DNA from: Fidelibacterota bacterium
GTDB lineage: Bacteria > Fidelibacterota > Marinisomatia > Marinisomatales > Marinisomataceae
Assembly: GCA_018672235.1 (NCBI GenBank)
Contig: JABHGE010000031.1
Span: 1 to 52,763 of the forward strand
DNA length: 52,763 nucleotides
Direction: 5' to 3'
Shown: positions 1 to 52,763 of the stretch, one piece after another
Numbering within the stretch: position 1 is the stretch's first letter
Layout: every line of letters begins with the position of its first letter
The notes under the pieces: generated by a model
Told to the model about the DNA's origin: nothing
The model's database searches: none
Seen by the model: the letters and a program-made list of their open reading frames with translations, nothing else
Position numbers and translations under genes: made by a program

Positions 1-173
1 GCAATAATAATCCAAAAAAATCCAGATAAGATAATAATTTCATTTAATTCTGATGGTGGAAATGAAAAAACTGAGAGCATTAAACATGATAAAGAAAAAA
101 ATGTCATATAGAAGAGATTGTTTGATGACTTCATCTCTAGAAGAAATTCATTTTTAATTAAATTCATTAGCAT
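1..173 (-). CDS. ccmB: Heme exporter membrane subunit CcmB, N-terminal part (runs off the window start)
   Basis: Manual translation from ATG 173: MLMNLIKNEFLLEMKSSNNLFYMTFFSLSCLMLSVFSFPPSELNEIIILSGFFWIII. Hydrophobic CcmB-like N-terminus; start overlaps the ccmA end. Not in ORF track. Confidence 0.75.
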   Translation of the reverse strand, partial: MLMNLIKNEFLLEMKSSNNLFYMTFFSLSCLMLSVFSFPPSELNEIIILSGFFWIII

Positions 174-769
174 CGAAGGACTCCTCCTTCTTTTATCTTT
201 ATAGATTCATCACAAATATCTGATATATAATTAAAATTATGTGTTGAAAAAATAATAGTTTTATTTTTTGACTTTAAATCTATAAAAATATCTTTAAAAA
301 CAGCTTGAGCATTATCGTCGAGATTGGTAAAAGGCTCATCTATTAATAAGTAATCCCATGATAAATTTAATGCAATAAAAAGCTTATTTCTTTGGAGATT
401 TCCTCTAGAAAAATACTTCAAAGGCAGATTTTCTAGATCTTTCAAACCAAGTAAATGCAAATATTGATTATAAATGTCGATATTTAAATTCTGATTATAG
501 GAACGTAAAATGCATTTAAGATTATTTAATATAGTTAAATCGCTAAAAATATTTGCTTTATCATTCAAGAATAAAAAATCAGACCCGTTATAGTTAATAT
601 TTCCAGAATCAATATTCATAATATTAGATATACATTTTAAAAAAGTTGTTTTACCTGATCCATTTTTTCCTAGCAAAGCAACTAACTTACCTAAATCTAC
701 TGTATATGATATATCATCTAATACCTTAGTATCAGAAAATGATTTACTGAGATTTGTTATTTGTAACAT
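167..769 (-). CDS. ccmA: ABC ATPase, heme exporter CcmA
   Basis: Walker A GKNGSGKT, signature FSRGNLQR, Walker B LLIDEP, H-loop STH; 200 aa; located in the ccm cluster. Confidence 0.85.
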   Translation of the reverse strand: MLQITNLSKSFSDTKVLDDISYTVDLGKLVALLGKNGSGKTTFLKCISNIMNIDSGNINYNGSDFLFLNDKANIFSDLTILNNLKCILRSYNQNLNIDIYNQYLHLLGLKDLENLPLKYFSRGNLQRNKLFIALNLSWDYLLIDEPFTNLDDNAQAVFKDIFIDLKSKNKTIIFSTHNFNYISDICDESIKIKEGGVLRC

Positions 770-858
770 TATTTAATTTTTTTTAGCAAAGGATAAAACA
801 CAAATAAAACTACCATAACATATAATGCAAAAATAAAAAATTGGTTAAACGACTCCAT
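769..858 (-). CDS. 29-aa single-transmembrane peptide between ccmF and ccmA
   Basis: MESFNQFFIFALYVMVVLFVFYPLLKKIK. AGGAG shortly upstream of ATG 858; TAATG stop/start overlap with ccmA; fills the whole gap. Confidence 0.65.
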   Translation of the reverse strand: MESFNQFFIFALYVMVVLFVFYPLLKKIK

Positions 859-2827
859 AGCTTCTCCTTTTAGATGGCCAAAAAGCGAATAAAGAACCAA
901 GTACCATCATGATACCTCCAACCCATACCCAATTCACTAAAGGGTTAATCATAATCTTAAAGTATCCTTGATTTTTTTCTGCATCATAAGCAGAAAATAT
1001 TGAGTATATATCCTTTCTCATAGTACTGTAGATATCAAGCTCACTATGAGGCTGACGCTTCTCAGGGTCTGGATTCCAATAAAAATAAATTCTTTTTTCG
1101 GGGCGCAGATTAGTTAATAGATTATTTCTTTGATCTATAACATCCATATCGCTAATAAATGCATAATGATCGTCTCGAGCTTCACTTTTAATACTATTGA
1201 GCTTAAAGATATAGCTTGCAAAATAGATTTCCTCTCCAGGCGATAGGTTAAATTCTTTTTCTACTTCAAATGCTCTCCCAATAAAACCTACAAAAAGAAG
1301 TGTGATTCCGATATGAACAATATATCCCCCATTTTTATGCCTATTATTGAATAGCATATTTACAATAGCAGTTGGAACAGATTTATTGTCACTTTTAGAT
1401 TTTTTATACGACTTTCTGAATTCATTCATTATAGATGTAATCGTAAATGCTATACCCATGCATGTTACTAAGGGATATAGTTGAAATGGTCCAAAAAATA
1501 TAGAATATATAACTCCAGAAAAAAAACTCATCAACATTGGAATTTTAAAATTTGACAATAAAGTGGATCTTGAAGTTGTTTTCCATGACAATAATGGACC
1601 AATTCCCATTAGGAATAATAACACCAACCCAATAGGAACATTTAGTTGATTAAAATAAGTCGCTCCTACGTAAATTTTTTCTCCATTCCATGCTTCCGAA
1701 AGAATGGGAAACAATGTGCCCCACAAAACAATAAAACACATTAGAAGTAAAATGAGATTATTATATAAGAATCCACCCTCCCTTGATGTAAAAGAGTCAA
1801 TCTTATTATCAGATTTCAATGTGTCGAATCGCTTAACAAACCAGTAGCCAGTAAATAAAATTAAACTTGATAGAAAGGCAAGAAATAGTGGACCTAAATT
1901 TTCAGCAGTAAATGAATGAACGGAAGATACTATTCCACTTCTAGTAATAAATGTACCTAAAATAACTAATAGAAAAGTCGATGATGCTAATAGAATATTC
2001 CAAGATTTTAACATACCTCTTTTTTCTTGTATCATAGATGAATGAATGAATGCAGTAAGTATCAGCCAAGGCATTAGAGAAGAATTTTCTACTGGATCCC
2101 ATGCCCAATATCCGCCCCAACCTAATTCATTATATGCCCAATATCCGCCTAAAATGATGCCTCCTGATAAGAAAGTCCAAACAATCAATGACCAACGCCT
2201 AATAGATTGAATCCATTCAAAATTAAGCGATTTAGATATCAAACCGGATAAAGCCATAACGAATAGGATCGTTGTTCCAATAAAACCCAAATAAAGAGTT
2301 GGTGGATGAATAGCCATTGTAACATTTTGTAATAATGGATTTAAACCATTTCCATTTTGTACAATAATATCAGATGATACTGGCTGAAAGGGATTTGCTA
2401 TAAAATTTGATAAAAGTAAAAAAAATCCAAATATAAAAGAAAGCATAATATAAGATGAATACTTTAATGCAGGCATCTTCTTCAAAGTGACATTAATATA
2501 AATTAATGAATATATAGACATAATGAATGTCCAGAAAAGCAATGAGCCAGCTTGCCCTGCCCATAAAGCAGTAACTTTAAAAAATAATGGAGTTTCATAA
2601 CTTGTATATTGAGATACATATTGCAAATTAAAATTGCTAATTAATAATTCATTGAGCAGGCAAAGAGTAGCTAGTATAACACAAAAACATACTGCTATTA
2701 ACCCTCTTTCAGACACATTTAGAAAAGTTTTATCTTTTTTAATATAATAGTAAAATAGAAAGAAGAAGTTTGATAATATTAATCCGCCACTTATACTGAG
2801 CGCTAAACTTCCAATTTGAGAAATCAT
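845..2827 (-). CDS. ccmF: Cytochrome c heme lyase CcmF
   Basis: WGGYWAWDPVEN motif, LNPLLQN..IHPP, TRSG..SVHSF, many TM segments; 660 aa. Confidence 0.95.
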   Translation of the reverse strand: MISQIGSLALSISGGLILSNFFFLFYYYIKKDKTFLNVSERGLIAVCFCVILATLCLLNELLISNFNLQYVSQYTSYETPLFFKVTALWAGQAGSLLFWTFIMSIYSLIYINVTLKKMPALKYSSYIMLSFIFGFFLLLSNFIANPFQPVSSDIIVQNGNGLNPLLQNVTMAIHPPTLYLGFIGTTILFVMALSGLISKSLNFEWIQSIRRWSLIVWTFLSGGIILGGYWAYNELGWGGYWAWDPVENSSLMPWLILTAFIHSSMIQEKRGMLKSWNILLASSTFLLVILGTFITRSGIVSSVHSFTAENLGPLFLAFLSSLILFTGYWFVKRFDTLKSDNKIDSFTSREGGFLYNNLILLLMCFIVLWGTLFPILSEAWNGEKIYVGATYFNQLNVPIGLVLLFLMGIGPLLSWKTTSRSTLLSNFKIPMLMSFFSGVIYSIFFGPFQLYPLVTCMGIAFTITSIMNEFRKSYKKSKSDNKSVPTAIVNMLFNNRHKNGGYIVHIGITLLFVGFIGRAFEVEKEFNLSPGEEIYFASYIFKLNSIKSEARDDHYAFISDMDVIDQRNNLLTNLRPEKRIYFYWNPDPEKRQPHSELDIYSTMRKDIYSIFSAYDAEKNQGYFKIMINPLVNWVWVGGIMMVLGSLFAFWPSKRRSYGVV

Positions 2828-3237
2828 TATATTTTTTCTATATTTTTTAAATCGCCTTCATAACGTGAAGCGCATTTAGTTTGAAGTTCTGTAGCAATAA
2901 TCGAATTATCATCAAAGGCACCAGCAACTACAACCTCTGCATCATCTCTAAATAAATCTGGTCTAATACCGTAATAATAAACTTTTAAGCTATCGCTTCC
3001 TTGGTACACATAAAATGACACTTTTAGTTGATCTGTATCATTAATAATGATTGAATCTGGCTTAATAAGCCCTCCAACCTTAACCTTAGTAATAGAAGCT
3101 TCTTTATTCGAGAGCTCCTCTATTGTATAGTAACGAACTGTTAAGCTATTAGTATCATTTTCTACATTAGTAAGGTATATAGTCCATACGACAATTAAGA
3201 TAAAAACTAGAATCAGTGATGTGTAAATTTTATTCAT
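2827..3237 (-). CDS. ccmE: Heme chaperone CcmE, CxxxY variant
   Basis: N-terminal TM, PDLFR..EVVVAG, C-terminal KCASRY in place of HxxxY. Confidence 0.9.
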   Translation of the reverse strand: MNKIYTSLILVFILIVVWTIYLTNVENDTNSLTVRYYTIEELSNKEASITKVKVGGLIKPDSIIINDTDQLKVSFYVYQGSDSLKVYYYGIRPDLFRDDAEVVVAGAFDDNSIIATELQTKCASRYEGDLKNIEKI

Positions 3238-3240
3238 AAT

Positions 3241-4839
3241 TTAAATTCCAAAAGATTCTTCCCATTCCCCATATACGCTTTTCATTAGTTCAACAATTTC
3301 TCCGACAGTGCCTCCATGCTCAGCTACTTCAACTAAACAAGGGACTAAATTTAAATTATTTTCACAAGCATTTCTTAATTTTTTCATTTTTTTATTTAGT
3401 AGTGCGTTATCTCTTTTTTCTCTCAATCTTTTAATTTTTTCTTCTTGAATATCTTGAGCTTCTTGAGATATTTTTAAAATTTCAATTTCAAGTTTTTCGT
3501 CCTTATCAATAAAATCATTCAATCCAACAATTATTCTTTCATTTGAATCGATTGATTCTTGATAGATTGATGCAGATTCACCAATTTTCTTTTGAAAATA
3601 ACCATCTTCAATGGCTGTAACTGTACCACCAAGATTCTTTATTGCCTTAAAGTATTCATTTGCTTCATCTTCAATTCTATCAGTTATTTCTTCTACATAC
3701 CATGATCCTCCCAATGGATCGGCTACATTAGGTACGCCTGTTTCATGTGCAAGAATTTGTTGAGTTCTTAATGCTATTTTTGCTGCTTTTTCTGATGGAA
3801 GTGCCAATGTTTCATCAAGTGAATTTGTATGAAGAGAATTTGTTCCGCCTAATACTGCAGACATCGCTTCATATGCAGTTCTCACAATATTATTTTCTGG
3901 TTGTTGGGCAGTCAAAGAACATCCGGCTGTCTGTGTATGAAACTTTAACTTCAATGAATTTTCACTTTTTGCGCCATACTCATTTTTTAATTTATGAGCC
4001 CAAATTCTTCTTGCTGCTCTATATTTACCTATTTCTTCAAAGAAATCCATATGAGAGTTAAAAAAGAATGATAGTCTAGGAGCAAAGTCGTCAATTTTTA
4101 GACCTCTTTCTAGAGCAGCTTCTATATAGGTAAATCCACTGTTTAATGTAAATGCTAATTCTTGGGCAGCAGTCGATCCAGCTTCTCTTATATGATAACC
4201 GCTTATTGATACAGGACTATAAAGTGGCATATTCTCTGAACAAAACTCAATAACATCAACTACCAATTTTATTGAAGGTTTCGGAGGAAAAATAAATTCT
4301 TTTTGTGCTATATATTCTTTTACAGCATCATTTTGCAATGTTCCTCTTAAAGAGCTAATATCAATTCCATTTTTCTTTGCTAGTGCTACATAGAAAGCAA
4401 ACAATATAATTGCAGGACCGTTAATAGTTTGAGATACAGAAATTTTTTCTAAGTCTATACCTTCAAATAAAGTTTCCATATCATCTAAAGAAGCAACATT
4501 AACACCACAAACACCTACTTCGCCAGATGATAGCTCATGATCAGGATCATACCCCATAAGCGTTGGCATATCATAAGCAACGGAAAGTCCAGTCTGACCA
4601 TTATTTAATAAGTATTTATATCTCTCATTTGTTTTTTCTGGAGTACTAAAACCCGAAAATTGTCTCATAGTCCACAATTTTCCTCTATACATATTTTTAT
4701 GAATTCCTCGAGTATATGGAAAAGTGCCTGGATCTATATTATATTTATCACTTTTTTTATCAGATGAATAATATTCTTTCAGCTTGTTACCGCTGAGACT
4801 GTTAAAATTTTTTTCTCTATTTGGTATTTTTTTACTCAT
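3241..4839 (-). CDS. icmA: B12-dependent acyl-CoA mutase large subunit, isobutyryl-CoA mutase (IcmA)-type
   Basis: PYTRG, WTMRQFSGF, KEYIAQKE, SGYHIREAG, GGTNSLHTN, ADPLGGSW; no B12-binding domain. Start moved to ATG 4839 to avoid overlap with dxs (track gives 4875). Confidence 0.8.
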   Translation of the reverse strand: MSKKIPNREKNFNSLSGNKLKEYYSSDKKSDKYNIDPGTFPYTRGIHKNMYRGKLWTMRQFSGFSTPEKTNERYKYLLNNGQTGLSVAYDMPTLMGYDPDHELSSGEVGVCGVNVASLDDMETLFEGIDLEKISVSQTINGPAIILFAFYVALAKKNGIDISSLRGTLQNDAVKEYIAQKEFIFPPKPSIKLVVDVIEFCSENMPLYSPVSISGYHIREAGSTAAQELAFTLNSGFTYIEAALERGLKIDDFAPRLSFFFNSHMDFFEEIGKYRAARRIWAHKLKNEYGAKSENSLKLKFHTQTAGCSLTAQQPENNIVRTAYEAMSAVLGGTNSLHTNSLDETLALPSEKAAKIALRTQQILAHETGVPNVADPLGGSWYVEEITDRIEDEANEYFKAIKNLGGTVTAIEDGYFQKKIGESASIYQESIDSNERIIVGLNDFIDKDEKLEIEILKISQEAQDIQEEKIKRLREKRDNALLNKKMKKLRNACENNLNLVPCLVEVAEHGGTVGEIVELMKSVYGEWEESFGI

Positions 4840-4846
4840 TTTCTTA

Positions 4847-6709
4847 TCATTTAATAAATTGAATAATTTTTTCATATAAAGAAGAACTATCTAAGCCTAC
4901 CTCTTCTAATAGTACATTTCTTGGACCGTGATCTACAAAATCATTGGGTAAACCAATATTTAAAATTTCGTTTTTCAAATTTTTACCAGAGGACCAGGCT
5001 GTAACACCCTCTCCAAATCCCCCATCCAAAACACCTTCTTCAATAGTCACAATCTTAGAAAATCTTGAAAGATTATTATTTAAGTATTCTAAGTCCATTG
5101 GTTTAATAAATCTACAATTAATGACTTCAGCTTGAATATTTTTTTCTTTTAACCTTTCTACGATATCAGTACTTCTGCTAACCATAGATCCAACTGCTAA
5201 AATTAAAACATCTTGACCTGTAGTCATGACCTCCCAAGAACCAATTTCTATAAGATTAGGGTCTTTATTATCAAAATTTATTGATGACTCTTTTGGATAT
5301 CTGATACTGAAAGGTCCGCTACTGTAATTAGTAGCTGTTAATAATAAATCCTGTAACTCATTACCATCTCTTGGTGCAGTAACAATCATTCCTTGAATAC
5401 ATCTCATGTAAGCAATATCTAATACTCCATGGTGTGTCGCACCATCTTCTCCTACTAAGCCAGATCTATCTAAACAAAAAATTACTGGTAATTTTTGTAG
5501 GGCAATATCATGAATAATTTGATCATAGGCTCTCTGTAAAAATGTAGAATAAATTGCTACTATTGGAATTTTTCCGTTTACTGCTAATCCACCAGAAAAT
5601 GTTACTGCATGTGCCTCCGCTATCCCAACATCAAAATATCTATCGGGAAAATCATTTGCAAAATTAACTAGACCTGTACCTTCGCTCATGGCAGCTGTAA
5701 TGGCAACAATATTTTTATTATTTTTTGCTAAATTACAAGATGTGTCTCCAAAGATATTTTGGAAAATAGGCACTTCTTTAGCCTGATTAACAGGGACTGG
5801 TTCTTTTTTTTCTTTTACTCCATGATACTTAATTGGATCATTTTCTGCGTAATCGAGTCCTTTACCTTTCTTTGTAATTGTATGAAGTACTACTGGAGTG
5901 TCTAAATTTTTAATATTATCTAATATATCAACTAGTTCATTGATATTATGTCCATCAACAGGACCAAAATATCTAAAACCTAGATCTTCAAATATGGTTG
6001 TAGGGAAAAAGAAATTTTTTGCACTTGATTCAGATTTTTTAAGCAAGGATTGAATAAATCTAAAATTTTTAGGTAGTCTTAGGATTAATCTTCCAATTGT
6101 ACTTCTTATATAGTTGTAAGATTTATTAGTAGTAATCTTAACCAGATAATTTCTAAATGCTCCTATATTAGGACTAATTGACATATCATTATCGTTTACA
6201 ACAACCAACAACTGTTTCTTGAGATGGCCCGCATTATTAAGTGCTTCAAATGCAAGCCCGCCACTTAAAGCTCCATCTCCTATAATACTTACTACTTTAA
6301 AATCTTCATTATCTAAATCTCTAGCACATGCTATTCCCAAGCCAGCAGAAATAGAGGTTGATGCATGTCCTGCTCCAAATACATCATATTCACTCTCTGT
6401 TCTCTTTAAAAATCCGCTCAATCCTTTATATTTTCTAATAGTAGGTAGAGAATCAAATCTTCCTGTTAAAACTTTATGTGCATATGCCTGATGGCCAGTA
6501 TCCCAAATTAGTTTATCTTTTGGTGTATTGTAGACATAATGCAGAGCTGTCGTTAATTCTATTGTACCTAAAGTTGGAGCTAAATGACCACCAATTTCAC
6601 TAATAGTTGATACAATATATTCTCTCAATTCATCACAGATAATTGTTAGGTCTTCTTTCGAATAAGACCTTAAGTCTTCCGGTGATTTAATATTATTTAA
6701 ATATTTCAT
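4847..6709 (-). CDS. dxs: 1-deoxy-D-xylulose-5-phosphate synthase
   Basis: GGHLAPTLG, WDTGHQAYAHK, TPP motif GDGALSGG..NDN, DRSGLVGEDGATH. Confidence 0.97.
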   Translation of the reverse strand: MKYLNNIKSPEDLRSYSKEDLTIICDELREYIVSTISEIGGHLAPTLGTIELTTALHYVYNTPKDKLIWDTGHQAYAHKVLTGRFDSLPTIRKYKGLSGFLKRTESEYDVFGAGHASTSISAGLGIACARDLDNEDFKVVSIIGDGALSGGLAFEALNNAGHLKKQLLVVVNDNDMSISPNIGAFRNYLVKITTNKSYNYIRSTIGRLILRLPKNFRFIQSLLKKSESSAKNFFFPTTIFEDLGFRYFGPVDGHNINELVDILDNIKNLDTPVVLHTITKKGKGLDYAENDPIKYHGVKEKKEPVPVNQAKEVPIFQNIFGDTSCNLAKNNKNIVAITAAMSEGTGLVNFANDFPDRYFDVGIAEAHAVTFSGGLAVNGKIPIVAIYSTFLQRAYDQIIHDIALQKLPVIFCLDRSGLVGEDGATHHGVLDIAYMRCIQGMIVTAPRDGNELQDLLLTATNYSSGPFSIRYPKESSINFDNKDPNLIEIGSWEVMTTGQDVLILAVGSMVSRSTDIVERLKEKNIQAEVINCRFIKPMDLEYLNNNLSRFSKIVTIEEGVLDGGFGEGVTAWSSGKNLKNEILNIGLPNDFVDHGPRNVLLEEVGLDSSSLYEKIIQFIK

Positions 6710-6711
6710 AG

Positions 6712-7275
6712 TTAGCCCTTAAAGCACAATTCATGTAAAAGTATTTCATTCTGTAATTCAGGATGACACGTAACTGCTATATGCATACCTTTTTTTACAC
6801 CAACAATCTCACTATTGTGCTTACATAATATTTCAACATCTTCTCCTAAATTAGTAATTTTAGGAGCCCTAATAAATGATGCTCTGATTGATAAAGGTTG
6901 GCTATTTTTATATTCTACATTGATTAAATCGTCAAAAGAATGAACCTGCCTACCATACGCATTTCTGTTTACTTCGATATCAATAATATTCATGTTTAAT
7001 ACTTTTTTGTCAAAACTATTCTTTGCCATAAGAATTAAACCGGCACAAGTGCCAAGGATTGGTTTATTATCAGAAAATAATTTTATTCCATCAATAAAAC
7101 TTTGATCTCTAAATAGAAGATTTGACATTGTTGTGGATTCCCCTCCAGGTAAAATCAGTCCTTGAAGACCTGATAAGTCTTCTACATTTTTAACCAGTCT
7201 AGATTCTATACCAATTGCATTCAAAATATGAATGTGTGATTGAAAGTTTCCTTGTAGAGCTAAAACTCCAACCAC
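6712..7275 (-). CDS. pdxT: PLP synthase glutaminase subunit
   Basis: GVLALQG, PGGESTT, GTCAG, RNAYGRQ, HPE. Confidence 0.95.
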   Translation of the reverse strand: MVGVLALQGNFQSHIHILNAIGIESRLVKNVEDLSGLQGLILPGGESTTMSNLLFRDQSFIDGIKLFSDNKPILGTCAGLILMAKNSFDKKVLNMNIIDIEVNRNAYGRQVHSFDDLINVEYKNSQPLSIRASFIRAPKITNLGEDVEILCKHNSEIVGVKKGMHIAVTCHPELQNEILLHELCFKG

Positions 7276-8150
7276 TACTCACCTCTTTCTGAAAACCTCT
7301 GATCTTCAGGAATATCTGACATTAACAATCCCTTCATAGCATCTTTTAAATTATAAGATGCACTCAGTACTTTCTTAGCGTCAGTAAAATGTGTAACAGA
7401 TTGGACAATAGCATGTGCACGTTCTGACGGGTCGTCACTTTTAAAAATTCCAGAACCAACAAATACTGTTTCAGCACCTAATTGCATCATTAAAGATGCA
7501 TCTGCGGGAGTTGCAATGCCCCCAGCAGCAAAATTAGGTACAGGAAGTTTACCATTCTTAGCAACTTCTTCTATAAGTGCTATCGGCACTCTAAATTCTT
7601 TTGCTTTTTCTGAATAATCCTGTCCTTGCAGAGATTTTAATTCTGAAGTAATCATTTTCATATGTCTAACTGCTTCAACAATATTACCACTACCAGCTTC
7701 TCCTTTAGTTCGAATGAGTGCTGCTCCTTCATGTATTCTTCTTAAAGCTTCGCCAAGATTACGAGCTCCACAAACAAATGGTGCTTTAAAGGGATGTTTA
7801 TCGACATGAAAGTGTTCATCAGCCATTGTTAATACTTCGCTCTCATCAATAAAATCTACTTCTAGAGCTTGTAAAATTTGAGCTTCTGCAAAATGGCCAA
7901 TTCTACATTTTGCCATTACGGGAATAGAAACATTATCTTGAATTTCTTTAATCATATGAGGGTTGCTCATTCTAGCTACACCTCCATCTTTTCTAATATC
8001 TGATGGAATTCTCTCTAATGCCATAACTGAAACAGCCCCTGCTTCTTCTGCAATTTTTGCTTGCTCAACATTGGTAACGTCCATTATAACACCACCCTTT
8101 AACATTTCAGCTAATGCAACTTTTGTTTTAAAATCGTACTCTTGACTCAT
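7275..8150 (-). CDS. pdxS: PLP synthase synthase subunit
   Basis: [39 protein letters not shown]. Confidence 0.97.
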
Positions 8151-9009
8151 GAATAATTTCCTTCTCTTTTGTATTTGTTAATTCTTTAACTTTTTTGATT
8201 ACTGAGCTGATAATCCAATCAGGCGTAGATGCGCCTGCAGAAATACCAACTGAATTTATACTCTTTTTAAACCAAGATGAATCAATTTCTGTAGCATTTG
8301 TAACTTGGTATGTATTTTTATTTCTTTCTAAGCTTAATTCTGTTAATCTTTTAGAATTTGCACTTGTAAATGACCCTATAATAAGTATCATATCTGTTAT
8401 AGTTGATAATTCTTTAATTTGCTGATGATTTCGCTTTGTAGGAAAACAGATAGTATTTATAAATCTCAAATCTACCACCTTAGTCATTAAAATATTAATG
8501 ATGTCTTGAACATTTTCTATTGCTTGAGTGGATTGACTTACAACTCCAGCTTTCTTTGTTTTTCTTAATTCCTGCGCTTCTTCGATAGATGCAACAATAA
8601 TAGCACCGTCAACTTGGCTCGCAATTCCTATTACTTCATCATGGCCATGATCGCCAATAATAATAATTTTTCTTCCTTCAGCATGCAATTCTTTAACCTC
8701 TCTATGTATATCATGCACCAAAGGACAGGTTGCATCGATAATATTCATTTTTTTATCTTCTGCTTTTTTCCATATATCTTTTGATGTACCGTGAGCACGA
8801 AATAGAACAGGTTTATCTTTTGGAATTTCTTCTAATTTTTCTACTACCTTTACGCCTTGTTTTTCTAAATCTTCAACTACATTTTCATTGTGAACGATAT
8901 CACCTAACATGTAGACTTCTCCATGTTCTTTACTCAAATCATATGCAGCATTTACTGCATCACGCACTCCGAAACAATAACCTGCTGACTTAGCTAATAT
9001 TATTTTCAT
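8128..9009 (-). CDS. ispH: 4-hydroxy-3-methylbut-2-enyl diphosphate reductase
   Basis: GYCFGV, DATCPLV, NTIC (three cluster Cys), SANS, SAGASTP. Confidence 0.95.
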
Positions 9010-9991
9010 TGTGTTTATTTATATAAGTTGACAACATACTTAAAACATTAGATTTGACATCAGAGAATTCTCCTTCTACTAATGCTGCAGCTGCAAAAGG
9101 ATGGCCGCCGCCGCCCATTTTCTTTGCAATTTCACTTACTTTATACTTCCCTTTTGATCTAAAGCTCAATCTAACTTTTCCTTTTAAATCATAAAGCATT
9201 AAAGACACTTCTACTCCTTTAATACTTCTAAAAAAATCTGTAAATCCATCAAAATCTTGGTTAGACCCATTCACTTCTTTTACCATATCCTCGTTTAAAG
9301 AAAACCATGCTAATTCTCCATTACAATCGAAATTTAAATTTTGAATTACATTACCTAACAACTTAATACGACTCACAGAGGAGCTCTCATAAATATGTTG
9401 ATAGATTTTTGAAATTTCTAATTCCATGCTGATTGCATCAACTGCAATTTGATGGCTGATTTCCGTAGTATTACTATGTCTGAATGAACCTGTATCGGTA
9501 AGCACTGCTACATAGAGACCTAGCATAATATTTTTATCAATTAAGGTTTTATCGATATCACAAAAATATGAATATAAAATTTCTCCAACAGAACAAGCAT
9601 TCAAATTAATGAAAGCGTTTGTAAATAATTCATTGTCAGATTGAGGGTGATGATCAATACTTAAAGTTTCTATATTGTTATCTTCTATAAGGTATGCTAT
9701 ATCTCCCAAACGATAAAAATCTCCAATGTCTAATATAATTCCCAGATCAGCATTCTTAATAAATCCAACATTATCTCCATCAAGCTCATAAAAAATATTA
9801 TCTGTATTTAAAAAATTATATACTTCAGGTGTAGGAGAGTGATTTATAATTCTACAATCTTTTCCTAATTTCTTTAGATAGTGATACATTGCATAAGCTG
9901 AGCCTAAACTATCTCCATCTGGATTCATATGTGAAGATATAAAAATTTTATCTTTTCCGGCAATAATTGATTCAATTTCCTTATAATTCAT
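8990..9991 (-). CDS. nrnA: DHH/DHHA1 phosphoesterase (NrnA-like nanoRNase/pAp phosphatase)
   Basis: HMNPDGDSLGS, IDHH, TDTGSF, SFRS, GGGGHPFAA. Confidence 0.85.
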   Translation of the reverse strand: MNYKEIESIIAGKDKIFISSHMNPDGDSLGSAYAMYHYLKKLGKDCRIINHSPTPEVYNFLNTDNIFYELDGDNVGFIKNADLGIILDIGDFYRLGDIAYLIEDNNIETLSIDHHPQSDNELFTNAFINLNACSVGEILYSYFCDIDKTLIDKNIMLGLYVAVLTDTGSFRHSNTTEISHQIAVDAISMELEISKIYQHIYESSSVSRIKLLGNVIQNLNFDCNGELAWFSLNEDMVKEVNGSNQDFDGFTDFFRSIKGVEVSLMLYDLKGKVRLSFRSKGKYKVSEIAKKMGGGGHPFAAAALVEGEFSDVKSNVLSMLSTYINKHNENNIS

Positions 9992-9996
9992 AGCGA

Positions 9997-10536
9997 CTAT
10001 CTCTGCCAGGTATTTTCAGAAATATTTTTATTCTTATTATAGAATCTTGACAAGACAAATAAATAATCTGACAATCTATTTAAATACATTACAACATTAT
10101 TATTTTCTAAATTTTCTGAATACAATTCTACAACTGTTCTTTCTGCTCTTCTTGTAACCGCTCTGGCAACATGTAGATTAGCTGAAAATAAATCTCCGCC
10201 GGGTATAATAAATTCTTTAAGTGGTTCTAAGGCTTCATTATAATGATTAATATAATTATCTAGTATAGTGATAGATGTCTCTGTGATAATATTTGCCCCA
10301 TCTTGATTTAATGATATTTGACCCCCAATATCAAATAAGTCATTCTGAATAAGCTTTAATTGGTCAATAATAGGTTCGTCGTCGCAAGCGGTATTACATA
10401 CACCTATTATGCTACTCAATTCATCAATATCTCCTAAAGCATGGATAATAGCCTCATTTTTATAAACGGAACCACCTCGCGCTAAACCAGTTTTTCCACT
10501 ATCTCCATTTCTAGTGGTTACTTTCGTAATTCGCAT
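9997..10536 (-). CDS. pduO: ATP:cob(I)alamin adenosyltransferase, PduO type
   Basis: TTRNGDSGKT, GDIDEL, QNDLFDIG, RRAER, YLNRLSDYLF. Confidence 0.9.
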   Translation of the reverse strand: MRITKVTTRNGDSGKTGLARGGSVYKNEAIIHALGDIDELSSIIGVCNTACDDEPIIDQLKLIQNDLFDIGGQISLNQDGANIITETSITILDNYINHYNEALEPLKEFIIPGGDLFSANLHVARAVTRRAERTVVELYSENLENNNVVMYLNRLSDYLFVLSRFYNKNKNISENTWQR

Positions 10537-11850
10537 CTAAAGAAGACCTGATAGTAATAAGTGTGTCAAGATACTAGCTACATATCCAATGAAAATAACT
10601 CCCGACCATTTTAAATGACTAGAAAAAGTATATACGCCTTTTGCTTGTCCCATTAAAGCAACTCCTGGAGCAGAACCAATTGATAATAAACTTCCTCCCA
10701 CTCCTGCAGTTAGAGTAATTAACAGCCATTGATCTAAATTCATTGTTGTTGTATCATGCATTTGAATCACAGAAAACATAACGGGTATATTATCTACTAA
10801 AGCTGAGATAATACCCATAAGTGAATTAGCTACCGTAAAACCTAATCCATCATAAAGAGAATTATTTAATACTGCCAGATAACCTATTTCAGACAGCCCT
10901 GCCACACACATAATTACCCCATAAAAGAAAAGTAATGTATCCCATTCTGCTTGAGCTACTTGTTTAAAAACTCCAAAAGGCTGGTCTGACCCGTCTCTTG
11001 AAATAGTTTTTGGTGCAGAATAAGTGCGCTTTAAATAATATCCAAAAAATTGCAATAAACTAAATCCAGTCATCATTCCAAATACAGGGGGAATATGAAG
11101 GAAATTTTCAAATGAAACTGCTAAAAGTATTGTTATTAAAAAGAGCAGCATAATAGTTTTTGCACCACGTTTTAACTGAACTGGATTATTATCGACATCT
11201 TGTGATGAACCATTAATAAAAAAACTCATAATAAAAGCTGGAATTATAAAATTGACTAAAGAAGGAATAAATAATGCAAAAAACTGTGTGAACTCTACAT
11301 AGCCTGCTTGCCATACCATTAAAGTCGTGATATCACCAAATGGACTAAAGGCCCCTCCTGCATTTGCTGCAACAACAATGTTAACACAACTTATGCTAAC
11401 AAAATTTTTATTGCCTACTCCAACGGCCATTACAACAGCGCACATAGTTAGAGCTGTAGTTAGATTATCTGCTATTGGAGATAAGAAAAATGCCATAAAA
11501 CCAGTAATCCAGAATAATTTTTTATAAGAATAATCTTGAGCTAATAGTCGTGATCTTAATTTTTCAAATACATTTCGCTCTGTCATAGAATTAATAAATG
11601 TCATAGCGACTAAAAGAAATAGCATTAATTGAGAAAATTCAGAAAATGCATGCATAATTGCTTCTTCTACATGCTCTGAATGACCATATTTTGCTCCAAC
11701 TCCAGCTATCATCGCCCAAATAAGACCAGCTGCAAGCAAAACAGGTTTTGATTTTCGTAGATGCGTGACCTCTTCTGTCATAACAAATGCGTATGCAATC
11801 ACAAATAAAATTAGCGATGCAATACCTACTGGGTGATTTAGTAAATCCAT
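10537..11850 (-). CDS. nhaD: Na+/H+ antiporter NhaD
   Basis: LRKSKPVLLAAGLIW, PIADNLTTAL, ANAGGAFSPFGDITT, GGSLLSIGSA. Start set at ATG 11850 (track uses TTG 11859). Confidence 0.9.
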   Translation of the reverse strand: MDLLNHPVGIASLILFVIAYAFVMTEEVTHLRKSKPVLLAAGLIWAMIAGVGAKYGHSEHVEEAIMHAFSEFSQLMLFLLVAMTFINSMTERNVFEKLRSRLLAQDYSYKKLFWITGFMAFFLSPIADNLTTALTMCAVVMAVGVGNKNFVSISCVNIVVAANAGGAFSPFGDITTLMVWQAGYVEFTQFFALFIPSLVNFIIPAFIMSFFINGSSQDVDNNPVQLKRGAKTIMLLFLITILLAVSFENFLHIPPVFGMMTGFSLLQFFGYYLKRTYSAPKTISRDGSDQPFGVFKQVAQAEWDTLLFFYGVIMCVAGLSEIGYLAVLNNSLYDGLGFTVANSLMGIISALVDNIPVMFSVIQMHDTTTMNLDQWLLITLTAGVGGSLLSIGSAPGVALMGQAKGVYTFSSHLKWSGVIFIGYVASILTHLLLSGLL

Positions 11851-11920
11851 AGAAAACAATTTAAATCAAATCAATATAAAAAATGACCAAAATCGAATAA
11901 ATATTATTTAAATTTGTTAT

Positions 11921-12082
11921 ATGGAATACTTAATAGTAATTATGATATTTGGATTATGTGCTTTAGCTATGAATATTGGACTAATTTTTAAAAATAAGCC
12001 TCTTAAAAAAGCATGTGGAGACTCTCCTGATGGATGTGAAATTTGTGGCGGCGAACCAGATCGTTGTGAAAGTAATATTTAA
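11921..12082 (+). CDS. nqrM: Na+-NQR maturation factor NqrM (DUF539)
   Basis: Manual translation MEYLIVIMIFGLCALAMNIGLIFKNKPLKKACGDSPDGCEICGGEPDRCESNI: one TM helix plus a four-Cys tail; adjacent to apbE. Not in ORF track. Confidence 0.85.
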   Translation: MEYLIVIMIFGLCALAMNIGLIFKNKPLKKACGDSPDGCEICGGEPDRCESNI

Positions 12083-13098
12083 TTCTTAGGAAAATTTCTT
12101 GAAACTACTTGCTTAAAACTCATATCTGGATTAATAAAAATCATCAATCCTTCAAATTTTGTGTCATTGAAGAAATTCTGAATGTCATCAAAATTCATCA
12201 TATAAAGAGCAGTAGCTAAACCATCTGCCTCCATACATGATGTTGTAGTAAATACTGATATAGATGCTAGTTTAGACATGATAGGATATCCTGTTAAGGG
12301 GTTAATTTCATGATGGTAAAATCTATCATCTTCGTCAATATAAAAATTTCTATAATTACCTGATGTTGCAATAGATCCATTCTTAATTGGAGCAATGTAC
12401 TCTATTTCATTAGATATATTATCTATTGATGGAGTATTAATGCCAATCTTCCAAATCTTTCCATCAGACTTTCCCCTAACTTCTCCACCGATTTCTACAA
12501 AAATATTATCATAGCCCAAGTTTGTAATAATTTTATCTACAGCATAGCCCTTAGCTATTGAACTTAAATCAATTTCAACTCTAGGATCTTTCTTCCTAAT
12601 CTTATTATCATAAATTTCAATTAAATCTTGTCCTACAAATGACAAAACACTATCTATATCAGCAGCTGTTGGGATATCTAAAAATTTATCTGGACCAAAA
12701 CCCCAAAGATTAACCAATGGCATAACCGTAATATCATATAGCCCATTAGATATTTTATGATACTGAAATGAAGATTGTACTACAAAAGCAAAATCTTCAG
12801 ATATGTCCATCCATTCTGTATTATTGATTCTATTAAATTTTGAGATTTCACTATCATCAATGTATGTGGACATTTGCATATTAATATCTCTTAAAATCTC
12901 TTCAACTTTGTCTTTATTCTTTTTGATATCATCACTACTCTTGATATCTGTGGCGTACTTAACTGTATATGTAGTGCCCATGGTATTGCCAGCGATTATT
13001 GGAAAATGATATAAGTTATTCTTTGAAGAATTATCTAAAGAGTTACAGCTAATTAAAAATAAAATAAATAGATAGGGCCTATTACCCAAAATCATCAT
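12079..13098 (-). CDS. apbE: FAD:protein FMN transferase (lipoprotein)
   Basis: Lipobox LISC, TMGT, DLSSIAKGYAVD, EIGGE, ATSGNYR, ADGLATA; follows nqrF. Confidence 0.93.
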   Translation of the reverse strand: MMILGNRPYLFILFLISCNSLDNSSKNNLYHFPIIAGNTMGTTYTVKYATDIKSSDDIKKNKDKVEEILRDINMQMSTYIDDSEISKFNRINNTEWMDISEDFAFVVQSSFQYHKISNGLYDITVMPLVNLWGFGPDKFLDIPTAADIDSVLSFVGQDLIEIYDNKIRKKDPRVEIDLSSIAKGYAVDKIITNLGYDNIFVEIGGEVRGKSDGKIWKIGINTPSIDNISNEIEYIAPIKNGSIATSGNYRNFYIDEDDRFYHHEINPLTGYPIMSKLASISVFTTTSCMEADGLATALYMMNFDDIQNFFNDTKFEGLMIFINPDMSFKQVVSRNFPKN

Positions 13099-14308
13099 AA
13101 TCGATCATATCTTCTTCAACGCCTAAATTCCAAAGCATATTTTGTACAGCGCTAATCATCATAGGCGGGCCACATAAATAATATTCACACTCAGTAGGAT
13201 CTTCATGTTTTTCAAGGTGCATATCACTTACCACTTGATGGATAAAGCCTTGAGGGCCATCCCAATTATCTTCTGGTAAAGGGTCTGATAGAGCTACCTG
13301 GTAAGTAAAATTATCAAATTCTTCAGCTAGAGCTTTAAACTCATCATCGTAGAACATTTCTTTCTCAGATCGAGCACCATACCAAAATGAAATTTTACGT
13401 GTTGTTTTTTCTGTTTTTAATAAATGAAAAATATGAGATCTTAATGGAGCCATTCCTGCTCCACCTCCAATATATACCATTTCACGATCTGTATCTTTGA
13501 TATGAAATTCTCCATATGGTCCTGATACAGTTACCTTATCTCCTTCTTTCAAATTGAAAGTGTAAGAAGATGCAATTCCTGGAGGAACATTAGGGTTATT
13601 AGGTGGAGGACTAGCAATACGAATATTTAACATTATCATATTACCTTCAGCCGGATGATTTGCCATGGAGTACGCTCTGAAGACTGGCTCTTTATTTTCA
13701 GCTTTATATTGCCAAATATCAAATTTATCCCAATCGCTAGTATACATATCTTGTATTTCAAAATTTTTGTAATCTAAATCCTTATACTGAGGAACATCAA
13801 TCTGAATGTATCCACCTGATTGAAAAACAATAGGATCATCTTCTGGAAGTTCAAGAATTAATTCTTTAATAAAGGTCGCTACATTATCGTTAGATTTAAC
13901 AACTGCATCCCATTTTCTAATACTAAAAATTTCATCTGGAACTTGAATTTTCATATCATTTCTTATTTTTACCTGACAACCCAATCTCCAGTTATCTTTT
14001 TGATCTTGTCTATTAATATATGCTGCTTCAGTAGGTAAGATATCTCCACCACCTTCAATTACCTGACATTTACATTGAGCGCAAGTACCTTGTCCGCCAC
14101 ATGCCGATGGTAAATATACATTCTGTGCTCCTAGTGCAGATAATACTGTGCCTCCAGTATCAACAGTTATAGATTTGTCTGGATCATCATTAATTACTAT
14201 TGTCACTTCACCTTGAGGCAATAGAATATTACCAAGAACATTTAGTACGATTACTAATAAAAGAATTACTGAGCTAAAAACTACTACGCCGATAAAAATA
14301 TCATTCAT
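13082..14308 (-). CDS. nqrF: Na+-translocating NADH:quinone reductase subunit F
   Basis: SACGGQGTCAQC 2Fe-2S motif, RAYSMAN, GGGAGMAP, YLCGPP, C-terminal DDFG. Confidence 0.97.
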   Translation of the reverse strand: MNDIFIGVVVFSSVILLLVIVLNVLGNILLPQGEVTIVINDDPDKSITVDTGGTVLSALGAQNVYLPSACGGQGTCAQCKCQVIEGGGDILPTEAAYINRQDQKDNWRLGCQVKIRNDMKIQVPDEIFSIRKWDAVVKSNDNVATFIKELILELPEDDPIVFQSGGYIQIDVPQYKDLDYKNFEIQDMYTSDWDKFDIWQYKAENKEPVFRAYSMANHPAEGNMIMLNIRIASPPPNNPNVPPGIASSYTFNLKEGDKVTVSGPYGEFHIKDTDREMVYIGGGAGMAPLRSHIFHLLKTEKTTRKISFWYGARSEKEMFYDDEFKALAEEFDNFTYQVALSDPLPEDNWDGPQGFIHQVVSDMHLEKHEDPTECEYYLCGPPMMISAVQNMLWNLGVEEDMIDYDDFG

Positions 14309-14949
14309 TATAAATCAATCCCCGAAAATGCCATAAATGCCATAGAAAGTAATCCTGTTAATAACATTGCCATTCCTACGCCTCTTAATCTTGGAGGTAT
14401 ATTAGAGTAGCGTAACCTATATCTTACAGATGCTAATGCTACGATAGCTAGGAAGAATCCAACCCCAGAACCAAAACCGTAAACCATAGTTTCGGTAACA
14501 TTGTATTCTCTTTCAACCATGAACAAGGAGCCGCCTAATATTGAACAATTAACCGCAATTAAAGGAAGAAAAATTCCGAGACTGTTGTAAAGAGACTGAG
14601 AAAAACGCTCCATAAACATTTCTACTAATTGCACCATGGCTGCGATTACAGAAATAAAGACAATCAATTTTAAAAAACTTAAATCTGTATTAGAAAAATC
14701 ATATTGAACACTAAATAATGTGTTCAACCAAACCAACGCACCTTTACTTAATAAAAATTCATAAATAAACCAATTAATAGGAGCAGTAATAGTTAGAACA
14801 ACGACCACAGCCATCCCGATACCTACCGAAGCATCTATCTTTTTAGAAATAGCTAAAAATGAACATAGTCCTAGGAAGTATGCTAGGACGATATTTTCAA
14901 TAAATACCGCTTTAGTAAAAATACTTAGATAATGCTCAAAACCGCCCAT
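14308..14949 (-). CDS. nqrE: Na+-NQR subunit E
   Basis: EN..LAYFLGLCSFLA, LGIFLPLIAVNC; operon position. Confidence 0.95.
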   Translation of the reverse strand: MGGFEHYLSIFTKAVFIENIVLAYFLGLCSFLAISKKIDASVGIGMAVVVVLTITAPINWFIYEFLLSKGALVWLNTLFSVQYDFSNTDLSFLKLIVFISVIAAMVQLVEMFMERFSQSLYNSLGIFLPLIAVNCSILGGSLFMVEREYNVTETMVYGFGSGVGFFLAIVALASVRYRLRYSNIPPRLRGVGMAMLLTGLLSMAFMAFSGIDL

Positions 14950-15602
14950 TATTCACCTTCCTCAATTCCAAGAAGTTCTCTTTGCGTCCAAATAACTAAA
15001 CCTAATATGAAAAATGCACCGGGGGATAATACTAGTAGGCCAATATTTTCATAGCCTGCTGCATACCAAGCCTCAGGAATACTAAACAGTACATAACCTG
15101 CACCACCATCAGGTAAAGTAATAGTACCTGCACCAAATAATTCTCTAAAAAATGATACAATAATAATAATCATTCCATATCCAAGACCATTACCAAGCCC
15201 ATCTAAAAATGCTTTTGATGGACCGTTCTTTAAGGCAAATGCCTCTGCTCTTCCCATAATGATACAGTTAGTAATAATTAGACCAACAAACACTGATAAC
15301 TGTTTACTCATATCATATAAGTAAGCTTGTAATAATTCATCAACGACGGAAACAAGAGATGCAATAACAGATAGCATAATTACAATTCTAACTCGAGCAG
15401 GGATATAGTCACGAATAACAGATAAAATTACATTCGATGAGCACAATACAAAAATCACTGCCAATGTCATTATAATAGCTTGATCTAAACGGATTGTTAC
15501 AGCTAGAGCTGAACAAATTCCAAGAACTTGTAATGAAATTGGGTTATTAACGTTTATTGGGTCGTTAATAATCTTTTTTGATTCTGAATTAAATATTTCC
15601 AT
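14949..15602 (-). CDS. nqrD: Na+-NQR subunit D
   Basis: [40 protein letters not shown]. Confidence 0.95.
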
Positions 15603-16302
15603 CAGCTCTTACCTTATTAAAATATGATTCATATCTTCCTAGATCTTCTTTTAGGAAGTTACCTACTCCCTTACCTGTTACGGTTGCACCTGAAATACCG
15701 TCAACTTGATGCACAGAATAAGGACTAGAAGAATCAACTTTTCCCTTCAAAACCTCTATCCCAATAACTCTATCATCTTGGGATCTAATTTTTTTACCTA
15801 CAAAATTATTTGTAAACCAAGCCTTCTCAACTTCTCCTCCTAATCCTGGAGTTTCACCATGCTTATAAAATTGAATACCAAGAACAGTGTCGGTATCAGG
15901 TTCTAATGCAATATAACCAAATACTGTAGACCATAGTCCTTTTCCAGCAACAGGTACTGCGATTCCTTCTGTTTTGCTATCTACAACCTTTAAATAGACT
16001 GGCAATACTTCGACATTTCTTTCAGTATCAACCTCTTCAAGAATACAATCAATAATATTTCCATTTGTATCAACACAAAATGCTTGAACATTTTTACTAA
16101 AAATTCTTTCTACAACTTCATTCGACCAGGGTTCGCTTTCTGTTTCTACAAAATCTAGTGATCGTAAAATATTTTTCTTTATATCTGCTTTCAAATTGTA
16201 CTCTTGTAGATGTCTAACATTTTCTTTTGTAAATGATAAAAGGGTTCCTAGAATAACAGTCACAATAAAAACAAAGCCTAATGTATAATTATTACTATGC
16301 AT
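15589..16302 (-). CDS. nqrC: Na+-NQR subunit C
   Basis: [19 protein letters not shown] site DGISGAT. Confidence 0.95.
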
Positions 16303-17482
16303 TTCTCGACATTCTCATATTAATGTTTGATTTAACTATATAATAATCTATTAATGGCGCAAACATATTCATAATTAATATGGCTAACATTACACCTTCA
16401 GGATAAGCTGGATTCACAGATCTAATAATTACTGTTAATACTCCAATCATAAATCCGTATATCCATCTTCCTTTATTTGTATGCGTAGATGTTACTGGCT
16501 CACTTGCCATAAATACTGTTCCAAACAAAAAACTACCAATCAAAATGTGTTGTAGTGGCGTAATAGTCAGCATAGCATTCGTTGAATATTCTGCTAAAAG
16601 ATTAAATAGTCCTGCAGTAAATACTAATCCTAATACTGATGCCATCATAATTCTCCAAGAAGCAATACCGCAATAAATCAAAAATATACCTCCTAAAAGA
16701 ATTAGAAGCTTATTGGTTTCACCTATGGAACCTGGAATCAATCCCCAAAATAAATTCAGTGTTGAAAAATCAAATTGAGTAGCTTGATTGAATAAATTTG
16801 TAGCTGTATCATATTCTGATGGATTTGCTGGTATTGAAAGTGCTGTTGCTCCAGTATAACCATCAGGCCCTACCGCCCATACTTTTTCACCTGATATTTT
16901 TGTTGGAAAGGCAAAGTACATAAAAGCACGTGCAGTCAATGCAGGATTGAATACATTTGTGCCAACACCTCCAAAAATCTCTTTTCCGATAATTATTCCA
17001 AAAGAAGTTCCAATAAATAATTGCCATAATGGAATGTCTGGTGGCATTGTTAATGGAATCAGAGCGCAAGAAACAAGAAAACCTTCATTGATTTCATGCT
17101 TTCTAATGACTGCAAATGTAATTTCACAAATTGCTCCTGCTATAAAAGTAACAATTAAAATAGGTAGAACGTATGTCATTCCAAGAATAAAGTTGCTCAT
17201 AACAGAACTTGAAACACCCATAGCCGCTGAATATAAATATCCAATATTATAGGCACCAAATAAATAGCATGGTATTAGAGCAATAACTACAAAGAACATA
17301 GTTCTTTTGATATCCATATTATCTCTAATATGTGGACCTGATTTATTTTGAGAATCTGTTGAGAACAATATTGTATCAGTTGCTTCCCATAAAGGGTATG
17401 CAAATGATAGGGGTTTCCCTTCCTCAAAAAGTTTGCCAGATTTTGCTAATATTTTTTTTAAAAAATTCATCTTATTTATCAA
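16295..17482 (-). CDS. nqrB: Na+-NQR subunit B
   Basis: PHIRD, KEIFGGVGTNVFNPAL, FMN site DGYTGAT, NPAYPEGVMLAIL. Confidence 0.95.
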   Translation of the reverse strand: MINKMNFLKKILAKSGKLFEEGKPLSFAYPLWEATDTILFSTDSQNKSGPHIRDNMDIKRTMFFVVIALIPCYLFGAYNIGYLYSAAMGVSSSVMSNFILGMTYVLPILIVTFIAGAICEITFAVIRKHEINEGFLVSCALIPLTMPPDIPLWQLFIGTSFGIIIGKEIFGGVGTNVFNPALTARAFMYFAFPTKISGEKVWAVGPDGYTGATALSIPANPSEYDTATNLFNQATQFDFSTLNLFWGLIPGSIGETNKLLILLGGIFLIYCGIASWRIMMASVLGLVFTAGLFNLLAEYSTNAMLTITPLQHILIGSFLFGTVFMASEPVTSTHTNKGRWIYGFMIGVLTVIIRSVNPAYPEGVMLAILIMNMFAPLIDYYIVKSNINMRMSRNA

Positions 17483-18809
17483 AATAGATTGTATCTAGTC
17501 CCTTTCTAATTACTCCCCCTACGTCCGTTTTACTCGGACATACAAATGAACATAGTGCTACATCTTCTTCATCGCATTCATAAATACCTAATTGCTCCAT
17601 CTCTTCAAAATCATTTGCTTCAATACTACGCAACAATGCATTGATATAAATATTCATAGGGAATACTTTTTCCCAAGCTTCAATAGGAACAAAAGCTCGA
17701 TGACTCCCATTCTGAAGAGTTGTAAAATTATAAGGAGATTTATTGCTTCCTAAATATGCATTAAAAACACTATACTTCGATGAACCTCCAGGATGCAACC
17801 AACCTACAAATGATCTATCAAAAGATTCTTCGATTATGGATATAGAAGAATGATAAAAACCTAAATATTCATTCATTGTAGATTCTTTTCCCGTCAACAC
17901 ATCTCCAGAAATAATTCTCACCTGGTCTGTAGATAGATTTCCTTTACAATAAGATTCTAACGAAGCTCCAATTCTTGATTTGAAATAGGAAGGATTACTT
18001 ACGGCAGGTCCACTTAAATTTATAGTAATAGATGGGTCAAATATCCCATCAGAAAATAATTTTCCAAGAATAGGTAAGTGATGTCCTTGTACTGTCCACA
18101 CAACATCCTTCTTATTGATTGGATTAACATGATTAAGTATCACTCCTATATTACCAGATGGATGCGGTCCCTCTACTTGAATAATATCTATAAAATCTAG
18201 ATCAGATAAATAGTCAAATTCACCCGGATTGACGGCTACAAAAAGTTTTCCCTCTGTCAATTTCTTTAAATTTAAAAGAGCGCTAACAAGAGAATCTTTA
18301 TTTGATGCTAATGTAAAATTATAATCAACTGATAAGGGAGCAGTATTTGCCAAACTGACAATAATACATTTTGGTTTGTCAGAAGGATTTGCAACTTTGT
18401 TAAATGGTCTTTGTGTGATAAAAGGCCACATATTTTTTTCTAATAAATAATTAACTACATCATCTTTATTACCTAATTTTTTTTTCTCGCTATTAGATTG
18501 TTCATTCTCAATATTAGTATCGATGCTAAAAATAATTTCTTTTATTGATCTTCGCTCACCATAGACAATTTTTGAAATCTTACCGGATGCAATTGCTGGC
18601 CATTTAACATCAGGAGATAGCTTGTCAAAAAATATCGGATCTCCCAGCTTTACAATATCATTTTCTTTGACTAAAAGTTTTGGTTTGATGTATCTAAAAT
18701 TTTCAGGAGATAAAGAAACTGTATTATTTTTTTGAGGTGCAAAAATTTCTCTGGATGCGACTCCAGCAATGTTAATGTTATGGCCTTTTTTAACTTTTAT
18801 TTTCAACAT
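17472..18809 (-). CDS. nqrA: Na+-NQR subunit A
   Basis: IKVKKGHNINIAG, GPHPSGN, EEDVALCSFVCPSK. Confidence 0.95.
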   Translation of the reverse strand: MLKIKVKKGHNINIAGVASREIFAPQKNNTVSLSPENFRYIKPKLLVKENDIVKLGDPIFFDKLSPDVKWPAIASGKISKIVYGERRSIKEIIFSIDTNIENEQSNSEKKKLGNKDDVVNYLLEKNMWPFITQRPFNKVANPSDKPKCIIVSLANTAPLSVDYNFTLASNKDSLVSALLNLKKLTEGKLFVAVNPGEFDYLSDLDFIDIIQVEGPHPSGNIGVILNHVNPINKKDVVWTVQGHHLPILGKLFSDGIFDPSITINLSGPAVSNPSYFKSRIGASLESYCKGNLSTDQVRIISGDVLTGKESTMNEYLGFYHSSISIIEESFDRSFVGWLHPGGSSKYSVFNAYLGSNKSPYNFTTLQNGSHRAFVPIEAWEKVFPMNIYINALLRSIEANDFEEMEQLGIYECDEEDVALCSFVCPSKTDVGGVIRKGLDTIYFDK

Positions 18810-18906
18810 AAATTTAGGCGCTTAGTTTCACCCTTATTTTAGACATGAGAAAGTAATAAAAAAGATGGTTGAGTTCTATATAATATTTAAAGAAATGAAA
18901 AAAAAA

Positions 18907-20115
18907 TTATTTTTTAGCTTTCCATTCAAAATAATTTCCATCATATGATACTTTTTCTTGCCACTCTTTTACCTTGCTATCAATTATATTCATAGTATCT
19001 GAACTTACATCTTCTAATAAGTCAATTGTTAAATCTCCAACTGTTTTTGCACTAACTCTAGAAGCTTTAATATTTCCTTTACCAGTTACAGCATTACCCA
19101 TTCCATGAACTTTATCTAGTTCATCAAATTTTCCAGATTCTTGATCAACAATATTGTATGTTGAGCCATCCATAGGCACTCCTTCGATCGGTTCTGGTAA
19201 ACTTCCTATTGAACTTATTATAATACTTCCTTCTAAAGTATCATCTGATCCTTCAATGGCAATTGGTTTACCGTTTACAATCTCATTCTTAATAATCTTA
19301 AGACCTTCTAACTTTTCATCTACTATATGCAATCCAGTTGGTTGAGTACATTCTGCAACATTAAATAAAAACTTATTTTGCATATTTTCAAGAACTTTTC
19401 TTCGAGCTAATTTACGTTTTGCAATCATCTCAGTATCTGCATTATCGGGAATAGTTGTCAAAGGCATATTTTCTACATCTCTTCGATATACAAGAGTAGC
19501 TCCATGAATATTCAGCGTATTATAATCTATATCATGCATTTCTAGATATTTTGGAACGCCTTTATGTTCCATTTCAACAATATCAAAACCTTCAATCTGT
19601 GATTCAATCTTCTGCTTTACTAGCTCTAATTGTATAATTTTACATACATCAATAGACGCAAGTCCTCCACCTACTACCAAAGCATTATCCCTAACATTTA
19701 CTGAAGGTCCATTATAGCTAGCTTCATGATAATGATTAAACCAGTACACAAATGGATTCTGATAATAAAAGTTTGAAAAATTTTCGATTTCAGCAAACGG
19801 AAAAGATCTGTCGTTCCATGCACCGTTTGCAAAATAAATACAACTCCAATCTATATCATAGATATCTTTAAAATCTAAATCTTTACCTAATCTAGTAAGC
19901 GGAACAAAATCTACTAATTCATGAGACATAATATCGTCAATTTTGAAATACTCTTTAGTACGTTGCTTATCATGCCATCTTGGAAGTCCATCTTCAATTT
20001 TTCCATAGGGCATATGGTTTTGATCAATGACAACACAACGAACTCCTTCTGCTGTCAATTTTTTTGCAGCGGTTGAACCTGATACTGCCCCTCCTATAAT
20101 TAATACTGCCTTCAT
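18907..20115 (-). CDS. FAD/NAD(P)-dependent oxidoreductase (GltD/ferredoxin-NADP reductase-like, no Fe-S domain)
   Basis: N-terminal IIGGAVSG, PYGKIEDGLPRWH, second Rossmann VVGGGLASID, YRR motif. Confidence 0.65.
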   Translation of the reverse strand: MKAVLIIGGAVSGSTAAKKLTAEGVRCVVIDQNHMPYGKIEDGLPRWHDKQRTKEYFKIDDIMSHELVDFVPLTRLGKDLDFKDIYDIDWSCIYFANGAWNDRSFPFAEIENFSNFYYQNPFVYWFNHYHEASYNGPSVNVRDNALVVGGGLASIDVCKIIQLELVKQKIESQIEGFDIVEMEHKGVPKYLEMHDIDYNTLNIHGATLVYRRDVENMPLTTIPDNADTEMIAKRKLARRKVLENMQNKFLFNVAECTQPTGLHIVDEKLEGLKIIKNEIVNGKPIAIEGSDDTLEGSIIISSIGSLPEPIEGVPMDGSTYNIVDQESGKFDELDKVHGMGNAVTGKGNIKASRVSAKTVGDLTIDLLEDVSSDTMNIIDSKVKEWQEKVSYDGNYFEWKAKK

Positions 20116-20133
20116 TTTAATACTGCTTTCATT
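20100..20133. repeat. 17-bp tandem duplication spanning the start codon of the oxidoreductase
   Basis: ttaatactgccttcatt (20100-20116) followed by ttaatactgctttcatt (20117-20133); 16/17 identical. Confidence 0.9.
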
Positions 20134-20162
20134 AATTTGTTTATTTGTTAAATTTATCTGGT

Positions 20163-21074
20163 ATGAAATTAATAAATTATTTGATAATTCAAATCATTCC
20201 TTTTTTGCCAAAGATTTTTGTTCGTCTTGTGGCATCTCCCTACATCGCAGGTATTACTGATGATGAAATGTTAACTAATGTAAAAAAGTTAAATGATAAG
20301 GGGTATGATGTTGCCATTGATATTTTAGGAGAACATGTAGCAACAAAAGAAGAGGCAACTGAGATTACTAAACGCTATGCAAATTTATATGATAGAATTG
20401 CACTACAAGATTTAAATGCAAACCTATCTATCAAATTAACTCATATTGGTCAAGACTTGGGATATGATTTAGTTGAACGCAATCTGATGATTCTAGTAAG
20501 TGCTGCAAAAAAACATAATAATTTTTTACGTCTTGATATGGAAAACTCACCATATACATCAGAAACAATTACTCTATATAAAAAAGCATTTGAAAATTAT
20601 TCCAATGTTGGAATCGTACTACAAGCCTATATGCATAGATCCATGGATGATATAGATAAATTATCTAATAAAATGTTTAATGTCAGAATTTGTAAAGGCA
20701 TATATGTTGAGAATGAAAATATAGCTTACAGAGATTATCAGAAAATAAGAGATAATTATATTGTATTAGTTCAACATGCACTTATAAAAGGTTCATATGT
20801 AGGAATTGCCAGTCATGATGAATATCTAATTGATGAACTATATACATGGATTAAAGATAATAACATTTCTACCAGTCAATATGAATTCCAAATACTACAT
20901 GGAGTACCAATGGAAAAAAAGCTCCAACAATTAATGAAAGAAGGCAATAAGGTGCGTGTCTATGTTCCCTATGGAGATAATTGGTATGATTATTCTATTA
21001 GGCGATTAAAAGAGAATCCTAAAATGGCGGGATATATTATTAAAAATATTTTTAGTAAAATTTTTAGTCGATAA
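20163..21074 (+). CDS. putB: Monofunctional proline dehydrogenase
   Basis: YIAG, DILGE, SIKLT, RLDME, VLQAY, RICKGIY, ASHD, VRVYVPYG..WYDYSIRRLKENP. ATG 20163 preferred to TTG 20145. Confidence 0.9.
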   Translation: MKLINYLIIQIIPFLPKIFVRLVASPYIAGITDDEMLTNVKKLNDKGYDVAIDILGEHVATKEEATEITKRYANLYDRIALQDLNANLSIKLTHIGQDLGYDLVERNLMILVSAAKKHNNFLRLDMENSPYTSETITLYKKAFENYSNVGIVLQAYMHRSMDDIDKLSNKMFNVRICKGIYVENENIAYRDYQKIRDNYIVLVQHALIKGSYVGIASHDEYLIDELYTWIKDNNISTSQYEFQILHGVPMEKKLQQLMKEGNKVRVYVPYGDNWYDYSIRRLKENPKMAGYIIKNIFSKIFSR

Positions 21075-21078
21075 ATAA

Positions 21079-21546
21079 TTATCTATTTTTCTTCCTATAC
21101 CAAAATAATAAAATAATTCCTGCTAAGTTAGGAAACCAAATTTCCGGATTTGACCAAGGAATTCCATCAAAAGAGAAATTGGAAATTGGCCATATAAGTT
21201 TTGTTGGAAAATATTCTTTAGAATGAAAAGGAAAGTCCAATAGTATATGGAATGGCCAAGCTAGCATTGGAAATGCTAAAGATTTATTAAAATAATAAAC
21301 AATTCCGATAACTAAAAATGCAGTTACAAAACTATGTAACAAATCATAATTAAAAAATAACCAAGTGGGTATAGATTCTAAGTTTGGTGGACCATCATAA
21401 GCATAATTACCTGTAAATAATTGAAGAATGATTAACAATCCAAAAGATAGTAAATCTGGCATTGCTCCGAAAAAAATAGCTAATCGAGTATATCCTGTAT
21501 ATCCGAATAGCCCTTTTCCCCAAAGAGCATGGCTCAAAGTATCCAT
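21079..21546 (-). CDS. Membrane-bound metal-dependent hydrolase-like protein (YdjM-like)
   Basis: MDTLSH, MPD, LHS, HILLD motifs with TM segments. Confidence 0.65.
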   Translation of the reverse strand: MDTLSHALWGKGLFGYTGYTRLAIFFGAMPDLLSFGLLIILQLFTGNYAYDGPPNLESIPTWLFFNYDLLHSFVTAFLVIGIVYYFNKSLAFPMLAWPFHILLDFPFHSKEYFPTKLIWPISNFSFDGIPWSNPEIWFPNLAGIILLFWYRKKNR

Positions 21547-21547
21547 T

Positions 21548-22891
21548 TTATTTTGCTAAAGATCCCATTGGATCCCACGGTTTTAAAGCAATAGCTTCTT
21601 CATTCTTATAAAGATTATATAAGTCATCAGATAGATAATCTTTATGTACAACAACTTCATAATTGTACTCATCAAACCATTTATCTGACATAATATGATA
21701 ACCTTTTTCTCCAACTTTATCGCCCCAACTATTTTCTACTCGCCATTTGATAGGTTTATCATTGGCATCTAGATCTACTCCAGTGAAAAGCATTGCATGC
21801 GTCATTTGACTTTCTCCATACTGTAGACGATCAGCTTTATTCATAGAGAATTCTGACTGATAAAAAGAATTAAAATCAAATAAATCTATATCCATGACTC
21901 CTATTTTTCTATCAAAATGCTTTCCAACATCGCAACCAAACCATACCGGATGATCATCTTTAATAGAGCTCGCTGATGCAGCTTTCATTTCTTCGCTTGT
22001 TACGTTAAGATATCGAACTGAATTTCCTTCGACAACATTTCCGAGCGCCTCAACAGTATAAACTTTTCTGTATTCCTTATCTTCCATAGGACAATTGATA
22101 AGACATACATATTCATCAAGATTTAATCCAACATGATTATCAAAAAAAGATTTAGGAGTTAAATTTTCAAAACTAATAAACTTCTTCTTCTTATCATGGG
22201 TTTGCCAATTAAATGAAGTTGGAGGTGTTCCAATATGCATTGTAAGCATCTTATAGATTTCTTCTAACATATCTGTTTTAATAGATTCTAAATCTTCTAT
22301 TGAAACGCCTTTGCCTATATTTTGACGCAAATCTTTTGCATTTTCACGAAGCTTGCGAGCAATCATTCGATTCATTGTAGCTGACTGGCTCGATGAAAAC
22401 GATTCTGACATTTCTGATTGTGGAATAACACCATACTTATCAATTAAACTAACCCACATATCCCACTGTCCACCGTCTTCAATTGGATTTGAAAGGAGGT
22501 GCATTACCATGCGACTATTCCAATCTTCAGATGCAGAATCTATAATGCATTCTAAAAAATAATTTGCCTTTTCTAGCTTATCCCAAAACATAAAATAGCT
22601 CTGAGAAAACTCAAAATTTTTCAAATTATGTTTTCTACCAATATAAAATCTGAATAAGTTTAATCCAGCGAATCCCCAGCATCTTCCACTAGATTTTTGA
22701 TTAGTAACTGGCATTTCTCCTTTTACAATATTTGAAAAAGAATGGTTTATATTTCTATAGTGATCCCAATTCATTGTTAAATCACTTAAGTCAGTACGAA
22801 TCATTGCATTTCTTACGACTTTAACATGATTATCTGATTCGTATTTTTTTTGAAATTTTTTTATTGTTTTTAATGAAATTGAATTAGCCAT
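21548..22891 (-). CDS. pepC: Aminopeptidase C / bleomycin hydrolase (C1B)
   Basis: NQKSSGRCW, FWDKLEKANYFL, THAMLFTGVD, WRVENSWG, PWDPMGSLA. Confidence 0.95.
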   Translation of the reverse strand: MANSISLKTIKKFQKKYESDNHVKVVRNAMIRTDLSDLTMNWDHYRNINHSFSNIVKGEMPVTNQKSSGRCWGFAGLNLFRFYIGRKHNLKNFEFSQSYFMFWDKLEKANYFLECIIDSASEDWNSRMVMHLLSNPIEDGGQWDMWVSLIDKYGVIPQSEMSESFSSSQSATMNRMIARKLRENAKDLRQNIGKGVSIEDLESIKTDMLEEIYKMLTMHIGTPPTSFNWQTHDKKKKFISFENLTPKSFFDNHVGLNLDEYVCLINCPMEDKEYRKVYTVEALGNVVEGNSVRYLNVTSEEMKAASASSIKDDHPVWFGCDVGKHFDRKIGVMDIDLFDFNSFYQSEFSMNKADRLQYGESQMTHAMLFTGVDLDANDKPIKWRVENSWGDKVGEKGYHIMSDKWFDEYNYEVVVHKDYLSDDLYNLYKNEEAIALKPWDPMGSLAK

Positions 22892-22912
22892 TTTTTTCCT
22901 TTTTAAAATTGG

Positions 22913-23440
22913 TTATCTATTTTTATCCCAAAATACTTCTGTAATTATATTTAAATCTTTTTCTTTTAAACTACTGGTAGTCTTAAGAATAGCAGTAAAT
23001 GCTTTAACTTCCTCTTTTGTTACTGGTGAACCTATATTGCCTCCATTAGAGTCTAGAGAATTATCTAAAACATTGCCTTCGCTATCAAATATGACCCAAA
23101 ATGGAATACCGCTTGCATCTCCCTTTAGTGAGTTATAGAAATCTACAGCACCTGGATTTTCAAGCTTCTTATTTTCTTCGGGATATTCATTCACTGCCAA
23201 GTGAACTGTAATATAATTGTCGTCAAAGAAATCTTTGCATAAATCATTAGACATATTCTTATCCATTCGCTTACACCAAGTACACCACGAAGCATCAAAC
23301 ATTAAAAAAATATTCTTATTCTCTTTCTTAGCAAGCGCATATGCGTTATTCATTACTTCATCTTTTGATGGAATAATATTTTGAGCACTAATGAGATTAA
23401 AAAAAAGTCCAAAAATAGTAAAGTAGTATATCAATCTCAT
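22913..23440 (-). CDS. Exported thioredoxin-fold protein
   Basis: Signal peptide from ATG 23440 (TAATG-coupled to nadK), ASWCTWC, GIP cis-Pro motif. Confidence 0.75.
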   Translation of the reverse strand: MRLIYYFTIFGLFFNLISAQNIIPSKDEVMNNAYALAKKENKNIFLMFDASWCTWCKRMDKNMSNDLCKDFFDDNYITVHLAVNEYPEENKKLENPGAVDFYNSLKGDASGIPFWVIFDSEGNVLDNSLDSNGGNIGSPVTKEEVKAFTAILKTTSSLKEKDLNIITEVFWDKNR

Positions 23441-24306
23441 TATGAGCCTCTTTTTCCCCAAACCATCTTTGTTTTTAATGTCTGATAGTAGTCATAGTCT
23501 TCAAAAGTGATAAATTTTAAATGATGTTTTGCTTGTGATATTGTTACTGTTGAATTGTTAGTAAAATTTTCAATATTTTGGCCATCAGAAATCAGCTTTA
23601 GTTCTTTTTCTGAGTCACCATTAAATCTAAACTCTATATCAACATCTGCTGGCAAAACTAATGGTCGTGATGTTAAAGAGTGTGGAGCAATTGGAGTAAC
23701 TATAATAGAAAATACATCTGGTTGAACAATTGGACCTCCAGAAGATAAAGAATATGCAGTGGAACCCGTAGGAGTACTAATAATAATACCATCTGACTTA
23801 TAGTCGCTTACATGTTTTCCATCAATATATAAAGATAAAGAAGTTACTCTGTAGGCTGTCTCATTTTGGACAACAAAATCATTAATTGCAAAATGAGATT
23901 TGCTACCATTAGAAATCTTGGCATTTAGAACTAATCTTTCTTGAGTTTGAGATTCACCATCTTTAATCATATTTAACTTTTCAGTTAGTTCCTTAGGTGT
24001 GATCTGTGCAAGAAATCCTAATCCTCCAATATGAACTCCTAGAACAGGTACAGTAGGCTTGCTAAAAATTCTTACTCCAGCAATAAGGGTACCATCACCA
24101 CCTAGACATAATAAAAAATCAACATTAGGTGGATTAGAAGGGTCATAAACATTAGGATGGTTGGGAGCAATTTTTAGGTGCTCTAAGCTATTAGGCAAAA
24201 ATAATTTTATATCATTATTTTTTGCCCATAACATAACTTCATGGACCAATCCTGGAACTTCTTTTTTTCCAGGATTTGCCCAAATAGCAAAACTTTTCGG
24301 TTTCAT
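23440..24306 (-). CDS. nadK: NAD+ kinase
   Basis: GGDGT, GGLGFL, IND, DGIIISTPTGSTAYSLSSGGP. Confidence 0.95.
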   Translation of the reverse strand: MKPKSFAIWANPGKKEVPGLVHEVMLWAKNNDIKLFLPNSLEHLKIAPNHPNVYDPSNPPNVDFLLCLGGDGTLIAGVRIFSKPTVPVLGVHIGGLGFLAQITPKELTEKLNMIKDGESQTQERLVLNAKISNGSKSHFAINDFVVQNETAYRVTSLSLYIDGKHVSDYKSDGIIISTPTGSTAYSLSSGGPIVQPDVFSIIVTPIAPHSLTSRPLVLPADVDIEFRFNGDSEKELKLISDGQNIENFTNNSTVTISQAKHHLKFITFEDYDYYQTLKTKMVWGKRGS

Positions 24307-24311
24307 TTTAG

Positions 24312-24407
24312 TTATTTATTTTTTTTCTTATGTCTGTCTGCACGCAAACGTTTTTTACGTTTATGTGTATTCATTTTTCTTTTTTTTCTTTTTTTACCGC
24401 AAGGCAT
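24312..24407 (-). CDS. Small basic ribosomal protein bS22 (AURKAIP1/COX24/mS38 family)
   Basis: MPCGKKRKKRKMNTHKRKKRLRADRHKKKNK with an upstream AGGAG. Not in ORF track. Confidence 0.85.
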   Translation of the reverse strand: MPCGKKRKKRKMNTHKRKKRLRADRHKKKNK

Positions 24408-24420
24408 CAATTGCTCCTAT

Positions 24421-24711
24421 TTAATAATCAATTAGTTTATCGTTTACAGTTGTTTTCATTCGTTTGGAAGGTTTAAATACCGGAACATATCTTTCTGGTA
24501 AATAAACAGGATCTCCCGTTTTTGGATTACGTGCTTTCTTTGGCAATCTATGCTTGACTGCAAACGTTCCAAATCCTCTTAATTCAATTTTTTCATTTTT
24601 ACTTAATGTCATAATAATTTCGCTAAATGATGCATTAATAACAGCTTCAACTTCCAGCTTTGTTAATCCTGTTTTTTCTGAAACGTTGTCTACTATATCT
24701 TGTTTAATCAT
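24421..24711 (-). CDS. HU/IHF family DNA-binding protein
   Basis: ELRGFGTF, ARNPKTG, VPVFKPS. Confidence 0.92.
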   Translation of the reverse strand: MIKQDIVDNVSEKTGLTKLEVEAVINASFSEIIMTLSKNEKIELRGFGTFAVKHRLPKKARNPKTGDPVYLPERYVPVFKPSKRMKTTVNDKLIDY

Positions 24712-24734
24712 ACTATCAATTCTCCATTAAAATT

Positions 24735-26492
24735 TTATTTTACAAATAAAGTTAGTTTTTGACCGGGATAAATTCTAGAAGAATTAACTCTCATACTATT
24801 CCACTCCCTGATCTTACTTACTTCTAAATTATACTTATTGGCTATTCCACCTAAGGTATCACCAGACTTGACAATATAAACATTTTTACTTGGAGTGTCC
24901 TTATCTGGTTTCTTATTTACAAATAATGATAATTTCTGATTAGGATATATACCAGAAGTATTTCCCATATTATTCCATTTTCTAATTTCAGCAGCTCTAG
25001 TATTATATTTTTCTGCAATATGGCCTAAAGTATCTCCACTTTTGACCTTATATATAATTTTTTCTGGGTAATTAGAATATACCCCACCTTTGACTGGAAT
25101 TTTTAAACGCTGACCAATAGACAATTTATTAATATTACTAATATTATTAATAGTCTGTAAATCTGCAACAGATACACGATACTTAGAAGCAATAGATATA
25201 AAATTTTCTCCCTTTCTAACGCGATGTTCTATCTTCTGGACAGCAAATTTTTGCTCATCTGGCAAAGCATTGAACTTCTTATAAAAACTATCTTTTTTTC
25301 CATATGGTATATTTAATGTGTATGAACCATTTGATGGTGTTGCTGGTTGTCTTAATTCAGGATTAAGGCGCTGAATCGTACTACGTTTTGTATCAGCAGC
25401 CTTTGCAATCACAGTTAAATCTGCACTTTTTTCAATAGTCACTTTATCATATCTTAGTGTATTTGATTTGGGCATCTTAAATCCATATTTTGCTGGATCT
25501 TTTAAAATAATTGCAGAAGATAAAAAGTAAGGTATATAGTTTTTAGTATCTTTTGGAAGAGAATATAATTGCCAATAATCAGATGTTTCGTGAAGTTTCA
25601 ATGCGCGATTTAATCTTCCTGGCCCTGTATTGTAGGCAGCTAATACTAAATACCAATCATCAAATTCTTTATATAGGGCTTTAAAGTACTTAGCTGCTGC
25701 TTCTGTAGACTTTATAGGGTCTTGACGCTCATCAATATACCAATTTCTCTCTAATCCATATTGCTTACCTGTAGAATACATAAATTGCCACAACCCTACT
25801 GCCTTAGCTCTCGATACTGCTTTTGGATCAAGTCCAGATTCAATCATAGAAACAACCAACAGCTCTTCAGGTAGATTGTTTTCTTCTAAAATTGGCAACA
25901 TTAGATCTCTATACTGAACATATCTCCTAAGCCAAATATTAAATCCTTTACGACCTTTACCTTGAAAATATCTAATATAGCTTTCAACCTGTGAATTCAT
26001 CACAAGCGGAATATGTCCCTCAGTATCATCGATAATAGTGAATTTAGTTGTACCCATCACTACTGCTTCATTTTCATTTGTTATTGAAGCAATATCTCTA
26101 CGAATTAAGTCTGCTGTCAAAAATTGAGTTGAACTATCTATTGTACTTAATCGTGTAGTATAAATTTGAATAAAATCAGATTGAAATTTTTCAAATTCTA
26201 TTTTATCTAATTCTTCTCTTACTCCTAATTGTTCCACATCTGACAATAAATCAAAAATTCTTTTAATGTTATAAACGACCTCTACAGTATCCTGATTTAC
26301 ATCAGCAATCACAGCATCTGACAAAAACTGTTTTGCTTCATTTAGAATAGATGTAATTCGATTACCATTTCCCAAAAATGCTGCATCGCTAGTGTTCATG
26401 AATGGTTTTCTTGGTTTTGAATCAGCAGAGTCTTGAGCTAAGCTGTAGCCTGCAAATAGTACTAATATTATATATGATTTAAGCAATCTCAT
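24735..26492 (-). CDS. mltD: Lytic transglycosylase with three LysM domains
   Basis: IESG, AVGLWQFM, AAYNTG; LysM repeats HRVRKGEN, YKVKSGDTL, YIVKSGDTL. Confidence 0.88.
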   Translation of the reverse strand: MRLLKSYIILVLFAGYSLAQDSADSKPRKPFMNTSDAAFLGNGNRITSILNEAKQFLSDAVIADVNQDTVEVVYNIKRIFDLLSDVEQLGVREELDKIEFEKFQSDFIQIYTTRLSTIDSSTQFLTADLIRRDIASITNENEAVVMGTTKFTIIDDTEGHIPLVMNSQVESYIRYFQGKGRKGFNIWLRRYVQYRDLMLPILEENNLPEELLVVSMIESGLDPKAVSRAKAVGLWQFMYSTGKQYGLERNWYIDERQDPIKSTEAAAKYFKALYKEFDDWYLVLAAYNTGPGRLNRALKLHETSDYWQLYSLPKDTKNYIPYFLSSAIILKDPAKYGFKMPKSNTLRYDKVTIEKSADLTVIAKAADTKRSTIQRLNPELRQPATPSNGSYTLNIPYGKKDSFYKKFNALPDEQKFAVQKIEHRVRKGENFISIASKYRVSVADLQTINNISNINKLSIGQRLKIPVKGGVYSNYPEKIIYKVKSGDTLGHIAEKYNTRAAEIRKWNNMGNTSGIYPNQKLSLFVNKKPDKDTPSKNVYIVKSGDTLGGIANKYNLEVSKIREWNSMRVNSSRIYPGQKLTLFVK

Positions 26493-26531
26493 AAGGATGG
26501 GAAATTATCTGTAAAGTAAGTCAGAATCAAG

Positions 26532-27005
26532 TTAGTGTTTTTTTATTTTATCGATATAATTAGTTGAGCTATATCCATCATGAAATTTTAATAATTTTAC
26601 TTTTCCGCCAGCACTAATTACTTCATTTGATCCTACTACATTATCTACTGTATAATCTCCACCCTTAACTAAAATATCTGGCATAATTAATTTAACTAGC
26701 TCTAATGGAGTTTGTTCCTCAAAACTAATAACATAATCTACAAACTTTATTTCTGATAGTATCGATACTCGATCTGATAAAGAATTAACTGGTCTTAATG
26801 GGCCTTTTAATTTTTTTACTGATTTATCAGAATTAATACCAATCACCAATATATCTCCCAGAGATCTTGCCTCTTTTAAATATCTAATATGTCCTACATG
26901 TAGAATATCAAAGCATCCATTCGTAAATACAATTTTTTTACCATCATTTTTATAATTTCTAATGGCATCGAAAATATTATCTGGTTGATATTGACTATTG
27001 CTCAT
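26532..27005 (-). CDS. rfaE2: D-glycero-beta-D-manno-heptose 1-phosphate adenylyltransferase
   Basis: FTNGCFDILHVGH, GINSDKSV, LVKGGDY, SST. Confidence 0.9.
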   Translation of the reverse strand: MSNSQYQPDNIFDAIRNYKNDGKKIVFTNGCFDILHVGHIRYLKEARSLGDILVIGINSDKSVKKLKGPLRPVNSLSDRVSILSEIKFVDYVISFEEQTPLELVKLIMPDILVKGGDYTVDNVVGSNEVISAGGKVKLLKFHDGYSSTNYIDKIKKH

Positions 27006-27699
27006 TTGCTAATTTAATAATTTCATTTCTAATACTCATTGTAATCTTATTACGATCCTCATAAGAACTATTTTTTGTATCGATAGGGTCACCAAATATA
27101 ATCTTTATTATATTTAAATCTTTTGAAAAGAAACTCTTTTTCCACCAACTATACGACCCAGTAATAGCAACAGGAATAATTGACATTCCCGTATTAATTC
27201 CGAATATTGCAGCTCCTTTTTTAAAATCTTGTAACTCTCCATCTCGAGATCTTGTTCCTTCGGGAAAAATAGCTACTGATCTAGGAGATTGATCCATATC
27301 AGATCTCAGTTTTTCTAATGACTCAATAGCATCTTTATTATTTTTACGATCAACAAGTACAAACCCTGCTACCTTAATAATTGTTTTAAATATAGGAATT
27401 CTACCTAGCTCTTTTTTGGCTACAAAAACTAAGTATCTATTTACTGCTACAAACAATAAAGGTATATCCATTACGGATGAATGATTTGGCGCAAAAATAT
27501 AATTTTTATCAGGTTGCAAATTTTCTCTGCCTATAACCTCAAGCTTAATTCTCATAATCTTTCCTAATGTCTTACCCCATTGAATACCATAATACTTGAA
27601 ATTGCTTTTCTTCTTTGATAGTAAAATAGAAAACATTGATCTTAAGCCATAAAAAAAGGTCCATATAAAAAGGTTGCTATAGACCCAAAAAAATTTCAA
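26995..27699 (-). CDS. plsC: 1-acyl-sn-glycerol-3-phosphate acyltransferase
   Basis: NHSSVMD, FPEGTRS, IIPV. Confidence 0.88.
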   Translation of the reverse strand: MKFFWVYSNLFIWTFFYGLRSMFSILLSKKKSNFKYYGIQWGKTLGKIMRIKLEVIGRENLQPDKNYIFAPNHSSVMDIPLLFVAVNRYLVFVAKKELGRIPIFKTIIKVAGFVLVDRKNNKDAIESLEKLRSDMDQSPRSVAIFPEGTRSRDGELQDFKKGAAIFGINTGMSIIPVAITGSYSWWKKSFFSKDLNIIKIIFGDPIDTKNSSYEDRNKITMSIRNEIIKLANEQ

Positions 27700-28965
27700 T
27701 TATTTAATCTCCGCCAAGCCCATATAGGGTTGCAGAGCTACTGGAATTTTAATTGAACCATCTTGGTTTTGATGTGTCTCTAATAGTGCAGCAAAAATTC
27801 TCGGCGTTGCAAGACCTGAACCATTTAATGTATGTAAATAATCAACTTTTCCATCTTCATCTCTAAATCTAATATTTCCTCTTCTAGATTGGAAATCTTC
27901 AAAATTGCTACATGATGATACTTCTAACCATTTTTCTTCACCTGGCGCCCAAACTTCTAAGTCGTAACATTTTGCTGCAGAAAAACCTAAGTCTCCGCTA
28001 CATAACTCTACAACTCTATAATCTAGTTCTAGTAAGTCTAATAGCTTTGTAGCTTGCCCAACTAAAGATTCTAGCTCATCATATGAAGATTCTGGACGAA
28101 CGAATTTTACTAATTCAACTTTATTAAATTGATGAACTCTTAATAGTCCTCTTGTGTCTTTTCCGTAAGAACCAGCCTCTCTTCTAAAGCATGCAGAGTA
28201 AGCTAAATAATATTTTGGTAGATCAATTAATTCTAAGATATCATCTTGATGAATATTAGTTAATGGAACTTCTGCGGTAGGAATTAAATATAGCCCATCT
28301 TTTTCAATATGATACATATCTTCCTCAAATTTTGGTAATTGACCTGTAGTAATAGCAGAGTTTGGCTTTACTAAAAATGGAGTAAAAAATTCAGTATAAT
28401 TATAATTTTTTAAATGAAAATCTATCATGAAATTAATCAATGCTCTCTCAAGTAATGCTCCATTTCCTTTATAAAGAGGAAAGCCTGCTCCTGAAATTTT
28501 TGCTCCTACTTCAAAATCAATTAAATCAAGATCTTGAGCGAGATCAACATGGCTTTTAGGTTTACAGTCAAGCTTCTTCTTTGAAACACAATCTTTCACT
28601 ATGATATTTTCTTTTTCTGATTTTCCAACAGGAACTGATTTATGAGGTATATTTGGAATATCAAGTAACATATCTTTTAATTTTTTAGACCTTTCTCGGT
28701 GTTCAGCTTCTAAGTCTTTAATAGTATTTGATAGTTTTTTTAATTTTGCAAAAATAGAGTCATCAGATTTGCCTTGAGACTTTAAAATTCCAATCTCTTT
28801 CGATTGTTTATTTTGCTCTGATTGTAAATCATTAAGCTTTTTTGTCAGCTCTCTTGAATTAATATCAGCTTCTATAATCTTTTTTAAGCTGATAGATTGA
28901 TCTCTGTTCTTTAGATGCTTCTCTAATGAAGAGTGATGCTCTCTTATATTTTTTATATCTATCAT
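27700..28965 (-). CDS. serS: Serine--tRNA ligase
   Basis: N-terminal coiled coil, PTAEVP, FRREAGSYGKDTRG, HTLNGSGLA. Confidence 0.97.
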   Translation of the reverse strand: MIDIKNIREHHSSLEKHLKNRDQSISLKKIIEADINSRELTKKLNDLQSEQNKQSKEIGILKSQGKSDDSIFAKLKKLSNTIKDLEAEHRERSKKLKDMLLDIPNIPHKSVPVGKSEKENIIVKDCVSKKKLDCKPKSHVDLAQDLDLIDFEVGAKISGAGFPLYKGNGALLERALINFMIDFHLKNYNYTEFFTPFLVKPNSAITTGQLPKFEEDMYHIEKDGLYLIPTAEVPLTNIHQDDILELIDLPKYYLAYSACFRREAGSYGKDTRGLLRVHQFNKVELVKFVRPESSYDELESLVGQATKLLDLLELDYRVVELCSGDLGFSAAKCYDLEVWAPGEEKWLEVSSCSNFEDFQSRRGNIRFRDEDGKVDYLHTLNGSGLATPRIFAALLETHQNQDGSIKIPVALQPYMGLAEIK

Positions 28966-28968
28966 ATA

Positions 28969-30213
28969 TTATAATTTAGTTAATTCTTCTAAGATATTAA
29001 AATTAATCATTTGTATGGTAAAATTATCTTTATCAATTATTTTAATTTCATAATCTCCGAAATCTAAAATTTTGAATTGATTAAAATAGTAATTTGATAT
29101 AGGATTTAAGTATAGTTGTTCTTTTTTTATAGACACTCCATTTTTATAAAGATGTGCTGTAAAATCTCTTCTATCGCTATCGACGCGATTTGCAAAACCA
29201 TATATAAATACTGACTCATTAATATGATAATTTGCATTACCTAGCAAGAAAGAATATTTCAAATCTTTTTTCTTAGATACCCATTCAATTGCTTCCTCAA
29301 AATATGTATCCTCTCCACTCAATACTTGTTTATAAAAAAATTCATCATTTATGAATACAGATTTAAAATGATTTTTAGTAAAAAAAGTTTTTTTAGCGAC
29401 ATTTTTTAATTCGCTTTCTGTCGTAAAATTCAATCCAAATAAAGGTCCCATTTTGACAAATGAATTTATGTCCTGCGTATCTCCTTTAAACATCACGAGG
29501 GAAGTATTTTCTGAGTAAATTTTCTTTATAAACAGATTAAACCATCGATCTGAAACGGGTATTTCAGGAAAATTATCAAAGATAACTAAATCATATTTTT
29601 TAAACCAAAATTCTTCAAAATTATGAGTGTAACTATCTAGCTCAGGAAAAAAATGATCAAAATTATTATCTATTTTACTAATTATAGCTTTAGAATTATA
29701 ATTGAGAGTACCGCTAATAAGAGCAACATTAAGCTTTTCGGTCTTGAGGCTCGTAGTAACACTATATCTATTATTAGATATATTATTTTCTAATTTTAGG
29801 CTAGAAATTTTTATATCAAATACTTTATTAAAATCAATATCATCCTTAACAAGAAATGACTGAAAATAAGTACGCTTGTCGCTACGTAATTTTATTTTAT
29901 CTGACGCTATTAACTTTCCGCCGTTAGATAGAGTAATTTGAGTGAATTCATTACCATTTTGATTATTAATTTCGATATCAATATAAATAGATCTTTTGTC
30001 AAACAAATTTGGATATACGATAACATTTTTTATAGCTATATCTACTATATCTTCTGAAATTTTTGATTCAATAGTTTCTGGAATTATAGTATCTGAAATA
30101 ATATCAGTTTCATCGGCAAAAAAGAAAAGGGGGAATGAGTTAACGTAAATTGCTGAACCTATAGCAACGACAATGGGCATCCATAATAAAAATATCTTAT
30201 ATTTATTTTTCAT
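28969..30213 (-). CDS. Hypothetical protein with N-terminal TM/signal segment
   Basis: 414-aa ORF tightly packed between tsaD and serS; no motif recognised. Confidence 0.6.
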   Translation of the reverse strand: MKNKYKIFLLWMPIVVAIGSAIYVNSFPLFFFADETDIISDTIIPETIESKISEDIVDIAIKNVIVYPNLFDKRSIYIDIEINNQNGNEFTQITLSNGGKLIASDKIKLRSDKRTYFQSFLVKDDIDFNKVFDIKISSLKLENNISNNRYSVTTSLKTEKLNVALISGTLNYNSKAIISKIDNNFDHFFPELDSYTHNFEEFWFKKYDLVIFDNFPEIPVSDRWFNLFIKKIYSENTSLVMFKGDTQDINSFVKMGPLFGLNFTTESELKNVAKKTFFTKNHFKSVFINDEFFYKQVLSGEDTYFEEAIEWVSKKKDLKYSFLLGNANYHINESVFIYGFANRVDSDRRDFTAHLYKNGVSIKKEQLYLNPISNYYFNQFKILDFGDYEIKIIDKDNFTIQMINFNILEELTKL

Positions 30214-30215
30214 TA

Positions 30216-31190
30216 TTAAACAATCATACCTCTAGAATAAGCAGAAAAATTGATACCAATTTTAGCTGAATTATTATTTATCTTTTTTTCTCCTAGAAAC
30301 GCTATCATATCAGCATTATCTGTACAATACTTTAAGGATGGAAAAATAATAGTTTTATCTAGCGCATTTAACTTCTCTCTTAATCGTTGATTTGCAGCGA
30401 CTCCACCACAAACTATACCAATATTAATATTTAAATCATCCATAGAGTTTTTTAATTTTCCTAACAGACAATCCACGATAGCTTCTTGATAGCTGGCGGC
30501 GACATCGCTTAGATTATATTTATCCTTATTGACGCAATTAATTAAAGATGTTTTAAGTCCACTAAAACTGAAATTATAAGTTCCATCATTAATTATAGGG
30601 CGTGGAAAATTTATTAATTCTCTATCGCCTTTCATGGCTAATTTTTCTATTTCAGGTCCGCCAGGATAATTTAATCCTAACGTTTTAGCTCCTTTATCAA
30701 ATGCTTCCCCACATGCATCATCTAAAGTCTCACCTAGCAAAGTATATTCAAATAAATCTTTGACAAGCCATATTTGTGTATGACCGCCTGAAACAAGCAA
30801 ATTAATAAATGGCGGATCTAGTGCCTCAAACTCAATAAATGCTGAATTCAAGTGTGCTTCTAAGTGATTAATGGGTATAATAGGAATATCTAGACCTTGC
30901 GATATACCTTTAGCAAAAGAAATCCCTGACAATAAAGATCCCATCAATCCTGGACCGCTTGTCACTGCAATTGCTTCTAAATCAGAGTATTGTAATTTAG
31001 AATCTTTAAGGACCTTTTCAGTAATTTCAGGTAAAAATTTTTCATGTTCTCTTGATGCAATTTCTGGGACTACTCCACCAAACTTTGTATGGATTGACTG
31101 AGTCTTAGTGTAGCTTGCAATAATTTTTGAATTGTCACATATCGCAACACCAGTTTCGTCGCAAGATGTTTCTATTCCTAGAACGATCAA
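30216..31190 (-). CDS. tsaD: tRNA N6-threonylcarbamoyltransferase
   Basis: LGIETSCDET, GGVVPEIASREH, HLEAH, VSGGHT, FSFSGLKT, TDNA. Likely TTG start at 31190 overlapping the upstream TGA. Confidence 0.95.
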   Translation of the reverse strand: MIVLGIETSCDETGVAICDNSKIIASYTKTQSIHTKFGGVVPEIASREHEKFLPEITEKVLKDSKLQYSDLEAIAVTSGPGLMGSLLSGISFAKGISQGLDIPIIPINHLEAHLNSAFIEFEALDPPFINLLVSGGHTQIWLVKDLFEYTLLGETLDDACGEAFDKGAKTLGLNYPGGPEIEKLAMKGDRELINFPRPIINDGTYNFSFSGLKTSLINCVNKDKYNLSDVAASYQEAIVDCLLGKLKNSMDDLNINIGIVCGGVAANQRLREKLNALDKTIIFPSLKYCTDNADMIAFLGEKKINNNSAKIGINFSAYSRGMIV

Positions 31191-32149
31191 TTTATTTCTT
31201 TTATAACTAAAATTTCTAAATTGTTTGGAGATAAATCTTTCCATTCCATGATACTATCAGGAATTTTTACTTTTGGTGAATAAAATTGTTTTTCTGGAGT
31301 CCAAGATTTTTCAAAATCAATAAAGACCTCTATATCTGTAGATATAATACTAGCAATTTGATTGAGTCCTCCAACGATAGTGAGTGAAACTGTAGCAGGA
31401 TTAACAAAAACATTTATATCGTTGGGTTTATTAATCAATTTTACAGGAATTCCTGTTACAATTGTTTCGCTAATAGGCTGAACGTCAATAAATCCTTGGA
31501 CTTTTTTTGGATCAAAATCAACCAACTTATCTGGATTTAGAATCAATAGCTCAGTGTCTACCGATGCCATTAGATTTGATACAGTATTTTTTCCAGTTAC
31601 AACAAATGCAATATTATCTACAATTTCTTGAGGTCCACCGATACTAATAGAGTCTGGTGAGAAACTTATGTCTCCGACTTGTATATATCCTGGCTCTGTT
31701 GAAATAGATACTTGTGATTTAATTGGTACTTTTTTTACTAAATATTTATCTAAGTTAATTTTAATATTTCTAGGAGATATTACTTCAACAAATTCTAAAT
31801 CTAAAGAAGACGGTAAAACTATTTTCTCTGGATTATTTTTATAGTATTGATCGAGTTCAAAATTATACTCATCTGCAATACTGCTTAAGTCTAAAACAGC
31901 TTTATAATCTTCGTAGAAGCTATCAAAAAATCTAAGCCATATAAATGCCCTACCTGAACCTTTTAAGGTCACAACAATACTTTCAGGAACTTCTTCTTTA
32001 TATGTTTTTTGTTCCTGTAGATTACGTGCAACTAAAGGAATATTTGTTGTAACAGAATAAGTATCTTCACTTTTAATAAAAAACCAAAAAATAAATGCAA
32101 TGACAAAAGAGTATAAAAGTCTTTTGATCTGATTGGTATTAGTCAACAT
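31187..32149 (-). CDS. YbbR/CdaR-like membrane-anchored protein
   Basis: N-terminal TM followed by repeated P.SV.V.G-like beta modules (PESIVVTLKG, PDSISIGGP, PATVSLTIVG). Start uncertain (32149 or 32161). Confidence 0.7.
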   Translation of the reverse strand: MLTNTNQIKRLLYSFVIAFIFWFFIKSEDTYSVTTNIPLVARNLQEQKTYKEEVPESIVVTLKGSGRAFIWLRFFDSFYEDYKAVLDLSSIADEYNFELDQYYKNNPEKIVLPSSLDLEFVEVISPRNIKINLDKYLVKKVPIKSQVSISTEPGYIQVGDISFSPDSISIGGPQEIVDNIAFVVTGKNTVSNLMASVDTELLILNPDKLVDFDPKKVQGFIDVQPISETIVTGIPVKLINKPNDINVFVNPATVSLTIVGGLNQIASIISTDIEVFIDFEKSWTPEKQFYSPKVKIPDSIMEWKDLSPNNLEILVIKEIN

Positions 32150-33920
32150 TAGGTTGATCAAGCATTAAGGTGACATTCTTACCTTGCTCGTTAACCTCAA
32201 CAACTACTACATCGATAGTGGCACCTGGTTCAATAGAAGGTAAATAATCTTTCTTTAGTTCTTTTGAAATTTGATCTGAAGGAACAAGACCTGTAATATC
32301 GTCGCTCATATCTACTGTAACACCTGAATCGTTTATAGATACAACAGATGCCTTAAGCTTATCGCCTGCAGAATATTTTGCAACTATATCAGACCATGGA
32401 TTTTCAGTAAGATCTTTCATGCTTACTAAAATTTTTCTATCCTTATCTGAGATATCTACAATAACAAATTTAACTATATCGCCTTCACTGACAAACTCTT
32501 TAGGATGTAAGGGATTTTTTGTCCAGTGAAAATCTGTATTTCTTATGAAGCCTTCGATATCTTCTCCTAGATCTACATATGCTCCAAATTTTGTGACTTT
32601 ATTTACTGCCCCTTCTTTTTTGTCGCCAATGCTTACCTGCGCAGATATGTTACTCCATGGATCTTCAGTTAATTGCTTGATACCTAAGCTAATTTTCTGT
32701 TCATTAGCATCGATAAATAAAATTTTTGATTCTATAGAATCGCCAACCTTATATTTATCTTGAAGATTTTGAATATTTTTTGTCCAGGATATTTCAGATA
32801 TATGAATTAACCCTTCAATACCTTTTTCTAGCTCAATAAATATACCATAATTCATAATACTAACAACTTTACCTACATTAGTATCTCCTATGCTATATTT
32901 ATCTGGTATTGTCTTCCAAGGATTGTCTACTAACTGCTTAAGACCTAAAGATATTCTAGATGTCTCTTTATTGTAGTCAATAATTTGAACAGTTATTTCA
33001 TCTCCTATGGATACAATTTCTGAAGGATGATTGATTCTTCCCCAAGAAAAGTCAGTAATGTGTATTAATCCATCAACACCACCTAAATCAACGAATGCTC
33101 CAAAGTCAGTTATATTTTTTACTAAGCCTTGAAGCTGTGCACCCACTTCAATTTTTGTCATTAGTTCTTGACGTTTTTCATTGAGCGACTCTTCTAATAT
33201 TGCTTTTCTAGACACAACAAGATTTTTTCTCATTTCATCTACTTTGACAATTTGGAAATCTAATTCCTTACCAATTAAATCATCAAAGTTCTTAATAGGC
33301 TGAACGTCAGCTTGAGACCCTGGTAAGAAAGCTTGTATCACACCTAGGTCTACTACAAGACCTCCTTTAACGCGCTTAATAATCTTTCCTTGTACAGGCT
33401 CTTTAGTTTCTTCAAATGTTCTTAACTCATCCCATCTCTTAATAAAATCTGCTTTATATTTTGATAGGGTGATATTGCCATCTGTATCTTCAAACTTTTC
33501 AAGAAATATATCAATGTCAGAACCAATCTCAGGTAAATCTTTATTATTAAATTCAGATCTACTAATTAAGCCTTCTGACTTGAAACCAATATCTACCATA
33601 ACATCGTTATCGCTAATACCAATTACTTTGGCTGATATAATCTGATTTTCTGATATATCATTAAATGTACCTTCATATTCTTCTAGAACGTCATCAGCTA
33701 ATTTTTCAATTTCAGCCTGATCTTCTTTTCCGGAAATAACTTTAATTCCTGAAAATAAATCTTTACTTAAATAATCTTTAATTGTTTTTTTAGAAGATAC
33801 TACTGCTTCTACTGGTTGATTTTCTGATACTTTTTCATCAGTTTTTTTCTCTACCACTGCTTCTAATACTGCTTCTTCTACTACTTCGTTGTTGACATCT
33901 TGTTTAGCTTGATCGTTCAT
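32139..33920 (-). CDS. rpsA: 30S ribosomal protein S1
   Basis: Repeated S1 domains (VDIGFKSEG, AFLPGSQ, DFGAFVDLGGVDGLIH, IEGLIHISE). Confidence 0.96.
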   Translation of the reverse strand: MNDQAKQDVNNEVVEEAVLEAVVEKKTDEKVSENQPVEAVVSSKKTIKDYLSKDLFSGIKVISGKEDQAEIEKLADDVLEEYEGTFNDISENQIISAKVIGISDNDVMVDIGFKSEGLISRSEFNNKDLPEIGSDIDIFLEKFEDTDGNITLSKYKADFIKRWDELRTFEETKEPVQGKIIKRVKGGLVVDLGVIQAFLPGSQADVQPIKNFDDLIGKELDFQIVKVDEMRKNLVVSRKAILEESLNEKRQELMTKIEVGAQLQGLVKNITDFGAFVDLGGVDGLIHITDFSWGRINHPSEIVSIGDEITVQIIDYNKETSRISLGLKQLVDNPWKTIPDKYSIGDTNVGKVVSIMNYGIFIELEKGIEGLIHISEISWTKNIQNLQDKYKVGDSIESKILFIDANEQKISLGIKQLTEDPWSNISAQVSIGDKKEGAVNKVTKFGAYVDLGEDIEGFIRNTDFHWTKNPLHPKEFVSEGDIVKFVIVDISDKDRKILVSMKDLTENPWSDIVAKYSAGDKLKASVVSINDSGVTVDMSDDITGLVPSDQISKELKKDYLPSIEPGATIDVVVVEVNEQGKNVTLMLDQPNVD

Positions 33921-33925
33921 ATTGT

Positions 33926-34585
33926 TTAGTTTCTTTCAATGTGTTTATAGATTTGATTTACTTGATCGTCAATAGTGCAGTTTGATGTATCAATTACAAT
34001 TGCATCCTTTGCTTGTTTCAATGGAGAAAGTTTACGACTACTGTCGTACTGATCTCTATCTTTCAAATCTTGTTTTATTTTGTTAACGTTTATTTCCTCA
34101 TTTAATATCTTAAAATCTTTAAATCTTCTCTTTGCCCTAGTATCATAGTCAGCAACCAAGAAGAATTTATACTTTGTATCTGGAAAAACTACTGTTCCAA
34201 TATCTCTTCCTTCAACAATAAAGTTACCATTTTTTGTGGTATCTTTCTGTATTTTTACCATTTTTTCTCTTACAGATTTTAATGCACTGACCTTACTTAC
34301 TGCATCTGTAACTGCTTTGCTACGAATTAATAAGCTGATATCTTTTCCATCTAACAATATTGTAATACTATCATTTGATGTAAAATCTAGTTCCAAATTT
34401 AAAATATCTAGCATTTTTCTAACCTGATTTTCAGAGGTGATATCAGTAGCATGTTGTATAAAAAAATATGTAGCAGCTCTATACATAGCGCCAGTATCTA
34501 AATATTGATACCCTAGCTTACTTGCTAGTTTCTTTGCGGTGATAGTTTTACCTACACCTGCTGGTCCATCAATTGTTATTATCAT
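33926..34585 (-). CDS. cmk: Cytidylate kinase
   Basis: ITIDGPAGVGKT, LDTGAMYR, EGRDIGTVVFP. Start ATG 34585. Confidence 0.95.
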   Translation of the reverse strand: MIITIDGPAGVGKTITAKKLASKLGYQYLDTGAMYRAATYFFIQHATDITSENQVRKMLDILNLELDFTSNDSITILLDGKDISLLIRSKAVTDAVSKVSALKSVREKMVKIQKDTTKNGNFIVEGRDIGTVVFPDTKYKFFLVADYDTRAKRRFKDFKILNEEINVNKIKQDLKDRDQYDSSRKLSPLKQAKDAIVIDTSNCTIDDQVNQIYKHIERN

Positions 34586-34640
34586 AAAAATGCTCAGAAA
34601 GTTAGTTTTTCTTTCAATAAATGCCAAGATGTTTAAAATC

Positions 34641-35369
34641 TTATGCTTTTCTTCTTATTTTATCTAAATACTGATTTTCTTTCTTTGTTAACTCTCTTGA
34701 CTGTCCTTCTTTTAATTGATCTAATGTAATATTACCAAATTTTATTCTTTTTAAAGCAATCAAATTAAGACCTGAAAATTTAAATATTCTTCTTATTTCA
34801 TTCTTTTTTCCTTGTCTTAGAATCATATTCACATGAACTATATTTTTATTTTTTTCTTGTGATATAATTTTGGCTTTCCCTTTTTCGCCAGAGCCAATAA
34901 AGATTCCTTTCTCAATTTTTTTAATAATCTTATCACTAATTATCTCATTTGTATGTGCAACATATTCCTTTTTTATTTTATTTTTAGGGTGAGTTAAGAA
35001 TTGAGATAAATCTCCATCATTTGTTAATAATATTAAACCTGTGGTATCCTTATCTAGCCTTCCTACGTGATTTAAAAAAGGTTTTCTAGGAATAAGATTG
35101 AAAATTGTTTTTCTTCCTAGCTCATCACTTCTAGAAGAAATAAATCCTTTAGGCTTGTATAAAACTAATGTTGTGGTTTTAGTATTTGAAATAATTTTTT
35201 GATCATCTAGCCTTACAACGTCTTTGATAGGATCAATTTCAGTAAAAGGGTCCATAATTACGGTATTGTTCACCGTAACCATTGCTAACTGGATAGATTC
35301 CTGCGCTTTTCTTCTGGATACAATCCCAGATGATGAAATAAATTTAAATAACTTCACTAGTGATTCCAT
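34641..35369 (-). CDS. rluB: RsuA/RluB family pseudouridine synthase
   Basis: S4 domain, KPKG, VGRLDKDTTGLILLTNDG; follows scpB. Confidence 0.85.
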   Translation of the reverse strand: MESLVKLFKFISSSGIVSRRKAQESIQLAMVTVNNTVIMDPFTEIDPIKDVVRLDDQKIISNTKTTTLVLYKPKGFISSRSDELGRKTIFNLIPRKPFLNHVGRLDKDTTGLILLTNDGDLSQFLTHPKNKIKKEYVAHTNEIISDKIIKKIEKGIFIGSGEKGKAKIISQEKNKNIVHVNMILRQGKKNEIRRIFKFSGLNLIALKRIKFGNITLDQLKEGQSRELTKKENQYLDKIRRKA

Positions 35370-35892
35370 TATCTTCAGAATCTATAATCTCAGAAATCTC
35401 ACTACTTGTTGGCATTTCTGACAAACTTGCTAATCCAAAATGTTTAAGGTATTCATCGGTAGTATGATAAAGCAATGCCTTGCCCAGTGAATCATCTCTA
35501 CCTCCTATCTTTATCAGTTTTTTATTTAATAAGTTTTTTAGCACTCCCTTGCAATCTACGCCTCTGATCGATTCAATATCTATTCTTGATATAGGTTGCT
35601 TGTATGCAACAATTGCCAACACTTCTAAGCTCGCATTAGACAGCATAAGCTTTTTAGTTGGAATGTACTTTGATATAAAGGGTTCAAATTGTTTTTTACT
35701 AACCAGCATATAGCCTTCCCCTATGGCTTTCACTTCAAAGGCGTGATCAGAGTATTTGATATTGAGTTCACTAACTATTTCATCTAATGATGGGATATCG
35801 CTATCATCAAATATATTAGTCAAGTCAGATTGCATAAGTGGTTCAGAAGCAACAAACAATAAAGATTCTATGATTAGCAATTGTTCGTTCAT
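35344..35892 (-). CDS. scpB: SMC-Scp complex subunit ScpB
   Basis: ESLLFVASEP, LEVLAIVAYKQPISR..IRGV, FGL. Confidence 0.93.
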   Translation of the reverse strand: MNEQLLIIESLLFVASEPLMQSDLTNIFDDSDIPSLDEIVSELNIKYSDHAFEVKAIGEGYMLVSKKQFEPFISKYIPTKKLMLSNASLEVLAIVAYKQPISRIDIESIRGVDCKGVLKNLLNKKLIKIGGRDDSLGKALLYHTTDEYLKHFGLASLSEMPTSSEISEIIDSEDNGITSEVI

Positions 35893-36611
35893 GCTTTAAC
35901 AATATTTAATGTTATATCAATATCTTCAAAAGTATTTTTTTGCTTACAAATCAACTCTGACTCCTTAATCATATTTAATAGAGCCAAGAATGTAACAATA
36001 ATTTCTAATTTACTATCTAATTTCTTGATCAGACTACTAAGAGAAATAGTCTTTTTATCTTTAAAATTAGAAATAATAAATTGTTTTTGCTCCTGCAGAG
36101 ATATAGTCTCTCTTGCTATTGTAAATGAATTATCTTGCGGTGCATTATCTATAGCAGATTGAAAGATTTTGGATATATCAAACAGGCTTACTTCATTCAA
36201 AAAATCTGAAGGGTTAATTGTTTTTTTAAACGAAATTTTATCATTTGGACGATAAAATAAATCTTTATTCTGTTCGTGTATACCCTTTAGTTGATGTGCA
36301 ATATTTCTAAAATTTTTATACTGCAATAATTGTCCAACTAAATTAATTCTTGGATCATCAATATCTAATCCTTCTTCGTCTTTCTGTCTAGGTAAAAGCA
36401 TTCTTGTTTTTAATCTTAATAACAACGATGCCATAAAAAGAAATTCGCCGGCTACTGAAACATCTAGTTTTTTAGCAGTATTAATTACATCGATATATTC
36501 TGATGTAATTTGAGAAATTGGAATATCGTAAATATCTATTTTATCTCTTTTAATAAAATATAAAAGTAAATCTAATGGTCCTTCAAAATTTTCTAATTTT
36601 ACATTAAACAC
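35889..36611 (-). CDS. scpA: Segregation/condensation protein ScpA
   Basis: FEGPLDLLL, DIYDIPI, C-terminal TFLALL. Confidence 0.93.
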   Translation of the reverse strand: MFNVKLENFEGPLDLLLYFIKRDKIDIYDIPISQITSEYIDVINTAKKLDVSVAGEFLFMASLLLRLKTRMLLPRQKDEEGLDIDDPRINLVGQLLQYKNFRNIAHQLKGIHEQNKDLFYRPNDKISFKKTINPSDFLNEVSLFDISKIFQSAIDNAPQDNSFTIARETISLQEQKQFIISNFKDKKTISLSSLIKKLDSKLEIIVTFLALLNMIKESELICKQKNTFEDIDITLNIVKA

Positions 36612-36614
36612 TAG

Positions 36615-37583
36615 CTAGACCATTCCAATAGATTTTTTGACACTTGATAGAGTGTCAGACGCAATAACTTCGGCTTTCTTTTTTCCCACCTCCATTAAAT
36701 CAAAAATATTATCAGGATTATCTATATAATATTGCTTCAAGGTTCTTTGTTTCGAAAAATAATCCATGATATGTTGATACAATTCATTCTTTACGCTCAT
36801 ATATTTTAAGCCTGGTGTAGCATATCGATCTTTAAGTTCATTTTTTTCATCATCATTTAAAAATAACGCATACATATTGAAAAGAGGTGTATTTATATCT
36901 TTTGGCTCATTTAATCCAGCAGAATCGGTTACAATATTCATTATTTGATTTTTCATATAATCTTCACTACCAAAAATCGGAATAGTATTATTGTAGGATT
37001 TACTCATCTTCCTACCATCAATACCTCCAATTATCTCACTACTTTCATCGATATCAATCTCTGGAATAGTAAAAACTGGCCCATGGGCATTATTAAATTT
37101 TATAGCAATATCTCTCGTCATTTCTAGATGCTGTTTTTGATCTTTACCTACAGGCACAATATCAGATTGAAATGCTAAAATATCTGACGCCATTAAAATA
37201 GGGTAAGAGAATAAGCCCATATTAGGACTTAAACCATTTGCAACTTTATCCTTATAGGATGTTGATCGCTGCATCAAGCCAACACTTGTAAAGTTAGATA
37301 GTATCCATGTTAATTCTGTCACTGCTGGTACATGAGACTGCACCCATACGGTAGATTTCTTAGAATCAAGTCCCAATGACAACAGATCAGAAAATGCATT
37401 AAAGGTATTTTTTTCTAATTCTTGTTTATTACTGATCGATGTCAATGAATGATAATTTGCAATAAAACAGAATAGATCAGAAGAATCTTGAAAATCAATC
37501 ATTCGTTCAATCATACCAAAATAGTTTCCGATATGTAATAACCCCGATGGTTGTGCTCCGCTTAATATTCTTTTTTTATTCAT
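36615..37583 (-). CDS. trpS: Tryptophan--tRNA ligase
   Basis: HIGN, YPILMASD, VPVGKDQKQH, KMSKS. Confidence 0.96.
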   Translation of the reverse strand: MNKKRILSGAQPSGLLHIGNYFGMIERMIDFQDSSDLFCFIANYHSLTSISNKQELEKNTFNAFSDLLSLGLDSKKSTVWVQSHVPAVTELTWILSNFTSVGLMQRSTSYKDKVANGLSPNMGLFSYPILMASDILAFQSDIVPVGKDQKQHLEMTRDIAIKFNNAHGPVFTIPEIDIDESSEIIGGIDGRKMSKSYNNTIPIFGSEDYMKNQIMNIVTDSAGLNEPKDINTPLFNMYALFLNDDEKNELKDRYATPGLKYMSVKNELYQHIMDYFSKQRTLKQYYIDNPDNIFDLMEVGKKKAEVIASDTLSSVKKSIGMV

Positions 37584-37584
37584 T

Positions 37585-38118
37585 TTAATTTTTATTTATA
37601 AATAAGTAATCTTCCCAGCCTAAATTTTTATCTTTTATAAACTGATTAAAGTACATGAATCTATTAGGTTTTTTTGGTTGTTTCATCAATTTCATATTTG
37701 CTTCTTTTGGAGTTCTACTTCCCTTCCTTGCATTACAAGGAGAGCATGCTACAATTAAATTTTCCCATGTATCAGACCCACCTTTGTACTTTGGAATAAT
37801 ATGATCTACAGTTAAATCTGATTTTAGTCCACAATACTGGCAACATGCATTATCTCTAAGCAATAAATTTTTTTTATTTAAAACTACGTCAAGACTGTTG
37901 TGAGATACGTAGGTTTTTAGCTTTACTACGCTAGGTACTTTTATTCGTGTCGAAGGAGAATATACATATTGATCATAATTTGTTAGTACGTCAATTTTAT
38001 TTAAAAAATATAAACATAAAGCGCGCTTAGAAGAACATACTGCAAGTGGTAAATAGCTAGCATTCAATACCAGAGTAACATTATTTTCGATATTTGAATT
38101 TGGGATATTGTATTTCAT
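37585..38118 (-). CDS. HNH endonuclease (McrA-like family)
   Basis: LVLNASYLP, RD..CQYCG, TVDHIIP..GG..WENL..C..CN..KG. Confidence 0.88.
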   Translation of the reverse strand: MKYNIPNSNIENNVTLVLNASYLPLAVCSSKRALCLYFLNKIDVLTNYDQYVYSPSTRIKVPSVVKLKTYVSHNSLDVVLNKKNLLLRDNACCQYCGLKSDLTVDHIIPKYKGGSDTWENLIVACSPCNARKGSRTPKEANMKLMKQPKKPNRFMYFNQFIKDKNLGWEDYLFINKN

Positions 38119-38167
38119 TTCTTATACAATTTATGAAAATAATCATTCATATTTTATAAAAATAACA

Positions 38168-38316
38168 TTAAGATGCTGCAGAGTAAATGTAGGGAATACT
38201 AGTGAAATTCTAGAACAGTCCCCGCTACTGTAATTACTGAGATTTAAGAATTACCATTCCATGAAAATTGGGAGAAGGTTTTAAATCGTTAATAGGTATA
38301 AGTCAGGAGACCTTAT
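38168..38316 (+). ncRNA. Cobalamin riboswitch
   Basis: AGGGAA (38191), ctag-TGAAATT-ctag T-loop hairpin, CAGT..CCGCTACTGTAA, and B12 box AAGTCAGGAGACCT (about 38300-38313), directly upstream of a TonB receptor. Ends approximate. Confidence 0.9.
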
Positions 38317-38356
38317 TTACTAAAACAATAAAAACTGAACTTCGGAGGAAAGTATA

Positions 38357-40408
38357 ATGAAATTTTATATTTTATTATCAACAATACTAATATCTAACCT
38401 TTTTTCACAAACCTTAACTGGTCTTGTTATTGATACCAATGGTCATCCCCTATCGTACGTAGTGGTAAGAGAGCTAAATAATGATGCGCAAAATGATAAT
38501 TGGACTACCACATCAGATGATGGTTCTTTTAGAATTGAAATTAGTGTTAGTTCAAAAATTAGATTTGAAAGAATCGGATTTGAAAGCAATACAGTATACT
38601 TAGATAACTATGATTCTCAAGTATTTACACTATTAAGCAAAAATGTAAATCTCAGAGAAGTGAATGTATATGGAAAAAGCAATTCAAGATATTTAAAAAA
38701 TAAAAGCTTAAATAATAATTTAGGTTCTTTTTCAAATAATGGCTCTTTATCTCAATTGCCTTCACTAGAAATAAGAACTTATGGCGGATATGCAGGCGTA
38801 ACCTCGGCTTCTTTTGACGGAGGATTTGCTCGTCATACCAAAGTATTGTTTAATGGCGTTGACTTAACTGATGCTCAAAATGGCCAAGTAGATTTATCTA
38901 TTTTTCCATCATTCGTACTAAGCTCATTAAACTATAGATTAAATTCAGGTACAACGCATGGATCTGGATCTATTGATGGGACTCTAGATATAAATACTAA
39001 AAATAGTCCAAATAGAGTTTTTTACAGTTCTGGTGACTATGGATTTAATCAATATGGTGCAACATATTCAATGGGTAGAGAAAACTCAAAAAGAATTATC
39101 ACAATAGGTAAAACTAGCTATGATGGAGACTATCAATATAAGGATTCTATCACGGGTCTGAATAGTAACAGAGAAAATAATTCTTTAGATCAATTTTTTC
39201 TTGCAATGAATAGAGAATTTCTTGTTAGAGAAGATTTAATTATTAATATCAACTCTTTAACAACAACAAATACTAGAGGAGCTGCAGGCAGTACCAACTT
39301 TCCATCTAAACTTGCAACAAGAACTGATGAATATGAACTATATGCGCTTTCATTTATGAAATTTTTTGTAGATAGTTCTCTAAAATTTTATATTAATCGC
39401 TCAACTAGCAATCAAGTATTTGATGATCCCGATGAATCTTACCCAATATTTAGTGAACATGATTTAGAGTTATCATCAATGGGAGTTGACTTCAAAAAAC
39501 AATTAAATACTATATTAAATTATAAACTATCAGCTCAACAAAAATCTGATAGAATTAGTAGCACTGACTTAAGTAATCAAGAGATTAGTTCTAGTTCTAT
39601 ATCATTTCTACTGAACTATCTTAATAATGATAAAGATTTTAAAATATCTCCATCAATGCGATATGATAAGCAATCTGAAAATGATAAATTATCCTATAAT
39701 GTTAGCTTCGAATCAATCGATCAGCTAATAAAAGGTGATCAATCTTATTTTGACTTTGGATTAGATATAGGTTCATCTTTTCAATTTCCAACTATGAATG
39801 ACTTATATTGGCCTGATGGATTATACAGTGTTGGAAATCTAGACTTGAAACCAGAGGAAAGTGATTATCTATCTTTTAATATGACGAGTAACTCTACTTT
39901 TGGAAAAGTTACTGTAACTGCAACCATGAAAGATTATGAAAATCTAATCTTATGGCAACCTGATGCATCATATAAATATCAACCAATTAATGTCTCTTCT
40001 GCATCACGAATAACATATAATATTAATTATCTTAAAGAATTTTCAAATAGTCAATTACAGGTATCATACAATATCTATGATAGTGAAGATGATGATTTAA
40101 AAAAGAAACTACTATATGTTCCAGAATATTCAGCAAATGTATTTTTAGCTCATAATTTGAATCAGGATATGAATATAGTATTTAATTATAAATATATAGG
40201 GAAACGTATTCTGCAGTATGGCTCTGATTTGAGCTCTCAAACCGATGGAGATGGTTATGGGATCTTAGACTTGAGCATATCTAAAGATTTCAATGATTTA
40301 AAAGCAAGCTTAGTGGTTGACAATATTCTTGATAAAGCATTTGAATCTACCCTAGGCTACCCTGAACCAGGGAGAAGCATTAAGATGGTAGTAGAATATA
40401 AAATTTAA
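38357..40408 (+). CDS. btuB: TonB-dependent receptor, probable cobalamin transporter
   Basis: Signal peptide, N-terminal extension, plug motif YGG..HTKVLFNGV..QNGQVDLS, GNLDLKPE, C-terminal NILD..YPEPGR; under a B12 riboswitch; GGAGG RBS. Confidence 0.8.
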   Translation: MKFYILLSTILISNLFSQTLTGLVIDTNGHPLSYVVVRELNNDAQNDNWTTTSDDGSFRIEISVSSKIRFERIGFESNTVYLDNYDSQVFTLLSKNVNLREVNVYGKSNSRYLKNKSLNNNLGSFSNNGSLSQLPSLEIRTYGGYAGVTSASFDGGFARHTKVLFNGVDLTDAQNGQVDLSIFPSFVLSSLNYRLNSGTTHGSGSIDGTLDINTKNSPNRVFYSSGDYGFNQYGATYSMGRENSKRIITIGKTSYDGDYQYKDSITGLNSNRENNSLDQFFLAMNREFLVREDLIININSLTTTNTRGAAGSTNFPSKLATRTDEYELYALSFMKFFVDSSLKFYINRSTSNQVFDDPDESYPIFSEHDLELSSMGVDFKKQLNTILNYKLSAQQKSDRISSTDLSNQEISSSSISFLLNYLNNDKDFKISPSMRYDKQSENDKLSYNVSFESIDQLIKGDQSYFDFGLDIGSSFQFPTMNDLYWPDGLYSVGNLDLKPEESDYLSFNMTSNSTFGKVTVTATMKDYENLILWQPDASYKYQPINVSSASRITYNINYLKEFSNSQLQVSYNIYDSEDDDLKKKLLYVPEYSANVFLAHNLNQDMNIVFNYKYIGKRILQYGSDLSSQTDGDGYGILDLSISKDFNDLKASLVVDNILDKAFESTLGYPEPGRSIKMVVEYKI

Positions 40409-42006
40409 TCGTCAAATTCCCAGATAATACCAAAAGATAGGAGACTGTTCATTGGATTGAATAGGTCAGAATTATTCAAAGAATAGTTTCCATCGATTGG
40501 CAGTCGATCAAGTGCATTCTTTAGTCGAATAGTTAAGATAACATCTGCAATAGATACATTTAAGTCTAATCCAACATTATAGCTCTCATCGTAAGATATA
40601 TGATTATGAGATATTGGAATATTTCTAAAGTAATCAAAAGAATATCCGGAATCATTTTTAGATAAATATCTCAAAGATAGCTTTCCATCTATGCCAAGCT
40701 TTTGATTAACAAATGATGTCTTGAAATAATAATTTAAATCTAAGATATCAGATCTATTAGAGCTAATTAAACTGTCATAGAAATTATGATAATACACAAT
40801 ATCAACCCTACTGTCTTTGAATGGTAGTATAACTTTTGTTTTCAGCGAAAGCATATCATCTGAGAAAGAAAAATATCCATCGAAGTCAGCTATTTCTATA
40901 TCTGATAAGTATTGTGCTTGAAGATTATTAGCTCTTACAAAATTCAGATCTAAATCAACAACAAATAAGCGATAGCTTAAAATCAATGAATCCCAATTCT
41001 GTACCTTTTCATGATCTTTGGGGTGATATAAATATTCTTCAAATTGTTGAGACCTATCAAATAAAACCATATTAGACTTATTCTTTCTAGACATATATAG
41101 CCCAAGTGTACCAAATTTAGCTTCATAGCTAATATTAGGAACTACTTTATCTGCTATGTAATCAATACCGTATGTAAAATCTCCAAAACTAAATTCATTG
41201 CTATTAGATAGTTGTAATATATTTCTACTATACCCCTCTTGGTTGTTATGATCAAAATAATAGGCGTTATCAATAAAAGATGTTATTGATACATTTCTGC
41301 CATTTTTGGCACTAACATTGAATCGATTTCTATCAATATCAACTTCATGATTAATATTATATTGGGTAATAACTCTATCGGTATATTTATTAATATGATT
41401 CAGTTCAAAATTATATGACCAACTATCTACATTAAGAATACTTCCTGCTGTAAATGACAAGAAATCAGAGAACTCTTTATTGGTAATACCTTCTAAGATT
41501 ACATCTGAATTCACATCAAAAAAAAATTTTGAATCTTCTCTGAAATACCCTACAGAAAAATATAAATTACCATTGGATAGATTAGTCGTATAATCGACCT
41601 TATAAAATAAACTCAGCGGACTACTATCTTGATCAGCAAACTCAGCATAAGTTCCAAAAAAACTCTTCTTCATTGCCGTAAATTGGAGATCACTTTTTTC
41701 GGAATGCTTTTTTAGTCCAATATTTAATTTGTTAAAACCATAATCTCCAAATTCATACTGGAACTTACTTTTGACATAAACAGAATCAGTCGGCATATTA
41801 TCGAAATTGAAAGAAGAGAATTTGTTCTTAAAATATGTAGACGATCTATCGATAAATAAATCATCAAATTTTTTATCGTTATTCCAAACAACCTGATTAT
41901 TATCTAAAACAACTCCAAATTGATCTGATAGATCATAGCTAATATGGCTTTGTCCAAATAATATAGATATAGTTAAAAAATAAACTGCACTAAACTTATT
42001 AGTCAT
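40405..42006 (-). CDS. Hypothetical exported protein, probable outer-membrane beta-barrel
   Basis: Signal peptide, aromatic-rich alternating beta segments, C-terminus SFGIIWEFDD. Confidence 0.55.
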   Translation of the reverse strand: MTNKFSAVYFLTISILFGQSHISYDLSDQFGVVLDNNQVVWNNDKKFDDLFIDRSSTYFKNKFSSFNFDNMPTDSVYVKSKFQYEFGDYGFNKLNIGLKKHSEKSDLQFTAMKKSFFGTYAEFADQDSSPLSLFYKVDYTTNLSNGNLYFSVGYFREDSKFFFDVNSDVILEGITNKEFSDFLSFTAGSILNVDSWSYNFELNHINKYTDRVITQYNINHEVDIDRNRFNVSAKNGRNVSITSFIDNAYYFDHNNQEGYSRNILQLSNSNEFSFGDFTYGIDYIADKVVPNISYEAKFGTLGLYMSRKNKSNMVLFDRSQQFEEYLYHPKDHEKVQNWDSLILSYRLFVVDLDLNFVRANNLQAQYLSDIEIADFDGYFSFSDDMLSLKTKVILPFKDSRVDIVYYHNFYDSLISSNRSDILDLNYYFKTSFVNQKLGIDGKLSLRYLSKNDSGYSFDYFRNIPISHNHISYDESYNVGLDLNVSIADVILTIRLKNALDRLPIDGNYSLNNSDLFNPMNSLLSFGIIWEFDD

Positions 42007-42878
42007 TTTTTGCTCATAACATTAACCTGTGAATCCATATAGTTAATTGTATGCAATAAAACGGCTTCTAAAGTTTGAGGTTCAACAGGGCTTTGCCATT
42101 CTTTTCTACCTTGGTAAGATAGGATTAGATGCTCTAATCTTACTTTATCTTGATCTGGAAAGCGTTTTACTTTTCTGATATAGTTATTAACAACGTCTCT
42201 TGAAAGTATAGCATTTCCTACCAATCGTCTTTCATTTGATTTTACTTGAGAAAATCCCATATTAATTGAATACAATTTTCCAATTTGATGCAAGCATGCT
42301 CCTGTTAAAAGTAAGTCTGTATCTACTTTATAATGCTTGCCTAAAATTTTAGAAATTTCAATTAATGAAACTGTTTGCTCAATTAATCCACTTTGATAAT
42401 TATATTGATATGAAATACTAGCGGGATAAATCTGAAATTTCTGTTTATGATCTACTAATATTTTCTTTACTAATTTTTTTAAGTGAATTTTAGATATCAG
42501 ATCAATCTCTTTGTTCAGATCAATCCATAACTGCTTTGCATTTTTTCTTGAACTTGGTATTAGGTCCGATGAACTAAATCCATATTTTGCATATTTCTCA
42601 ATAGATGCTCTTGTGATATTCTTTATTTTAATAAAAATACTATCACCGTACTTATAAGTACTTCCCTTTATAGCAACAGGATTACCTATATCAAATTTTT
42701 TTGATAGCGATTCGACATTGTCCCAAATACGAGCCCTTATTATACCCGATTTATCTTGTAACAATAAATCAAGATATATAGAGCCGTCTTTTTTTCTTCT
42801 GGATTTTTTTTCTACACAAAGATAGAAGCCTTGGAGCTTCATTCCAGAAACTAGATTATCAATAAGAATAGATTTCAT
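42003..42878 (-). CDS. YhaM/CBF1-like OB-fold plus HD-domain protein with degenerate metal ligands
   Basis: OB fold (YLDLLLQDKSGIIRARIWD) and HD scaffold (DLLLTGACLHQIGK, HLILSYQG, EW.SP..P...EA.LLH), with His/Asp ligands substituted. Confidence 0.85.
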   Translation of the reverse strand: MKSILIDNLVSGMKLQGFYLCVEKKSRRKKDGSIYLDLLLQDKSGIIRARIWDNVESLSKKFDIGNPVAIKGSTYKYGDSIFIKIKNITRASIEKYAKYGFSSSDLIPSSRKNAKQLWIDLNKEIDLISKIHLKKLVKKILVDHKQKFQIYPASISYQYNYQSGLIEQTVSLIEISKILGKHYKVDTDLLLTGACLHQIGKLYSINMGFSQVKSNERRLVGNAILSRDVVNNYIRKVKRFPDQDKVRLEHLILSYQGRKEWQSPVEPQTLEAVLLHTINYMDSQVNVMSKK

Positions 42879-42885
42879 TTAAAAG

Positions 42886-43350
42886 CTAATTTTTAGAATG
42901 GTTACACTCAGAGCCGGTACAAACAGCAGATAGCTGATGGACTCTTTTTGTGACTTTAAGATTTAGATTTTTAGCAATCTTATCTTCAATTTTGGATATA
43001 CTATTATCAAAGAACTCAAAAATTTCTCCACAATCTTGACATACAATATGGTCATGTTGTGGGCTAATAGATTTTTTATTATGCTCATATAAAAATCTAC
43101 CGTCATCTAAAGTAAGTTTTTTTAATAAATCATGTTTTACAAAAACATCAATCGTTCTATATAAGGTTGCTCTTGAAACATTAATTTTTTTCTTTTGAAG
43201 ACTTCCCAGAATAGTCTCAATATCTCTATGCTTATTTGTTCCAGATAGTTCATCCCAAATGTCTAAGCGTTGCTTTGTCGCTCTTAAACCTTCAGCTTTC
43301 AACACTGACTCAACCTCTACATGAAATCTACATGGTATTAAATTTTCCAT
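42886..43350 (-). CDS. fur: Fur family transcriptional regulator
   Basis: GLRATKQR, VSRATLYRT, HDHIVCQDCG, C-terminal Cys pair. Metal specificity unknown. Confidence 0.85.
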   Translation of the reverse strand: MENLIPCRFHVEVESVLKAEGLRATKQRLDIWDELSGTNKHRDIETILGSLQKKKINVSRATLYRTIDVFVKHDLLKKLTLDDGRFLYEHNKKSISPQHDHIVCQDCGEIFEFFDNSISKIEDKIAKNLNLKVTKRVHQLSAVCTGSECNHSKN

Positions 43351-43362
43351 AATTCAAATTAC

Positions 43363-45528
43363 CTAATCTATCTTTTTTAGTCTAGCATATTTAACAATAA
43401 GCTTTTTTCTTAATCCACCAGAAAATTCAACGCCAACTTTCTGATTTTCTCCAGTCCCATTTAATACTAAAATTGTACCAACTCCAAAAAGATTATGTTG
43501 GACTTCATCGCCGACCTTAAAGTCGTCAAACTCTGTTACTGTTCTAGATATTTGAATTGTCTTCTTATTTCCAGAACGTACAATTCTTTTTGTATAAACT
43601 GTTTTGTATGGCTTAACCTTGATTACATCTTTGTCAATTTCATTTAAAAACTCAGATTGCACAAAAGATGATGTATTTAGTGCGCCAAATTTTCTTCTAT
43701 ATTTAGCATTCAATAAATACACTCTTTCCATCGCTCTTGTTACTGCAACATAAAATAGCCTTCTCTCTTCTTCTAACTGATCTATATCATCATCCATACG
43801 TATCAATGGAAATAAGCCTTGCTCAAGACCAGTAACAAATACTGTAGAAAATTCTAACCCTTTCGATCCATGAATAGTCATAAGTGTTACAGAATTTTTC
43901 TTATCATCCCAATCATCTAAATCGGTATAAAGTGATATTTCTTGTAAAAACTCTTTTAGACTACCATTTGATTTTTCTGCAAAACGATCAATACTTAATT
44001 TTAATTCTTGAATATTATTATAGCGATCTTGTTCTGCAGGATTATTTTTATAGTAATTTTCGATATTAAATTCTTCCAATAAAGTGCGTAAAAGTTCTTT
44101 GCAGTCTAATGTATCTAATAGATCATGAAATTTATTAATTGATAGGTAAAAATTTTCAATTGAATCTTGTTGTTTCCCTCTCAATTTTATATCTCTACAA
44201 GACTTTAAGCTGTCAAATAATGAAATTCCTTTTTCTAGGCCTAAATCATTGAAAATTTTAATAGATTTTTCGCCAATCCCTCTAACTGGAAAATTGATAA
44301 TTCTTTTCAATGCAATATTATCATTTGGATTACATACTAAGGTTAGATAAGCAAGTACATCCTTTACTTCTTTTCTATCATAAAATTTAGTACCTCCTAC
44401 AATATTATATGGAAGGCCTTCTCTCATCATTGTCTGTTCAAGCATTCTAGATTGTGCATTGGTGCGATATAATACAGCAAAGTCTTTAAATGCGCCTTTA
44501 TTGATTTTGATTTCTGTTTTTATAGAATCGCATATTGCATTAGCCTCATCTTCATCGCTTCCAGTAGAAATAAGTGAAATTTTTTCTCCCAAACCTTTTG
44601 TAGCAACTAATTTCTTCTCGGCTCTATTAGTATTATTAGAAACTACAGACCAGGCTCCATCAAGGATGCGTTGAGTAGATCTATAATTTTTCTCTAACTT
44701 GACTTCGATAGCTTTTGGAAACGTATCTTTAAAGTTTGTAAGAATATTATCAATATTTGCTCCTCTCCATCCATAAATAGATTGATCATCATCGCCTACA
44801 ACTGTGATATTTTGATGTTTACCGCCTAACAGACTGATTAAGTCAAATTGAGGAGAATTAGTATCTTGAAATTCGTCTACTAATATATATTGCCATGATT
44901 TTTGATATTGCTTCAATAAGGAATCATTTTCTTTGAATAACTTAATAGGCATTCCGATTAAATCGTTAAAGTCTACAGCATTATTTGATAGCAATAATTC
45001 TGAATATCTTTTATATACTTCTGAAATTTTTTCATCTTCAAAGCTATTTGCTTTTGATTCTACTTCTTTTACTGTCATTGAAGCATTTTTGAATTTATCA
45101 AGCTGCGAACGTAGGAAATTGATATTCAATTCTTTGAATTCTGCAATATTCAACTGATCTACTACTTCTTTTAGCAAAGATTTTTGATCAGAGACATCGT
45201 AGATAGTAAAATCGCTATTATACTTATCATTTAAATAGCTAATATGTTTTCTTAAAATTCTCGCTCCAATTGAATGGAATGTTCCAACATTTACACCATC
45301 ACAATTGATACTATCCTTAATACGTTCTTTCATTTCAGCTGCAGCTTTATTAGTGAATGTCAGCGCTAAAATCTGATTGGGATGATAAATTTTATCCTTA
45401 ATCAAATGCCATATTTTATAAGTTAAAACTCGTGTCTTTCCACTTCCAGCGCCTGCAAAAACAAGTACGGGGTGCTTAACAGTCTTTACTGCTTTAAGCT
45501 GTTGAGTATTTAAGTCAGTTAATTTCAT
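43363..45528 (-). CDS. pcrA: UvrD/PcrA superfamily I DNA helicase
   Basis: AGAGSGKT, TFTNKAA, VDEFQDT, NYRST, YRTNAQSR, KGLEF, EERRLFYVAVTRA, C-terminal Tudor-like domain. Confidence 0.95.
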   Translation of the reverse strand: MKLTDLNTQQLKAVKTVKHPVLVFAGAGSGKTRVLTYKIWHLIKDKIYHPNQILALTFTNKAAAEMKERIKDSINCDGVNVGTFHSIGARILRKHISYLNDKYNSDFTIYDVSDQKSLLKEVVDQLNIAEFKELNINFLRSQLDKFKNASMTVKEVESKANSFEDEKISEVYKRYSELLLSNNAVDFNDLIGMPIKLFKENDSLLKQYQKSWQYILVDEFQDTNSPQFDLISLLGGKHQNITVVGDDDQSIYGWRGANIDNILTNFKDTFPKAIEVKLEKNYRSTQRILDGAWSVVSNNTNRAEKKLVATKGLGEKISLISTGSDEDEANAICDSIKTEIKINKGAFKDFAVLYRTNAQSRMLEQTMMREGLPYNIVGGTKFYDRKEVKDVLAYLTLVCNPNDNIALKRIINFPVRGIGEKSIKIFNDLGLEKGISLFDSLKSCRDIKLRGKQQDSIENFYLSINKFHDLLDTLDCKELLRTLLEEFNIENYYKNNPAEQDRYNNIQELKLSIDRFAEKSNGSLKEFLQEISLYTDLDDWDDKKNSVTLMTIHGSKGLEFSTVFVTGLEQGLFPLIRMDDDIDQLEEERRLFYVAVTRAMERVYLLNAKYRRKFGALNTSSFVQSEFLNEIDKDVIKVKPYKTVYTKRIVRSGNKKTIQISRTVTEFDDFKVGDEVQHNLFGVGTILVLNGTGENQKVGVEFSGGLRKKLIVKYARLKKID

Positions 45529-46526
45529 CTATTTTCTCTTTTATACTGTTTGTATAGCTTCTTTGCTTTCAAATGATCTTGTTGATTTGTGGTAAACACA
45601 TGAGAGCCATCACCTTGTGCTACAAAATATAAATAATCTGTACTAGCAGGATACAATGCTGCTCTAATTGATTCTAACCCAGGATTATTAATAGGCCCAG
45701 GTGGTAACCCGTAATTCAAATATGTATTATAAGGAGATACGCGTTTTAGGTCTCTAAGACTTAATGCTTTTGGATTGCCCGGTATTAAATATTGTATAGT
45801 TGGATCTGCTTGTAATTTCATTCTTTTTTTTAGTCGATTGTGATAGACAGAAGATATAATAGCTCTCTCTCTATCTAGCAAAGCTTCTCCTTCTATAATC
45901 GACGCCAAAGTTACAACCTCATGTACCGTAAATCCTAGTTCATTTGTGCGTTCTATAAATGTTTTATTAAAGTTCTTCCAAAACTCATCAATCATCGTGA
46001 CTAAAACCTTACGACTGCTTGTTCCTTCAAAAAAATAATATGTATCTGGAAAAAGATATCCTTCCAAAGAAGATGCCTTAATATCAAATTCTTTTATAAA
46101 TATCAGATCTTTGAATAGTACACTATAATCATAAGATGCATCAAATAGCATATTTGCATTTAGGAATATTTGCTCAGATGACGATCCCTCTGGAATCGTT
46201 AATTTTAGCCTAATTGGACCATCCTTAAAAATTGTATCAATAACATTTCTATTGCTTATTTTACCTTGAACAACAAAAGTTCCAACTGGAATTTTATTAG
46301 ATAGTCCGAGGAAATAAACTCTATACTTAAAAAAAGATTTGTTATAAATAATATCTTTTTCATATAGAAGATTTGTTACTTTATTAAGCGACATTCCTTT
46401 TTCAATCACAAAAATTGTTTTATCTATATTTCTGTTTGAAGTAAAAAATATACTTGCTCCAACAAGACATATTGTTAAAAAAAGACCAAATACTGAATCG
46501 CGATTATTATTATTATTGGCTGCCAT
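45525..46526 (-). CDS. mltG: Endolytic transglycosylase MltG
   Basis: TIPEG, LEGYLFPDTY, LASIIEGE, LQADPT, SPYNTY..GLPPGPI. Start ATG 46526 preferred. Confidence 0.93.
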   Translation of the reverse strand: MAANNNNNRDSVFGLFLTICLVGASIFFTSNRNIDKTIFVIEKGMSLNKVTNLLYEKDIIYNKSFFKYRVYFLGLSNKIPVGTFVVQGKISNRNVIDTIFKDGPIRLKLTIPEGSSSEQIFLNANMLFDASYDYSVLFKDLIFIKEFDIKASSLEGYLFPDTYYFFEGTSSRKVLVTMIDEFWKNFNKTFIERTNELGFTVHEVVTLASIIEGEALLDRERAIISSVYHNRLKKRMKLQADPTIQYLIPGNPKALSLRDLKRVSPYNTYLNYGLPPGPINNPGLESIRAALYPASTDYLYFVAQGDGSHVFTTNQQDHLKAKKLYKQYKRENR

Positions 46527-46620
46527 AAAGAAGCAGAAATTAATTCTTTTATAGGCTGAAATCAATTGTAAGGAATTATATTTTTTGGAAACTAGCTAGA
46601 AGAAATTTAACTTAAGGTAA

Positions 46621-46833
46621 ATGACTAGCAAAAATAAACAATCAATCAACTTTAAGTGGCCATATAAAACTAAAAATTATGTTTTGTTTGGAGCCGGAGT
46701 TTTCGTTATAATTGTGGGTTATTTGACAATGTATTTAGGAGAAGTTGATAGCTTTCAAAGTTTAGTCATTTCTCCCTTGCTTTTATTAATCGGGTATTTA
46801 GTTCTTATTCCATACGCATTATTATATAAATAA
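46621..46833 (+). CDS. Small two-TM membrane protein (DUF3098-like)
   Basis: KNYVLFGAG..IIVGY.TM and SPLLLLIGY pattern. Confidence 0.65.
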   Translation: MTSKNKQSINFKWPYKTKNYVLFGAGVFVIIVGYLTMYLGEVDSFQSLVISPLLLLIGYLVLIPYALLYK

Positions 46834-46840
46834 ATAATTT

Positions 46841-46914
46841 GGGGTAGTAGTTCAGCTGGTTAGAACGCCGGCCTGTCAAGCCGGAGGTCGCGGGTTCGAG
46901 TCCCGTCTATCCCG
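46841..46914 (+). tRNA. tRNA-Asp (GUC)
   Basis: Acceptor stem GGGGTAG/CTATCCC, D-arm GTTCAGCTGGTTAGAAC, anticodon arm CCGGC-CTGTCAA-GCCGG, T-loop TTCGAGT, discriminator G; CCA not encoded. Confidence 0.96.
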
Positions 46915-46937
46915 CAAATACAAGCAATGAATACACC

Positions 46938-46967
46938 AAAGAGGAGCTTTGATAGTTCCTTTTTTTT
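46938..46967 (+). terminator. Probable intrinsic terminator after tRNA-Asp
   Basis: Stem AGGAGCT/AGTTCCT with a TTGAT loop, followed by a T run. Confidence 0.6.
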
Positions 46968-46981
46968 ATGAAAAAAATAAA

Positions 46982-48070
46982 ATGAAGAATATCTATCAAA
47001 TTGGAGCTGGGATGGTTGGAAGTGCAATGGCTGCCGATCTTTCAAAAAATCATAATCTTTTTTTAGCAGACTATGATCTTAATGCTCTTGAAGCAATTCA
47101 ATCTAAAAATCCTCATATTCATATATTCCAGTTAGATGTTACTGATGAGGAATCACTTTCTAAGTGGATTCAGCCAGCTGAAATTGTATTATTAGCAGTG
47201 CCTGGCTTTTTGGGCTATAATGCACTAAAGACTATTATTAATAATGGGAAGGATGTTGTAGACATATCTTTCTCTCCAGAAAATGTATTAGATCTTAATT
47301 CCCTTGCAAAAGAAAAAGGAGTTACCGTTATTGTTGATGCTGGGGTTGCCCCTGGAATTCCTAATTATTTATTAGGCTATTGGGATGCACAATTAAATAT
47401 TGAATCATTCGAGTACTATGTTGGCGGACTCCCTAAAAATCCACAACCTCCATTTAACTATAAAGCTCCCTTCTCTCCAATAGATGTTATTGAAGAGTAT
47501 ACGCGTCCTGCAAGAATGTTGATAGATCATGAAGTAATTACTGAGCCTGCTTTATCTGATATTGAAATAATGGAATTAGAAGATGCTGGTCAATTAGAAG
47601 CATTTAATACGGATGGATTGCGTTCCTTGCTATCCACAATGAACCATATTCCAAACCTAAAAGAAAAAACGTTGCGCTATCCTGGCCATGCAGCATTGAT
47701 GCTAGATTATAGAAATAAAGGCTTATTTAGTGATAAAAAAATTGCTGAAACATCTAAAAAATTGTTTGAATTATGGAAGTTGGATGAGAATGAAATAGAA
47801 TTTACTGTGCTTGATATCATTATTAAAGGTGAGATGAAAATAATCAGTTATCATCTATATGATGAATTTGATTTAAATAGCCGAACCTCTTCTATGGCAA
47901 GAACTACAGGATATACTGCGACTGCTAGTATCAATTTAATCTTAGAGAATTTATGGAATGCGCATGGGGTCTTTGCTCCTGAAATGGTAGGTGTAAAACC
48001 TGAATGCATGCAATTTATCCTACAATATTTAGATCAAAGAAATGTAATAATTTCAGAAAAAACTGCCTGA
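46982..48070 (+). CDS. Saccharopine dehydrogenase family protein (lysine 6-dehydrogenase-like)
   Basis: IGAGMVG, VDISF, DAGVAPG, VGGLP, EEYTRPA, FNTDGLRSL, KTLRYPGH, MARTTG. Start ATG 46982. Confidence 0.85.
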   Translation: MKNIYQIGAGMVGSAMAADLSKNHNLFLADYDLNALEAIQSKNPHIHIFQLDVTDEESLSKWIQPAEIVLLAVPGFLGYNALKTIINNGKDVVDISFSPENVLDLNSLAKEKGVTVIVDAGVAPGIPNYLLGYWDAQLNIESFEYYVGGLPKNPQPPFNYKAPFSPIDVIEEYTRPARMLIDHEVITEPALSDIEIMELEDAGQLEAFNTDGLRSLLSTMNHIPNLKEKTLRYPGHAALMLDYRNKGLFSDKKIAETSKKLFELWKLDENEIEFTVLDIIIKGEMKIISYHLYDEFDLNSRTSSMARTTGYTATASINLILENLWNAHGVFAPEMVGVKPECMQFILQYLDQRNVIISEKTA

Positions 48071-48122
48071 TCTAAATAGTTTTATGGACTAAGTGGTAAT
48101 TATTATTGTAGATTTGTGACCT

Positions 48123-49154
48123 ATGCTAAAAAAACTCCTATCATTATTTTTAATTTTATTAATTAGTTGCGGCGGAGGCGGAGGCGGAAGCGGCGATGGC
48201 GATGGCGGCGGAACAGGACCTACTGATCCAGCTCCAGTAGCAATTTTTACAGGATCTCCACTATCGGGACCTGTACCTTTAACAGTTGGATTCTTATCTG
48301 GATCTACTAATGCAACGACTACTGCATGGGATTTTGACAATGACGGATCTCCAGACGCATCAGGTACTTCTGTATCATATACATATAATAATACAGGCAC
48401 CTACTCTGTTTCATTAACTGTTACAGGAACCGGAGGAACTGACACTACAACAAAGACTAATTATATTACAGTGAATGCAGTTGCACCAACTGCAGCATTT
48501 TTTGGAGCACCTACATCAGGAACTCCTGAATTACGTGTTCAGTTTACAAATACATCATCCCAATATACTCAATCCAGTTGGAACTTTGGTGATGGAACAA
48601 CTAGTACCGACGATTCACCGATTCATACCTACACTAGCGCAGGAAGCTATGATGTGTCATTAAGCGTAACTGGTGAAGGCGGATCTAACACTGCTAATGC
48701 ATCAGCTTATGTAACATTGACCGATATTGCAACTCCAGCAATGATTTTAGATTCAAAATATACGGACACTTCTACGGGAGCTAGCGTTTCATTAGATATA
48801 AAAGTATTGGGTGTAACCGGTCTTGCTGCGGCTCAAGCAAAATTAATTTATGATGCAAGTGCAGTAACTATTGGCGATGTCACTGCAGGAGATTTTTTAC
48901 AAGGAAATACTGATCCATTATTTATTGTTACTAAAGATGAAAGTAATGGAGAGGTACTAATTTATACATCTTCATTATCTAGCGATCAACCAACTTCTGA
49001 TGGAGACGGTGTGATTGCTACGGTAAACTTTACAGTGAATGGATCAACAAATACAAATATTAATTTTGACGGCGCTGATACTATTATGTTAGATGTGGAT
49101 GGTGCAAACATTACAGTTAACGGATTAGAAAATGGATACTTAATACTGGAATAA
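48123..49154 (+). CDS. Lipoprotein with Gly linker, two PKD domains and a C-terminal cohesin-like domain
   Basis: Lipobox LLISC; PKD motifs WDFDNDG and WNFGDG with YxVSLxV; cohesin-like VSLDIKV..AAQAKLIYD..V..GDFL..DGVIATVNFTV. Confidence 0.8.
   Translation: MLKKLLSLFLILLISCGGGGGGSGDGDGGGTGPTDPAPVAIFTGSPLSGPVPLTVGFLSGSTNATTTAWDFDNDGSPDASGTSVSYTYNNTGTYSVSLTVTGTGGTDTTTKTNYITVNAVAPTAAFFGAPTSGTPELRVQFTNTSSQYTQSSWNFGDGTTSTDDSPIHTYTSAGSYDVSLSVTGEGGSNTANASAYVTLTDIATPAMILDSKYTDTSTGASVSLDIKVLGVTGLAAAQAKLIYDASAVTIGDVTAGDFLQGNTDPLFIVTKDESNGEVLIYTSSLSSDQPTSDGDGVIATVNFTVNGSTNTNINFDGADTIMLDVDGANITVNGLENGYLILE
48171..48212 (+). repeat. GC-rich (GGC/GGA) low-complexity tract encoding the Gly linker
   Basis: ggcggaggcggaggcggaagcggcgatggcgatggcggcgga immediately after the lipobox Cys. 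Confidence 0.7.
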
Positions 49155-49158
49155 CACT

Positions 49159-52100
49159 ATGAAAAAACTAAATTACATCATTGCTTTTACTATGGTTGGA
49201 CTTATTGGGTTTCAGCCAGTTAAACAAAATATTACGAATTATTTAAGTGAACAAAATCGCTTAACGCAAGAAGCATTTATCAATGACTTCCTTTCTAAAA
49301 GACAGACTGTATCTTATAAAGATAGTAAAAAATTACCTAAAGCATTACGTCCAGACTTAAAAGGTGCGCATGATTATCTTATGATGTATGACCCAAACAC
49401 AGGAACTATTCCAACAGAACGTATATTAGATGCTGTAGAATTTGCAGAACAAAAACGTATGAGTCTTTCTTATGAAAAAAGAATGACCGAAGTAAATTGG
49501 GTTGAAAGAGGTCCTAATACTATTGGAGGTAGAACTAGAGCAATCCTTCTTGATCCTAACGATTCTACAAACAAAAAATTATGGGCTGCAGGAGTTACCG
49601 GAGGATTATGGTATACAAATGATATTACATCTGGCAATCCAACATGGAATTCAGTAGATGGCACATGGGGTAATCTAGCAGTTGGTAGCATTAACTCAGA
49701 TCCCAATGATAGTAATACAATGTATGTTGGTACTGGAGAAAGAATGGGAATTTTTTCAACATCTAGTCGTGGATTAGGTATGTGGAAAACAACAGATGGT
49801 GGTTCTACTTGGAGTCACTTAACTGCTACTGAAAATTTTAATTATGTGACTGATATCATTGTTAGAAACGAATCGGGTACAAGTGTTGTTTATGCTGGAG
49901 TTGGTGGACATTATTATGAAGGTAAATGGCATGGATCTGCTAATACTGGTTTATGGAGATCTGCTGATGGCGGTGCTACATGGACACAAGTAATGGATAC
50001 AGCTTCTACGGATGGAGATGCATATGAAATCATGGACTTAGATATGGGAAGTGATAATAGAATTTGGGCAGCATCTCGAACAAATGTTTATGGTAATGGT
50101 GGTGGTGATATTTTTTATTCTGATGATGGTACGAACTGGACAAAAATTAGTTTAGGATTTATCGGTTCAGCAAACAGAACTATTATTGCAGTCGCTCCTT
50201 CTGATCCAAATACTGTGTATGGTATGATTGCCAGCAGTGATACTAGAAAAATTAACTGGATTGTGAAAACAACAGACAGTGGTGCAAATTGGACTACCTA
50301 TACTTATGGAGGTAGCGATCCTTTTCCTGTAGATTCTAATGGAAATGTTTTAGGAGATGCTAATGGACAAGCTGGATACGACTTAAGTTTAGGGGTTGAT
50401 CCAAATGATCCAAATACAGTTTTTGCTGGGGAGTTAGATATTTTTAAAACTACTGACGCTGGAGCAAGCTGGACGCAAGTAACAGGTGGTGGTTCAGGAA
50501 CTGCATCAATGCATGTTGATCAACAAAATCTAAAAACAATTACAAGTAATGAGGTTATCTTTTCTAATGATGGTGGTATCTATTATACAAGTGATGCAGG
50601 AGTAACTGTATCAAATAGAAATACTGGTTATAATGTTAGTCAATTCTATTCTGTTGCATTGCATCCCGATGCAGGTAGTCAGTATGTAATGGGTGGAACT
50701 CAAGATAATGGTACTTGGACAATCCAAGGAACAGGTATTCAAAGCGGTAGTGCTAAAGTTGGTGGAGATGGTGCATATACTCATATCGATCAACTTGATC
50801 CAAATTATCAATTTACTGCAACAACATATAATAGTATTTATAGAAGTACTAATGGAGGATCAAGCTTCTCCTTGTACGCAAATCATGAGGCAGCTGATGG
50901 AAGTGATACAGGCTTCTTTATTAATCCATCTACAATTGACCCTACTAGTCAAACATTTTATTCTGCTGTAGATGCTAGCACAATTTTAAGATTAAATAAT
51001 TATTCTACTTTAGCTGACAAAACATTGATGAGCATATCTCTAGGTTCTACTGCATCAGCCTTTAAGATGTCGCCTCATACCGATGGAGTTCTTTTTGTTG
51101 GAACCTCATCTGGAAGAATTTTCAAAATTACTGATGCGCATACAAGTAGTTATACTGCTACCGATATTAGCGGATCTAATGTTAGTGGATATATTGCATC
51201 AATTGATATTGGAAAAGATGACAACCAAATATTAGTTACTGTATCAAATTATGGAGTGCCTTCAGTTTGGGAAACAATAGGTGGTGGTGGAGCCAATGGA
51301 TGGATCGATGTTGAAGGTGATCTTGCTGATATGCCTATTCGTTGGGGATTATATAATCCAAATAATTATAACCAGGTAATCTTAGCTACTGAACTTGGAA
51401 CATGGGTTTCTGATGATATTTCTGTTTCAAACCCTACATGGAATCCATCAAATGATGGTTTAGCAAATGTCAGAACTGATATGTTAGTAAGAAGATCATC
51501 TGATAATGCATTAGCCGCTGGAACTCATGGGAGAGGATTATTTTATTCTACAGGGTTTACTTCTACAGCACCATTAAGTGCTGCATATACTCCAGATAAA
51601 ACTTCAGGTGTATTTCCACTGACAGTACAATTTACTGACAGATCAACAGGAGCACCTACTTCATGGGCTTGGGATTTTGGAGACGGATCTACAAGTGCCG
51701 AACAATCTCCATCACATATATATACTTCCTCAGGACAGTATAATGTTGGTTTAACTGTATCTGACGGATCAAATTCTGATGTAGTAACAAAAAACAATAT
51801 TATTTGGGCAACAGCTCAACAAGACATTTTATGGGAAGAAGGATTTGAAACTAACCCATATGGTTGGGCTGATGGTAGAAGAGATGTCCATGCATTTCGT
51901 ACTATAAACAGTAATGGTGATGCAGATGCATTCTCTTGGTGGTATTATACTGCAGGATACGGTGCTGCAGATGGTAGTCACTGGATGACTGGCTTAGGTA
52001 ATGCTGGTTCTGGCGCTGCTGATGATTGGTTGATTAGTCCAGAGCTATGGCTAAGACCAGGTACAGACAATATTTTGAGTTTTTATAGTAATATGAATGA

Positions 52101-52763
52101 TGGAAGTATAACAGAAATTTATGATGTATTATTATCTACATCTGGAGGAACTGCAATTACAGACTTTACGGTAACACTTGCTAATATGGAAGACACTGCA
52201 AGCACATGGACTCAACAAACTTACGATTTAAGTCAGTATGCTGGTACAAAAGTACGTGTTGCAATTCATATAACAACATCTAATCAAAATTATTCTTTCT
52301 GGGATAATTTCACATTAACTGCCGGACAATTAAATTCGAGTGGTGCTCCACTTGCTCCGCAAGGAGTATCTGCTGAAGCAGAACTAGTTTATGATGCAGC
52401 AAATGATTCATGGGATCCTAGTGACGATGGTGTAGCTATTTTCTGGAATAGAAATGGCGAATCAGACTTTGCTTCTTATAATGTATATGGTAGTTTAACA
52501 GATAATTTTACAGCGGGTAGTGGCAATCTCTTGGGACAAGGAGCACTTGGAAACATTGATTCTGAACACTTGGAACCTTCCCCTTCAACTAGTCCATGGC
52601 CTGATACAACATTTATATTTAGACAAACTTTTGGAGTCGATTCATTCTTACATGATGGATTAACTCAAGGCGATCAATGGTATTATAAAGTAGGTGCTGT
52701 TGATAATGATGGAAATGAAACTATTTCTAGTCAAGTTAGCTATCTATTAGACAGTGTTGGTCC
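49159..52763 (+). CDS. Large secreted Asp-box (BNR/VPS10-like) beta-propeller + PKD + cleaved-adhesin-like + FN3 protein, truncated by the window end
   Basis: Open frame from ATG 49159 to the end (about 1200 codons), absent from the track because it has no stop. Motifs: WVERGPNTIGGRTRA, Asp boxes KTTDGGSTW, RSADGGATW, KTTDSGANW, KTTDAGASW, GGTQDNG, THGRGLF, PKD WDFGDG, DDWLISP..YDLSQYAG, FN3 W..SYNVY..YYKVGAVD. Confidence 0.88.
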   Translation, partial: MKKLNYIIAFTMVGLIGFQPVKQNITNYLSEQNRLTQEAFINDFLSKRQTVSYKDSKKLPKALRPDLKGAHDYLMMYDPNTGTIPTERILDAVEFAEQKRMSLSYEKRMTEVNWVERGPNTIGGRTRAILLDPNDSTNKKLWAAGVTGGLWYTNDITSGNPTWNSVDGTWGNLAVGSINSDPNDSNTMYVGTGERMGIFSTSSRGLGMWKTTDGGSTWSHLTATENFNYVTDIIVRNESGTSVVYAGVGGHYYEGKWHGSANTGLWRSADGGATWTQVMDTASTDGDAYEIMDLDMGSDNRIWAASRTNVYGNGGGDIFYSDDGTNWTKISLGFIGSANRTIIAVAPSDPNTVYGMIASSDTRKINWIVKTTDSGANWTTYTYGGSDPFPVDSNGNVLGDANGQAGYDLSLGVDPNDPNTVFAGELDIFKTTDAGASWTQVTGGGSGTASMHVDQQNLKTITSNEVIFSNDGGIYYTSDAGVTVSNRNTGYNVSQFYSVALHPDAGSQYVMGGTQDNGTWTIQGTGIQSGSAKVGGDGAYTHIDQLDPNYQFTATTYNSIYRSTNGGSSFSLYANHEAADGSDTGFFINPSTIDPTSQTFYSAVDASTILRLNNYSTLADKTLMSISLGSTASAFKMSPHTDGVLFVGTSSGRIFKITDAHTSSYTATDISGSNVSGYIASIDIGKDDNQILVTVSNYGVPSVWETIGGGGANGWIDVEGDLADMPIRWGLYNPNNYNQVILATELGTWVSDDISVSNPTWNPSNDGLANVRTDMLVRRSSDNALAAGTHGRGLFYSTGFTSTAPLSAAYTPDKTSGVFPLTVQFTDRSTGAPTSWAWDFGDGSTSAEQSPSHIYTSSGQYNVGLTVSDGSNSDVVTKNNIIWATAQQDILWEEGFETNPYGWADGRRDVHAFRTINSNGDADAFSWWYYTAGYGAADGSHWMTGLGNAGSGAADDWLISPELWLRPGTDNILSFYSNMNDGSITEIYDVLLSTSGGTAITDFTVTLANMEDTASTWTQQTYDLSQYAGTKVRVAIHITTSNQNYSFWDNFTLTAGQLNSSGAPLAPQGVSAEAELVYDAANDSWDPSDDGVAIFWNRNGESDFASYNVYGSLTDNFTAGSGNLLGQGALGNIDSEHLEPSPSTSPWPDTTFIFRQTFGVDSFLHDGLTQGDQWYYKVGAVDNDGNETISSQVSYLLDSVG

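Follow-up and report, generated by a model that had tools for sequence, protein, structure and literature searches.

Our analysis indicates that the sole orthologue of the YhaM/Cbf1 3'-exonuclease in a marine Marinimicrobia genus with very small genomes ('Candidatus Neomarinimicrobiota') has probably turned into a pseudoenzyme, and its best description would be that of a catalytically dead nucleic-acid binder, a reading to which we give somewhat better than even chances. It draws on replacements fixed at the former metal site, on an intact scaffold, on purifying selection, on the absence of an intact paralogue from the genome and on the published behaviour of YhaM mutants. To our knowledge, YhaM/Cbf1 has so far been studied solely as a Mn2+-dependent nuclease of Firmicutes, where its roles comprise RNA trimming, the processing of competence DNA and crRNA maturation. 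No naturally inactive YhaM was found described among the YhaM papers listed, and our literature search found no paper treating both YhaM and Marinimicrobia. The protein would be a new kind of variant, a pseudoenzyme, within a family already known. If so, it would represent a natural experiment in which a valuable binding or scaffolding role is set apart from cutting, as the only copy was kept in spite of the missing metal site.

The gene lies in a window of 52,763 nucleotides, the whole stretch of DNA analysed here, and it and the parts of its product are located as follows:

42003..42878, minus strand: YhaM-like gene, 291 codons plus stop, encoding an OB fold and, after it, an HD-fold domain without metal ligands
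42609..42839, minus strand: OB-fold domain, about residues 14-90 (PF01336 at residues 27-89; model strands 14-90)
42723..42725 and 42648..42650, minus strand: OB residues W52 and Y77, equivalent to B. subtilis W51 and Y76
42006..42428, minus strand: HD-fold domain (residues 151-291; Foldseek, 9h3f_A), whose former active site is remodelled

The protein aligned end to end (residues 6-290) with B. subtilis YhaM (PDB 9h3f; E 2.9e-28) and with Cbf1/YhaM (PDB 9o7t; E 1.5e-24), both Mn2+-dependent 3'-5' exonucleases of ssRNA and ssDNA in which the OB fold also precedes the HD domain. These HMMER alignments recovered all motifs named in the original prediction and, with the codons checked, confirmed its claim of a YhaM homologue whose HD ligands are replaced by Gln, Asn or Tyr. 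The NCBIfam YhaM model NF010007 gave 126.4 bits over residues 8-290, below its curated equivalog cut-off of 460; as the intact Marinimicrobia YhaM genes scored (158-205 bits) also fall below 460, this cut-off is fitted to Firmicutes. The OB domain reached 26.5 bits with Pfam PF01336 (E 6e-6), against a gathering score of 27, and RPA/SSB OB folds were among the Foldseek matches of the model. Residues D42, G45 and W52 are present in 146/146 genes, and W51 and Y76, for which the mutants W51A and Y76A of the B. subtilis enzyme have been described (PMC12107432), are kept here as W52 and Y77, as are the scaffold residues conserved throughout the family. The protein therefore carries the N-terminal OB fold with conserved Trp and aromatic nucleic-acid-binding residues that marks the YhaM family.

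By sequence the HD domain scored 19.4 bits with Pfam HD, under the gathering score of 22, and it is the predicted structure that points to the C-terminal HD-domain fold of the family. The AF2 model of the 291-aa protein had a pLDDT of 93.9 and a pTM of 0.88, and its top Foldseek match was 9h3f_A (TM 0.80, rmsd 2.3 A over 183 columns, E 6.7e-12). Scaffold, OB fold and 291-codon frame are thus intact, as had been proposed. Unlike YhaM/Cbf1, the protein lacks a C-terminal tail of about 25-30 aa, lost in the whole genus. It differs from the Firmicutes YhaM also in its host, a marine phylum of Gram-negative type, and in an activity that is presumably absent.

The published metal ligands of B. subtilis YhaM are H163, H193, D194, H250, H251 and D274 (PMC12107432). 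At the six aligned positions this protein has Q168, H197, Q198, Y255, Q256 and N279, so that five of six ligands are replaced, H197 alone is retained and the extended H...HD...HH...D motif of YhaM is not present. Two further places conserved as His in the family are also altered, 'NHH' having become Q158/Y159 and the His of 'LLGH' N222. The replacements had been predicted correctly, but not their number: eight positions differ from B. subtilis YhaM, instead of seven.

42402..42407, minus strand: Q158-Y159 replacing the H-H of 'NHH'; Y159 in 28/28 genus genes, with Q at position 158 in 11 of them and His in the other 17
42375..42377, minus strand: Q168 replacing ligand H163 of B. subtilis YhaM
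42285..42290, minus strand: H197-Q198 replacing the eponymous H-D pair (H193/D194), its His being the sole ligand kept
42213..42215, minus strand: N222 replacing the family-invariant His of 'LLGH'
42111..42116, minus strand: Y255-Q256 replacing H250/H251, with Q256 an ancestral state of Marinimicrobia
42042..42044, minus strand: N279 replacing ligand D274; S in one congener

Residues Y159, Q168, H197, Q198, N222, Y255 and Q256 were found in 28/28 genus genes and N279 in 27/28. Not all of these changes arose in the genus: Q256 predates the lineage, being present in intact Marinimicrobia enzymes and in 33/144 family representatives, and position 158 is still His in 17 of the 28 congeners. The changes fixed in the genus are therefore six (H159Y, H168Q, D198Q, H222N, H255Y and D279N), and the expectation that the substitutions are fixed across orthologues holds for these six but not for position 158. 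Among the 144 full-length family representatives, 124-140 have H or D at these six positions. We scanned all 291 positions for residues at least 85% conserved both in 134 canonical representatives and in 23 other Marinimicrobia genes; only positions 159, 168, 198, 222, 255 and 279 were switched in the genus (a row for position 96 is a gap artefact), no switch brought in a new acidic residue, and 19 other family-wide conserved positions were retained, including W52, H197, G200, K201, H250 and D282. As judged from the alignments, the active-site changes are targeted, beyond what chance would produce.

The genus sample comprised 28 full-length genes from genomes of 0.7-1.1 Mb, which rank among the smallest of the phylum, the gene survey covering those among the matches listed, out of about 275 phylum genes. 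The reading frame was intact in all 28, and the median dN/dS was 0.070 (range 0.012-0.231; 115 pairs with 0.05<dS<1.5), comparable to the 0.03-0.12 of intact genera; by part it was 0.090 for the OB domain, 0.105 for the middle and 0.058, the lowest, for the HD domain. Purifying selection on this gene is as strong as on intact orthologues, and the original view that random pseudogene decay is not at work here is well borne out. Seven of nine site positions were invariant at a divergence of up to 42%, against 113/291 (39%) of all positions (binomial tail 0.02), while 0/9 were invariant in a degenerate clade of similar divergence in family f3. The former metal site is frozen and not eroding.

A search for an intact paralogue, suggested with the original prediction, found none in the genome, which has 0.9 Mb, is 93% complete and contains one YhaM-like gene. 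A second YhaM-family match (C4), located in a 701-aa ORF, covered the OB part only with 16.5 bits; we took it for an OB-fold protein of no relation to YhaM. The genus formed its own clade in the gene tree (100% support) on a stem of 0.91-0.95 substitutions/site, separate from the other degenerate groups. Synteny (mltG-pcrA-fur-...-yhaM-omp) and tree make the gene orthologous to the intact YhaM of sister families (G075 and G188, for example), with 36-44% identity. These intact enzymes are about 60% identical among themselves and, unlike the genus, which sits on a stem of 0.9 substitutions/site, have retained the set H, H, HD, H, H(Q), D together with the C-terminal tail. Copy number, synteny and tree show that the gene is the single YhaM orthologue and not a decaying spare copy. 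Two marks of a pseudoenzyme, ligand residues missing from a kept fold and long retention under purifying selection, are present.

The consequences for function can be judged from published mutants. The activity of B. subtilis YhaM is described as strictly Mn2+-dependent, and its H193A/D194A variant as inactive, almost only dimeric and binding ssDNA more strongly (PMC12107432). In S. aureus the D193A and H192A/D193A variants were reported as inactive, D193A still bound RNA, and catalytically dead YhaM is described as not rescuing the growth delay (PMC11347170). At high concentration D193A degraded some RNA according to the same report, so single or few ligand changes need not abolish activity. 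These engineered variants resemble the natural protein in that the HD pair is destroyed, and they are the best available model of how it might behave. They differ from it in being laboratory alanine changes at up to two residues, which are described as deleterious when overproduced and as non-complementing (PMC12107432, PMC11347170); the natural protein carries a full set of near-isosteric replacements held by selection.

By analogy with these mutants, the pair of Mn2+ ions would no longer be bound, hydrolysis by the YhaM mechanism would be impossible and the ancestral exonuclease activity would be lost. Single-stranded 3' ends of DNA or RNA would still be bound through the OB fold, by a protein that is probably a dimer and not the metal-dependent hexamer, and a buried polar network of Gln, Asn and Tyr probably stands in for the metals in stabilizing the helical bundle. 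The retained role may then be one of binding and not of cutting: the protein might hold 3' ends or shield them, for instance, or work alongside the PcrA helicase. Of the earlier proposal of a catalytically dead nucleic-acid binder, the ligand loss, the fold and the selection are thus directly seen, and we infer inactivity and binding from the published mutants. Two points weigh the other way. The growth phenotype of Firmicutes needs catalysis, so a non-catalytic core function would have no precedent in the family; and the invariance of H197, K201, H250, D282 and the new Tyr, Gln and Asn residues would fit a ligand-binding or even a catalytic pocket as well as a purely structural network.

Ligand loss is not confined to this genus. 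With the genus excluded, at least one of five ligands was missing in 34/99 surveyed genomes of the order, and the tree required at least 10 changes of state, six of them forced by well-supported branches; on this reconstruction, independent losses in the order number at least 6-10. The lineages concerned are marine, and it is in the smallest genomes that the loss goes furthest. Partly degenerate YhaM genes were seen in G206, G292 and G055. Such repeated loss suggests that the function for which YhaM is selected in the order needs no catalysis, and the non-cutting role could be probed with the 'dead' and 'half-dead' variants that the order provides. A wider version of this idea, which we regard as speculative and rather improbable, is that the function of YhaM maintained by selection across the order can do without hydrolysis, and that in the genus the two-metal site has given way to a polar pocket, fixed and free of metal, with a job of its own. 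Such a pocket, with H197, K201, H250 and D282 kept and Y159, Q168, Q198, N222, Y255 and N279 gained, might hold on to a nucleotide or a 3' end with no metal involved, or perform metal-independent acid-base chemistry on RNA. If true, YhaM proteins generally would serve a non-catalytic purpose that has gone unnoticed, perhaps alongside PcrA, whose gene is a conserved neighbour.

We know of no HD-fold hydrolase that works without metal. This bears on the idea, unlikely in our judgement, that the protein remains an enzyme but one whose chemistry was rebuilt, in which H197, K201, H250 and D282 and the new Tyr, Gln and Asn residues cleave a nucleic acid (RNA or DNA) or hydrolyse a nucleotide, either at a metal-independent acid-base site or at a weak oxygen-liganded Mg2+/Ca2+ site. 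The invariance of the site above background and the lowest dN/dS falling in the HD part would agree with it, as would the retention of the His of the HD pair, of the phosphate-contacting Lys of HDxGK and of a second family-wide His. So would the f3 clade, which lost ligands and drifts at the very positions that the genus holds fixed. Migration of catalytic residues is moreover described for some pseudoenzymes in a review (PMC10211241). Against these points, five of the six ligand positions carry neutral residues, none of the genus-specific switches is acidic, and a D-to-A change alone is reported to inactivate S. aureus YhaM (PMC11347170); a structural hydrogen-bond network explains the conservation equally well.

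The dead HD pocket, frozen and polar, could also have turned into a receptor whose ligand, a nucleotide or some other small compound with phosphate, adjusts how the OB fold binds nucleic acid, much as c-di-GMP is bound by inactive EAL or HD-GYP domains; we consider this quite unlikely. Natural pseudo-HD domains include the pseudo-hydrolase domain of RelA and HDOD. These and the HD-GYP domains belong to other HD subfamilies and to signalling proteins, and are not part of an OB-fold nuclease. A precedent within the HD superfamily is given by inactive HD-GYP domains, which keep the HD fold, have lost most metal-binding residues and are described as serving regulation through c-di-GMP binding or protein contacts (10.1101/2021.11.05.467447). 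HD enzymes, however, hold phosphates through their metals, whose removal usually weakens ligand binding, and the gene context suggests no ligand.

The neighbouring genes are the following:

42886..43350, minus strand: Fur-family regulator gene, 7 nt upstream of the YhaM-like gene (Pfam FUR, 98 bits)
43363..45528, minus strand: pcrA/uvrD-type helicase gene, conserved upstream member of the mltG-pcrA-fur-(feoB)-yhaM block
40405..42006, minus strand: 533-aa ORF without a Pfam family, whose ATG overlaps the stop of the YhaM-like gene (ATGA); conserved downstream neighbour

The placement of the gene 7 nt after a Fur-family gene and downstream of pcrA had been given correctly, the spacer reading TTAAAAG on the plus strand. 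The meaning attached to the fur adjacency found no support. Of 20 relatives examined, 14 carry pcrA and fur upstream of yhaM, ten of these 14 with intact ligands, and in nine of the 20 the iron-transport gene feoB lies between fur and yhaM. The order mltG-pcrA-fur-(feoB)-yhaM is ancestral synteny, found around intact enzymes as well; in the genus fur adjoins yhaM because feoB, gone from these genomes, was deleted. A functional link between fur and yhaM is not supported.

It is very unlikely that the ligands were lost as an adaptation to save metal, coupled in function to the adjacent Fur regulator. The Mn2+ requirement reported for YhaM (PMC12107432) would give such an adaptation a target, the occurrence of the losses in marine lineages and above all in the smallest genomes would suit it, and Nramp (PF01566), the sole Mn importer family searched, was absent from 24/24 genus genomes and over the cut-off in 19/141 genomes of the order. 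But Nramp was equally missing where YhaM is intact (f2, 0/9; f7, 0/4; f5, 3/23), so that its absence says little, and normal scores were obtained for three further HD-domain proteins of the genome. The fur-yhaM neighbourhood is also older than the loss, since at least 10 genomes whose ligands are intact share it, and the original neighbour of fur was feoB.

A decaying gene without function, to which the lost catalytic residues, the lost C-terminal tail and the long stem branch might point, is contradicted by the 28/28 intact frames and a dN/dS of 0.07 equal to that of intact orthologues, and the gene was moreover kept in genomes of 0.7-1.1 Mb and its model is confident.

Short contigs, 100% identical to parts of the gene, were present in the marine RNA libraries of two studies; as DNA carry-over is possible, we take them as a weak hint of expression. 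Public records label such genes '3'-5' exoribonuclease' or 'HD domain-containing protein', and these labels call for caution on genes without the metal ligands.

The YhaM-like gene lies in a block of minus-strand genes, with the following features around it:

37585..38118, minus strand: gene for a 177-aa HNH endonuclease (Pfam HNH, 60.5 bits)
38357..40408, plus strand: 683-aa protein matching CarboxypepD_reg and, weakly, Plug; TonB-dependent receptor-like
40405..42006, minus strand: 533-aa ORF with no Pfam family, its ATG overlapping the YhaM-like stop (ATGA)
42003..42878, minus strand: YhaM-like ORF of 291 codons, OB plus HD-fold
42886..43350, minus strand: Fur-family gene, its stop 7 nt before the YhaM-like start
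43363..45528, minus strand: pcrA, before fur
45525..46565, minus strand: mltG/yceG

The 533-aa and 683-aa ORFs are convergent, are both kept beside yhaM across the order (22-29% identity) and may encode outer-membrane proteins. At least two relatives (loci L056 and L058) also have an HNH gene close to this block.

The best solved-structure matches of the YhaM-like protein, both end to end, are B. subtilis YhaM (9h3f, E 2.9e-28) and Cbf1/YhaM (9o7t, E 1.5e-24). Pfam detects the OB domain (PF01336, E 6e-6) and, weakly, the HD domain (19.4 bits; gathering score 22), and the NCBIfam YhaM model gives 126 bits over residues 8-290 (cut-off 460); the three other HD-domain proteins of this genome score normally. 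AlphaFold2, given 113 aligned rows, modelled the protein with high confidence (pLDDT 93.9, pTM 0.88), and the model's top Foldseek PDB match is 9h3f_A (E 6.7e-12, target TM 0.80, rmsd 2.3 Å over 183 columns), followed by RPA/SSB-type OB folds.

B. subtilis YhaM is strictly Mn2+-dependent, and cryo-EM showed two metal ions held by H163, H193, D194, H250, H251 and D274 (PMC12107432). Alignment to the solved YhaM structures, with the codons checked in the window DNA, places Q168 at H163, Q198 at D194, Y255 at H250, Q256 at H251 and N279 at D274; H193 is kept as H197. The His pair of the NHH motif has become Q158 and Y159, and the His of LLGH has become N222. Among 144 full-length family representatives (the best 150 of 5,486 matches minus six rows shorter than 270 aa), His occupies positions 158, 159, 168, 197, 222 and 255 in 138, 127, 140, 139, 139 and 136 sequences, respectively; position 198 is Asp in 140, position 256 is His in 100 and Gln in 33, and position 279 is Asp in 124 and Glu in 13. 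The original prediction, which by motif comparison had described a YhaM stripped of its His and Asp ligands, was therefore right about the replacements. Two of them need qualification: Q256 is real but is the ancestral state in Marinimicrobia and not a change of this lineage, and position 158, Gln here, is still His in 17 of the 28 congeners. With five ligand positions neutralised, neither an Mn2+ pair nor cutting by the YhaM mechanism is expected.

Within the genus, Y159, Q168, H197, Q198, N222, Y255 and Q256 are present in all 28 full-length genes and N279 in 27 (Ser in one), and the C-terminal tail of about 25-30 residues found in intact relatives is missing from all 28. Nei-Gojobori dN/dS, taken over the 115 pairs with 0.05<dS<1.5 (378 pairs in total, 342 with finite dS), had a median of 0.070 (range 0.012-0.231), with 0.090 for the OB domain, 0.105 for the middle part and 0.058 for the HD domain. 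The same measure gave 0.03-0.12 in intact-ligand genera and 0.03-0.11 in other degenerate genera, and compared with these the genus shows no sign of relaxed constraint. The ortholog comparison proposed with the original prediction bore out this part of it: the substitutions are fixed and dN/dS is well below 1.

When the 28 genus rows were compared with 134 canonical representatives plus 23 other Marinimicrobia genes, the only positions switched in the genus among those at least 85% conserved in both sets were 159, 168, 198, 222, 255 and 279; position 96, a seventh row, came up only because of a gap in the alignment. A further nineteen family-wide residues are retained (L40, D42, G45, W52, P152, G164, Y183, G193, L196, H197, G200, K201, G221, H250, G257, P267, E271, A272 and D282). 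Judged from these alignments, the residue change is targeted. Among clades diverged to a similar degree (lowest pairwise identity 0.53-0.58), the genus has 7 of the nine former active-site positions invariant against 113 of 291 overall (binomial tail 0.02); the counts are 0/9 and 91/291 in a degenerate clade of family f3, and 8/9 and 90/291 in a clade of families f4 and f8-f11, where the former Asp is the only varying site position. The invariance in the genus implies that the pocket was remodelled and frozen, and is not eroding. We class the YhaM-like gene as a probable pseudoenzyme of the YhaM family, kept by selection.

Published mutants indicate what such a protein might do. S. aureus YhaM D193A, altered at the HD Asp alone, is catalytically inactive and RNA-binding-proficient, and the double mutant H192A/D193A has no activity at all (PMC11347170). 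The B. subtilis variant H193A/D194A also lacks activity; it is almost exclusively a dimer and not a hexamer, and binds ssDNA more strongly (PMC12107432). By analogy, the natural protein would lack the Mn2+ pair and YhaM-type cleavage, and would keep its binding of single-stranded 3' ends, probably in dimeric form. The tail loss seen in the lineages with the greatest degeneration might accompany abandonment of the hexamer. W52 and Y77 are the counterparts of B. subtilis W51 and Y76; Y76A binds ssDNA far more poorly, and both OB variants are reported to have reduced DNA binding (PMC12107432). The fold, OB surface, ligand loss, orthology and selection are established, and on the strength of the mutants we lean towards a non-catalytic binder. 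Two less likely readings, an active site rebuilt in the former ligand pocket or a pocket that now senses a ligand, would also be compatible with a frozen pocket and with the retention of H197, K201, H250 and D282.

The assembly (0.90 Mb, 93% complete) has one YhaM-like gene, and the paralogue search suggested alongside the original prediction found no intact copy in it. PNPase is present (952 bits) and an RNB-family enzyme (RNase R/II) was not found at this completeness, so that YhaM could conceivably shield 3' ends or present them; judging from gene content, PNPase may carry most of the 3'-5' RNA decay if YhaM is catalytically dead. As gene context only, the conserved pcrA neighbour suggests work on DNA ends. 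Cbf1 was first found as a binder of a plasmid replication enhancer, and replication of that plasmid needs PcrA.

A further explanation would be a metal-sparing adaptation tied to Fur; of this, the tie to Fur is contradicted by synteny. The order pcrA-fur-yhaM occurs in all 28 genus loci. Of 20 other genomes, viewed with 5-kb flanks, 14 likewise have pcrA and fur upstream of yhaM, and ten of these 14 are ligand-intact. In 9 of the 20, feoB (Pfam FeoB_N, 166 bits) stands between fur and yhaM, and in 15 an ECF-transporter S component separates yhaM from the homologue of the 533-aa ORF; neither gene is in the window. In relatives of about 2 Mb, feoB (713 aa) is directly downstream of fur (e.g. locus L043, 6625..8766). 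In the own genome, 93% complete, the search for FeoB gave only a GTPase-domain match in a 442-aa ORF and no FeoB, so that Fur may have persisted after the loss of a likely target. The 7-nt spacing between fur and yhaM thus results from deletion of feoB from an old block, mltG-pcrA-fur-feoB-yhaM-ecfS-omp. An Nramp match above threshold was seen in 19 of the 141 genomes searched and in none of 24 from the genus; since families with intact YhaM lack Nramp too, this count does not discriminate. Adjacency to fur, which the original prediction pointed out, is uninformative on metals and YhaM; of that proposal, a catalytically dead nucleic-acid binder remains likely from fold, ligand loss and mutants, while a link to Fur and metals is not supported. 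Gene decay is contradicted by the fixation across the 28 genes and the purifying dN/dS.

Marine RNA libraries (two runs of one study and one run of another) contain short contigs 100% identical to the locus, covering 41947-42213, 42100-42281, 42344-42502 and 42706-42917; they are only a hint of expression, since such libraries may contain DNA and contigs cannot show a transcript.

A YhaM-like gene was detected in 275 of 301 phylum genomes scanned, and in 28 of 29 other genomes of the genus (0.7-1.1 Mb), one as a fragment at a contig end; the only genome without it is an assembly of 81% completeness. Compared with the query, identity is 59-96% within the genus and only 36-44% in all other families of the order (about 1.4-3.8 Mb); close homologues are named as 'Candidatus Neomarinimicrobiota bacterium' MAG proteins. 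Genome G249 carries a second, partial copy (contig C30, 4887-5516; residues 82-291, 90% identity), which is probably MAG strain heterogeneity and not a paralogue.

HD domains that have lost activity occur in other subfamilies (HD-GYP, RelA, HDOD). The inactive HD-GYP domains are described in a preprint (10.1101/2021.11.05.467447). In the literature searched, which subscription journals may extend, we found no account of a YhaM that is inactive by nature, nor any of the protein in Marinimicrobia. Beyond this one gene, the YhaM family has undergone repeated ligand loss within one marine order. In a census of 146 genes scored at five ancestral ligand positions (168, 197, 198, 255 and 279), at least one ligand was replaced in 28 of 28 genomes of the genus, in 34 of 99 from the rest of the order, and in 5 of 19 beyond it, a hand-picked and hence biased set. 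The 43 other genera of the order comprise 23 all intact, 19 all changed and one mixed, and D42, G45 and W52 of the OB domain are kept in 146/146 genes.

Replacement patterns vary among lineages; over positions 159, 168, 197, 198, 222, 255 and 279 they read YHH(G/S/A)HHD in f4 and f8-f11, Y(S/C)HDHHH in f13 and f16, YQFDHQT in one genus of f5, and HHNNHDD and YQIKQYY in f3. A maximum-likelihood tree with the ligand columns excluded (quick search, no bootstraps, several long branches) requires at least 10 changes of ligand state, 6 forced by branches with SH-aLRT of at least 95, and puts the genus on its own stem of 0.95 substitutions/site. In the deep clade of f4, f8, f9, f10 and f11 (e.g. loci L058, L148-L153, L155), all ligands are retained except the HD-pair Asp, which has given way to Gly, Ser or Ala, and position 159 is Tyr. 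Such an 'HG' site may represent a functional state in its own right, long-lived and either half-dead or mononuclear.

Erosion of YhaM-like genes has gone much further (about 28% identity, 275-280 aa) in small-genome genera of a neighbouring order, in genomes G220 and G300 of f17 and G299 of f20 (loci L060, L059 and L039); the f17 copies in G272 and G286 (L034 and L038) are cut at contig ends. The G220 and G300 copies, for which flanks were fetched, still directly follow mltG-pcrA-fur. The eroded copies have no recognisable HD ligands and no C-terminal tail, and the OB Trp is kept.
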